This document shows, piece by piece, positions 1-64,000 of a DNA stretch of 64,000 nt (the first letter of the stretch is position 1; each line of letters begins with the position of its first letter). The stretch spans positions 62,684,001-62,748,000 of the forward strand of contig NW_024704742.1 of assembly GCF_018977255.1 (NCBI RefSeq), given 5' to 3'. The notes below the pieces were generated by a model. The model did not search any database. It was given only the letters and a program-made list of their open reading frames with translations, and was not told the DNA's origin. Source of the DNA: Callorhinchus milii (lineage: Eukaryota). The position numbers were made by a program, and so were the translations under genes.

Positions 1-112
1 TCCAGAATTTGTGTTGAAAGCACTGTCAGTGAATGAGGTGCATGCATGTTCCTTGAAGCAGCAACTCATATCCAAGTTGTGGAAGTCAGAGTGCTATTGA
101 CTGCTATATACA

Positions 113-560
113 ATGAGTCTCATCATTCGGGCCAGCTGGTTACATCTAGGCTTGACCACACCAACTTCCTGCTTCCCAACTCTTCCCTCCACAAGTTGTA
201 GATCATTCAGAACTCTGCAGCTTGTGTCCTCTTCCGCATCAGGCTTCATGACCCTATCACCCTCTACCCTCGGCTGGCTCTGGCCTATTCCACGTCCCCT
301 GTCTTGCCCGCCCCAATATCGGTGATTGGGCATTCCGCCTCTCTGCCCCCAGCCTTTGGAACTCCATCCACTGTCCATTCCCCTTGCTCCCTCTCTTGCC
401 TCCTTCAAAGCCCATCTCAAGATCCTCCTCTTCGACCGTGCCTTCCGTTACCCTCCTATCCCTACCTTCCCTGCCCTCCACCACTCCTGATCCCAAATTC
501 CTGCCTGTCCAGCACTCCTGACATGAAAGGTACTATACAAATGTCATTTGTTGTTGTTGA
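113..560 (+). mobile_element. L2 LINE 3' fragment (degenerate)
   Basis: Aligns by eye to 49480-50125 (CATTCAGAACTCTGCAGCT, GGAACTCCATCC); ends ...GACATGAAAGGTACTATACAAATG plus (TTG)n tail. Confidence 0.85.
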
Positions 561-1289
561 CTTATTGATTATGGTCCAATTGTTTCTAGCACACAGCTGT
601 TTCACTATTAACTTTCTAGGAAACAATTGTATTTCTAATTACATTTTTAAAAAATGTTTTAAAGGAACAAATAATAATCCTTGCATTTGATATAGCACCT
701 TTTACACTGGGAGGACGACTCAAAGTACTTCAAGAGCATTTACTGTAAAGTGTACAGGTGAACGGGGCAGATTCCCAAACAGTAACGGACTCTGTAATAT
801 AGCAGAACATGAATAGAATTTTAACTTTAACACTCTGAGTGGCTTGATCTTGATCACTCCTGACCTTGCGAGCCAAAATTTTAAATAGCCATGGTGGTTC
901 CAGACAGGTACTGTGATGCAAAGTTATCATGATGTTTTAATGTTATCTTTCAGATTACATAATGTTTGCGCAATGCACTGGCACAAATATATTTAGTTCA
1001 TGTTCTGGGTGCTGTGACTGGGAGTTCGGTGCTCTTGATCAACAAGGCTGAGCCAAGGCTTGAAAGGACAAATACAAAATTCTCTGGACTTCAGCGCTGA
1101 ACCCTGCACTGAATACAGAGAATATTTTATTATGACAGAACAGAGCCCTCTGAGGTGGTAGATTTTAAATTTTTCGAGTTTATCTCCTGGCATTGCCGCA
1201 TCTTTGTTCATCATTATTAAAGGGAATGTTTGAAAAGAACATTGAATGCTGACATGAATTCTACAGTGAAGGATGGTTGCTTGTGGGTT

Positions 1290-1790
1290 AGAAATGAAAG
1301 AGCAGTTCAGTTTCTAATCAGTACTGAGTGAACTGATCTCAGCTAGTGTGGCAGCTTCATTGGCTTCAACATACGTGTTCAGAAGGGAAAGAGAGGGGGG
1401 GAGGAGAGGGGAGAGGTCAAAGCGGGGCATAGAGGAGAGAGCAGTGGGGCAATGGTGGTGGGAAGCGGCTACAAGGGAGCAGAGGGAGGGAGGTAGTGGT
1501 GGGAAATGGTCATAGGGAAAGAGTGAAGGGGAGAGAGGCAGTAGATTGGAAGGGAGGGGAGGAGCACAGAGGGGATGGTAAGAGAATGAGGAGGTCAGAG
1601 AGAAGCAACATCAGCTGAGTTCCTGTTTTTCAGTCATATCAAGCTGGAAAATGGGCATTTATTGATGATGAGTGATAATAGAATTGTGATCCTCGGCTCC
1701 ACATAATCCAATAACGTACTTTGTCAAAGTATGCATCTGTAGAATGGTCACATGTAAGATGCCTGTGAAACCGAACTCAAGTTAATTCGA
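1290..1790 (+). mobile_element. Ancient SINE-like repeat, interrupted by a GA-rich tract at ~1385-1605
   Basis: Shares motifs (CTGAGT..CTGATCTCAGC, GAGTTCCTG, AGAATGGTCAC) with copies at 7340-7590 and 31440-31850. Family identity uncertain. Confidence 0.5.
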
Positions 1791-1797
1791 CTAGTGA

Positions 1798-2330
1798 TTA
1801 TCCTTGGGTGAGGGTAGGTAAATGGGGTCTCCTTGGAGCTGAACTGGCTCCAAGGTGACATGCCTGGCATAGAATGTCAGAATCAAGTTAATCTTCTGTG
1901 GTGGTCTTGGTGGTCTGTTTCTTGAGACAAGTCTGGAGTTCTCCAGTGTACTGCTGATAACAGACCAGTCAACCTGGTTCATCTTGGTAGACTGGTGAAT
2001 GGCACCAGGGATTCTTCCCACTTGGCATCACTTAGCTCTGCAAAATCCCTGATGGCTAGGATGGTCCTCACCAGTCAAGTAGTCTGATGGTTATCAAACA
2101 GTGCTAACAATGGCAGTTTTAGCCCAACATACCCATTGGGGGTCCCCAATCTTTGGCTCTTGGTGAGTAAAGATTTTGGGGATAATGTAATTGGGTGCCT
2201 TTTCCAGGGAGGCAGTGTGCACACAATTCCCAGCAAAGTGTTCATGATTAGGTAGTCTACATGTACAGAACTCTCAGTCTGGTTTGGATACTCTTAAGCG
2301 TAATGGATTTCCCAGTTGACAAAAACAAAA
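1798..2330 (+). mobile_element. Unclassified structured retroposon, copy A
   Basis: 1824-1863 is identical over 40 nt to 44223-44262; GGTTTGGATACTCTTAAGC at 2281; A-rich end ACAAAAACAAAA. Confidence 0.8.
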
Positions 2331-2589
2331 GTAGGATCCATTGTTTTTAAAGGAAGAGAAAATAAATCAGAAGGAAAAAAAATGAAAGAAGCTGTGAAGT
2401 TTTGTGAATATCATTTTCATGAACCTTTTCTGAAGAATTTTGATATGAAGCATATGAGATACAAAGGGAGTAAGTACAAGCATAATATATGCTTGTTGGA
2501 AATTCAAATCAATCTCTTCCATTGAGACAAACTTGCATATAACTCAACATTTGTAAAGGAAGTGGAATATCCCAAACAAGATTATTTTG

Positions 2590-2945
2590 TCAGCCTGTAT
2601 TCAGTTGGTAGCACTCTCGCCTTTGAATCAGAAGATTGTGCGGTCAAGCTCAATATCGGATTCTTGAGCTAAAAGTCTGGGTTGATGCTCTAATGTAGTG
2701 TTGGGGAAATGTTGCATTGTCAGAGATGCCATTCTTTGGCTGAGATGTTAAAGTAGGTCCCGTATGCCTGTTCTGATGGGCGTTAAAGATCACATGGTAC
2801 TAGTCAAAAAGAGAAGTAAGTTTCTTCTGGTGTCCTGGTCAATAATCACTGAGACAAAATTGGTCATTCACTTCATGGTGGTTTGTGGGACAATGCTGTG
2901 TGCAAATTGACTACTTGTGTTTGCCTGCAAAATACATTACAGTAA
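2590..2945 (+). mobile_element. Deu-domain tRNA-SINE (SacSINE1/AmnSINE1-like)
   Basis: tRNA-like head TCAGTTGGTAGCACTCTCGCC; body GTTAAAGATCACATGG; Deu-like GTTTGTGGGACAATGCTGTGTGCAAATTG. Confidence 0.75.
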
Positions 2946-3957
2946 TTCCAGAAACATCTTAACAACATGATACCACTCATGCAGAAGCATGTCTCTGTGT
3001 GCATTGATGCATCTTTGAGAATGGGATGTGCACACATGAGATGAAGAGGTTTTGAATTAGGTTAAGCTTGAATATTCACTGAGGTTAACATCCTAATATA
3101 GGTTCCTTAATATGCCTCAGCTCCAGGAATTTTGTACAATTCTTGTATGAAGGCTGTGTGGCCAAACCAGGACCACAATGTAGGATCAAAAGCTGTCTCA
3201 ATGGCTGGACTAGGTGACTTTTAGATAAACCTCTTTTAATGAAATCGGGGAGTGGGTGGGGGATTCACTCCAGCTGTTGAGCAGTTGTTGAGCAAATCGT
3301 CACCATTTGTGACAATTGTCGGCGAATTCTCACGTATCACATATTGCATTTTCACCCCTATATCTTTTAACAGTAATCTTCTCTGTGATAGAATTATAGG
3401 CATCCATCTGTCTTTCTCGGCAATGTAATAGTGGACTTGTTAAAATTTCTAGTTGTTTGCACATCTCTATCTTTTTCTGACAGTTATGCATTGGGAATAT
3501 GTCTGCCTCTCCCAACAGTCTATTGTTGAGCACGTGTCAGTTTTAATTTGAGGCCTTTATCTGTCTTCTCTGGCAGTCTTCTAGTGGCTACCTGGTAGTA
3601 TTCCCAGGTGGTGGACTGATGTCTGTCTATACTGGCAGTTTTATATAATTTTTCCCCCTTATCAATAAATAATTCTTGCACTTGATATATGCACCAATAA
3701 CATTGAAACATCTCACAGGTGATTCCTGGATGTGAATGCTGCAACCAATTTGCATACAATAAAAATTTCTCTATAACAGCCATGAAGTAAATGACACCAT
3801 GGGAATCTCCCTTCTCTTGTCAAATAGTACCAGGGTATCTGTAACATCCACCTGAATGACAGATAAGGCCTCAGTTTTTAATGTCTCATCTGACAATGCA
3901 GCCACTTCCCCAGTGTCACAGTGAGGTGCTAGGCTTGACTAAATTTAAATCTACATG

Positions 3958-4287
3958 TAATAATAATCTTTCATAATAATCCTTACATTTGGTATAGCAC
4001 CTTTCATGTCAGTAGGATGTCCCAAAGTGCTTCTCAGGACATACTGTAAGCTAGAGTGACCATGTGTTTTGTAGGCAAATGTAGTAGCCAATTTACACAC
4101 AGCAATGTCACACAAACGGCAATGAAGTGAATGACCAATTTTATTTGGAGGATTGTTGGCCAGGACACTGGGACAAATTCTCTGCTCTTTTCGAATAGTG
4201 CTCTGGGATTATAATTGTAAGTATATATTGGATTTGAACCTACAATCTTCTGAACTAAAGGTGTGAGTGCTACCAATTGAGCCAAAA
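3958..4287 (-). mobile_element. Deu-domain SINE, internally deleted
   Basis: Reverse-strand head (AGTGCTACCAATTGAGCCA), Deu motif (GCCAATTTACACACAGCAATGTCACACAAAC), L2-like tail with (TAA)n. Confidence 0.7.
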
Positions 4288-4779
4288 TGAATACTTCACC
4301 AGCAATCCAGTGGTGACCATTGCTGGTTGTCTGTCTTTCCAAGTGATATAGAAGTGGGCATGTAACTATATTCCTTAATATTCCGATAGTGGGTATCAAT
4401 CTACTTCTGCTGTGATTATGAGCCTGTCTTGTCTTGCAAGTGATGATAGTTATGATTTCAACCTTTCTTGGCAGTCTAATGGTAGACATATGCTTAAAAT
4501 TCCTAGCACTTCAGTAGTGCTCATGCTTGTGTTTCGCTTTCCTGGTGGGCATCCTTCTGTCTTTCTTGGCAGCCGAACAGTAGCCATGCAGCTCTCTTTC
4601 CTGACTGTGGGTGCATGAATTTGCCTTTTTTGAAAGTCTAGTTGTAACTGTGCACCTACACTCTCCACAGTCTATGCAGCTCAGGATACATTGTAAATTC
4701 CTTGGCAGCCAAGGGAAAGACGGATCTAACATGCGTACAACTTAAACTTGTTGTATGCCTACAGCTGCCACACAAAATA

Positions 4780-5125
4780 ATTGTATCTTTAAAATTATGG
4801 AGAGGGGGTTCAATAGAGTCGACAGGGAGAAATTATTTCCACTGGTTGGTGAGTCAATGTCTACATTATTTAGAATCATTGACAAAGGAGTAAAGAGGAT
4901 AATTTGGAGTTTTTTTTTACACAGAGGTTTGTTAGGATGTAGAATGCCCTTCTGGTAGTTGAGGCAGGATCCATATTGGCTTTCAAGAGGGAACTAGAGA
5001 GATAATTAAAAATAGTCATTTGCAGAGGTATAGGGAAAAGTTAATGGGACTGAATATATTGCTTTTTCCAGCACACAAACGATTGACCAAATTACCCTAT
5101 TCTGTGCTCTATATTTCTATTGTAT
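4780..5125 (+). mobile_element. CR1 LINE 3' fragment
   Basis: Translates to FKIMERGFNRVDREKLFPLVGES (CR1 ORF2 C-terminus, cf. 27640-27710); ends TTCTGTGCT..ATTTCTAT. Confidence 0.8.
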
Positions 5126-5373
5126 GCTTTATTGGCCGAAAGGCCACAGATGTTCACTCCAGTGTGGCTTGTTTTTCAGGTCTGAGGTATTTTGGGGGGG
5201 ATCATTCCTCCTGCAGGGATCACACCTGCTTATGGGAGAAGAACTGACAGAAGTCATGAAGACTTTTGTGGATGGGTACAGGAAATTGCATCCTAGGGGA
5301 GGATGAATATGTATTAGTAAGTGGATTGAGAGGGAAAAAGATATAAAATTCCTAATAGGATCTATTAGGAATT

Positions 5374-5696
5374 TGTGGAGTCCTGTAGCTCAGTGGTTAG
5401 AGCACTCGCTTTGCAAGCGAGAGACCTGAGTTCAATTCCAGGCAGGGCGAAACCTTGGGCAAGTTTCCTTACTCCACACGCCTAATAATAATCCCTCCCA
5501 AAAAACAAAACAATAATAAATTGGTCATTTTCAATCCATGACTGTTTGTGGGACATTGCTGTGCGCAATTGGCTGCCGCTTTCACCCACAAATATACAGT
5601 CAATTCACTTTACAGTGTGTTCTGTGAAGCGCTTTGGGACGTCCTCCCGACATGAAAAGCGCTATATCAAATGCAAGGATTATTATTATTATTATT
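5374..5696 (+). mobile_element. tRNA-derived SINE, short form (tRNA head, partial Deu domain, L2 tail)
   Basis: A box TAGCTCAGTGG, B box GTTCAATTCC, anticodon-like arm CTCGC-TTTGCAA-GCGAG; Deu motif; tail GCGCTTTGGGACGTCCTCCCGACATGAAAAGCGCTATA plus (ATT)n. Confidence 0.93.
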
Positions 5697-6190
5697 GAAA
5701 GAAACAATGAAACAAAAAATGAGAACTTCAAACAATGCAAAGATGATTGATAGTTAGCCCTGTTTCGGCAACATGTTCAATATGTTTTTTTGTTGGAAGG
5801 TATAGTTATTGAATGAAATTGTGTTTTAATGAGTGTGGGTATCCTACTGAAACAGTGGTGAAGTCCATTGGTACCACAAAAAATCATGTGCCTTAGATCT
5901 TCAATTATAGTTCAGCGATGCCAATGAGCAGCTTTCATTTGAAGCTGGATTTCATTATGGAAGAAATAATATGAAAATAAAACTGATTTAGTTTCCCGCT
6001 GTGATACTTTAATGAGTTATTTAATCAATTTACAATGACATGTTTCACCAGTAACAGGATTATAATAATAGAATATTCAGACTTAAACTTAATAAACTGC
6101 AGATGTTATTTTAGATTGCCCTACAAGTGGGAAGGACGCCAATTGTTTTTCTCTATTGAAGTATGCTACAATCATCCTCCGAGATGGTAG

Positions 6191-6570
6191 ACAACAACAA
6201 CAAGATTACATATGTATAGCGCCTTTAACGTCGGGAGGACTTCCTAAGCGCTGGACAGAATACAGCATTTCAGACCCGAGCTGGAGTCTGGGGAAGGGGT
6301 GGCATGGGGAGGGAGAGGAAGGGGGCTGGTCATTGGCCTGGTCAAAGAGGAGGGTCTTGAGGTGGGACTTGAAGGAGGCTAAGGAGGGGGCGAGGTGGAA
6401 TGACTGGGGGATGGAATTCCAGAGGTTGGGAGCAGAGTGGGTGAAGGCTCTCCTGCCAATAGTGTGGTGGGTGGGTCGGGGGACGTGGAATAGACCAGAG
6501 CCAGCTGAGTGGAGAGAATGGGTGGGTTGGTAGGGGGGTTAGATGTGGACGGAGGAGATGGTTTGTGGTA
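6191..6570 (-). mobile_element. L2 LINE 3' fragment
   Basis: (CAA)n followed by reverse complement of the L2 3' UTR (GGGGATGGAATTCCAGAG, GGGGACGTGGA). Confidence 0.85.
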
Positions 6571-6620
6571 GAAAAGAGAAGCCTGGGGTTGTCCTTTGCC
6601 TCCAAGATATAACTTGTGAC

Positions 6621-7067
6621 AATAATAATAATAATACTTGCATTGGATATAATGCCTTATCGCTTTGAAGCGCTTTGGGACGTCTAGAAGACGTGAAAAG
6701 CGCTATATCAAATGCAAGGATTATTATTATTATTATCACATTGTCGAGACATCTCAAAGTACTTCATGGAACATACTGTAAAGTGAATTGACTGTATATT
6801 TTGTGGGTAAAATGCGGCAGCCAAATGCACACAGCAGTGTCCCACAGAGAGTAGTGGATTGAGTGAACAAATGATTATTTATTTTTATTTTTTACCCTAG
6901 GAAAGCGATCTGACAATTGACTAACGGCCGGGTTCCTACTTACTGCTCAGTAAACAGAGGCGTGTGGAGTAAGTAAACTTGCCTAAGGTTTCGCCCTGCC
7001 TCGGAATCGAACCCGGGTCCTCTCGCTTGCAAGGTGAGTGTTCTAACTACTAAGCTACAGGACTCCA
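6621..7067 (-). mobile_element. tRNA-derived SINE, long form, with a plus-strand SINE tail nested at 6662-6732
   Basis: Reverse head ...AAGCTACAGGACTCCA; extra segment GTAAACAGAGGCGTGTGGAG; nested tail flanked by TTATC at 6657-6661 and 6733-6737. Confidence 0.88.
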
Positions 7068-7152
7068 ACAGCAATTCGCATTTTAAAGGGGACTTTGATC
7101 TCATCTTATCTGACGACTTAGTTGGTAAATGAAGTGTCAGGTATGACACTTA

Positions 7153-7312
7153 TTTTTTGTTTGCTTTTGTTAGCCACAGATGGAAACTCATCAGCGAGTT
7201 TAAGAATATCCAAACCAGTCTATGAGTTCCACATTTGGATATCACCTACGCATGGAAATGTCCCTTTGTCTGGAATGGCGCATGCACTCTCTCCCCAGAG
7301 GGATGCCCATCT
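7153..7312 (-). mobile_element. Unclassified structured retroposon, copy B (3' part)
   Basis: TTAAGAATATCCAAACCAG matches the reverse complement of the GGTTTGGATACTCTTAA motif; T-rich run 7153-7170 is the A-rich tail. Confidence 0.7.
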
Positions 7313-7339
7313 AAGATAAGATGTTCTTAGACTGGCAGA

Positions 7340-7590
7340 CAAGGCACTGTAATTGATTTGATTGTCTCTGGGACAGAGGAAAGCAGAATAACTCAGAGTT
7401 CCTGTCGCTGAGTTATTCTGCTTTTCGCTACCCCAGAGACATTGAAATGCTATTGAGTGACTGTGCTGCAAAGGTTTTGAGTGAGGACAAACTCAAGCTC
7501 AGTGGTGAGGCTTGCATGGTTACAGATATTCGCTGTCTAGACTCATACATGTAGGATGGCCACATGGGTGAGTCACTGAAGAAGTGCTAG
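7340..7590 (+). mobile_element. Ancient SINE-like repeat containing a long hairpin
   Basis: GAGTGAGGACA and CTGTCTAGACTCATACATGTAGGATGGCCACATGGGTGAG resemble 31440-31850 and 1600-1790. Confidence 0.55.
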
Positions 7591-8560
7591 AGTAGATCAG
7601 AAGGGAGGAAAAGTGGATTCTCTTAAAATAATCCAATTTCAAATCAATGAAATCAAATTAAATCAAGTCAAATCATTAAGCTTGGTAAAAGTTGTACAGT
7701 CGACAACAAATGCTAAAAATATAAACAATTTTTTTACAAATGCTTGTAATAATAATCCTTGCCTTTCACATCAGGAAGCCTTAAAACACAGGATTTACTG
7801 TAAAATGCAATGACTGGCAACGCAAATACGGCAGCCAATTTGTGCACAGCAATGTCCAACAAACAGCCACGAAGTCAGTGATCACTTGTATCTGTCACTT
7901 CAACCTCTAAATATACCGTAGAGGTTATTTCAGCCCTCCCCACTGCCCGCTGAAGAGAAAGATCCCAGATGATTCTCCCCTTTGGATTGAGCTACAATGA
8001 TCATTCCACACCTCAGACAGCCTATGACTGATCGTTTGTTTAGAAATTCATGAAAGCCTTACCCCCAATGTAGGCAAAGAACATTTTGTGACCTGAGTTT
8101 TGCTAATGGTCCTTGCCTTTCTTGACTGAGAAGTGCCTGAAAAATCTATTCAAAGGCCACAAAGTAGTTTTCATTAGAAAAATCTGATCGAAGGCCACAC
8201 TTGCAGCTGTAAAACAGCTTTTGCCAGCATGTTGGAGTGTGATCTCTTCCCCATCACCCCCCCACCAGTCATTATTTCGGTAAACCCCGTCATTTTGCTA
8301 AATCCTGCTCAATGCAAAGAGTTAGTCTGCATTTTAGATTCCAGCATAATTAAGATTTTAAGAGCAGTTGGATGTTAAATATCAGTTACGTTGGATCCTC
8401 AGGAAGCTTTGAAAACATACTGTTACATGAGAATTCAAGCATATGGAGTGCTTCTTATGGTACACTAAAGAAAGGTAAGAAGAGCAGGGAATGAGGCCTG
8501 GTGGGGCTTTTGTGCATAGTTTCGGAAACAGCAGCAAGTAAATACCGTCTCTTCAGTCAC

Positions 8561-8576
8561 CTACCAGATGGCACTG
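8561..8576 (+). promoter_or_regulatory. CTCF-like motif
   Basis: CTACCAGATGGCACTG versus consensus CCASYAGRKGGCRS (one mismatch). Motif match only. Confidence 0.3.
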
Positions 8577-8809
8577 CCTCTCAAAGCGCATGAGTAGTTA
8601 AACCTACCACCAGTTACAGCATAATCTTTTACTCTGGGAGAGATGTTTTAGACCACACTTCACCAGTAATGAAACAGGACCCTTGAGACCTCATCATTTT
8701 ATGTGATGCCATGAAGACGGAGTAAGGGAACTGAATTGTGAACCTCAGGGACCTATTCAATAAAATAGAATCTGCCCTTCAAATTGCATTAATAATAAAA
8801 ATAAGTAGA

Positions 8810-9220
8810 ATATTAATCCTTGCATTTGATATAGAATCTTTCACAATGGGGGGGGGATGTATCAAAGCACTTCACAGGAGTTGCTCTATAATGACTGTGC
8901 AATTTGTAGGCAAATGTGGCAACCAATTTGCACATAGCTATATCCCACAATCAGCCATGAAGCAAATGGCCAATTTTATATGATGGATTGTTGGTCTTCT
9001 CTTTTCAATAGTGCAAAGGGATCTTTAACGTCCACCTGAACAGGCAGAAGAGAACTCGGTTTACAGCTGATCTGAATGACAACACCTCCAACAATGCAGC
9101 TTTCCCCAGCACTGCACTGGAGAGCTAGGCTATTGGACTTCAAAGTCTCGATGTGAGGATGGAACTCATAACCTTCTGACTCAAAGGCTAGAATGCTACC
9201 AACTGAGCCACATTGACACC
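8810..9220 (-). mobile_element. Deu-domain tRNA-SINE, near full length
   Basis: Reverse head GCTACCAACTGAGCCAC, GGGATCTTTAACGTCCACCTGAACAGGCAGA, Deu motif and L2-like tail. Confidence 0.82.
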
Positions 9221-9959
9221 ACTCCACAAGTGGAAAAATACCCCTGTATTCACTTGTGGTTCTATTTGAAATATCCTACCATACCTTTCAATGTCCAGTT
9301 TTCAAAAATTATTTGATTTTAAAATATAAGTAAAAAGACATGCTTCTTTGTATATTTTTGTCAATGGAATCATTGGATTTGCAGGAAGCTTGGGAAACTT
9401 GTGTCAGCCTAGTAAGCCAGAGTGCTGGACTCATTGAAGGAACCGCTTGATGCTGTGATGGGAGGATGGTATGTAGGGTGGGTTGTAGAGTGATGGTATC
9501 ATCACAATGATCAAAAGACCTCCTTCTAAAACTCAGTGATTTTGTGAACTCCATCAAGACCTACCTCTTTGACCACAATTGCATCACCTTTCCTCTCCCC
9601 ATCTTTTGGCTCTCTCCTAGCTCAGGATTATTATGTGCCTGGAACGTCCTCCTAGTGTGAAAGGTGCTATATATATTGTATGTGAATTAGTATTCTATTG
9701 CCAATGTTCAACCATTCTCTTGATGTATTTATGATAGAGGTGGTGGTGGGAAAAAAATAGCAATATTTGATGTGATAACTATCACCAATGATTCACTGGA
9801 GTATTAAAGACCTCATACTCCCCCCACTGAATATTCTGGTTTCTTCACGATTTGTGACATTCCTGTCTCAGTGAAAGCACACTTTAGTTTAAATGTAACT
9901 GGGTATGAAACATCACACTACACTCTCATTCACCTTTGTTCCTGCAAACGAAAGTACAT

Positions 9960-10910
9960 TGTTACATGTTCCCTCTTGGCAATCTCATCCATAGACATGG
10001 GGTCAACTTCCACATGTATGCGGTTGACACCCAAATCTACTTCTCCTCCTCCAGCTGCGACTCCCAGTCCATTGATGTCCTGTCAGCTTGCCCGAGGGAC
10101 ATCAAGGCCTGGATGAATGGAAATTTCTTGCAGATGAATGTCAGCAAGACAGAAGCTGTACTCTTTGGCTGCCTTCAACGTATTCTCTCCTGCAGGTCTG
10201 GATTTCTCAACTTCTCCAAGCTCCGCCGTGAGACTCACCGAACCTGCGCGCACCTTAAGGGGTCCCCGGCTTTCCTTTCTAACCCACATTCATTCACTGA
10301 CCAGGACCAATGCTTTCCACCTCCACCACATTGCCCGTCTCCGTCCGTACCTCACAACCAAAGCAGCCAAAGCAGCATGCCTTCATCACTTCCTGGCTGG
10401 ACTATTCCAATGCCCTCCTCTGTGGTCTCCCCAGCACCACCATACACAAAAATCCAATAAATTCAAAACTCCACTGCCCGGAACTCACCTGCACAAAACT
10501 CCATACCCCATCACACCAGTCTTTGCCAGGCTCCACTGGCTCCCAACTACCGACCAGATCAATTTCAAGATCCTCTCACTCGTTTTTAAATTCTTTCATG
10601 CCCTCGCACCTCCCACTCCACCACTCACTGCCTTGGCTCCGTCGTCCTGTTTGTCCCTTATCTCCTCCACTCGATGGCTGGGCCTTCAGCCACTACACCC
10701 TAAAACTCTGGAACTCTCTCCTTCAATCCCTCCATGTTGCCCCCTCCCTCCCCACTTTCAAATCCCACCTAAAGACCTTCCTTTTTGATCATGCTTACAG
10801 TCTCCTCACCCCTCCCTCTCCCCCTGGTTCACGGTAAGACTCCACCACTGTCAAGAGTTCCAGGATGCTACCCCACGTGAAGGGCGGTATATAAATGCAA
10901 GTTGTTGTTG
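9960..10910 (+). pseudogene. 5'-truncated L2 LINE (RT C-terminal part and 3' UTR), frameshifted
   Basis: ORF pieces [16 protein letters not shown] (YADD degenerate), HAFITSWLDYSNALL, LHWLP; (TTG)n tail at ~10900. Confidence 0.9.
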
Positions 10911-11814
10911 CTCAGAAGGAGATTTTCGCGAAAAAAAATGCAACTCTCGCGCAGTTTGCAAGGGATTTTGGTGAGCGATTTTTTTTAGTATTATCGTTTA
11001 TTTATATAACTGAGGTGAAGCGGGATCAGATTAAAAAAGAACATACACAAATGTGGAGGTCAAGTGATTATGGGATAAAGCGGTCACATCGAGGAACGTT
11101 CTACAGCACAGTTAATCTATGGTGAACCAAGACAGCGGCTTAAAAGAAACAACAGCCCCCAATACAAAGAGCATGGCAGATGCAGGAAAGTGGGTGAAAT
11201 GTTAACCTTTAGCAGAAAATACATTTGCACTCAAAATTGCCGCTTTTTTCCATATCTTAGGGATGTGAAATAACGATTAATACAATGAAAACCTTGTACT
11301 TAATTTTGAGGAAACAACATTGCAATATCCCTTAGCACATTTCATTCTTTGTTTAAAGCATCAAACTAAAATGTATTTTGAAATACATTCCCCCAACACA
11401 CACCCCCCTCCCCACACACACACGTGGAGAACAAAGGTTTCATTCAAACCCGGCTGAAATCCTTGGTCCGCTATCTTGGAATTCCAAGTTAGAGCGCAAT
11501 ATTTTTGACCATCGAAAATCAGCTTCCTGATTCTATTCTTAATATTGTCTTAGCGTCATCTGAGTTAGGGCAGTATTAGTTGACCAATGCTAGGGAGACA
11601 GTTTTTCGTACTTGCAAAAATCATAGGACTCACTGAAACCTTTGGACCAAACCAGAAATAATAATTGATGACACTGTTATGCATTCCTGTTTTTTGTTGA
11701 TGTTGAATCTGTGGATCAGGATTAAAGATACAGGGCCACCCCTGTTGTAACACACTATCTTAGCTCCAAATAATTGGACACCGGGTATAATGGGTCTCCA
11801 CACGCACAAAAAAA

Positions 11815-11866
11815 AGCCAATGGTCCTGCTTTGGGGCGTCAGATTACTGTTGACGTCACTTCCTGT
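11815..11866. promoter_or_regulatory. CCAAT box plus overlapping CRE/ETS site
   Basis: AGCCAAT at 11815-11821; TGACGTCA (11851-11858) fused to CTTCCTG, i.e. CAGGAAGTGACGTCA on minus; lies in sequence without recognisable repeats. Confidence 0.4.
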
Positions 11867-12769
11867 GTGCTATTTTGCATGCAGTGTGCAAAACTGTAAC
11901 GTTTCTTTTGCACTGCACATGCCCTCTACCACATGAAGCACCACTGATTCACAAAGGAAATGAAAACAGCAGCATTCCTCATGAATAAGGCCCACAGCCA
12001 ACACACAGGAAATGGCATCATCAGAGACCTGACCACTTGGTCTGGTGTTGATTCGATGGGTGTTACATGTTTTAAAAAATGACAGAAAGTTGCCTTTTTT
12101 AAACATGTGATACCAGCTCGTCAGCACCAGACCAGGTTGGTACATTGAGTTTCCAACATACATCGCGAGTCCACAGTATACTTGTACTATTAGGGAACCA
12201 AACTCAACCAGGACACATTCTAATGGGGTTGCCCTGTAATTTTATTGCATGCTTTCAAATTCTTTTAATTAGTTGGTCAAAAGGTACCAAATATTCATTG
12301 TGTTATTAATTTTCTCTTTGCAACAATCAGTTTCTGAGGTTGATGCGACGGCAGAACTGCATGAATAGATTCCAGTGCCATATCTTTCTAAACTGTTAAT
12401 TGTGTAATTCTGATATCAAACTGTTCCCACTTTATTTTTTACACACTGTCAACTACAAAGAGATACATTAATGATGCAGCATTGATTTAGTGCTAATGCG
12501 ATGCTAATTTGCAGAAGTAACTCAGTTGATCCAATGATAAAGGCCAGATCCAAACTGCAGGGTTTTACAAGTTCAGATCTTCTCTCTGACTGGCTAATAA
12601 TTCTGCTCTTTGTGTCGAGTTTCACAGACGCACAGGCAGCTACATAGATAAATGGTGCTCCACAGCAAGTAGTGAAAAAGTGCTAAGGCCAATCCTACCT
12701 TCGAGACATCCACCTCCTGTTTATGAGAAATGAGTGTTAAAGCCAAACCAGCTAAGCAATGGAGACATT

Positions 12770-12900
12770 GTGGCATATTGGTGTGGTATCTCCAGGACTC
12801 GAGAATGAATTCAGCTCAGCCACTTGGTAAACGTCTGTTGTCTGCTGACTTTAAGGCCTTTAATTAAAATGTAGGCAGTCTCACATATTGGATACTGCAG
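12770..12900 (+). mobile_element. LF-SINE-like relic
   Basis: GAATTCAGCTCAG...TCTGCTGACTTTAAGG...AAAATGTAGGCAGTCTCA resembles 36030-36230 and the recalled LF-SINE 5' half. Confidence 0.4.
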
Positions 12901-15059
12901 CCAGAACACTTAACAACTCATGTTCCATCATAAGCTGGTGCACAAATGCACTTAACAATGCTATTAAAGGTTGGCTGACATGGAAGAAATTGACACTGGT
13001 GTAATGGGGGAATCACTTTGAGAACACCTAATTGAAGTCTTAAAGACTATGATGGAAACTGGTAATGCTGATGAGATGAAGATTCAATCATCAGGAGACA
13101 CAAGTCACAAACCAAGCAGTTAGCAAAGAATTGTGACATCCTCCCAACATGAAAGGAGCTATACAAATGTAATTTTGTTGTTGTTGTTGTTGTTGATTGA
13201 AGTGCGATAAACTTCTTATTCAAAAGGTAATGAACTTACAAGTAAATTCATGGGATCACAAAGCAAACAGTACCATTGCTATCAACATTTCTATTATCAT
13301 AGCATGCAACTACCAAGATGGTAGAAGACAAACTAAATTGACCTTGGACATTTTTCATCTAGCAATTCCTATATTCCAATGTATGCAAGTGCCAATGAGC
13401 TGTATATATTTGGAGAAAGATGAAGTATAAGGATATTGGAAGAAGGCAAAGTTGGTAGAATTAAAAAGGTGGATGAATTTGTTGGACCTAATAATAATAA
13501 TCCTTGGATTTGATATAGCAGCTGATCATGTAATTGAGAGGTCTCAAAGCCCTTCAAGGGATATATTGTAAAGTGGTGTCACTGTGTATATTTTGTGAGT
13601 GAGTGTGACTACCAACCTGTGCACAGCAATGTGCCATAAACAGCCATGGAGTAAGAGACCAATTTTATTCTGGGGGTTGTTGCTCATGACAACCTTACTC
13701 CTAAAATGTGTCTGTTATGAATATATTGCTGAGGCTATAACTTTGTTGGGGTGGGGGGGTGTGGGGGGAGGAAGCTTTGCCCTGCATCCATACCATGCTG
13801 TAATTATAGTAATGGATGATGCTGACAATGGGTTAAAGATAAAAATTGGTCCGTTCGCCAGCAGTAACATCCCTTGATGGACAGATTTTTAAACAACAAC
13901 CAGTGCAGCTGGATTTTAATGTCATTATATTGTGATTCATTATGACAAATTATATTGAGTCTTCCAGTTTTGTTATCTAGAATTTTCTATTTTCTCCAAC
14001 TGCTCGAATACAGCTATTGTCAATTCTGCATATCTCCTTTGGCTGAAGGGATTATGTTAATGGGTCTTGGACTTTTCCTGACAAACTACTCCTTTGATCA
14101 AGGGATGGCTCCACTCCTTCCCAGGAGTTAGAATATTTATCCCCTTTTAACAAGTCCATCATGGAGAGGCCTTGGAAAGGATGCAGAGGAGATTTACCAG
14201 AATGGTACCAAGAGTGAGGGACCTTAGTTTTGTGGAGAGACTAAAGAAGCTGGGATTGTTCAATAATTTTGCATGATCTTAAAGTTTAATACGAAATAAC
14301 CTTACAGGCAAAAACTAGGTGGAATTCTGTGCTTCCAATTTGTACTGCACTTTATGCGGCAAATTGCTGCAGAGGAAATGTGATTTGCCACCGCATGTGC
14401 AATATCAACACAGCATGTGTGTTTATCATAGCAGGGACTGTGCCTGAGCAATGTAAAATTTATCAATCTTACCATGGCACTGCAGCCCTTCACTGGAAAT
14501 AGAATCTCATTCTCACCTCAACTTCTGCAGTACAAGTAATCTCCTTATACTGAGCATCTTCTTGATCATTCAAATTTCAAGGCTATTTCTCCCTTTCATT
14601 TATCTGTGTTAAGTTTGAGGGCCAGAATTATTCAGAGATAGTTCAGTGAGCTGCAACACTATTCATGAAATGCAAGAGTGGAGAAGGGAGTTGGTTAGGA
14701 ATGAAAAGTGTACTATTCATTGTGCTAGATTATGCAACAATGTACTAATTATCACATCAAATAGCAGATTTTCACCCAGGTAGAAATATTCAATGCTAAT
14801 AAAATCAAAACCACAATATTTTTATCTGTTTTCACATGAGGGAAATTTATTAGCTGCATCTAATAAATTCCTCTCATATGAAAATAGGTGAAAAGATTGT
14901 CATTTTGATTTTAAATATATTAAGACTGTTACAATTTAATTATTTATGAAAGCCTACATAAATAACAACAAACAAAAATAATTAATAATTATGCACTCGG
15001 AAGCTCACAAAATCTGAAGTAGGAAAAGTCCAAACCCATAGGGACAAGCTATTATAAAC

Positions 15060-15265
15060 TTCCCCCATGCTCGGGCCCCAAACAGTTGACTGTTTAGCGC
15101 TTTGGTATGTCCTCCCGACATGAAAGGTGCTCTATAAATGTAATTTTATTGTTGTTGTTGTTGTTGTTGTAATTTGCCTACAAATTATAAAATCATTACA
15201 ACAACAACAACAAGATTACATTTGTATAGCGCCTTTCACGTTGAGAGGAAGTCCCAAGGCGCTGG
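15060..15265. mobile_element. Two L2-type 3' ends, tail to tail
   Basis: Plus-strand tail ending (TTG)n at ~15170; minus-strand tail starting (CAA)n at ~15198. Confidence 0.75.
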
Positions 15266-17333
15266 GACTTTTACACAAATGACACTTTTCAGAGACACTC
15301 CGTTAGGAACTTTGAGGCATTTCAATGTGATAAGGCCTAATATCAAATGCACAGATAATTATTATTGCTATTAAAACTGATGGCATACTACCAGAAATCC
15401 TTCTTTCAAAGATTAGAGTAATGGGGAACTGATAATAGCGGAATTTGAGTGAAAAAAGAAAATTGTGGAAAACAAAGCTGAGTTATCCATTGTTAGCCAT
15501 TTTACCTGTGGTAATGATGAGCTTTTTATTTTGACTTTAGTGTGAAGACATATTTGCCTGTCACACTAATTAACACGGCAACACCTCTGGACTTTCAGCA
15601 AATGTTAATGTTCATCTGGTTTGATGTAATGTAATGATTTGTAGCACCAGATATGAATGTCCCGGTCTGAGTTCAGATGTATTAATCCTTGCATCTCACA
15701 TATCATCTTATGTCAATGAGACGTCTCAAAACACTTCACAGAATATACTGTAAAGTGAATTGACTTTATAGTTTGTGGGCGAATGAAATCAAGAGAATTG
15801 ACAATAACTGAATTTGAGTAGCAAAGGAATGAAGTATGGCTCTTTTGACTGACAAATGGAAATCCCAGTCTTGGTAGCAATTTGCCTTTTGAGATTGTCA
15901 AATCGGGATCCCTTTCAAGAAGATAACTAAATGGCCACTTAGATGGAGAAAAACAATTGCAAAATCTACTATTGTTATTTCATTTGTACCACATGCTAAT
16001 TTCCACTGAAATGTCAATTACATTTTTATTATTAAATAAAGTGACTTTTACGAGTTGGCAAATCACTAGTGTATGAATGCTTTGTTCTTCTATCTCAGCT
16101 TGTATAGCAGTTTCCGTAACTTTGATGTGTTAATAAAACAGCCAAATTGAAATTATTTTTAACTCCACTTGCAGCCTAATTACAAATGTAACAAAGGAGA
16201 GCAGGCTGAATGCTCTATGTCAATGCTTTATGTCAATTTAATAAGACGTGTACATCTAGCGGCAAATTAAAGTGTCAAGTAACATTTCAGGAAAGTTAAA
16301 ATGCTGGGACGTTTCAAAAAGTGGAATTTTCCTCTGATGAACAGATGAAAAGGTTAAGTGAACCTTCCACCTTTGAAATACTACATTTTCAAAGCAGTTT
16401 CCAGAATCTGAACAATCTTGGAAAAAATAGAAACCATGTACCATTCTTTATTTTGCAAGTTATTATGCGAGCATTTTGTGAATGGTAATGAGGAGAAAGG
16501 GCTGTGAAATACAAAGAACATTTGTTAATTAAGATGAAATTGTAAATCACTTTTATGTCAAGTAGATAACAGACGGAAGCAAATAATTTGCATCCCGCAG
16601 TAAAATAGTGAGAGCGAAGCTTAATTGGTCAGCAGCTCAGGAGGCCTGTGTGTATGACTAGAGTTTCACTACCTTTCCTCAAACAGTGGTTAGTTTTTAA
16701 TGCCATAAAAGAGCTATGTGCATAGCTAAGCCCTTCGATAATACTAAAAGCATCCCAATAATAGGTTTTACACGTGACAGTTTAATGCACCACCCAAGAA
16801 CTCTTAAGGCATTATTTCTGAATTAAGGCCAATTCACACGCTTTACATTATCTATATTTTTTGCCTTTATCAATATTTTCATTAGAATTTTATCTCCTCT
16901 CCTAATGGTTTTTGATTTCACTTGGGCACAGTTTCACAGGCCCAACTTTCCCTTCTTGCACCTCTTCTCAAATGGTTATTATACATATGTGAGCTTTGAT
17001 AGTGAGTGCTGGCAGGCAATTTGACTGTAGAGAAGATGAGAGTGGCGGGGAGGAAGACAGTTAGAGTCAAGACATTGCCTTCCAGCATTTCTGTGTGGAT
17101 AGCAATCATATGAGCAGAAATTCTGGCTGATTTTGCTCAACATATCCCAGGAGAGCTAAAGCCAATTCTATCACCACAACTGCTACCCTGGCTAGGTCAA
17201 ACTAACTCAGCACACATTGGCATTCCTGTCTGTATTGTCATGTTTGCTTTCCTGACAAAAAATATTTGCTGACGATATTTTCAGCAGGCGGGTTCTAATT
17301 GTTTTGCAACTTGTGACATCTCCCTAGATTTCC

Positions 17334-17696
17334 TAATAATAATGATCCTTGCATTCAATATAGCGCCTTATCACGTCTTCAAGATATCTCAAAGCACTTC
17401 TCAGAATATATTGTAAGTGAATTGAATGTATATTTTGTGAGCGAAACACGATAGCCAATTGCGCACAGTGGTGTCCCACAAACAGTCATGGATTGAGTTG
17501 CCAATTTTTTTAAAGGAATTATTTCCCCCGGAAAAGCAATCTGCCAATCGACTAATAACCAGGTTCCCACTTACTGCTAGGTAAACAGAGGCGTGAGGAG
17601 TAAGGAAACTTGCCCAATATTTCACCCTACTGGGAATCAAACCCAGGTCTCTGACTTGCGAGACGAGTGCTCTAACCACTGAGCTACAGGACTCAA
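17334..17696 (-). mobile_element. tRNA-derived SINE, long form
   Basis: Reverse head GCTCTAACCACTGAGCTACAGGACTC, long-form insert, Deu motif, (TAA)n tail. Confidence 0.9.
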
Positions 17697-19239
17697 CAAA
17701 TTAATGTGAATTTACAAAAATAACATAGCTCTTGCACATGATGGTCTGTTGTACTACCCATCTCAGAAACTCATGGGTTCAAGCCCTACATCAGGACTTT
17801 GAGGTTGTGGTCTAGGCTGATACTCCATTGCAGCCCTCGAGGATGCACTACATTGTCAGATTCGACGTTTAAACCAAATGTGGCATCAATGATGTCAGAG
17901 CAAAGCTTCCATGCACAACATATACAAAGTGGCATTACAAGTGACCTGACGACCCAGAAGATGAAACATTTTACGCATTTCATTGTACCGTGGTGGGGGG
18001 GGGGTCTGTGTTTATGGACTCAGACCACTGTATTAAGGCCATGAGAGGGTGAGGGCTCAGTCTGTCTTCTGAAAATAATTTTCAGAACATGTTAAAAAAA
18101 ATCCTTGCATTCAATATTGTGGCTTTCACATCTTAAAGTGCTTTGCACAAGTTCCTGTAAAGTCTAACGTTTTGTGGATGAACATGCCAGCCAATTTGAA
18201 CACAACAATGTCCCACAAATGGCCATGAAGTGAACAAGGTTTATATGCTGTGAAACAAACTGTCAAAAAAACTCTCCATTTAGACTGTTACATTCCCCTT
18301 TTAATTCTATTAATGCTTTTTTCTGTACATTTTTCATAAGTATTCTGAATTCAAAAAATAGAATTATTGTCACATTTGTACTTTTAAAATGTTTGTACTT
18401 GGGTCTCAATGGATTCATTGACAAAGAGGTTTCCAAGATTTACAGATAGTAGAAACCAGAAGAAATTAAAATTATCTGAATCAGTGTGATTAATAAGGAT
18501 GTCCTTTTGGATGACGGATGCCTGGCAGTGTTCTGCAACCATCTGGTTAAATATTGTCAGGTTTGGAAATATTTAGACATTATTGGGAAGTATGGCACGT
18601 GATTCTCAACTTGGTACATGAATTGAATTGAAATTTGGTCATTCAAACAACGACTGTTTGTGGGATACTTCTGTCTACAATTGATTGCTGCGTTTCTCCC
18701 AAAAAATACAGTCAATCCACTCTGCAATATATTCTGTGAAGTGCTTTGATACATCTCAACAATGTGCTAAGATGCTAAATCAAATGCAAGGATTATATTA
18801 TTATTTTAATTACATTGGATTGCAAGTGAAAATACAAGATTTCCAATGACATTTTTTCTTATTCGCGCAAATACTTAGCCAGAGGCTAAAACCTATTAAA
18901 CAAAATTATACTTATTTAAACACCAGTAAGGCGTTGTGACAAAATGTATGTCCTTGATATATTGGATAGTTTCCTAATTTAATTGAGAGTATGTTTTGTT
19001 GCCTGATACTTGATATATGTCTTAGGTCATGTTGCAGTGTTTGGGATCCAACTAGGTCTGCATAGTTATGAGCATGCTTTTAGATGTTTTATATTTACTG
19101 GATATCACACTGACAATGCAATATGGTTGTTCTGTAGTGTTAGAAACTCATAAGTCAGTCACACCATGGCAACAAGTGACTCATGGCTGACCTTTATGCA
19201 TGCAAAGCTCTATAAACATTGCCAGGGGTTCTTGGTTTC

Positions 19240-19375
19240 TCTACTTGCCCCTGGCCTTCCATCCTTCCCAATCCTGACCCCCAGGTCGGGTCCAAAACAC
19301 TGACTGTCCAGGGCCTTGGGACATCCTCCCGATGTGGAAGGCGCTATACGAATGTCATTTTGTTGTTGCTGTTGT
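19240..19375 (+). mobile_element. L2 3' end
   Basis: GCCTTGGGACATCCTCCCGATGTGGAAGGCGCTATA plus (TTG)n. Confidence 0.75.
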
Positions 19376-19395
19376 TCATGGCTTTCTTGTGAAAG

Positions 19396-19740
19396 TGTGG
19401 AGTCCTGTAGTGTATTGGTTAGAGCACTTGCCTCGCAAGTAAGAGGACCAGGGTTCAATTCCCAGGTGGGGCGAAAGCTTTCCTTACTCCACACACCTCT
19501 GTTTACCTAGCAATAAGTAGGAACCTGATTATTAGTCGATTGGCAGGTAGCTTTATGGAGGTAATAATCCCTCTGAAAATAAATAAAATTTTGTCATTCA
19601 ATCCACGACTGTTTGTAGGATACTACTATTCGCAATTGGCTGCTGTGTTTCACCCAAAAATATACAGTAAATTCACTTTATAGTATATTCTGTGAAGCAC
19701 TTTGAGATGTCTCAATGATGTGATGAGGTGCTATACCAAA
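19396..19740 (+). mobile_element. tRNA-derived SINE, long form
   Basis: TGTGGAGTCCTGTAG head, B box GGTTCAATTCC, CTCTGTTTACCTAGCAATAAGTAGG insert, Deu motif, L2-like tail. Confidence 0.9.
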
Positions 19741-20360
19741 TGGTTTTGGTATAAATCATTATTACATAATGCAGGCTGGTAGGTAGGTCACTGGCCATTC
19801 TAAGTAGCCTGAAATTTCACTTAATCTTAGATATAAGACCATTTTGTCTTAAAATGAGCAAATATGCAGAATTGTGGAAAATTTTTCAATTCAGTTTTAA
19901 TTTAGAAACTATAAGAACTTTTTTTAATAACAAGTACCAATGTGGGGCCTAAACCCACAACTTCTGATTCAGAGGCACGAATGCTGCCAACTATCCAGGC
20001 TGACACACATTAATGTCTCAATAGAAGGACGACACCTCCAACAATACAGCACTCCCCGTACCGCAATGGAATGAAAGTAGAAGCCAGACACCAGGTTTGG
20101 GTGAGGCAAGTTGATTTGAAATCCTGCAATTTTTGGGGAGGAAAAAATGTTGATATCGCATTGGAAAGTAAATCTGTGACCTTGTGCTATTATTATGTTT
20201 ATTTCAAAGTCTGTCAGTTACTTCAAATAGATGACATTGTCACAACTTCAACCTTTGCTCTGTTTTATACGCTCAGTAAAGGCTCAAGCTGCAGCAAGCA
20301 CATCCTTTCTGCACAGCTGGCAGACTTTGAAATAAACACAATAATAATGCTGTCAGGATA

Positions 20361-20495
20361 AAAATGAAAAAACTGCAAATGCTGAAAATTTTGCAATAAA
20401 ACCTAGAATTGATGGAAATCCACAGCAAGTCAGTCAGTACCCGAAGGAAAAACCTATTTAACCATTCAAAGTAAAATCCTTCATCAGCACTGAGG
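20361..20495 (-). mobile_element. Old Penelope-type short element with decayed hammerhead motif
   Basis: Minus strand CAGTG-CTGATGA-AGG... then CTGACTTGCTG and CAGCATTTGCAG, collinear with 51140-51276. Confidence 0.5.
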
Positions 20496-21245
20496 TCTGA
20501 ATAATATTGTGTAGCACCGTTGGACCTTTATAATTCAATGTTTTTTTTTGTTCATAAACATAATGGATTGCAAAGTGTTACCCTGCCTTTGAATGATCCC
20601 AAGTTTTGTTTTTGCAAGTGGTTTAATCCATTTTATACCACTTCTCCCCAGTTACATTATTTAACGTATGGTTGATTTATCCAATGCAATATTTATATAT
20701 TTATTAATTCATCTTCTAATTCACACAATTGTTAACTCATTGCATGTCCAAAATGAACTAATTTGTTGGGAAGGGAAGGTAGCTGGCTTTTGCTTACATC
20801 ATTGGCAGATATTACAAGCTCTGCAACATTCATGTAACTACAGCATTATTAATTCTGGGATATCAGTGTAATCATTGCCAGAAATTAAATATAGAAAGAC
20901 CTTTTACTTGACCCTCTCCATTACTAAAACAAATTTCACTTTTTCTTAATAAACGTAAATTGAATAGATGCTTGAGAAGAGTAATATGAAAAGTTATGGT
21001 GTCGGGGGGTGGGTGAACAGAACGGTGGGATTTGATAGCTCATGTGGAGAAAAAGTACCAGTGCAGTCATATTACCACTTGTTAATGTCTTACCAGAAGG
21101 ATGACACTTCTAACAGCGGAGTGCTCCCTCAGTACTGCACTGGAATGGTGATTAGTATATTTCAAAGAACAGGATGGGTCATTGTACAGACAGACACTTG
21201 AGGCATTCTCCTTAATACCTCTCCTCATTTTGACTTAACTCCCCT

Positions 21246-21620
21246 AACAACAACAACAACAACAACAACAAGATTCCATTTATAAAGCGCCTTTCACGTC
21301 AGGAGGACGTCCCAAGGCGCTGCACAGTTGGGTCATGACCCGAGCAGGGGGAAATGGTCAGGGTGAGGGAAGGGAGGGAGCAAGGAGGGGGGAAATGGTC
21401 AGGGTGAGAGGAGGGAAGGGAGGGAGCGAGGAGGGGGAAGAGAGTCGAGAGGGGAGCTGAAGGCACGGTCAAAGAGAAAGGTTTTGAGACCGGCCTTGAA
21501 GGAGGAAAGGGAGGAAGCGGCGAAGGCACTGGGGGATGGAGTTCCAGAGCCTGGGGGCTGAGAGGCTGAAGGCCCGACCACCGATTGTAGGGTGGTTGGG
21601 GCGGGGGACGTGGAGCAGAC
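21246..21620 (-). mobile_element. Young L2 3' fragment
   Basis: Near-identical reverse complement of ~49760-50125, including the duplicated CCCTGACCATTTCCCC unit; (CAA)n tail. Confidence 0.95.
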
Positions 21621-22429
21621 TCTCTGTACAAGACTCTCTGTACAAGACAGACCTGAGAAAAGCCTAATTTGTATAGTAACATTCCACCAAAGTGGAATTT
21701 ATGCAAAATTAAATTTTGAACTTCAGTCACAGAATGGTCAGATGCTATATGCTTTCCAATGTGATATCAGCATTTTTTTTCCAAATGAAAGTGCAGGATT
21801 TCAAATCAACTTGCCTCACCCTTCACTGTTGTCTGGGAGATTCATAATCCCCAATGTTTGAGGAAAGAGCTATGGGCGATGATTAATCAAGCTAGATCTA
21901 TTAAGTCTTTAAATAAGACATCTCAGAGGGGATCTTATAGAGGTGTATAACATTTTAAATTGGATTGAAAAAGTAAATAATAGTTTTGGATGCACCAAGA
22001 TAGTGGAATAAGGGGACATACCCCAGGAAGTATTTTTTTAATCCAGAGCATAATTAATGACTAGGATAAGTGGTTGAGACCAGGACCCTGGACTCATTAA
22101 AAAAAAGCTTGAAGCTGCAATGGGAAGACGATAAGCTATTCTGGAGGGATGAGATCATTTGGGCTGAAGGGCATTCCTCATCCAAATCAATCTTGTGATC
22201 TATTATGTGATCTAAATAGATCCTGAAAGATTTAAATCTAACAAAATGACAAGCGGAAAATCAATATGCAAGATCTTGCCATAAAGGTTTATAGCAGAAG
22301 AATGATTAAAACAAAAGTACAATGAATTTCTCCTATTGATTACAATTATCTACGGTTTGATTTGTTGAATTACTATAGTTAACTCCAGTGAAACTTAATT
22401 TTCCTTTCAGATCATTCAGAACTTTTCAG

Positions 22430-23040
22430 AACCACAATATTGATCAAGATTGACGATGACAAACTCAACACTGTTAACAACTTTACTCATCTGGACAGTA
22501 TTATCCCTCCAGTACTATATAGCAGATGGAGTAACAACAGCAAAGTTTGATGACAGAATCGGTAAAGCCAGCAGACCTTTTGGAAGGTTAAAAAAGTCTG
22601 GGATGAAAAAGATCAGAAACTCTTCACCAAATGCAAAATCTTGCTGTTGTTACTCCATCTACTATATGGCTGCAAAAAATGTCTATCTGCAGACATGTCA
22701 AAGAGGTTTATAAATGTTATATGAGATCTCTATGCTTTGTATTATACATAAAACAAAAGGAAAACATCACAAAAGATAAAGTTTTCTACAGAGCAAGTTC
22801 TGAAAATCAAGATCTTATGCTAACCACAGCTCAGATGAGGTGGATGGGTGATGTGCTGTGAATGCCAGGAGGTAGACTACTGAAAATTGTAGTGTAAAAT
22901 CAATCGAAAGAGGGAAACGTCGTATTGGAGGTCAGTCAAGTGATACAAGTACACTTAACACATACCTTCCCACCGAAACCTGAGGGAATCGTGCTAACAA
23001 ACAGACACATGGAAAAGAACAACATGATACCACCACAAAG
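22430..23040 (+). pseudogene. RTE-clade LINE ORF C-terminal relic
   Basis: Across frameshifts: IKIDDDKLNTVNNFTHLDSII, DDRIGKASRPFGRLKK, LLYGC, AQMRWMGDVL*MP..RL, GKRRIGGQ; typical RTE post-RT motifs. Confidence 0.82.
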
Positions 23041-23149
23041 AAAATTTGTAAAACAAGATATAACCAGAAAAGCTGTGATGGTTTGAATGGCTTTTATCTA
23101 TGCAGTAAATTTCTATGTTTATAAGATCTGACAGGATCGGTGACTACCT

Positions 23150-23400
23150 CGGTCGAATTTGTGAAAGAATGGCCTTATTGAAGATTATAAAACTGTCTTC
23201 CTAGTCATTGACAGAGACACAAATTCAGCTATTTGACATGAGTTCAGAGGGAACTAGATAAATACCTAAAAAGGAGACCATTACAGGGATATGGGGAAAG
23301 AGTAGATAAATAGGACTGAAAGGATTTCTCTTAAAAGAATCAACACAGACACAACGGGCCAAACGGTCTTCTGGACTGCAGATTTCTATGGTTCTATGGT
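23150..23400 (+). mobile_element. CR1 3' UTR fragment
   Basis: TTCAGAGGGAACTAGATAAATACCT, GGGATATGGGGAAA, tail TTCTATGGTTCTATGG. Confidence 0.75.
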
Positions 23401-23947
23401 TCCATTGAGTCATCACTATGACACTACCATCACATATGGTGATTTTGTGTATATTCTAACGAGTGAAGAAAGGGACACTGTTGTGATAGATTCTTAATAA
23501 TGCATAATAATATCAAGGCAAATTGAATTATTAATATTTTGAAATTAGAATACTCTGACAAAAAGGAAAGTATGATTTGTATGGTACCAACATCTGTCAC
23601 AGTGCCCTAAAATGGCCATTGTTTGGATTATTGGAAAGCAACAATGAACTAACTCTTTCATGCAATTGAGAGAGTTTCATTTGCAACATTGCAAGGTTTC
23701 TAATATCATAAGATCTGCCATGTGCTAACAATGGGAGAGGAGATCAAAGATCTACTGATAATTATTGAGGAATAGGAGCATGGGATAGTGTGGAGCTTTG
23801 GAAGTCCAGCTACCATGTTGCTGAAGTTCATTTAGTTGAAAATTACAGAGTTGTGGCTCTTTTTGCATATTGAACTTCCATGGGTTACATCTGAGTTGCT
23901 CTTTAAGTGCAGTGAGATGATCCCCAGGATTAAAGATGCATGTAAAT

Positions 23948-24148
23948 GCAAAAACAAAAACAGAAGTCGCTGGGAACACTCAGCAGGTCAGGCAGCATCT
24001 ATGGAGAAAGGAAAGTGAGTCAACGTTTTAGATCCACAACCCTTCGTCAGAACTGAGACATGTTGGGAGGGAGAGGCTTTTAAGGGCTAACAGAGAGGGG
24101 AAGGTTGTTTTCAAATTTCCAGCATCTGCAGTGTTTTGTGTTTTTTTT
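23948..24148 (-). mobile_element. Penelope-type short element with inverted arms and minimal hammerhead motif
   Basis: 23948-24056 is the reverse complement of 51140-51240; 24105-24148 (TTTCCAGCATCTGCAG) is the family's 3' end on plus. Confidence 0.7.
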
Positions 24149-25059
24149 CTATGTAAATACAACCTGGCCATGTTCTTCTCATTTGCCTCTTTCAGCTTCC
24201 GAGCTTGGACCCAACCCCCCACTTGTGTCTCAACAGCTCAAGCAAGCAACATTTTTTAGGAGAATGTCAGCCCTGTTCCCCAGGAGAAGGAGAAAGATGA
24301 TGAAGAGAAGGAAGAAGGGGGCAACCCAGGTCAACGATACAGAACAACAAAAACACCAAGGCCCTCCATCCCTCACCTGATATTACAGTCTCCAGAGCAA
24401 GCAATACAACTGCACAGCACTAATCAGATCAGAGGGCAAGGTAACTAATAGGGCAATACTTGATAGGGCACTAATCACAACACAGGTAAGGATGGATGAA
24501 GGAGGTAAGTGTTGCTGCACAGTGAAGCACCTTCAGAAGGAGATATCTTGAGTTGCAGCTGCAGCCTGTTCATGGATGAGGGGAGATGTGAGGTGCTGAG
24601 GTAACTGACCTTCCCTCTCTATCCTGGGAACAAACACCACCAAGGGGCCCCCTCACTTTCACTTTCAAACCAGTAAAGCATGCCCTTAGTCTGGCTGCTG
24701 AGCACACATTGGTTGGGAGCTGGGAAGAGGAAACATATCACACAGAATATTGACAGCATGTACTGTTGTCTTAGTGGAATGAATATTATACATATTTCAT
24801 ATTTAATATTATGCTTTTTTGATACCTAACTGTTGTCCTTGGTGTTTTCGTTGTTCTGTATGTTGACATTTCCTGCACAGATACAACAAAACACTGTGCC
24901 AAAGAGCCAGCATAGACACCATAGGCCTAATGGCCTTCTGTGCTATAAATTTCTACTGTTCATGATACACAGGAAAAATTATGGAATTCTCTATCTACAA
25001 GAAAAACAGGAAAATTCTCCTGGGAGGAAGGTAAGTGGGGTCACCTTGGAGATGAAGTG

Positions 25060-25160
25060 ACATTAGGAAAGTTTGCCAAACAGTGCATAACTTTCAATGG
25101 CAAGTTATGCGGTTTTAGCTGGTTAGATTCCAGTAGTAACCCTAATGAACAGTCTGGGGT
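25060..25160 (+). mobile_element. Unclassified structured retroposon, copy C (internal piece)
   Basis: CAATGGCAAGTTATGCGGTTTTAGCTGGTTAGATTCCAGTAGTA nearly equals 44541-44584. Confidence 0.75.
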
Positions 25161-25776
25161 ATAAAATTAATGCACTTTTTTTTCTCTTAACTCCCCAAAT
25201 TATGACAGGCTTAATAAACTTAATTTATAGTACGGAATTGGTTAGTACAGAATTGCAACCTCTCAAATGTCACTGTCTAATATCCTAGATAGAAGTGTTG
25301 TGGTTATATTTCCACAGATCTCTACCACACCTAATGAATGCAATTCAACAACATGGTATTTATATGGCTCCTGACAATACTATCAGTGATACTGAGTAAA
25401 TGCAACAACCCACATCCACATAAAGATGCTTCACTTTCCATTAAGTTGCATGTTATGTTTTTTAAGATTATTATTTAACAAAACTGTGAGCAAAGACCTA
25501 AAGGATATGAACACAAAACAAGGAGCCATCAAGCATGACTAGAGATTGGAAGAAATGTTCATTCCCACAAAGAACACAAGTGGAACAGTGTCCCATTGAA
25601 ATCAATTGAGAGAAACCAATACTGCTCATTGATACATGACAGGGTAAAGTTCGATTCTCCTACATTTCCCTTCTGAAGTTGTTTAATAAAATACAAGATA
25701 CTTGCTGCATGGAGACAATAGAATAAATAGAATATAACAAATATAACAAATAGGATATAGGAAGTGCAGAAGAGGT

Positions 25777-26856
25777 TTGAAAAAGGAAATAAGAGGGGCT
25801 AAAAGATTAAACCAAAAAAGGTTAGCGGGTAACATTAAAGGGAATTCTAAAATATTTTACAAACATATCAAGAAAAAAAGGCTAGTCAAAGGTAGGGTGG
25901 GGACAATTAAGGACCAAGGGGGAAATCTTATTGTGGAGGCAGAGGGCATGGCTGATGTGCTGAATGAATACTTTGCATCTATTTTCACAAAAGAAATGGA
26001 TGCACCAAATGCCGCAGTATTGGAGGAGAGGGTAGAGGAAATGGATAGGATAAGTATAAACAGAGAGGAAGTACTGAAAAGGTTGACTGCGCTGAAGGTA
26101 GATAAGTCGCCAGGTCCGGACGGGATGCAACCAAGGTTACTATGGGAGGCACGGGTACAAATAGTGGAGGCTTTGGCTACAATTTTTCAATCTTCGTTGG
26201 ACACAGGAGTGGTGCCAGAGGACTGGAGAGTGGCCAATGTGACTCCCCTGTACAAAAAGGGACAGAAGGACAAACCTGGGAACTACAGGCCAGTCAGCCT
26301 AACATCAGTAGTGGGGAAACTCCTGGAGACTATAATCCGGGACAGAATAAATCTTCACTTAGAAGAATATGGGTTAATTAGGGACAGCCAACATGGATTT
26401 GTTAAAGGCAAATCTTGTCCAACTAATCTAATAGAATTTTTTGATGAGGTAACGGAGAGGGTGGATAAAGGTAGTGCAGTTGATGTAGTTTATATGGACT
26501 TTCAAAAGACATTTGACAAAGTGCCACATGAAAGACTTGTAAGAAAGATAGAAGCCCATGGTATAAAAGGGAAAGTGGCAGCATGGATCCAGAACTGGCT
26601 GGGAGACAGAAAGCAGAGAGTTGTGGTGAACGGCTGCTTTTCTGACTGGAGGGAAGTGTACAGTGGCGTCCTCCAGGGATTGGTATTAGGACCACTGCTC
26701 TTCTTAATATACATAAATAATCTGGACTTGGTTATAGCAAGTACCATTTCCAAGTTTGCGGACGACACAAGGTTAGGTAGGGTAGTAAACAGTGAGAAGG
26801 ATAGTAGCCAACTGCAGGAAAACATAGACAGAATGGTAAAATGGGCAGATACATAA
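25777..26856 (+). pseudogene. CR1 ORF2 reverse transcriptase (truncated, premature stop)
   Basis: KSPGPDG, NYRPVSLTS, QHGF, YMDFQKTFDKVPH, SGVLQGLVLGPLLF, KFADDT; stop after KWADT, frameshifts downstream. Confidence 0.95.
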
Positions 26857-27271
26857 CAGATGAATTTCAATGTGGAGAAATACGAGGTAATGCATTTTGG
26901 TAGAAAGAATGAGGGGAGGCAATATAGGCCGGTAATACAATCTTAAGGGGGGTAAAAGAACAGAGAGACCTGAGTGTGCAGGTAAATTAATCCTTAAAGG
27001 TGGCAGGACAGGTAGATAAAGCTGTAAAAAAGGACATATGGGATATTAGGCTTTATAAATAGGGGCATAGAATACAAGAGTCAGGAGGTTATGATTAACC
27101 TATATAAAACACTGGTTAGGCCTCAGTTAGAATACTGTGCCCAGTTCTGGGCACCACACTATAGGAAGCATGTTAAGGCATTGGAAAGGGTGCAGAGGAG
27201 ATTCACGAGGATGGTACCAGGAATAAGGGACCTTGATTATGATGAAAGGCTGGAGAGGTTGGGATTATTCT

Positions 27272-27594
27272 TGTGGAGTCCTTTAGCTCAGTGGTTAGAG
27301 CACTCGCTTTGCAAGCGAGAGACCTGCGTTCAATTCCAGGCAGAGCGAAACCTTGGGCAAGTTTCCTTACTCTACACGCCTAATAATAATCCCTCCAAAA
27401 CCAAAAACAATAATAACTTGGTCACTTTCAATCTACAACTATTTGTGGGACATTGCTGTGCGCAATTCGCTGCCGCGTTCGCCCACAAATATAAAGTCAA
27501 TTCACTTTACAGTGTGTTCTGTGAAGCGCTTTGGGACGTCCTCCTGACGTGAAAAGCGCTGTATCAAATGCAAGGATTATTATTATTATTATTA
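27272..27594 (+). mobile_element. tRNA-derived SINE, short form, nested in CR1
   Basis: Highly similar to 5374-5696; TATTCT duplicated at 27266-27271 and 27595-27600; CR1 frame resumes FSLEQRRL. Confidence 0.95.
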
Positions 27595-28419
27595 TATTCT
27601 CATTGGAGCAGAGAAGGTTAGGAGGAGACCTAATAGAGGTCTTCAAAATCATGAGGGGATTTGATAGGTTAGAAAGGGAAAAACTGTTTCCACTGGTGGG
27701 TGTGTCGGTGGCTCGAGGTCACAGATTCAGATAGTCTCTGAAAGAAGCAGAAGGGAGGTGAGAAGAAATTTTTTCATGCAGCGAGTTGTTCAAATCTGGA
27801 ACGCATTGCCTGAAAGGGCGGTCGAGGCCGATTCGATAACTACTTTTAAAAACGCTGTGGACGGGTATTTGAGGAGGACGGGTTACCAGGGTTATGGGGA
27901 AAGGGCTGGGAAGTGGGACTGACATTAATTGTTCTATTCAAAGAGCCGGCACAAACTCGATGGGCCGAATGGCCTCTTTTTGTGCTGTACAATTCTATGA
28001 TTCTAATAGACACTGCAGCAGTAAATTCCTAAACTTCTCATTTTGATTTAATAATTTTGTTCTGTCAAATGATTTAAAAGAACTTTTTCACTTCATCTGA
28101 TCTTCGTTAGCCTCACAGTTCTCATCCATAAATGACAAATCAAATTAAACGTACCATGATTGCACAACTTCAAGACTTACATTAAACTTATATTGTTACA
28201 AGTCTGATTTAACCAATGTACTAGAAGAAAACTAAATCACATTAAAATGAGGGCTGGCAAGCACAAAGGCAGACTTTCAGGCACATCCCAAAAGCTGTTT
28301 AATTATAAAAGCACAACTAATTTAGTGAATACACCAATTACAATTCACATCTGAGAAGCTTCATTACTGTGGATACTTGACATAGAGGACCGATTAAAAA
28401 ATAATAATAGTTCATGAAT

Positions 28420-28790
28420 TTGTTAATGCACCTAATCGCTTGACTGTATTTAAAGGCGAATTCAGCAGCCAATTTGCATGCAAGGCAATGTTCCACAAAC
28501 AGCCATGGTGTGAATGACCAAGGTTTTCTGGGGATCCGTTGGCCAGGACACCGGGATAAATTTGCTTCTCTTTTTCAATACTGCCATGGGATCTTTTAAC
28601 GTTCACCTGAACAGGCAAACAGGACCTCAGTTTAATGTCGCATTCGAAGATGTGAACCTCTGACAGTGCAGCATACCCTCAACCCTGCATTCAAGTATCA
28701 GCCTAGACCAAGCTCAAAGTCCTAATTTGGCGCTCAAACCTACAACCTTCTGACTCAGAGACTAGAGTGCTACCAATTACGCCAAGCTAC
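28420..28790 (-). mobile_element. Deu-domain tRNA-SINE
   Basis: GCCATGGGATCTTTTAACGTTCACCTGAACAGGCA, ACAACCTTCTGACTCAGAG, GAGTGCTACCAA. Confidence 0.8.
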
Positions 28791-30039
28791 GATACACAGG
28801 ATAGGAATTTAAAAGAACAGAGTGTAGAGATTTCAGACGATGGAAAGAACATTAATACCAAACTAAATACTAAATTAAATACTGTAAAACTGAATAAGAT
28901 CAGTTCTGATTTCCACTTATATTTCTGGACGTCTTATCTCTTAGTACTGGGAGAACGGCTTTCCCACTTCACTGATGTTATGTATTTAAAACATAATTTA
29001 TTTGCTTACGTATTTTATTTTGAAATGTGAAAGGTGCTATACTGAATGCAACAGTTAGTATTATTATTTGTATTATTCTCAGCCCAGGTCGTCCAGTGTT
29101 GAATAGTACATATTACCTTGTGTAATGTGTATGAAAACACGGTACTTTAATATCTCTGAAACATTGGGAAAGGGAGATTTATCCTATCAAGGGCTGATTA
29201 ATCACAGGGTACCTCTTAACCAACAGTTCAGTTTGGGTTTGGAGATATGCAATCTTATAATTCCAACCTATTCCTCTCATCTCTGATAATTTAGTGGCTA
29301 TGATTTCATACAGTGAGAGCTACATTTTTGAACAATCTAGCTGACTCTGTTTGCTCATCCTTAGTGGGGATCTCGATTACTTTCCAACTGTAAACTAGAT
29401 CCATCCAATAATGCTCTCCTGTGGCCTCACATGGTAGAAGATAAACAGTTCACTTTAAGGCTGAGGATTTGTTTTGACTCTGATATTCGATCCAAAACAC
29501 AGATTGGTAGTGAGCTTCGGGAATACTGTATTATCTGGGCCTTGTGAACAACTTCTAAATAGACAGATTGTCTGGCACTACTCTTCAGTCTTTATATTCT
29601 GAGCAATCTTCTGAATAACACATCCTCCCTCCCTCCTTCCCCATGAGCAAGTTGCCCTATTCAAACAATGAAAGTGATTAACTCTCCAGCACCTGGATTT
29701 AGTGGAGGAGACTGATATTTTCTTTGAATTGTTAGTGCTTGATAGATAATGAGAAATTCTATCAGTGACGAACAGCCTCCTGGCTCCACCCCCAGCACAT
29801 GAGCGCAGCCAATACTGTGAAGCACTTTGTGATATTCTCCTGATATTAAAGGCTCTATATAAATGTATTGTATAATATATACCTCTCAGGTTGGTAAGAA
29901 CAGTTCCCAATTCTCCAAGTAGTATCTGATCAAAGTCCTGCACAACTTGAACGCAAGGTATGATCTGAATTCCATTAGTTTTGCAACATAACCTTTGCCT
30001 CACTTACTGCTGCCTCACAATGTTTGCAAAAGGATGTCT

Positions 30040-30580
30040 TAGTTGAGAGTACTAAGAGCATTGTGCACAGTTCTGGTTGCTGCAGTACAAAAAGGATATC
30101 GGAGAAATCGAGAAGATACAGATGAAGGCAACCAAAAATGATTGAGAGAATGGAAGGACTGGATCATGAGGAGCGACTAAGTAAATTGGGCATGTTCATG
30201 CTGGAAAGGAGAAGATTGAGAGGCAACATGTTTGTTGTCTTTAAGATTCTAAAGGGGATAGACAATATAGATCATAACGGGCTGTTTCAACTTGTCCAGA
30301 ATAGTAAAACCAGAGGATACAGCCTGCGATTGAAGGGGGATATATTCAGAACAAATTTACTCAAACACTATTTCAGTGAGCGAATAGTGAACCTATGGAG
30401 ACGGTTGAAACAGGATGTGTGATTCTTTTAAACACAGATTAGATAGTTTTCTTTTAGGAAATAACATTATGGGATATCGTAAATAGGTAGTTTGGGATAT
30501 ATGTGCATGCGACCACCAGGAAGGTGGAAGGTGAACTAGATGGACTTTGGTCATTTTTCGTCTTAGCATTTCTTATGTTG
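30040..30580 (+). mobile_element. CR1 3' fragment, second family
   Basis: ORF GLDHEERLSKLGMFMLERRRLRGNM...TRGYSLRL; 3' UTR GGTGGAAGGTGAACTAGATGGAC shared with 60443-60710 and ~13300-13380. Confidence 0.85.
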
Positions 30581-31439
30581 ATGACCTCCTAGGGCATTAG
30601 ATTCCAGATTATGAATAAAGCTCTGTTTTACTGTATAAAACATATCAATTCTATTATCAATAAACACCTTAATAAAATCATTCCTTAACCACCTGAATCC
30701 AACAGCGGCATGGCTTGACACCTAGATGAAAGTGTGTGGTGTGGGGGAGGGGGGGTTCATGGGCTAGAGGCAACCATCTCCTCCTTCAGTGCCTTCAGTC
30801 ATCTCTCTGGAAAAAAGATGACTGAAGGCACAGTCTTTACGTATAATTGGAAAACAGACAAAGGGATTGAGGCAGTGAGTTCTAGAGATTTGTGGCATAG
30901 TGGCTGAAAGCATGACCCTCCTCCGTTACATTTAGCACAATTTCCCCTTTAAATCCCTGTATGGTATTGCTGGTTACTTGTTTGTGGGAAACTGACATGT
31001 GCATTTGCCTACAGATACTATAGCAGTCATTTACAGTAATTCTTGTTAAGGAAACTTTGACAACATCATAAGATTATTATCATGATGAATATATCACATA
31101 ATGAATTTTTCACGCCAGTAGGCTGAAATCCGATTTCATAGAGTTCTTCCATCCATTCAAATACCTCTCCATTCCTAGTAATTTTGTCCAAACAAATCCG
31201 CCAATTGTTTTATATTTAAACCATTATCTGAAAAATTATTGAACCCAGGTCCTCTCACTTGTGATGCGAATGGTCTAGCCAATACGCTACAGTACTCCAC
31301 ATTTTAGATTGTTTTAGACTGTGCCTTCTGGTTTCAAATCTGAAGATCACAACCAAATTGCAACAAAAAAAGCAATGCGGGTTTCCAGAAATTGTCACGT
31401 TATTATAAGCAACTCCTCCAATATCTCAAGTTACTGAAG

Positions 31440-31850
31440 CCATTCATTGCCTGATGTAAAAATTAACCAAGCTGATCTAGAAGATCCAGGTTCAATTCCT
31501 GCTACTTTGCTGAGTGGAGTTAGTTCACACTGGGCATCATCTGGGATCTCTGCTGTTTGGATTGGTGCCGATCGACTGGGGAGAAGATAAATTTGAAGTC
31601 TCCCTCTTGAAAGATATCCGGTGCTCACATCTTCCTGGATGTGAGGTTGTTGGTTGAGGACAGGAATTGTGTTCGCAGTGATACTTCCCATAGTTGACAC
31701 CCTTTGATTTATATCACTCATAAAGAATGGGCACCTGGTGATGTGCAGGATTGGAACCCAGTGTCAATGGAAACTATACAGTGGCACATTAGCACAAGTC
31801 AGCAGCTTTAGAAAAGGAGGGGAGAAAATTGAAGGAGAAAAACAAAGCAA
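31440..31850 (+). mobile_element. Ancient tRNA-SINE-like repeat
   Basis: B-box-like CCAGGTTCAATTCC, TGAGGACAGGA, CACTCATAAAGAATGGGCAC, A-rich end. Confidence 0.55.
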
Positions 31851-32056
31851 ATATGAATTTGTATTCTGAATTGTGACAATCTTCTATATTTCATGTTTTA
31901 ACTCTACCCTGTCAAAATTTTCAGTAAATTCTGCTTACAGTTTTCCAGTAGTGTAAACATTCATCATTTGTAGGACATCATTTAAAATGTTACCCATGAA
32001 TATGGTGCTTCTACAGCTAGGACTGCCCTTCCCATTAGGGCTTTGACTCAACAGCA

Positions 32057-32381
32057 TTAATAATAATAATAATAATCCTTGCATTTAATATAGCACTTTT
32101 CACGTCGGGAGGACGTCCCAAAGCGCTTCACGGAACACACTGTAAAGTGAATTGACTGTATATTTGTGGGCGAACGCGGCAGCCAATTGCGCACAACAAT
32201 GTCCCACAGTCGTAGATTGAAAATGACCAATTTATTATTGTTTTTGGTTTTGGAGGGATTATTATTATGCATGTGGAGTAAGGAAACTTGTCCAAGGTTT
32301 CGCCCTGACCTGCCTGGAATTGATCTCAGGTCCCTCACTTGCAAAGCGAGTGCTCTAACCACTGAGCTACAGGACTCCACA
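32057..32381 (-). mobile_element. tRNA-derived SINE, short form
   Basis: Reverse complement of 5374-5696 with (TAA)n tail. Confidence 0.95.
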
Positions 32382-32659
32382 AAGGAGTCATTGAGGACAT
32401 GTCCGCACCTCCAAGTTTCATCAATGAGACAGTCCGACTGATCAGGAATCAACAATACATGACACTATGGCAGACTTGCCTTGGGGCCAGCTGAACCCTG
32501 GATCGACCTCATTTACCTGCTTTCCTTCCTTCCTTCTCTCAAGGATGATAACTTGCGGTATGTCTTAAACTTTTTCAAGAAATCCTGCATAATTCTCAGT
32601 GTGCTAAAGAGTTCAGTATCGAATTTCCTACAGTCTAAGCAACCACTCCAATGCAGTAC

Positions 32660-32823
32660 TACAGGGTCTCCTTGGAACTGAACTGGCTCCAAGGTGACAT
32701 GCTTGGAAACGGAATGTTGGAATCGATCCAGCCCTCTGTGGTGGTTTCAGTCATCTGGATCCTGAGCCACGGGGGTCCACACTATTCCAAGACACTGCTG
32801 ATGACAGCACAGCCAGCCTGGAC
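32660..32823 (+). mobile_element. Unclassified structured retroposon, copy D (5' part), inside a Deu SINE (~32620-33155)
   Basis: GGGTCTCCTTGGAACTGAACTGGCTCCAAGGTGACATGCTTG, collinear with 44224-44380; host SINE reads CAGTACT|...|GATGGTGTGCTGCA around it. Confidence 0.8.
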
Positions 32824-33729
32824 TGATGGTGTGCTGCATTTTCAGAGATCTTGTCCTTTGGAAGAGCTGTGAAACTGAGGTCCCAACTGCCTATTCAGGT
32901 GGTTGTTAAAGATCCCATGGCACTATTCAAAAAGAGAAGGGAATTTATCCCAGTGTCTTGGCCAACAATCTCCTAAATAAAATTGGTCATTCATTTCATA
33001 GGTGTTTGTGGGACATTGCTATGCGCAAATTGGCTGCCACATTCGCCTACAAATACACAGTGAATCATCTTTACAGTCTGTCCTGCAGAGTACTTTGGGA
33101 CGTCCTCCTGACATGAAGGTGTGATATCAAAAGTAAGGATTATTTATCATTATTATTCAATAATTCTAAGAAGCCATTTGCTTATAGAAACATGAGGGTA
33201 GAGACTTTTCATCTTTCTGTAGGAAGATTCTGAATTTTGCTACATCTTTTTCTGGTACCAGATTGGAGATGAATGAAACATTAGAAGAAACCAGTGTCCT
33301 GCCACTCCACTTCATTTGATCTCCAACGCATAGTGTTGCTGTATTGCACGAATGATATTTTAAATTCAATCAACATTATTCTGCATTTAAAGGGTATCTT
33401 TAGGGAAGACTTAACCTTTAGAGATATAGATTGGATCAGACTCACTCTATGTTGATAAGGAAACAAGAGTGGAAATTAAAAACATTGATAAAATGAAATT
33501 ATAATAATAATCCTTGCATTTCATATAAGGTCTTATCATATCTTCGATATTAACAGTAATTCTGTCCAAATTAGACACCCAAAACAGTAAATCCTGTGAA
33601 GTGCTTTGGGATGTCCTCCTGTCGTGAAAGGCAATACACCAAATGTAAGGATTATTTATTATTATTGTTAAAAATTCCATAACCACACATTGCCTGAGGT
33701 GAATTATGCTGAATTATAGGATGTGGGGG

Positions 33730-34228
33730 TTAGTCTCACACAAAACTCATCACCATGCTTAAGACTATCCAAAACAGACTGAGAGTTCCACATATGTATG
33801 TTACCTACACGTGGAAGTTTTCCTATATCTGTAACAGAATGTGCACTCTCTTCCTGGAAGGATACATCCTGCTTACCTAATTGTGGAGAGTATACGGCAC
33901 AGGTTGGCGAGAGTCAAGGATTGGTGTGTGTTAGGGTACTGCTGGAGTTTAACCAGATAATACTGCACAGCTTGCGATTGAAAATCCTATCACATCACTG
34001 CTTGTCCAGCCAGTACTACTTTACCTATTAGGTCTTTGGCTGCAGTGTTAACATGAGCTGAGTGGGAAGAATCCCTGCTCCGTGGCTGGCCTCTCTGTCA
34101 TCAACAGGGCCAAGGAATACTGCAGAACCACCTGGCTCAGGATCAGAGTACTGTGCCTACCACAGATGGTTGATTCGTGTCTGATATTCTGCAGCCAAGC
34201 AAGTCACCTTTCAGCCAGCTCAGCTGAA
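33730..34228 (-). mobile_element. Unclassified structured retroposon, copy E (near full length, diverged)
   Basis: CCATGCTTAAGACTATCCAAA, TGCTTACCTAATT, GTACTGCTGGAGTTTAACCAG, GAGCTGAGTGGG, GTCACCTTTCAGCCAGCTCAGCT are reverse complements of motifs in 44203-44816. Confidence 0.8.
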
Positions 34229-35589
34229 TTATTGTGAGTGTTGTGTTGTGGACCTGATTCCATGAGGATTTGGGCTGAGATTATTCAAACACATTTCGGA
34301 TAAAACGTAACGAGAAGAGCAAATCTCGTAGCTCAGTGATCCGGGCTGGATTCCAGCTCAGACTGTCGAAGTTAAAAGGCAATCTACTTCTGTCCACTGC
34401 ACCTCTGCAGCTATAATTTTCATCCAATCTGACAGCGAGTGGGAGATTCGTGGCATTTCATAATGTATTCAATGTGTTTCTGCACCCCAGCTAATTGACT
34501 TGAAGATCCTTGATCTTATTCAATGCAATCTCCATTTATATAGTACCATTCATGTTGTGAGGACATCTCAAACTGCTTAAAGATGAACATTTTTATCTCC
34601 AAATCCCTCCAGGTACTTGCCTTATTCTATCGCTGCAGTCTTCTCCAGTTCCATTCTCTGCACCCTTTATTTCCTTTGTTCCACAAACTCGAATCTGCTA
34701 AATGTCACTCCAACACCCCACTATTTTTTCCTTATTTTAAAGAGGAATAACTGCTGCATGAGATTTCACCTGCATTGAGATCTTCAGCTCTGATAAGTGC
34801 AACACCAGGAAGACCCAGCAGCAACGACTTATTGTGAGGTTAAAAAAATTACACAAACTTTGAGAGTAAAAATATGTCTTTCAGACATTTTCTGGGCCTC
34901 TGTCGCTGTGGCAGCTTTAACTTATTAATTGTGTGCATTGCTTTAACGATGAAAACAAATTAAAAAATAGTTAACTGGATGGTAGATTCATTAGTTCCAC
35001 ATCATCACAAATCCTATCATTCTGAATAGTCAGACGCAACAGAACATGGCACAGGATGTGAAACAGCAGTTGTTCAGCACACGACTATCCTCAAACCAAA
35101 CAAAATAACAGACTGCAAGCTGGCTAAACAACAACAGCAACTTACATTTGTACAGCACCCTTCACATAAAATAACATCTTGGAGCACTTTACAGTGGCAG
35201 AGACGAATTAGGGGGATGGAAAAGGGAGAAGGGGAGATGACCCTTAGCAAAGTCGATGGTCACCTCCCTCTTCTCACTCCTCCTTCCTTTCTCTTTTTCT
35301 CAGCATCTGGTGGCTCTATCCTTGTGAAGTATTGCGAGATGTTATCTATCTCTAGTGAGCAAGTTATTGTATCTATTATTGAGGTGGAAATTGGAAAGGG
35401 TACTTCAAAGCGTAGTCTTTCTTCAAAAAAATGTTTCAGAATAGATTCATTGTATATTTAGACTTACATATGGCTATAGTATCCAATATAGCATTTTCTC
35501 ATTCAAAAATATAGTCAGTCGGTGCTCATTTTTGATCGTTAGTCTTGACAATTTTAAAGACTTGATCTCAATTGAATGAGAAAATGGCC

Positions 35590-35750
35590 ACACCATGTTT
35601 ACCAGAAGTATAGAACATTTCTGGCTTCTGGTGATGACTAGCTGGTTCCATGTACATATGCAGATACTTAGGATCAAGTGGAAAGATGAAATATTGAACA
35701 AGATAATTAAAGACTCAACAAAGTGGCTATCTGAGATCATAAGATCCTAT
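35590..35750 (+). mobile_element. Possible RTE LINE relic
   Basis: FHVHMQILRIKWKDEILN resembles the RTE motif FH..CLR.IL.I.W.D.I.N. Confidence 0.45.
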
Positions 35751-36029
35751 GCTCAGTATCAAAGAACCCCATCAATGTGCCACAAACGGCAGCCAAACAA
35801 CAACAACAACATTATATTTTTATAGCGCCTTTCATGTTGGGAAGACATCCCAACAACAAAGGAAACATGGCAAGCCAAGATTTATTTGGCAAAGTACTGC
35901 AGGGACCTCTGCGCTGACAGCACTTCAAAGAGGCACTGTAGCTGGCCAAAAACATAATGAAATGGAAGAGGCTCATGATGGCCTAGTGTGAGCATATGAC
36001 AGGATTCAAAGAGATCCTTATGCTTTGTC

Positions 36030-36230
36030 CTCCACTGCCAATCTAATGCCAGTATTCACAACTTGTGACAATTTGGATGCTCATGAGGTATTAGACTGAG
36101 ACTGCCCACACCCATTTCTTGCAGGACCGTTACAGTTAGCATATGGAAGAAACTTTTCATCCATCAGACGAATTTCAGCCTATTAGTCTCAGAGGTGAAA
36201 GGAGGCTCTGCCCTACTGTGCCATAAACTC
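36030..36230 (-). mobile_element. LF-SINE-like relic
   Basis: Minus strand CTTTCACCTCTGAGAC...CTGATGGATGAAAAG...GCTAACTGTAACGGTCCT...GAAATGGGTGTGGGCAGTCTCAG...GGCATTAGATTGGCA follows the recalled LF-SINE motif order. Confidence 0.6.
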
Positions 36231-37139
36231 TGTCCATTGTGCGTTAATTAATTTCTTTCCCCCTGGAGAATTTAGTAACTCCTCACAGCCTGCTCTTTCA
36301 ATGAGCTTAGAGCTATGGTTCAACAGCAATTCACATTCCTACAGTGCCTTTCAAATAAAAAGAATGACTCAAACAGCATTGCAGAACAAGATTAATGAAA
36401 AATAAAAAGATTGCTGTCATGGAGTCAAACATGGAACCTAATTTACCCCAGCAATTTTGTATAAACTAAGAAATGCATAGCTAATTCATTTTAATTTTTA
36501 TTTGGTAGGGAATTTATTTAAGAGGAGGTGACGGTACTGGGAAGAAAGAATCAAAGTTGAGATGTGTGCTTTTTTCATTTCTACAGTTTAGCACACAAGT
36601 GAGCTATGTGCAATGAATAGACAAGCTAGGACTCTTCAATTTCAAGAAAAGATGTCTTAGAAAGGGATCTTATGGAGGTGCGCAAAATTTTACTTGGGAT
36701 TGAAAACTTAAGATCAGAACAATAAGTTAGGATGCACTAAGAGAGTAGAACAAGGGGACATAAGTTCATTATTACAGATGGTAATTAATAACTGGAACAG
36801 ATTGCCAGGAAGGGTGGTTGAGAAATGTAAGTTATTGATGTGGGAAAAAAGGAACTTCCCAGGGAGTGATACTAGCGAAGGTTTGGTTTACGCCTGTCAA
36901 CTGAAAGGTTTGCAAAGAATGTGGAAACCTTATATTTGGAGAGAAACCTAATTAAAATAGGGAGAAAAAAATGCTTTCTTGAGAAAAACCATGGTAACAA
37001 AGAACTTCATGCTTCAACAGCAGATTATAATTATTAATAAACTTTCCATTTGATATAGTGCCTTTCACGTCAGGACATCTCAAAATGCTCACAGAATTTA
37101 CTGTAAACTGCAGATCAGGTCCAACTGGCAGCCCACAAG

Positions 37140-37345
37140 CCAATATCATCCGTCCCATCCCTCCATTTCATCCGCCCCATCCCTCCATTTCATCTGCCCC
37201 CTTCCTCCCTCTATTCATCCACCCCCTCCCTTCCTTCATGTCATCCTGCTCCTCCGTCCACAATGTCATCCAGCCCCTCACTCCATTTCATCCACCCGCC
37301 CCCTCCCTCCATTTCATCTGTCCCACCCCCTTCCTCCATAACTCC
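37140..37345. repeat. C/T-rich low-complexity repeat (CCCTCCATTTCATC-like unit recurring)
   Basis: CTCCATTTCATC at ~37162, 37183, 37282, 37307. Confidence 0.7.
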
Positions 37346-38359
37346 TAAATGTTATGTTTCTGGAAGAGAAAATACTCTGGTAACTCATGCAAATCACTCT
37401 GTTAATATTTACTTATAGTGGGAAACGTGTTTCTGTGCTGCTGATTAGAATATTGTTTTTCTCAGTCACGCTGCAAAATAAAGTGTACAGTGTATCAGTA
37501 TGGATATCCATTGTGGAAATGCAGCTTGTAATGAGCAGAAAATAAAGAGCCTTAACATTACACACCACATACTTTGTGAAAAACTCACACAGAGTGATTT
37601 ACTTTACTCAGAGGGGAACAGTCATTTGCCTCTGCACCACCAATGGTGCCTTCATCCACTGCAATTCTAACCTCTGGAACTCCCTGCCTCAATCTTTCTG
37701 CCTCCTCAACCTCCCCAACCACCTTATGTATCTTTAAATCCCACTTTAAGACTTATCTCTTTGACCACGACCATGTTCACCTCCCCCTCTCCCTTGCTCG
37801 GCATCCAACCCCACCACTATACAGTTCTCTGAGATGCTATTCTGCATGAAAGGCACTATAGAAATACACGCTGTTATTGTTGATAGGAATGGTGGTTGTA
37901 TCAAAGTCCATCCTGTATTATGGTAGAAATGTGCATTAATAATCTCAACTGCCTTCAATAGAATCTCTACTCCTCACTATTTTCTACTTCCTTGCAGCTA
38001 ATAAACTGTTTTCATTGTCAACATAGAATAGTGAAGTCCAGGCTATTGCTGTGAAATTGATATTGAGATTTGACCTTTTATTTAGTTATTGTAACCTTGA
38101 TCTTGCTGAGTATCTTTCTCTATTTCCTCACAGAGTTGTATTTTATTTCTGTCTCCTGTAAAGTAGTATTAAAAGAATTGTTTGTTGCTTCTGCTTCATT
38201 TCCTCATTCTGATTCCCCAGTTAAATCCTCCCCAGAGATCTTCTCATAGCTTAGTATTATTTTGGGTTTTAGTCTTTAATACAGAATCAAATTCAACTAT
38301 ATGATAATCACTGAAGCTCAAGAGTTTTTTCACTTCTAAGTTACTGATCACCTGATCTA

Positions 38360-38697
38360 TGTGACTGGCTGTGTCTCTATGTGACTGTGTCTGTGTCTCT
38401 TCTATATGTGTATGTTTATGAGTGTCTCTGGGTCAATGTGTGTCTCTCTGTCTGTGTGTCTCTCTGTCTGAGAATGTCACTGTGTGTGAGGGAGTGTGTG
38501 TGCCCCTGTCTGTGAGTGTGTGTGTGTGTCTCTGTGTCTGTGAGTGTCTGTGTCTGTGAGTTTGTCTCTGTATCAATGAGTGTTTCTGTGTCTGCAAGTG
38601 TATGTCTGTCTCTGTGTCTGTGAGTGTGTGTCTGTGTGTGTCTCTCTGTGTCTGTGAGTGTGTGTGTCTCTCTCTGAGTCTCTGTATCTGTGTGTGT
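38360..38697. repeat. Compound (TG)n/(TC)n microsatellite
   Basis: Runs of TGTGTC, TCTGTG, TGAGTG. Confidence 0.95.
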
Positions 38698-39410
38698 TGC
38701 TGGTCCTAAGAGGCAGGTGATGGTCAGCTCATGTAGCCTCACTGGTGTTCCCCGCTAACCCCAAAAAAATGGCCACCTAGTTTTTGTTAAAGAAGCAATG
38801 AATATTCTTTTTGCAACAATCTAATATGTGTCATTTCCTTATACTTAGTTCTTATCAATAAAGTGAAACAATGTAGCAGTAAAATGTATATCAATAGTAC
38901 CAACCAACCCCTGCAAGCCCCCACAATTTTCCGCAAGACCGGCAAAGTGCTTCGCAATTTTTTGCAAATATGTCTGCACTTCTCTATTGGCCCAGCTAAT
39001 CACTTATGATGGACATCTAAACACTAGATCCCAAATAACCTCTGCTGCATGGCTCTACTTCACAGTTATGTCAGAAGCAGTCGCCTTATAAAATGTATTG
39101 TATCCTAATCCTTCCCTTCTGGTTGTCCCTGGATGACACTGGGAAATTTAATGATTGGGCACAATGATTAGGCAGCAAGATCTTCTGAAGGCTGCCTTGC
39201 TTCCCTAAATAACGCACAAACTCACTGTCTATGTGCCCAGCTTGGGCTGAATGTAAGCAGCAGCTGTCTGTTTCAGATCCTCTGTGGCCTAAGAAGGTTG
39301 ATACACCTAACATTCTGGGGTACAAGTGACTAGTGAGGTGACTGCTGTGGTCAAATTGACTGAATTACAGTCACTCCACTTTACAGTAACTCCTGTGAAG
39401 CACTTTGAGA

Positions 39411-39764
39411 TAATAATAATCCTTGCATTTGATACAGTGCCTTATCACGTCTCAAAGATGTCTAAAAAGTGTTCACAAAATATATTGTAGATTTAATTGA
39501 TTGTGTATTTTGCGGTCCAAATGTAAGAAATTAGGCACATAAACAGCCGTGGATTAAGTGACCACATTTGTTTTTTTTCAGAGGGATTATTACTCCCTGA
39601 AAACGATCTGCCAATCAAGTAACAACTGGGTTCCTACTTATTGCTAGGTGACAGAGGCGCGTCGAGTAAGGAAATTTGTCCAAGGTTTCACCCTGTCTGG
39701 AAATCAAACCCAGATCCTCTCACTTGCGAGGTGAGTGCTCTAACCAATATGCTAAGGGACTCCG
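39411..39764 (-). mobile_element. tRNA-derived SINE, long form
   Basis: Reverse head CTTGCGAGGTGAGTGCTCTAACC..GACTCC, GGGTTCCTACTTATTGCTAGGT, (TAA)n tail. Confidence 0.87.
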
Positions 39765-42206
39765 CAATGTGAAAGGTGTCCTTCCAATGTGAAAGGCTAA
39801 ATCAAACGTAAGGCTTATTATTACTTGTTGGTATTTAACTATCTTCACATTTGATAAAGGACCTTTCAAGGAGACATTCAAATGTGTTGTAAATTGGAGT
39901 GTATTTTGGGCAAATAAAATCTTTCAAGTAATCTGAATTGTCTAATGCATCTTTCTTTCCTGGTTGTCTGAATCACTGGTAATTTCCAGGCTGTGCTCAG
40001 CTTGTAGAACATTTCTTGTTGATAGAGCTTGTATTTGCTCCCACATGTCTATGTTTTAAGGAGGGAGGGACAAAGCCGAACACACTATGTGTCAGATATT
40101 TTAACTCTCGGGGGTGTGGGGGGATACAATGATATTTAATGTTCATATACAGGACCAGCCAATTTTGAGATGGTGGTTGGAATGTCAGCCCCACAATCTG
40201 CTTTGTAACAACACACAATCAAGAGTGGTCAGCGGTCAGTATTTCCACATTATGACGCCACCACCACCACCACCAACAGTAACAACTTGCATTTATATAG
40301 TGCCCCTCTGCTTTGTGTCTCAGAGCACAGCACAGGAAGCTGCCCAGCTGGCTTCTCTCAGGAAGCACCACACTTCAAAATGGGTGGGTTGAAGCCCGAC
40401 ATATAATTCCACAACTTTGAACTCATAGTCTCGGTCTGACACTCCAGTGCAGTGCTGGATAATTGCTGAGGGAGTGCTGCAATGTTGAAGGTGCTGTCTT
40501 TTAAATGGTTAAACCAAACTCCCCTTCTCTTTTGAAACAGTGCCATGGAATATTTAGCATCCACCTGAACACGCACAGCTTAAGGATGGGACCTCTAACA
40601 ACGCAGCTGTACTTAGACATTAAGCTCAAATTGCTGACATTGGGGCTTGAGCACACAGCTATCTGACTCAGAGGTGAGAAAGAGCCAGGCTGATATGCTT
40701 TAAGGCAATTTCAATTTCAAGATGGTAGAGAATTTTAAAAAATCCTTAAAATCAGCTGTTTTTTTGCAGTTCTTTTTAACTAGGTCCTTATTAGTTGGCT
40801 TGTGGGGAGAAGGAGAAAAAATCCCCAATAGGGTAGAGTTGATGGCGCAAATTGTCCGTTCCTGAGCTGTAACATTCTATGATTCTCTGAGTTTCTCTCC
40901 GTGGTGCTTCATCTGTCGAGGCAACAAAACAAAGTACCTTGAAATGCAGCTAATGCATCATTTTGACACTTTTATTGTTTTTGCCAGTGGCATACAGTCT
41001 TCTGCTCCTGAAGTAATAAATGTTTACAGTTTGTCCAGTTAATGAATACCCTAGGCTACAGTGCGTTTTAATGTGCTTATATATTTACTCACAGCGAACG
41101 ATATAAAGGTCACTAGTAAGCAGAGACACACACGGAATGGAACAATCAGGACCCCCCAAGGAATGAGTGGGGAGAATTGTTGGGCATGGCAATTGAAGAC
41201 TGACAGTCTAGATGGCAGTCAGTCAACACAAAAGCAATAATAGAGAATGATAACAAGGATATGCTTTACAAATTGCTAGAGTACTGTTCGAGTGCTTTGA
41301 TCCTCCAAGACCTGCACTGAGTAGCTGGCATGGGACATTATGAAAATGTAGCAAGAAACCAAGTACAAAAGGGAGGAATATGAAGGATTCATCAAATGCA
41401 AAGAAATGAAAAGGGAGGGGGAAATTCTTTTTGTTTTAGCGAACAGCTTTAACAGCTTCTGCCTAAAATGAAGAACATTCTTCCAAAGTCCCATCAGTGG
41501 ACACTGATGAAACATCCTCCGTTGCAGCGTGACATTAACAAAAGTCGGGCTTACTGCTTACTGGCTCAGGTGCAAGTAATAATAATAATAATTCTTATAT
41601 CTGATATAATGCCTATCAAATTATGAGGACTTCTCAAGGCACTTTACAGGCTATTGTGAACTGTAGTGACCATGTATTTCGTAGCCAGCAAATTTGCTTA
41701 AAGCAATGTCCCGCAGAAAGTCATGAGGCGAATAAACCAATTTTATCTGGGGAGTTGTTGGCTAGGACAGCGGGAGAATCTCCTTTCTGTTTTTTAAATG
41801 TATAGGAGAAATCTCATGCTCTGTTATACCCTGTTGCTGATATGTGGTGCACACGATATCTGCTGCAATTATAATTCTATGCCCGGCAATCTGAGGACAT
41901 AAATCGATTTTCCATTCAGTCTGTCGTATAGGATTACTCAGCCCTGCATGTGGTCTACAGATGCATCGTGTGGGCTTCTGTGCAATTGTGCAATTAAAAA
42001 TATATTAGAATAAAACAGCTGATCAGAATCACGGCAGACTGTAGCAGCTGCTGACACATTCGGTAAAAAAACAAGAGCACCATCAGAATGCTAATAATTG
42101 AGGGTCATACCCCGAACATTAACCTTCCCATTTCTTTAGATGATTAATCTATTGTGGATTTTTCTGTTTCTATATTTAGATTTTAAGCATCTGCAGTTTT
42201 TCTTTG

Positions 42207-42522
42207 GATATGCATTTGATATAGCGCCTTACCACATCTTCAAGACATCTCAAAGCATTTCACAGAATATACTGTATATTTTAGGGGCGAAATGCGGCAG
42301 CAGTGTCCCACAAACAGTCATGGATTGAGTGACCAAATCTATTTTTTAAGGGAGTATTACCCCCGGAAAAACAATTTGCCAATCAACTAACAACCAGGTT
42401 CCTACTTACTGCTAGGTAAACAGAGCCTTGTGGAGTAAGGAAATTTGCCCAACATTTTGCCGTGCCAGGATCGAACCTAGGTCTCTCGCTTGCGAGGCGA
42501 GTGTTCTAACTACTAAACTACA
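42207..42522 (-). mobile_element. tRNA-derived SINE, long form
   Basis: CCAGGTTCCTACTTACTGCTAGGTAAACAGAG, GGTCTCTCGCTTGCGAGGCGAGTG. Confidence 0.87.
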
Positions 42523-42600
42523 GTTGTGCTCAAGGTTTGGAGATTGCGGTGTTTGAGTGCAGTTTAACAACAGACACCTATTTAACTCAATCTCTGTCAC

Positions 42601-42985
42601 TATCCTCCCTGGGGGTAGGAGTATAGCAAGTAAGTTTAGTCTCCTTGGAGCTGAACTGGCTTCAAAGTGACATGCTTAGCAACAGAATGTCAGAATTGAG
42701 TCAATCCTCGCTGAATTTAAGCATGCAGTTTTAGTTAAACTCCAGCAGTACCCCTATGCACACTCTGGGGTCCTCAAGCCTTAGCTATTGCTAGCCGGCA
42801 TCTGATACTCTCCGGAATTAGGTAAGCAGGATGGGTCACTCCAGGGAGAGAGGGTGCATTCCATTCCAATACACAGGAACTTCCATGTGTAGGTGGGATG
42901 CACGGATGTTTCAGTTTGGTTTAGATACTCTTAAACATGATGATGGGTTTCTGAATGTGTCAGACACACTGATGACCAAAACAAA
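42601..42985 (+). mobile_element. Unclassified structured retroposon, copy F (internal deletion)
   Basis: GTCTCCTTGGAGCTGAACTGGCTTCAAAGTGACATGC, TCCGGAATTAGGTAAGCA, GTGTCAGACAC, end CCAAAACAAA. Confidence 0.82.
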
Positions 42986-44202
42986 TTTGCATTCTATGAA
43001 TTCAAATGCTGACAAAAAGAAAGCGATCTGTTCAGTGATTGTATGAAATGGAAATATACATTTTTACAAAATGGCCCAAGGAGCAAACCATTGTGCTAAA
43101 ATATATGTGTGTGGGTGTGGGGGGGGGGGGGGGGGTGAGCAAGGGATGAAGTCCCACATTCTTTAAGTAAAATGTCAATATATTATAATTAGCACATTGA
43201 ATGTGTCATGAAATGGTACATTTTCACTCCAAACTTCAGTGAAGTACAGCAAACAGAAAACAACAGTTTGTTTATAAAATACACCGTGGCTACACTTTAC
43301 AGTAAATGTTATGAAGTGCTTTGAGATATTGCCTTTCAAGTGTTCTGGGATAGTACCCTTCATGAGGGGTGCATTATAAATGCATTTGTTGTGGTTGACT
43401 TACCGGCATGAAAGGCCCTGTTATCAAATGCAAATGCAAACTCAAGCTATATAGTGTGAAAAGAAAATGATTAAGGACTTATTTGAAAATATTGGGGTCA
43501 TGTTTGCGATGTTTTAAAACATTATTTGTGTTACTTTGCCCTGCGCAATTGGCTGCTGTGTTTTGCTCATAAAATATACAGTCAATTCACTTTACAATAT
43601 ATTCTGTGAAGCGCTTTGAGATGTCTAGAAGATGTGATGAGGAGCTATATCAAGTGCAAGGATTATTATTATTATTACTTTACTCCAACATATACAGTCA
43701 TTGGATGTCAATGTTCCCCTCACACCAAGTAGGAATGTTCTTCTTCAGACCAGATGGCCTCTATCTTTGATATTCCTGAAGTAGGCGTCCCTCCAATTGT
43801 AAGTTGCAGGCTTTAGAGTGGATTTCAAGTTTTTCTTAATATTCATATTTATTTTCCAGGATTGATCTGCTGAGGAGGGGTGAAAAACGCTTCTTTCCCC
43901 ACCTAGTCAAAATATAACGTTGTAACCGAGAGTCATAGAGCTCTATGACCATGAAAGCTATAAATGTTTTTTTTGGTCCTGTTCAAAACAACAATAACAA
44001 TTTTACATTTGTATAGTGTCACGTAAGGAGGATGTGTGAAAGTGCTTCACAGGATTTACTATGAAGTTTAATTTTTTTAGGCAAATGTGGTAGCCAATTT
44101 GCACAAAGCAATGTCCCACAAACAGCCATGAAGTAAATGGACAATTTTATTTTGGAATTGTTGGCCAGGGCACCAAGAGAAACTCCCTTCTCCCTTCACA
44201 TC

Positions 44203-44816
44203 CTTCTTGGGAGGAGGACAGCGGGGTCTCCTTGGAGCTGAACTGGCTCCAAGGTGACATGCTTGACAATACAATGTTGGAATTGAGCCAGCCCTCCGTG
44301 TCAGTCTCAAAAGTCCGGTTTCTGAGCCAGGCGGGACCGCAGTATTCCAGGGTATTGCTGATGACAGCACAGACAGCCTGGCTCATCGGCAGGACCTGGA
44401 AGGGCAAACCAGTGATTGTAGGGCAGACCAGTCACTGGAGTCACCCCACTCAGCTCCTGTTAATCCTGCAAACCAAATCCCTAACAGGTAGGGTGGTCCC
44501 AGCTGGATAAGCATTGGGAAAGCTTGCCGGATAACAATATCAATGGCAAGCTATGCGGTTTTAGCTGGTTAGACTCCAGCAGTACTTCAACGCACACTCT
44601 CGGGCGCCCAAGCCTTGGCTTTTGCCAACCTTCCACTAATACCTTCCGGAATTAGGTAAGCAAGAGGCGTCCCTCCAGGGAAAGTGTGCGCATTCCAACA
44701 ATCATCTCTGGAATTTCCATGTGCAGGTGGGATGAGTAGAAAGCTTGGTTTGGATACTCTTAAGCATGGGATGGGTTTCCGCATGTGTCAGACACTCGGC
44801 TGGCCAAAAATAAAAA
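44203..44816 (+). mobile_element. Unclassified structured retroposon, copy G (most complete), 12-bp TSD
   Basis: TCCCTTCACATC at 44191-44202 and 44817-44828; tail AAAAATAAAAA; several internal stems. Confidence 0.88.
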
Positions 44817-45589
44817 TCCCTTCACATCAAGGCTAAATTCAACATTGTGTTACAAAATTCTGCCCATGATGCATCAGCAATTATAGTTTCAATGCACAAA
44901 ACAGCGCAAAATAACAACATAAAATTCAATTACCTATCACCTCTGTTCAGCCATTATTAAGCCAAAAAATGAATCAACATCTGAATCAACTGGACTCAGG
45001 GACTTCTGCATTTGCATTGAAATCAATTTAAATCAACCCAACAAAATCAAGCTAAATATTTAATTGAGGATTGCCAATACCATAATTCTCTCAAATTGAA
45101 ATTGAATTTTTTGTCATGTTCATTTATAACTGCCCAAATTTCATCTTTGCACATGAGATATTATACAACTACAACTTGGATTTATATAGCTCCCTCCACG
45201 CCAGACGGCTTCTCAGAGCGCTTAAATTATAGGCAGAATAAAATTCTGGTTTGATGAACAAGACATACTGTTAATGTTATCTGTTGCCATACATACACTG
45301 TGTTACATTTGAATACAAGAGCCCTGTGCTGCAATGAAGACAGCAAAGGCAGCATACTGGCAAACAGCACTGTGCTCTCATTCCTTTAAGTGATGCGCAG
45401 ATCTGGGCTCAGCTGCACTGATACACATTCACCAACAGTGCCACCTGTCTATTTATTAACTAGACAGTCTGTTGTTTGAATTAAATGCCCAGAAATCGTA
45501 CAGAATATTAAGCCAAATACTGATTTAAAAAAACAGAGATATGCTTTTCTGCTTAATTATACCCCCTATGAGATGGATATATTTGATAA

Positions 45590-46015
45590 CAATAATAATA
45601 ATGCTTACATTTGACATAATGCCTTTTACATCCTCAAAGCACTTCACAGGATATACTGTAGAGTGTAGTGATTCCATATTTAAAGGTAAGCACAGCAGCC
45701 AATTTGCACACTGCAATGTTCCACAAACAGCCATAAAATGATTGACTAATTTTATTTGGGAGATTGTTGACCAGGACAGCAGGAGAAACTCTGTTCTCTT
45801 TTCGAATAGTGCCATGGAAATTGTTAACATCCACCTGGACAGGCAGATGGAACTTTAGTTTAACATCTCATCCAAAGGCCAGCACCTCCAACAAAGCGGC
45901 ACTCCTCCAGCACTGCGCTGGAGTGTCACGACTGTGAGCTCAAAGTCCCGAGGTGGAGCTTGAACTGACAACCTTCTGGTTCAGAGGTGAGCTTGGTATC
46001 AACTGAGCCAGGGCT
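45590..46015 (-). mobile_element. Deu-domain tRNA-SINE, full length
   Basis: Reverse head CAACTGAGCCA, body AACATCCACCTGGACAGGCAGA, Deu motif, (TAA)n tail. Confidence 0.85.
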
Positions 46016-46949
46016 ATTAATAAATAAATATTCATCATCATCATCAAGGTAAATATCCAAAATGAAGCCTTGGTCCCCATCCCCTGGTCCCACCTCTATC
46101 CTCTGCCTCTGAAATGGGCTGAAGGTCCTGATAATAATAATAATACTTGCATTTGATATAGCACCTTATCACATCTTCAAGACGTCCCAAAGCGCTTCAC
46201 ATAATATACTGTAAAGTGAATTGAATGTGGGCAAAACGCAGCAGACAATTGCGCACAGTAGTGTCCCACAAACAGTAGTGGATTTAGTGAACAATTTATT
46301 ATTATTATTTATTTTTTGAAGGAATTATTACCCCCAATAAAGCAATCCACCAGTAAACGTGTGCTATGTACCCATTTTAAAAGGTATAACGGGTAAAGGT
46401 AGAATAGAACACAAAAAAATTCACAGCACAACTCTAAACAGCACAGCACCTTCATTCTCTGATGGTTAACTACAAGTAACTCTGGCACAAAATGATCAGT
46501 GGTACATGTAGCGTGTTTAACCATGTCACTTGTTAATGGGATTTCTCCTTTATAATTGTGCATCACCAAAGGTGCTACATTTAAAGTAATTTATACTGGA
46601 ATTTCAGCCCACAAGTTTGGCTAGAAGAAAGGATGACTAGCATATAAAATGCAATACATAACAAGTTACATTTACACAGTGCCTTTACATTACATTTATA
46701 CAGTGGATGTCTCAAGGTGCTTGAGAAAGCTGTCTGGTCACCTGAGCAGGGGGTTGAAAGCTGAAGGGGAGTGGAGAAGGCAAAGATGATCGAAAGTGCA
46801 ATCAAAGAAGTATGTTTTGAGATGGGTATTAAATGAGGGGAGGGAGCAAGTTGCATTGACTCTGTGATGGATTTCCACTAAACAGGGGCTGAAAGCTCGC
46901 CTGGCGATGGGGGTGTAAAAATTCACCTTAAAGAAGGTGGATGACCTGA

Positions 46950-47345
46950 CCTGATGTGGATTGAGGGATGACCTGATCGAGGTCTTTAAATATATGAGGG
47001 ATTTTGATAGAGTCAATAGGAAGAAATTATTTCCACTGTTCAGTGACTGAGGGCAGTAAATGAGTTGGTTAGTAAACAAGCAAATGGAGAGAGTAGGAGA
47101 ATACTTTTCACATACAGAATTGTTAGGATATGGAATGCCCTGCTGGGAGTACTAGTTGAAACAAAATCCATATTAGCCTTCAAGAGAGGTTGAGACAGAT
47201 ACCTTAAAAACGATCAGCTATAAGGGTATGGAAAAGAGCAGGTAAATGGGACTGAAAGGATTGCTCTAGAGGGATCTGCAACATGATCACAGACATGATG
47301 GACCGAATGACCTTCTTCTGTACTGTAAATCTCTATGGTTTTATG
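46950..47345 (+). mobile_element. CR1 3' fragment
   Basis: GATGACCTGATCGAGGTCTTTAAA (DLIEVFK), GATGGACCGAATGACCTTC, TCTATGGTTTTATGG tail. Confidence 0.82.
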
Positions 47346-48182
47346 GTCACGATGGAGGCAGAGTTCAGAAATGGTCTGGGAATTGTTCTCTTGAAACTTA
47401 TAACACATTATAAGACTGTCTTTATGTCCTGCTGTCATATATGATCATTCATCCCAGGTGACTTTTGATGGTGACTGCTGCACAAAAGTATATCAAGAGA
47501 ATATTTAAATTGCAAATTAACACATTATTTCCCTGGGTATAAAATGAGAAGGTCTGAGGTACTGCTGCTTAGTATGGCCCAGAATTTCTCAAGTTCTTAG
47601 CTTTAAGCCTTTTGCCTTGAAATATAAGTTCATGTAGATTTTTGGAAAATTCTTAAATTCCACATTCCTGAACTTCAGAGCACTCTGGTGTGAAACATCA
47701 CAGAAATTGGAGCACAGAAGGAAGTCATTCAGCAAATGCTGGTGCCAAGTCTATCATAGTGATGCTGTGAAGCTGACATTCCCGAACTGATTATTTGAAC
47801 AGAAGCTTGACAGGAATCAAATCCTACTGAAGGAAACAGTGGGCATCTAGCACGCATGCCGAACCATCCAGGAGTTCAGATAAAACATTGTACAGCTAGC
47901 AATATGCTATCGATACCACTCCTGTGCAAGTACTGTGAGAGATATTTTTAAAAAAGCATCTTTATATTCAACACTGATGACTTGTGAAGCACAGCACTAA
48001 CAGCTCGGTTTGCATGCCAGACGGTCTGAGGCAGCCTCTTGCCTGATGAAGCTGTTACTCCATTTGACAACTATAAGAGCTCCCATAGAAACCATGAATA
48101 CTAAAGTCATTCGAGCATGTTCTTTGTTTTGAAACTGGCAAAAGAAATATGAGATCCTCTGAGAACATGGGCGGCCACTTAT

Positions 48183-49646
48183 GTGAAACATGAGTTAACG
48201 GCAACACATTCAATTAGGTTAACCTTCAACCTTCACTGCGAGGAGATGCTGGATTTCCTTGAATCCAAGATCAAGGGAATCCGCTCCGCGGTAACTTCCC
48301 CTCCAACTTCCACCCACCACCCACCCCTTCCCTCCCACACTCCGACTCCTACCCATCCTCCCCTACACACCTTCGTACCCGTTTCCCCACCCTCTGTCAC
48401 TGAACTCATCCTATCCCTAAAACCAACCACCTGCTCCCTTGACCCCATCCCCACTCCACTCCTTATCTCCCAGCTCCACTTTCTTGCCCCACATATCACT
48501 GACATCATCAACCTGTCCCTCTCCTCTGGCTCTGTCCCCATTCCATTAAAAACTGCCATCATCACGCCCACCCTGAAAAAACCCTCCCTTGATGCGTCGC
48601 AGCTATCAAGCTACCGGCCCATCTCCAACCTCCCCTTTCTCTCCAAGGTCTTGGAAAGAGTTGTCGCCTCCCAACTGCGCTCTTTCCTTTCCACCCATTC
48701 TCTTTTTGAACCCCTTCAGTCAGGTTTCCGTGCTGCTCATAGCACAGAAACTGCCCTGGTCAAGGTCACCAATGATATCCTGACCATCTGTGACCAGGGC
48801 TCCCTCTGTCTCCTCGTCCTCCTCGACCTATCGGCAGCATTCGATACGGTCGACCACGCTATCCTACTCCACCGCTTGTCCTCCCACCTCAACCTTCAAG
48901 GCACTGTCCTTGAATGGTTTAGGTCGTACCTTTCTCACCGTCTTCACTTTGTCTCGACGAATGGCTTCTCCTCCACCCCCCGCACTGTCTCATGTGGTGT
49001 CCCTCAGGGCTCTGTCCTCGGTCCCCTCCTCTTCACCCTCTATATGCTCCCCCTCGGTGACATCATCCGCAGACATGGAGTTAACTTCCACATGTATGCG
49101 GATGACACCCAACTCTACCTTTCCTCCTCTACTCTCAACTCCACGACCACCGATGTCCTGACAGCCTGCCTGTCCGACATCGAGTCCTGGACGAGAGACA
49201 ACTTTCTTCAGCTCAACGTGCGAAAAACCGAGGCCCTCCTGATTGGCTCACGTCAGCGCCTCCGCACCTCAGGCGCTGACACCATCAGCATCCAAGGCTG
49301 CACTCTCCACCTCTCAAAGCCAGTCAGGAACCTCGGCGTTTTGTTCGACCCTGAGCTGTCCTTTCTCCCTCACATCCGCACCACAACTGGCACCGCCTTC
49401 CATCACCTCCGGAACATCGCCAGACTACGGCACTACCTCACCCCTCACGCTGCTGAAACCCTGGTCCACGCCTTTGTCACCTCAAGGCTGGACTATGGGA
49501 ACTCTCTCCTCGCCGGCCTTCCCGTACCTCCCTCCACAAGCTGCAGGTCATTCAGAACTCTGCAGCTCGTGTACTGTCCCGCACCAGGACCACATCACTC
49601 CCACCCTCGCTCGCCTCCACTGGCTCCCCATCCCCCAGAGGATTGA
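48183..49646 (+). pseudogene. L2 ORF2 reverse transcriptase domain (no endonuclease; frameshift near 49525)
   Basis: [70 protein letters not shown]. The first ~14 codons are flanking DNA. Confidence 0.96.
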
Positions 49647-50125
49647 TTTCAAGATCCTCATCCTCACCTACAAGGCCATTCACGGCCTTGCTCCCTCCTA
49701 CCTCTCCAACCTACTATCCCCCTACCTACCTGCCCGTACCCTCCGTTCCTCTGGCTCCGGTCTGCTCCACGTCCCCCGCCCCAACCGCCCTACCATCGGT
49801 GGTCGGGCCTTCAGCCTCTCAGCCCCCAGGCTCTGGAACTCCATCCCCCAGTGCCTTCGCCGCTTCCTCCCTTTCCTCCTTCAAGGCCGGTCTCAAAACC
49901 TTTCTCTTTGACCGTGCCTTCAGCTCCCCTCTCGACTCTCTTCCCCTCCTCGCTCCCTCCCTTCCCTCCCCTCACCCTGACCATTTCCCCCCTCCTTGCT
50001 CCCTCCCTTCCCTCACCCTGACCATTTCCCCCCTGCTCGGGTCATGACCCAACTGTACAGCGCCTTGGGACGTCCTCCTGACGTGAAAGGCGCTTTATAA
50101 ATGGAATCTTGTTGTTGTTGTTGTT
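48224..50125 (+). mobile_element. Young 5'-truncated L2 LINE
   Basis: RT ORF plus C-rich 3' UTR, terminal stem GCGCCTT..AAGGCGC, (TTG)n tail; GTTAAC at 48218-48223 and 50123-50128. Confidence 0.97.
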
Positions 50126-51121
50126 AACGCATGGGTTATTACCTCGGTGTGAGGTGGTTGCCTGGGTCCGATGTCTCAGGCCCATGACTGACTTCTGGGT
50201 AGACAACAGGTTGCGGCAAATGTAACATCCAGCGGGGTGCACATGTGTCTTGGTTTTGTGCATTAAATTAATGGTCATCTTCCAGGTAGTTAGGTCTCCA
50301 TTCACATCACTTTGTGGGAGCTGTGTGCATGATGTGCCACTGATGTCACTTCCTTTGTAGATTGTAACATGCGTGTGTTGCATGCAGAAAATAACATAAG
50401 CAGGGTTTTCCAGACTTATCACACATGCACAGGAATTGATTCGGTTGTGACTTAATGATGTGGATATTCGCTGTCTTTTAGCACATTGGAAGCTGAATTG
50501 TTTGTTCACTGAAGCCAACTGTACATCCACACACGCACCTTGTAGCAAAACCCGCATTATAAGAGGGCGCCTTATAATAGGGCCACTTTGCACAATGCAT
50601 GCATTAAAATAATTTATAGTGAAATGAACAAAGTAAATGCCAGTAAAACTATTATTTGTAACTTCTGAATTATTTTCTATAATAACTGAATTATTATCCA
50701 AGATTATTATCGAGAGTTAATTGTTATTTATTACCTGTTTACATCTCAGAGAAAATGTATCACACATAATAAGACAGAGTGAGTTGTGGTTAAAAGCTTT
50801 ATGAAAGGCTGAAGGAAATATGCGTATTAATGTAAATTAAGTTAATTTGGTCAATTCCGGTCTGAAGACCTTTTCTGCAGGTTGGCTTGGTAATGCAGTA
50901 ACATTTAAGAAATAACTGTGCATTCCTACAATGCTAGCGCATTACCAAGGTAACAGGCATTTTCAGTTGGATGCTTCTCGCTTGATTTTGTTCTGCATCA
51001 AATAGATCTTTAAAAATGTAAATGTAAAAACTGCAGTTAATGTAAAATTGAATGCATTTTGTTTAACAATGCATTCCAATACATTATTTGCTTAAATTAA
51101 CTCAATGCAGATCTTATTTAC

Positions 51122-51276
51122 ACCCTTCGTTAGACGAAAGGTTCTGACAAAAGGTTATCGACCTGAAACATCAACTCACTTTCCTCTCTCCATAGATTTT
51201 GCCTGATCTGTTGAGTGGTCCCAGTGATGTCTGTTTTTATTTCAGATTTCCAGCATCTGCAGTATTTTGACTTTTG
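51122..51276 (+). mobile_element. Penelope-type short element with minimal hammerhead motif
   Basis: GGTT-CTGACAA-A-AGGT(TATCG)ACCT-GAAA-CA-TC-AACT at 51140-51176, preceded by inverted fragment ACCCTTCGTTAGA; ends TTTCCAGCATCTGCAG. Confidence 0.72.
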
Positions 51277-54225
51277 TTTACTCTGTTCATTTTGCAAAGC
51301 TGGATCTTTCCAGACTTTGAGCTACAAGTCACTTTGTGTAATTAATTGAACACACTAATGTAAATTAGGTCTAACCAGCACAAATCATGAATGAATATGA
51401 TTCACATCATTCACACCATTAGTTGTCCTCTTCAAACTACAACAAAAATAGAATCTTTAGTTCCTGAATGAATCTTAGGGCTGTCTTTTTCCCCAACTTC
51501 TCCTCTTGCAATTGGTCAGTTATAACGTAATAATAATAATCCTTACATTTGACATAGTACCTTATCACTCATTGAGATGTCTCAAAGCACTTGATCACTT
51601 GGTAACATTCTCCAGTCTGAATCTGAAGATTTTGGGATCAAGACCCAAGCTGGGACTTTGGTTGAGCATAGTCTCAGGCTAGGCTATTATTGTTTATTGT
51701 CCTTCTATTGCTGCCATGGACAAGCTCAGCTAACTTGATGTAAGATCACTTGGTTGCAGCCTACATTCTGAATAATAATAATAATAATAATACAGCGCCC
51801 CTCACGCAGGCTAGTGTCCCAGAGCGCTTGAAAGCTGTGAATTCAAACACTACCTTAGAACATGAGCTCGTAGTCCAGGCTGACACTTCAGTACAGCACT
51901 GAAGGAGTATTGCATTCACAAGATTGATTTGGATGAAGAAGGCCCTTCAGTCCATCCAAACACATCCTGCCAGAACACCCGCCTTCACGTCCACGTCCAC
52001 CCATCACAGCATCAAGCTTACAGATAAGATGCTTAACCAAGCCCTTGTCTACTTGTGCAATTAAATATTTAAGATCCCGGGACATCATCTTGAAAACAGA
52101 AGGGAATTTTTCCTTGTGGCTTGGATCATAACGCAATTCTCTAGGTGAAGTGATCACTCACCTCATAGTTATTTGTGGGACTTTGCTGGTACAAATGGCC
52201 ACTTTGTTTATCTGTAAACTCAGTTACTGCCTTTGACACATGAATTGTTTGTCAATGTGATAAGGTGCTATAAAAATGCATGTTCTTTCTTTATATAAGT
52301 GTTCATCACTTTGTTACAACCTTTAACTCACTGCAGATTCCACGTCCTTTTGGCTGCCATACAACATTTACCCAGAGATATCCCCCATAGTACTATAAAC
52401 GGGAATTTCTTCCCAATTCCTGGCCAACAATCCACCAAATAATATTTGTCATTCCTTCATGGCTGTTTTTGGATCATTGCTAAAATCAAATTGGCTTTTG
52501 TGATCAATTTACTTGATGGCATATTCTGTGCAGAACTTTGAGCCATCCTCCCAATCTGATAGGTGAAAGTAAGGCATATTATAATTATTAGCAGCTACAT
52601 TTCAAATGTCAACAATATTTTTATGGGTGAAATATATTTAAATTCCATCAGAAAACCAACCTCTTCATCCACGCCTGTGGTCACCTCCCTGCCCCCCCAC
52701 CCCCCACCCCCCACCCCGCCCCCGCCCACCTCACTCCCTTGCCCAGCATCTAACCCCACCAGTGTGCAGGGCTCCACTATATTATCCTATGTGAAGGGCG
52801 CTGTAACAATGCAAGTTGTTGTTGTGTAACATTGGAGTCTCATTTGTGGTATTTCTTAACAGGATGAATTGCACTTATCAACCAGGGAAGGATCAGGTCT
52901 GCTTACCCACTAGGGTTAATAAATGTCCTGGTGTTTAGAGACTTACCCATCTGATTCTTAGTTATAGAGGAATGTGTTATCTCATAGCTTAACCCATTGC
53001 CCTCTTCTCCTTAATATTATAATAATTAAATTCCAGGATTTTTAACGAAGTGAGTGATGCTATCTGACCTCCAAGCCCACGTTCTAATTGAATAAATTAT
53101 GAATGCACAGACATATGTGCAAACAACATTTTTTTGCATAATGTTTAATATATTACTATAAGTAGGGCATGAGAGGATTAATGATTTTGAACAAAAAGAA
53201 GACAGAATCTGTGCTGATAAACATACAGGACACACAAGAGACTAATAGGTACCTGGGTTTAATTCTTGTTCACCTTTGTTGTGGTTTTTAAATAGATTTG
53301 ATGCAAAAAGTGCATACAAATAGGGCTTGAGATGTGTAACCGTCAGAGAGTGTTGTTTTAATAATAATCCTCACATTTGGTGGAGTGCTTTTCACCTTTG
53401 GAGGATATCCAAAAGCACTTTGAGGATATATTGTAAAGTGGAGTGGCTGTGTTTTGTGGACAAAATGTTGTGATATTTTGAGTTTTAATGTAACAATTCA
53501 AGATAACTTTGTATTTTTATACAGGCTTTTGGCATGCAAATGCCTATAAGCATTTTGAAAGTAACCACTGTCAAGTGTAGTGGCTGTTTTTCTGCAGGCA
53601 AATGCAACAGCCATTTATGCAAGGAACCTGTACAAACAGCCATGAGAGAGATCAGGTGATTCAATAAAATAATAAAAGTGAAGAAAGAAGTTATAGGATG
53701 GGCTATATATAAACACGTCATGAAAAAGCTGCAAAAAAATAATATTGGAATGAAAAGAAAATATTGTGAGGGAAGACATTCCACTGGTTATTTGAGGGAA
53801 TAATAAAAGCAAGATTACAGAAGGCAGCATATTCAAACTGGAAAATGAAATACATTCATGTTTTCTTGTGCTTTATTTCATTGAAATTTTCCAGCAATTG
53901 TTATCATTTGTAATGACTCTTTATATTGGCAAACACTCACGAACATCCATAAAGTGAATAAACAGTTTATCTAGACTACTATCACTGGAAGAAACCTGCT
54001 TCTCTTTTTGAACAGTGTCACACAATCTTTTAAGATAGACTTCAACAACAATCTGGGGGAACCTCAGTTTCACCAACAAGATGGCATTCCAACAACACTG
54101 GTCTCCCCCATTGCTGAATTAGAGCATCAGCCTAAACTGGGAAGTCAAAGTCCAACATGAGGCTTGAACCCACAACTATCTGACTCAGAGCTTCCAATTG
54201 AGCCAAGAAAGATGAGTGATAGGAA

Positions 54226-54540
54226 ATAACAACAACAACTTGCCCTCCACATCAGGTGGCATCTCAGAGCACTTAACAATGGTGGAGCCCAAGGCCGAGC
54301 CAGGGGGAGGGGGAAAGTGACCATAAGTGCAGTCAAAAGGGAAGGTCTTCAGACTCGACCTGAAGATGGGGAATGAAGGGGTGAGGCGAAGGGTTGAAGG
54401 AGGGAGTTCCACAGTTTCGGGGGGTAGTGGCTGAAGGTACGACCGCTGATGGTGGAGCAGATGATTTGGGGGACGCGGAGGAGACCGAACCCAATAGAGC
54501 GGAGGCAGCAGATACTGCTCTGGGGAGAGAGGAGGTTAGA
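54226..54540 (-). mobile_element. L2 3' fragment
   Basis: (CAA)n, GGTCTTCAGA, GGAGTTCCACAG; reverse of an L2 3' UTR. Confidence 0.78.
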
Positions 54541-56089
54541 GAGTTAGGGGGGTGCAGGTGAGAATGTGGGCAACGGAGTTTTGAATGATTTTTGAGGAAA
54601 GGGGAAAAAAAGCATACAAAACATGATGTATTCCTATCCTGTTGGGTCACAGCATACAAAATAAATCTAGATCAATAACTAAATAGATTGTCATAAGAAA
54701 ACTGAAGTGATTTACAATATTTACAATATTCCAGACCAAATGCCAGTTGGAGTACTTGGATTATTTCAGGAAATGAGGGTAGGAGAACATTTAATAAAAG
54801 AAAAGGCAATAATTTCAAGGTAACATGGATTTAAGAAAGACAGGTCATGAAATGCTAACAAATGAATTGGAGTTGTTTTGGAATATAACAGAATTGGTGT
54901 GAAATTTTAATATCCACACATATGGTCACTCAATCCACGACTGTTTGTGGGACATTGCTGTGTGCAATTGGCTGCTGTGTTTTGCTTACAAAATACAAAA
55001 GTCAATCCACTTCACAATATATCCTGTGAAGCTCTTTGAGATGTCTCAACAACATGTTAGCTGAAAAACAACCCTTTTGAGCTTATTGAGGGGATCTCTG
55101 CCTCCCTGAATCTACATTAGGACAGTATATCCTGAATAAGCTCAAAAAGGCCATGTTTTGTACTCACAAACACACTCACATAAACTGCCAAGATTTTCTC
55201 ACGTGTGGAAAAATAGTTTTCAAACTAAGATTCAACCGACAGCTGCTGTGGTGGGACCTCAGTAGCACTATCTTCCAACAGGCTGGTGATCCAGGTTTGA
55301 ATCCTGAGCCTGTATGTTGAATGTGATGCTTGAAAAAAATTGCACTTCATTGAATGGGGAGCTAAATGGCTGGCACCAACAACTTAAGAATCTTCCAAAA
55401 TTATGCAAGGTCTTAAAATTTAAGACAATTACACTGATCCCATCAATGAAGAGCCATCTTCTTTTACTCCCCTGTATAACTTTATTCAAGAAACATTATT
55501 AGATCTCAATGACAGACATTTTTTTAATTGTATATTTCTTATCGAGAACCTGATTGCAAACATCCAAATGTACTTCACCTGGATAATTACAGCCACCCAA
55601 GTTCATGCTGTCTCAAAGTGTAGTGATTGTACATTTTTAGATAAACGGCCAATGTCCCACAGATAACTATGAAGTAAATCATCAATTTTATCTGGGGGAT
55701 TGTTGGTAAGAAACTCCCTTCTCTACTTGAATAGTGCCATAAGATCTTTTGCGTCTACCCAAAGTAGTAACAACAACAAAATTACATTTGCATTGCGCCT
55801 TTCACTTTGGAAGGACTTCCCAAGGCACTGAAGCAGACAGGACCTTGGTTTAATTTCTCATCTTCAGGACAGCACTTCCAACAATACACCATGATCTCAT
55901 CCGTATCCTTAACATCATTGGCTCAACATTTACCATTATGTCTTAAAATTTTAAATCATGCAGAATTTTGAAAAAATCTTAAATCCAGCCTTAATTTGGA
56001 AGTAGGTCATTAAAATGTAGTTCTTAAAATATCTTCCAAAGAAAGACAGAATTCAAGAATATTCCGAAATTCTAATGATTTCAATATCA

Positions 56090-57085
56090 ATATGTTCCTT
56101 CTTGGTGACATCATCTGCAGACATGGGGTCAACTTCCACATGTATGCGGATGACACTCAACTCTACCTCTCTGCCTCCACCCTGGATTCCAGGACCACTG
56201 CTGTCCTGGCAGAATGTCTGTCAGACATCAAACCCTGGATGAGAGCCAACTTTCCACAGCTGAAAGTCAACAAGACAGAGGCTTTCCTGATTGATTCCTG
56301 TCAGCGCCTTCATACCTCAGGCGCTGAAAGCATCACAATTTATGGATGCACACTCCATCTCACTAAGTCAGTCTGGAACCTTGGGTTCTTGTTTGACTCT
56401 CAAATATCCTTTCTACCCCAGATCTGCGCCATGACTTGCTCTGCCTTTCCCCACTTCTGGAACATCGCCCGGCTCTGCCACTGTCTCACACCGCAGGCCG
56501 CCGAAACCCTCATACATGCTTTCATTACATCGAGGCTTGACTATGCAAACTCATTGCTTGTCGGCCTTCCCAATTCCTCCCTCCATAGGCTGCAGATCAT
56601 CCAGAACTCTGCAGCCCATGTCCTCTCTCACACCAGGCTCCGTGACCCTATCACCGCCATCCTCGCCCAGGTCCACTGGCTTCCCATCACACAGTTCAAG
56701 ATCCTGGTCCTCATCTTCAAAGCCTTCCCTGGTCTTGCTCCCCACTAACTCTGTGACCTCCTAACACCCTACCATCCTGCTCACTCCCTCCGCTCACCTC
56801 GCCCACCCCACCACGTGGGTGGGTCTTCTGCCACTCTGCCCCCATCCTCTGGAACTCCATCCCGCAGTCCTTCCACCTCACCCCCTTCCTTGCCCTCTTC
56901 AAGACCCATCTCAAGACCCTCTCCTTGGACCGTGCCTTCGGTCACCCTCCTTCACCCCATTGCCCTCCACCCTTTCCAATCCCGACCCCCTGCTTGGGTT
57001 TGAAACTCTGTCTGTCCAGCGCCTTGGGACGTCCTCCCGACGTGAAAGGTGCTATACAAATGTAATTTGTTGTTGTTGTTGTTGT
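56090..57085 (+). pseudogene. 5'-truncated L2 LINE (RT C-terminal part and 3' UTR)
   Basis: ORF 56092-56748 [35 protein letters not shown]; (TTG)n tail. Confidence 0.93.
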
Positions 57086-57643
57086 AATACGGTCTCTGGT
57101 CCCCAAATGAAAAATCAATGTGTTATTTTTTCTTGTTCTTGTCCATTTACCAACAAGTTGCTTGCAAGTTATATTGCATTAAAATATAAATGTGCGCCTT
57201 GCTCCCTCCCTCTCCACCTTCAAAATTTGCCTTAAGACCTATGTTTTTGACCACTTCATCCTTCCCCCTTCCAGCTCAGGCTCCCTGTCAGTTATATGGT
57301 GAACGTTGAGACATCCTTCTGACAGGAACAGGAAAGGTGCAATATATAAAACGTAATTTCTAATTGTAATTAGAAATGAGTTTGCCAGTATCCTGGTCAA
57401 TGATCCCCAACTAAAATTGTGTTCCATGCCTGTTTGTGGGACACTGCTGTGCACAATTGAACTGCTGCGTTTGCCTATAAACATAGAGTCACTGCACTTC
57501 ACATTACATCCTGTGAAGCGGTTTGGGACATTCTTATGACATGAAAGGCGCTACACTAAATGCAAGGATTATTATTGTTATTACAGTTTAAATCACTCTG
57601 TAGAGGCACTTTCTACATAATTTTCAATGATAGCACTGCCATG

Positions 57644-57910
57644 TTACATATGAATGGATGTTACTTTTCTTAATACATTTGAGCTTCCTAAAATAGCTAC
57701 TTTTAGCAGGAAGAGGATACATTGTTCACCAGGTATTCTGTCAATCCACTTCTGAATAGCCTTATTGACAGTCCCAGTTGCACTGATGATTATAGGAACC
57801 ATGTTGTTTTTATACTGCCAATTATGCCCGCATTCAATTTGTAGATTGATATATTTCCTGATCTTCTCTAGTTCCTTCTTCTTCATTTTCTTCTTATTAT
57901 TATAGTCAAT
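57644..57910 (-). pseudogene. R4/Dong-clade non-LTR retrotransposon, restriction-like endonuclease C-terminus
   Basis: KKELEKIRKYINLQIE...W...MVPIIISATGTV...LKVAILGSSNVLRKV matches the recalled KE.EK..KY..L..E..W...VPIIIG..G...QK.A.LG...ILRK pattern; DYNI just upstream in another frame. Confidence 0.78.
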
Positions 57911-58465
57911 GTGTTTTTTCCCCCAAATTTAATTATCTTTCCTGCTCTTTTTGCTTTGTTGTTATCAGTGGCAGTTCTGACACCTCTCTAATGTGCCATG
58001 ACATTTTCAAGTTATTGATCTCCTTTGTGGTAGGTTGCAATGAAATTGAACGTTTGAGCACAGAACTTCATTTTAGACAACAACAACAAGATTTCATTTA
58101 TAGAGCGCCTTTCACGTTGGGTCAGGAAAGTAGTGAACTGAAAAAGGGTTACACACATATTCCCAGACATCAAGGTTGCACAACAGATATTTAAGGAGTA
58201 TAGCAGTGATATTCTCAGAACAGAGCAAATATAAAACGAGAGGTGATTTGGCATATTAAGCCTGTTATCTCGAATGATCATGTACAATTTTCCATTCTGT
58301 AAACTTCCCTCAACCCACTAACCCTCCTCCTCTCCCATAGAAAGCCAGTGAGCTTTACAGTACATAAAACAGAGAAGCTTTGTGAGTTTTTTCTCTCAGA
58401 AAAAGTAATTAAGTAAAATTACAGGATATGAAACCCAAATTAAGGCCAGAATGTTCAAGTCCGAT

Positions 58466-58630
58466 TGGTTGCTCCTCGCTCCTACTCTCACTCCTCCCCC
58501 TGGTTCACCACCCACCTCCGCTCACTGAAGAGCCAGGTGTGGGCCGCTGAACGCACCTGCGTCAAATCTGGCCTAACGGTCCACCGACAAATCAGGCTGG
58601 ACCTCCTCAAAATCTACCGCTCCACTCTAA
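58466..58630 (+). mobile_element. L2 ORF2 internal fragment (between endonuclease and RT)
   Basis: SPWFTTHLRSLKSQVWAAERTCVKSGLTVHRQ matches the L2 PW....LR.LK...R..ER.W pattern. Confidence 0.72.
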
Positions 58631-59285
58631 AATCCTGTGAAGCGCTTTGAGAATTTTTCCCAGCGTGAATAATATAAGGTGATTAAAATATTGCTTAGCA
58701 CAAAGCAACACCAACAACAACAAATTCCATTTATATAGCTCTTTTCATATCTGGAGGATGCTTCAAATTACTTTACCAAGTGCTTTCATTCAGCCCTACA
58801 TGCAGCAGAATAACCCTTTAGTATTTTAACTGAACCCAGCATGAAAGGATTTATGGAATGTGAAATTCTCTTCCACAAGATAATCTTTAGTATAACTCTT
58901 TACCATCCTAATTTCTGTGAGTAACATTGAACTGAGTTTTAGCAAGTAATAATGATTGTGTTTTCAATCCATTATAATAAATGGTTAAGGCTGTGCTCTT
59001 TATCTACCTAGGATGGCACTACTCTGAACATTTCAAGAATATTAATTGTTTTCTCTAATAGCTTGAGCCACAGCTGAACATTTGCATTTTGCATTAACAC
59101 AGAATTGCCAGATTTTATATTACACGATCGGCAAGTGGCATTTTAACCACAGCATTCACAAAGCAGAAGTTGTGCAGAAGTCTTACGATGTTTGCAACTG
59201 ATATAGCAGGAAAATTAAAAACTATTTCAAAATGAAATGGGGGGATTAAATAACACTTTACTGGACACAGGCAAAGGGAATTTTA

Positions 59286-59675
59286 GAACCATAGAAATTT
59301 ACAGCAGAGAAGAAAGTCATGCAACTTATTATGTCTATGATGGCTCTTTGAAAGAGCATTCCATTTAATTCCATTTCCCTGCCTTTTCGTATACCTCTAC
59401 AGATTATTCTTTTTTTTAGATATCTATCTAGTTGCTCTTCAATACTAAAATGGATCCTGACTCGACCAGGGCAGAAGGGATTTCACATTCTAACAACTCT
59501 CTCAGAACAAAATCTCTCAATCTTCCCCTTTGCTCCCTTGCTATCTATCTTAAATTGATATCCTACAGTTTCAGACTCCCTAATTCGATAAGGAGATAAT
59601 TTCTCCCTATCGAATTTAAAAACCCTCATAATTTTAAAGACCACTAACAGATCTCCTCTCAACCATTTCTGTTCC
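59286..59675 (-). mobile_element. CR1 3' fragment
   Basis: Minus ORF LRGDLLVVFKIMRVF..DREKL; tail AGAACCATAGAA. Confidence 0.8.
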
Positions 59676-60442
59676 AATTAAATTAGTATGAAATGGAGAG
59701 TCACTACACTTTGCATTTATCCTGTATAGGTGAAAGATGCTATATCAAATGCAAAGTTTTTTTATTAGAATATAGTACTTCAGGTTTGATAAGGATAGAA
59801 ATAGCATAGCTGAGGTGTGAAATGTGATAATTTTTATCCTCTAGTTGCATTTTAATTTGAGCCTGAGGATAATGGAGCCACCACTTCAATAGTTCTTTCA
59901 GGTCAGAAGACACAGGCAGTTGAGGTGTGAATTAGCCTTTCACAGCCTGTCTTATCTACAAACACCATGAATTCAGTACATTGGGATATCTGCACAAGCA
60001 GAGCATTAGTGAGATCCTGGCTTTGCATGTTCATTTGCTACCATTTGCATTGGCAGAGAGAGCTTTTGTACAGTTAAAGCTGAAATGTCCCTGATCTCAC
60101 TGTCAATTTCAAGTCAATTACATAAATTCCCCCAAAAATCAACCACCTGGAAATTAAAGTAATTTAAGAGAGGCCGAATGGCTCAAGAGCTGAATCCAAA
60201 TTTATTTACGTTGATAATTCTTCTATATACTTCTACCTGCTGTCTAGTTTAGAGAAAAATAAATGTAATATTAAATGCAAATGAAAGTTGAGTGTGACAC
60301 TGCCCTTGCAACAAAATTTCAGAGCAGGAACACTCTCCCAGCAGCTGGTAATATCTGATTTTAATTTTAAAGAAAACTACTGTGTTGATTCTTTCAGGTT
60401 GACCCGTTGATTTTGGTAACTGTAAAATAGTCACGTTTTTAC

Positions 60443-60710
60443 AATTTGCTAGGCGAAAGAAGACAAAGGTCCATCTAGTTCGCCTTCCACCATCCTGGCA
60501 GTTGCTTGACATGTCGTGCCCCAAACTATACATTGTATTCCGAGATATTATTGTCTGGCAGAAATCTATCTAATTTGTTTTTCAAACAAAGAACACTTTC
60601 TGCTTCGACTATCTCCCTAGACAGCCTGTTCCATAAGTTTACTACTTTCGCACTGAAATAGTGTTTCTGCAGATATATTCTGAATTTATCCCCTTTCAAC
60701 CGCATACTCA
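60443..60710 (-). mobile_element. CR1 3' fragment, second family
   Basis: Minus ORF RLKGDKFR...HYFSAKVVNLWNRL; UTR homologous to 30500-30580. Confidence 0.82.
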
Positions 60711-60974
60711 TTATTTGTCAGGATTATTGAACAGATTGTTTCCACAGAGCATTTTACTTGCTGTTAGCTTTAAATAGCCAATTGAAAAAAAAAGCTATAA
60801 TGAAGAATAAAATTCAAATGCCAGTTCTCTGCAGCTAAGATTATTGGACCACATCTTCAGGGAACAGAAACCGTTTGGAAATTGACCACTGGAATCTGAA
60901 TTCGAAATATCTGCATGTTCTATCCAGTCTAGTGCAGAGCAATGAGCAAGTGCAATCAATGGATAATGTGTATA

Positions 60975-61520
60975 AGCCTGTCTCAGTTGGTAACACTCTC
61001 ATTTCTGAGTCAGGAGGCTGTGGGGTCAAACCTTGGGTCGGGACTTTGAAGTCACAAATCTAAGATGACACTCCAATTCAGTGGGGCAGGCATGCTGCAC
61101 TGTCAGAGGCGCCATCCTTTGGAAGAAAACTTAAACCCAGGTCCTGTCTGTGTGTCCAGGTGGACTTTGAAGATCCCATGGCATTATTCAAAAAGAGATA
61201 GGAGTTTCTTCCAATGTCTTGGCAAACAATCCCCCAAATAAAATTGGTTACTCTCTTCATGGCTGTTTATGGGACATTGCTATGCACAAAAACTAGTCGC
61301 CGCATTCCCCTGCAAAATACACAGTAACTACGCTTTACAATATATCATGTGACAATAAATTGGAAACACTTTGGGATATCCTCCCAACATGAAAGGCGCT
61401 ATTTGGCTTTGAGGTACAGATCAGCCATGATCGAAAAGAATGACGGAACAGGCTCGAGGGGCTGAATGGCCTACTCCTGTTCCTATGTTCCTTTCTCAAA
61501 TTCAAAGATTATTATTATAA
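60975..61520 (+). mobile_element. Deu-domain tRNA-SINE with a CR1-type 3' end (61403-61492) inserted in its tail
   Basis: Head TCTCAGTTGGTAACACTCTC, body GATCCCATGGCA, tail GAAAGGCGCTAT|insert|...TCAAATTCAAAGATTATTATT; insert ends GCTGAATGGCCTACTCCTGTTCCTATGTTCCT. Confidence 0.83.
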
Positions 61521-63749
61521 TTATTATAATACTGTGTGGCTCAGGGGAATGGCCAAAGCTTTAACAAAACCTCACTTTTTTTTCCAACAGCTGCATCCAT
61601 TAAGTGCAAGCGGGTATATTATGGAGAATTGTTTTTTCAGTAAATATGGCTGTAATGATGTTTCATTGCATTATCTACTGAATACGTATGGAAGAGAGAT
61701 GATCAGCAGCCTCCTGCTTTAATCAGATCTCAGCCCCACAGTACCCTTATTCCCCATTCCAGCTGAGAGGCTGGAATTTTCATCATAACCGTTGGCTACA
61801 GCAGAAATGGGAGTCAATCCAATCACTTGACATCGATATAGATGTACTAAACTCATTGTGTCTGAAATGCTAGGATTTAAATGAAGTATTTGCATTTTTA
61901 TAGTGCGTTATCACTTCACAACTTCTCAACCTTATTGCTCCTAACAACATTTTTTGGTCACCTAATAATTATCACCAATAATAATATCACATGTCGCACT
62001 TCCCACTCCCCTTCCCGTATGGTCTTAAGGTTTAGGCATAATTATTTTCTGGCTTTTAAAGGGAAATCCTTGATAACAGCTTAAATTGATACACATCTCA
62101 GAAATGTTAAAATAGTAATTGTACGTACAGGGCAGCTATTTCAATGTGTTTCTTTATAATGAATATTAAGTTGCAGTTCAGATGCCCTTCTCTGCACACT
62201 GGCCCATTAATTTTCCTAAAGCTGGCCAGCATTTTCACTAAAATAGCAGACTGTCAAGTCATTAGGTTGTTGCCGATCTCATTTCCTTATTTGCAGCACA
62301 TGTGCAATGCCCAAAGTGACATCAGGCCATTTTAGTTTGGTGCTGTAAACAATTGGCTGACATCTGGTTCATTTGGTCACCACCAACATCACTTCCCGCT
62401 TTTTAAATTAAGTGATGGTGGTGAACAGTCGACTTGGATGTCAACCTTCTTACAAACTTAGGACCATTGTTTTGAAACTTAAAGAGTGTGCAAAATTTTG
62501 GAAAACTAAAACTCTTCAATTCAGTTTTAATTTAAACTATTACTATTATTGTAATTATTCTTAAAAACAAAAATAACGACAATTGGACAAGAGAGTCATG
62601 GGACTGAAACTTAGTCAGAGGATTCCAGTGATCAAGAACACTGCTCAAGGTTTTGTTTTTGCTATTACAATCTCATCAGAACCCATCAATTGCATAATAT
62701 AGTCTGATGAAACACTTGGAGTCAACTGTTAGGCTGTATGTATTGAAAGCAATGTATTCCCAACTACAAAAACACACTGTTAAGTGACAAAGCCAACAAG
62801 CCAAATTTAATCAACTTTAAAATCTACCTCTTTGACCATGATTGTGGCCAGCTCCACTGCACCCCCCTACCCACCCCCCACCCAACATACACACACACTT
62901 TGGAATGGCATTCTAATGGTGTATTGAAATCTCCACCTTATGGATATAAGCAGCACCACAAACTCAGCTGCGCACTGTTTTCTTGGATTCCACTTTATCT
63001 GAAAATGACACATCTCAGCTTAAGTGGTGGACACTGGTTTAAACTCAACCTGAAATGAGAAGCTCTGGAAATGTTTTTTATTAAATCAACATACAAAAAG
63101 GTTTGATGTATCACGTTCTCCATTATGATATCTATCACACATAAAGTCCCATCTGTGATAGAGTTCCCTAATTATTCTGCCCAGAGGCTTTCTGAAGCTA
63201 TGCATAGCACTTTGAAGATATCAGTGGATATCTGCTTCAGTGTATACCAAGTTGAGAGAAAAACATTTTCAAATTACAAAATGTTGTTTGGCTTCATGTA
63301 TTTTTTCTAATTTGCAGTCAATGCTTATTGTTATAACCTTAGACAAGACTATTTTTCTTTTGCAACATGATATGAATGAACTGATCTTTGCAATACTAAA
63401 GGCTGAGGAAGTTTTTCGGGAAGTCTGGTTGAAATGGTTACCATGGTGTCCAGAGACTAAAGCTCATCTGTTCCTGTAACCAGGCTTTTCATCATAATCG
63501 AATGCAAGCTTCTTCCATCCTAACAACATCCCATGCTCCACTTGAAGGTGTTTAGCAGTTCACAACGTTATATGAATGAAGAAATAGCCTAATACGTTTG
63601 TTGGCTTCACACGTTGAAGAGAGAGTTACTCTGTGTTCTTTTCCCTTCGCTGAAGTGGAGGTACAGCCACAAAGGGCCTGGTAATCCCCCACCCAACAAA
63701 ATACAAGAAACTTTGTCTGATCACGCTGATGACCAACATTTTATGATAC

Positions 63750-64000
63750 GTAATCCTTGCATTTGACATTGAGGCATCTCAAAGTGCTTCAGAAGTAATT
63801 ATTATTAAGTGTAATGGTCAATTGAAGGCAAATGTGACTGTCAGTTTACTCATGGATAAAATCCCACTAATAGCCATCAGGTGAATGTACAATTAATCTT
63901 GAGGATAACTCTGTTTTTCTTTTGAATAGTGATTTGAGATCTTTAACGTCTTTAACGATTGAATGTCTCACCCATAGGACAAAACAGTTCTCCCTCAGTA
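63750..64000 (-). mobile_element. Degenerate Deu-domain SINE running off the window end
   Basis: TAATCCTTGCATTTGA, TTTGAATAGTG, GATCTTTAACGT, CTCCCTCAGTA. Confidence 0.6.

Follow-up and report, generated by a model that had tools for sequence, protein, structure and literature searches.

The analysed window, by which we mean the whole 64-kb stretch of DNA, is repeat-rich animal DNA that carries tRNA-Ala-headed SINEs and relics of the L2 and CR1 LINEs. It also contains eight copies of a repeat of about 600 bp, which together occupy 2,721 bases, or 4.3% of the window (Table 1). Seven of these copies had been listed in a first-pass annotation of the sequence. All seven were recovered by blastn and nhmmer searches of the window and align with one another on the strands given there, but the descriptions of three required correction. 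The copy that had been placed at 25060 starts near 25014, retains a 5' end and has a large internal deletion. The copy at 42601 contains an internal deletion that had been missed, and the copy at 7153 reaches approximately 7342, beyond the 7312 first reported. The eighth copy is more diverged and lies on the minus strand in two pieces (∼32520-32400 and 32058-31995). A young tRNA SINE separates the two pieces, and the family must therefore predate that SINE insertion.

The copies share 56-79% pairwise identity over common stretches of more than 100 bases, and one short pair is 48% identical over 64 bases. The 7148 copy was found with nhmmer only by a profile that included this copy itself, and blastn joins it to the 33730 copy with an E value of 8e-15. 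The 5' end is retained in four of the eight copies. Differences between copies fall in shared blocks, which suggests multiple source lineages and not a single host gene. The repeat family is old, dispersed and real.

Table 1. Family copies in the window and features of the 44200 copy. Copies are named in the text by their first position, except for the copy at 31995, which is called the eighth copy.
Feature	Position	Strand	Remark
Best-preserved full-length copy	44200..44816	+	5' end at 44200 (common AT(C/T)CT) or 44203
Diverged near-full-length copy with A-rich end	1800..2332	+	62.5% identity to the 44200 copy; TSD undetectable
3'-end fragment with A-rich tail	7148..7342	-	
5'-end-bearing copy with large internal deletion, without 3' end	25014..25142	+	
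Fragment of the 5' part, adjoining an older SINE	32660..32823	+	
5'-truncated copy, candidate 10-bp TSD, without A-tail	33730..34228	-	
Copy with both ends, internal deletion of ∼250 bp	42602..42988	+	highest score for the BovB tail motif
Eighth copy	31995..32520	-	interrupted by the young tRNA SINE at ∼32058-32382
Left TSD	44191..44202	+	last 3 bases probably also the first bases of the element
5'-terminal hairpin, pyrimidine run paired with G-run	44201..44218	+	prediction only
13-bp hairpin	44226..44258	+	most conserved module
Short TGCTG/CAGCA hairpin	44356..44369	+	read from the sequence; kept in part in other copies
19-bp tandem duplication	44401..44438	+	private to the 44200 copy
AGCTTGCC/GGCAAGCT stem	44521..44552	+	variable loop; largely retained in the 25014 copy
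Internal TTTT	44559..44562	+	candidate Pol III stop; kept in 4/5 copies spanning the site
3' stem-loop, conserved	44751..44781	+	92% of cells paired, 5 copies
3' end similar to the tail motif of BovB/RTE	44771..44802	+	post hoc; clear only in the 44200 and 42602 copies
A-rich tail	44806..44816	+	
Right TSD	44817..44828	+	

Other repeats in the window

Two L2 3' ends in opposite orientation (21255-21620 and 49760-50125) match at 98.4% identity across 367 bases, which points to recent activity of L2. The second goes with a 497-aa RT frame at 48153-49643. A CR1 ORF2 relic with a 369-aa RT frame spans 25747-27593, and a young tRNA SINE (27271-27593) breaks its 3' end region. Old repeats that by eye resemble decayed CR1-type 3' ends of differing lineages are located at 4786-5123, 46983-47339, 59384-59640 and 30325-30568, and further ones at 60447-60704, 21867-22020 and 36601-36762. 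A pair of 120-base repeats (23934-24053 and 51141-51258) is 80% identical and stands outside the main families of the window. Just upstream of the 7148 copy, a near-perfect palindrome of ∼79 bases (7363-7441; predicted -48.5 kcal/mol) resembles a MITE or foldback insertion, and it was not a repeat in the self-comparison of the window. On the minus strand, 3523-3819 gives a weak Pfam match to zf-C17orf113 (E 0.0027, below the cut-off), which we take to be possibly a decayed DNA-transposon relic.

Ends of the element

The 44200 copy is flanked on both sides by an exact TCCCTTCACATC, which does not occur elsewhere in the window. Among 3,000 random pairs of flanks, only two shared at least 12 bases. 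The 12-bp target-site duplication (TSD) described earlier for this copy is exact and unique in the window, but a clear TSD is observed in only one of the three copies that have both ends, and its last three bases probably belong to the element. In all four copies with a 5' end (starts at 44200, 1800, 42602 and 25014), AT(C/T)CT directly precedes a G-run, and the last three bases of the TSD are for this reason probably the first bases of the element. The likely start of the element is thus 44200, which puts its first three bases inside the TSD. No TSD was detected for the 1800 and 42602 copies, whose longest exact shared runs are 4 and 5 bases, respectively; divergence could account for both cases. 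The 33730 copy, which is devoid of an A-tail, is bordered by a 10-base repeat (33708-33717 and 34223-34232) of a kind found by chance in 13 of 3,000 pairs.

The A-rich tail reported for the 44200 copy is present, and the 3' end is A-rich in four of the five copies that retain it. In an empty-site comparison, the SINE fragment that lies left of the 44200 copy does not resume on its right, a result that neither corroborates the TSD nor places one insertion before the other. As the first-pass annotation had stated, terminal inverted repeats and LTR ends are absent: no inverted repeat connects the two ends of the 44200 copy, and the copy does not have TG...CA ends.

Copies beyond the window

Contigs of four public runs from three organisms were placed on positions 44185-44860 at 80% likeness, yielding 29,121 (X1), 5,711 (X5), 14,826 (X6) and 11,571 (X13) contigs. 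The same majority letters are observed across the runs at the 40 listed places of 151, and depth falls away steeply beyond either end of the element. Loose 5' ends before 44220 (316 contigs of X1 and 180 of X6) run into unlike flanks (agreement 0.43 and 0.42, respectively). Loose 3' ends behind 44810 (298 contigs of X1) and 44814 (33 contigs of X5) are A-rich and likewise dissimilar (0.38). The pooled sequence upstream of the 5' ends is T-rich, at a weak agreement of 0.43. The best-supported loose ends indicate one common 5' end at the G-run and an A-rich 3' end. Among 24 of the 3,224 loose ends and 15 of the 1,776 joints, no longer, RT-coding version of the element was found; the entries represent internal deletions or places peculiar to the 44200 copy. 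Summed contig depth was not taken as copy number. The contig counts, combined with the density of the family in the window, suggest that it has many thousands of copies.

Motifs of the element gave no match in viral contigs. Scans of metagenome contigs also gave none at first and later a single match to the 5' hairpin motif (L001, 2679-2698). This match was rejected as chance, given that only the 20 searched bases are common and the surroundings are unrelated.

Stems, folding and conserved modules

In all four copies with a 5' end, the beginning of the element is predicted to form a terminal hairpin, although the sequences differ. The adjacent 13-bp hairpin sits in a 40-base exact run that is common to the 44200 and 1800 copies. 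The probability of such a run between two copies that are 62.5% identical is about 1e-6, which points to constraint on the source elements. The 13-bp hairpin is nearly invariant among copies and for that reason provides no covariation. All four stems that had been described in the 44200 copy are present there, but the third, CCAGTGATTG/CAGTCACTGG, comes from the private 19-bp duplication and is absent from the other window copies; read depth drops about 20- to 40-fold at the duplication. The AGCTTGCC/GGCAAGCT stem recurs in large part, with a different loop, in the 25014 copy, in agreement with the earlier description.

The 3' stem-loop contains one change on both sides. When two 3' helices were tested for covariation across five copies, 227 of 500 shuffles reached the observed score, and the covariation that the first-pass annotation had proposed to look for thus does not exceed that of shuffles. 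The 44200 copy has a folding z of -4.6 and its antisense strand one of -3.9. Comparison repeats in the window reach -5.2 (tRNA SINEs) and -4.0 (L2 tail), which makes the folding of the 44200 copy unremarkable. The label 'hairpin-rich' is consequently not upheld, as one stem is private and the z value is matched by the antisense strand, tRNA SINEs and L2 tail. Selection on an RNA structure is plausible.

A splice-donor-like AGGTAAG at 44654-44660 recurs at the corresponding sites of the 42602 and 33730 copies. The 25014 copy has another motif resembling a splice donor close to its 5' end.

Coding capacity, promoter and ribozyme searches

The frames of the element, including a 138-aa open frame across its 5' half, have no Pfam match, consistent with the earlier statement that it has no coherent ORF. 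The Rfam search that had been suggested matched no family at gathering and E-value thresholds and returned only weak matches to miRNA, lncRNA, CRISPR and archaeal entries. In two copies, no Rfam match to 7SL, 5S, U1/U2 or snoRNA was obtained up to an E value of 10. Neither the tRNA nor the Rfam searches found a tRNA in the element, and a profile of the SINE heads of the window does not match it. A pair of A and B boxes, with one mismatch allowed in each, is present in one of seven 5' parts of the element, in 88-110 of 1,000 shuffles and in six of seven control SINE heads of the window. A tRNA head built on the loosely A/B-like strings was accordingly rejected as being at chance level (∼10% of shuffles), and the annotated absence of clear A/B boxes is confirmed. 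The element is also unlike the SINE and L2 repeats of the window and, as noted previously, lacks the L2 or CR1 tails of the common SINEs. The conserved internal TTTT weighs against a Pol III transcript.

An HDV-like ribozyme was considered and rejected, since the descriptor, which decayed copies could escape, gave matches in 3 of 8 copy-strands, at sites that do not correspond, and also in 4 of 40 shuffles. No hammerhead core, as expected of a Penelope-like element or a retrozyme, was found on either strand of 11 fragments, and the hammerhead also had no Rfam match.

Comparison with RTE LINEs

The likeness of the last 35 bases of the element to RTE tails was noticed first and tested afterwards, and the scores given here are therefore post hoc. 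The 30-base BovB tail motif printed in the supplement of PMC5786205 was scored on 6,396 sequence windows on both strands. The highest score belongs to the 42602 copy, at its 3' end and on the right strand, and that of the 44200 copy ranks within the top 0.23%. The remaining three of the five 3' ends show no match to the motif (scores of 9-11, at or below background). At its BovB-like 3' end, the 42602 copy folds into two tandem hairpins. A second RTE tail motif gave no match. Three short published RTE 5'-UTR motifs have no family-wide match; the two matches obtained are confined to the 44200 copy and lie in or beside its private duplication. Six motifs of the element are absent from two supplementary text files of PMC7245038.

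According to the account of RTE-clade LINEs in PMC6007223, their TSDs are 7-15 bp long, mostly 10-12 bp, and a T-stretch about ten bases ahead of the TSD marks their insertions. The 44200 insertion, the single clear case, has a TSD of 12 (or 9+3) bp with T as its first base, within the RTE range, but lacks the upstream T-stretch.

The RTE and R4 relics that had been reported in the window were not recovered, nor was an autonomous partner with the ends of the family found there. In a Pfam scan of 209 of the 269 stop-to-stop segments of at least 62 aa, RT matches belong only to L2 or CR1, and tblastn with the L2 and CR1 proteins of the window found no RTE or R4 relic, although short or frameshifted relics could escape both scans. 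In PMC5381603, L2, CR1 and SINEs are given as the elements that prevail in the elephant shark.

Origin of the family

A TSD, an A-rich tail and copies with shared ends constitute the anatomy left by target-primed reverse transcription. The exact TSD, the A-rich 3' ends in four of five copies, the shared contig ends and the absence of terminal inverted repeats or LTRs all argue for a non-autonomous, non-coding retroposon made in this manner, and retroposition as such, which the first-pass annotation had also proposed, is very probable.

The partner is less certain. Our preferred reading, to which we assign a probability of roughly 0.45, is that the ∼600-bp element stems from the terminal UTRs of an AP-endonuclease LINE that makes TSDs, with an RTE (BovB-like) LINE as its partner. 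In favour of this reading are the TSD length, the BovB-like tail of two copies, the 3' stem-loop retained in five copies, the rarity of A+B box pairs in the 5' parts and the published bipartite RTE elements. Against it are the three unmatched 3' ends, the missing T-stretch, the clear TSD in only one of three copies with both ends and the lack of RTE relics in the Pfam and tblastn scans of the window. Internally deleted 'bipartite' elements often arise from RTE LINEs. In the survey of PMC5786205, internally deleted LINE derivatives of this type are ascribed only to the RTE, Ingi, Vingi and R2 clades. Internal deletion of a LINE would leave its 5' UTR and its 3' recognition end, and the 5' part of the element would correspond to the 5' UTR and serve as a promoter for its own transcription. 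The LINE protein would bind the 3' stem-loops in trans, nick the target and prime on the A-rich end, with staggered nicks producing the 9-12-bp duplication. Several source lineages would have been active long ago, and their copies would now be decaying.

The same kind of element may instead have been moved by a different TSD-making LINE (Vingi-like, Nimb/I, RTEX or L1/Tx1), through a common tail or the A-rich end alone, in which case the likeness to BovB is due to chance. This option is unlikely but deserves the most weight among the alternatives: the tail is rich in A but no clear microsatellite, the BovB motif fails in three of five copies, and Vingi, as presented in PMC5786205, likewise yields bipartite elements. 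However, the 5' ribozyme motif of Vingi is unmatched at the 5' end of any copy, and the pooled upstream sequence is T-rich at its weak agreement of 0.43, whereas A-rich sequence is expected of L1 targets.

A true SINE, composed of a much decayed or unrecognised Pol III head, a long body and a LINE tail, is also unlikely. Such an element would fit the retention of 5' ends in four of eight copies and hundreds of contigs, the position of the best-conserved module at the 5' end, as in SINE heads, and the loosely A/B-box-like strings at 44235 and 44280, ∼45 bases apart. Heads of obscure origin upstream of RTE parts are on record in the sections of PMC5786205 and PMC7245038 that describe such elements. 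The searches of the 5' part nevertheless returned no match to tRNA, 5S, 7SL, snRNA or the SINE-head profile of the window; the paired boxes occur at the frequency seen in shuffles, the B-like string differs among copies and the internal TTTT is conserved. The length of 600 bp is, moreover, long for a SINE.

Rather improbable is an undescribed SINE-like family of cartilaginous fishes in which the 5' double hairpin constitutes a new kind of head, attached to an RTE tail that has diverged, with selection maintaining the element across source lineages. Such a head would be a promoter or a self-processing RNA unrelated to tRNA, 5S, 7SL, snRNA and known ribozymes.

Bulk retroposition of processed copies of a structured non-coding RNA of the host is very unlikely. 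The conserved stems and modules and the z value of -4.6 for the best copy would agree with this origin. In opposition, no Rfam family is matched, the folding signal lacks strand specificity, ordinary SINEs equal it, covariation is not above that of shuffles, and the block-wise differences suggest more than one source. The weak, post hoc likeness of the 3' end to the BovB/RTE tail also speaks for derivation from a LINE and not from a host RNA. Finally, a non-autonomous DNA transposon, solo LTR or Penelope terminal repeat with an A-run by chance could accommodate two internally deleted copies and the undetectable TSD of most copies, but it is highly improbable in view of the missing end-joining inverted repeat, TG...CA ends and hammerhead core, the A-rich 3' end in many contigs and a TSD at the 44200 copy that is longer than usual for LTR elements.

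If the family is RTE-derived, as in our preferred reading, it would represent a third large retroposon system beside the L2- and CR1-linked ones in a slowly evolving cartilaginous-fish genome, and it would improve repeat masking and offer insertion markers for cartilaginous fishes. If the conserved 5' hairpin does not come from a LINE UTR, it would define a new type of SINE head. The family has so far no bearing on host gene function.

Comparison with known systems

No description of the family was found in the literature searched, a scope that lies outside Repbase Reports and most subscription journals. A repeat of this abundance that is new to that literature may already be catalogued in a repeat library; PMC1845163 mentions ten deposited elephant-shark repeats, one of them unidentified.

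The described SINEs of the elephant shark, the CmiSINEs (SINE2-1_CM and SINE2-1B_CM) and SacSINE1-CM, combine tRNA heads, CORE/Deu bodies and an L2 tail in the account of PMC5499810, with which the SINE content of the window agrees. The element resembles them in being a high-copy, old and non-autonomous retroposon but displays no similarity to the SINEs or L2 repeats of the window in blastn and nhmmer searches. The Vingi and Ingi derivatives (Vingi-1_EE derivatives and RIME) are, like the element, bipartite, non-coding and TSD-making. The ribozyme-like 5' sequence given for Vingi-2_Gav has no match in the element.

In length and modular build, the element is similar to a group of SINEs covered in PMC5786205 and PMC7245038, namely WALLSI1/1A (610 bp for WALLSI1A in PMC5786205), bird SINEs with GC-rich heads, platypus snoRTE and hagfish SINE1-1_EBu. 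As in SINEs that place a head of obscure origin on RTE parts, a possible RTE tail lies below an unassigned 5' part. The element differs from this group in that neither a snoRNA, rRNA or 7SL head nor an RTE 5'-UTR segment was found in it.

Bipartite RTE elements measure 262-470 bp in PMC5786205, where Bov-A, RTE-N1_Lch, RTE-N2_Lch, RTE1-N1b_LA, RTESINE2 and WALLSI3 are included. The element is longer than most of these, ends in an A-rich tail instead of (CAA)n and has neither a family-wide match to RTE 5'-UTR motifs nor a ribozyme. Like them, it is non-coding and a few hundred bases in length. The element also has in common with the Bov-A type a retained 5' end, the absence of a small-RNA head, a TSD in the RTE range and, in two of five copies, a BovB-like 3' end.
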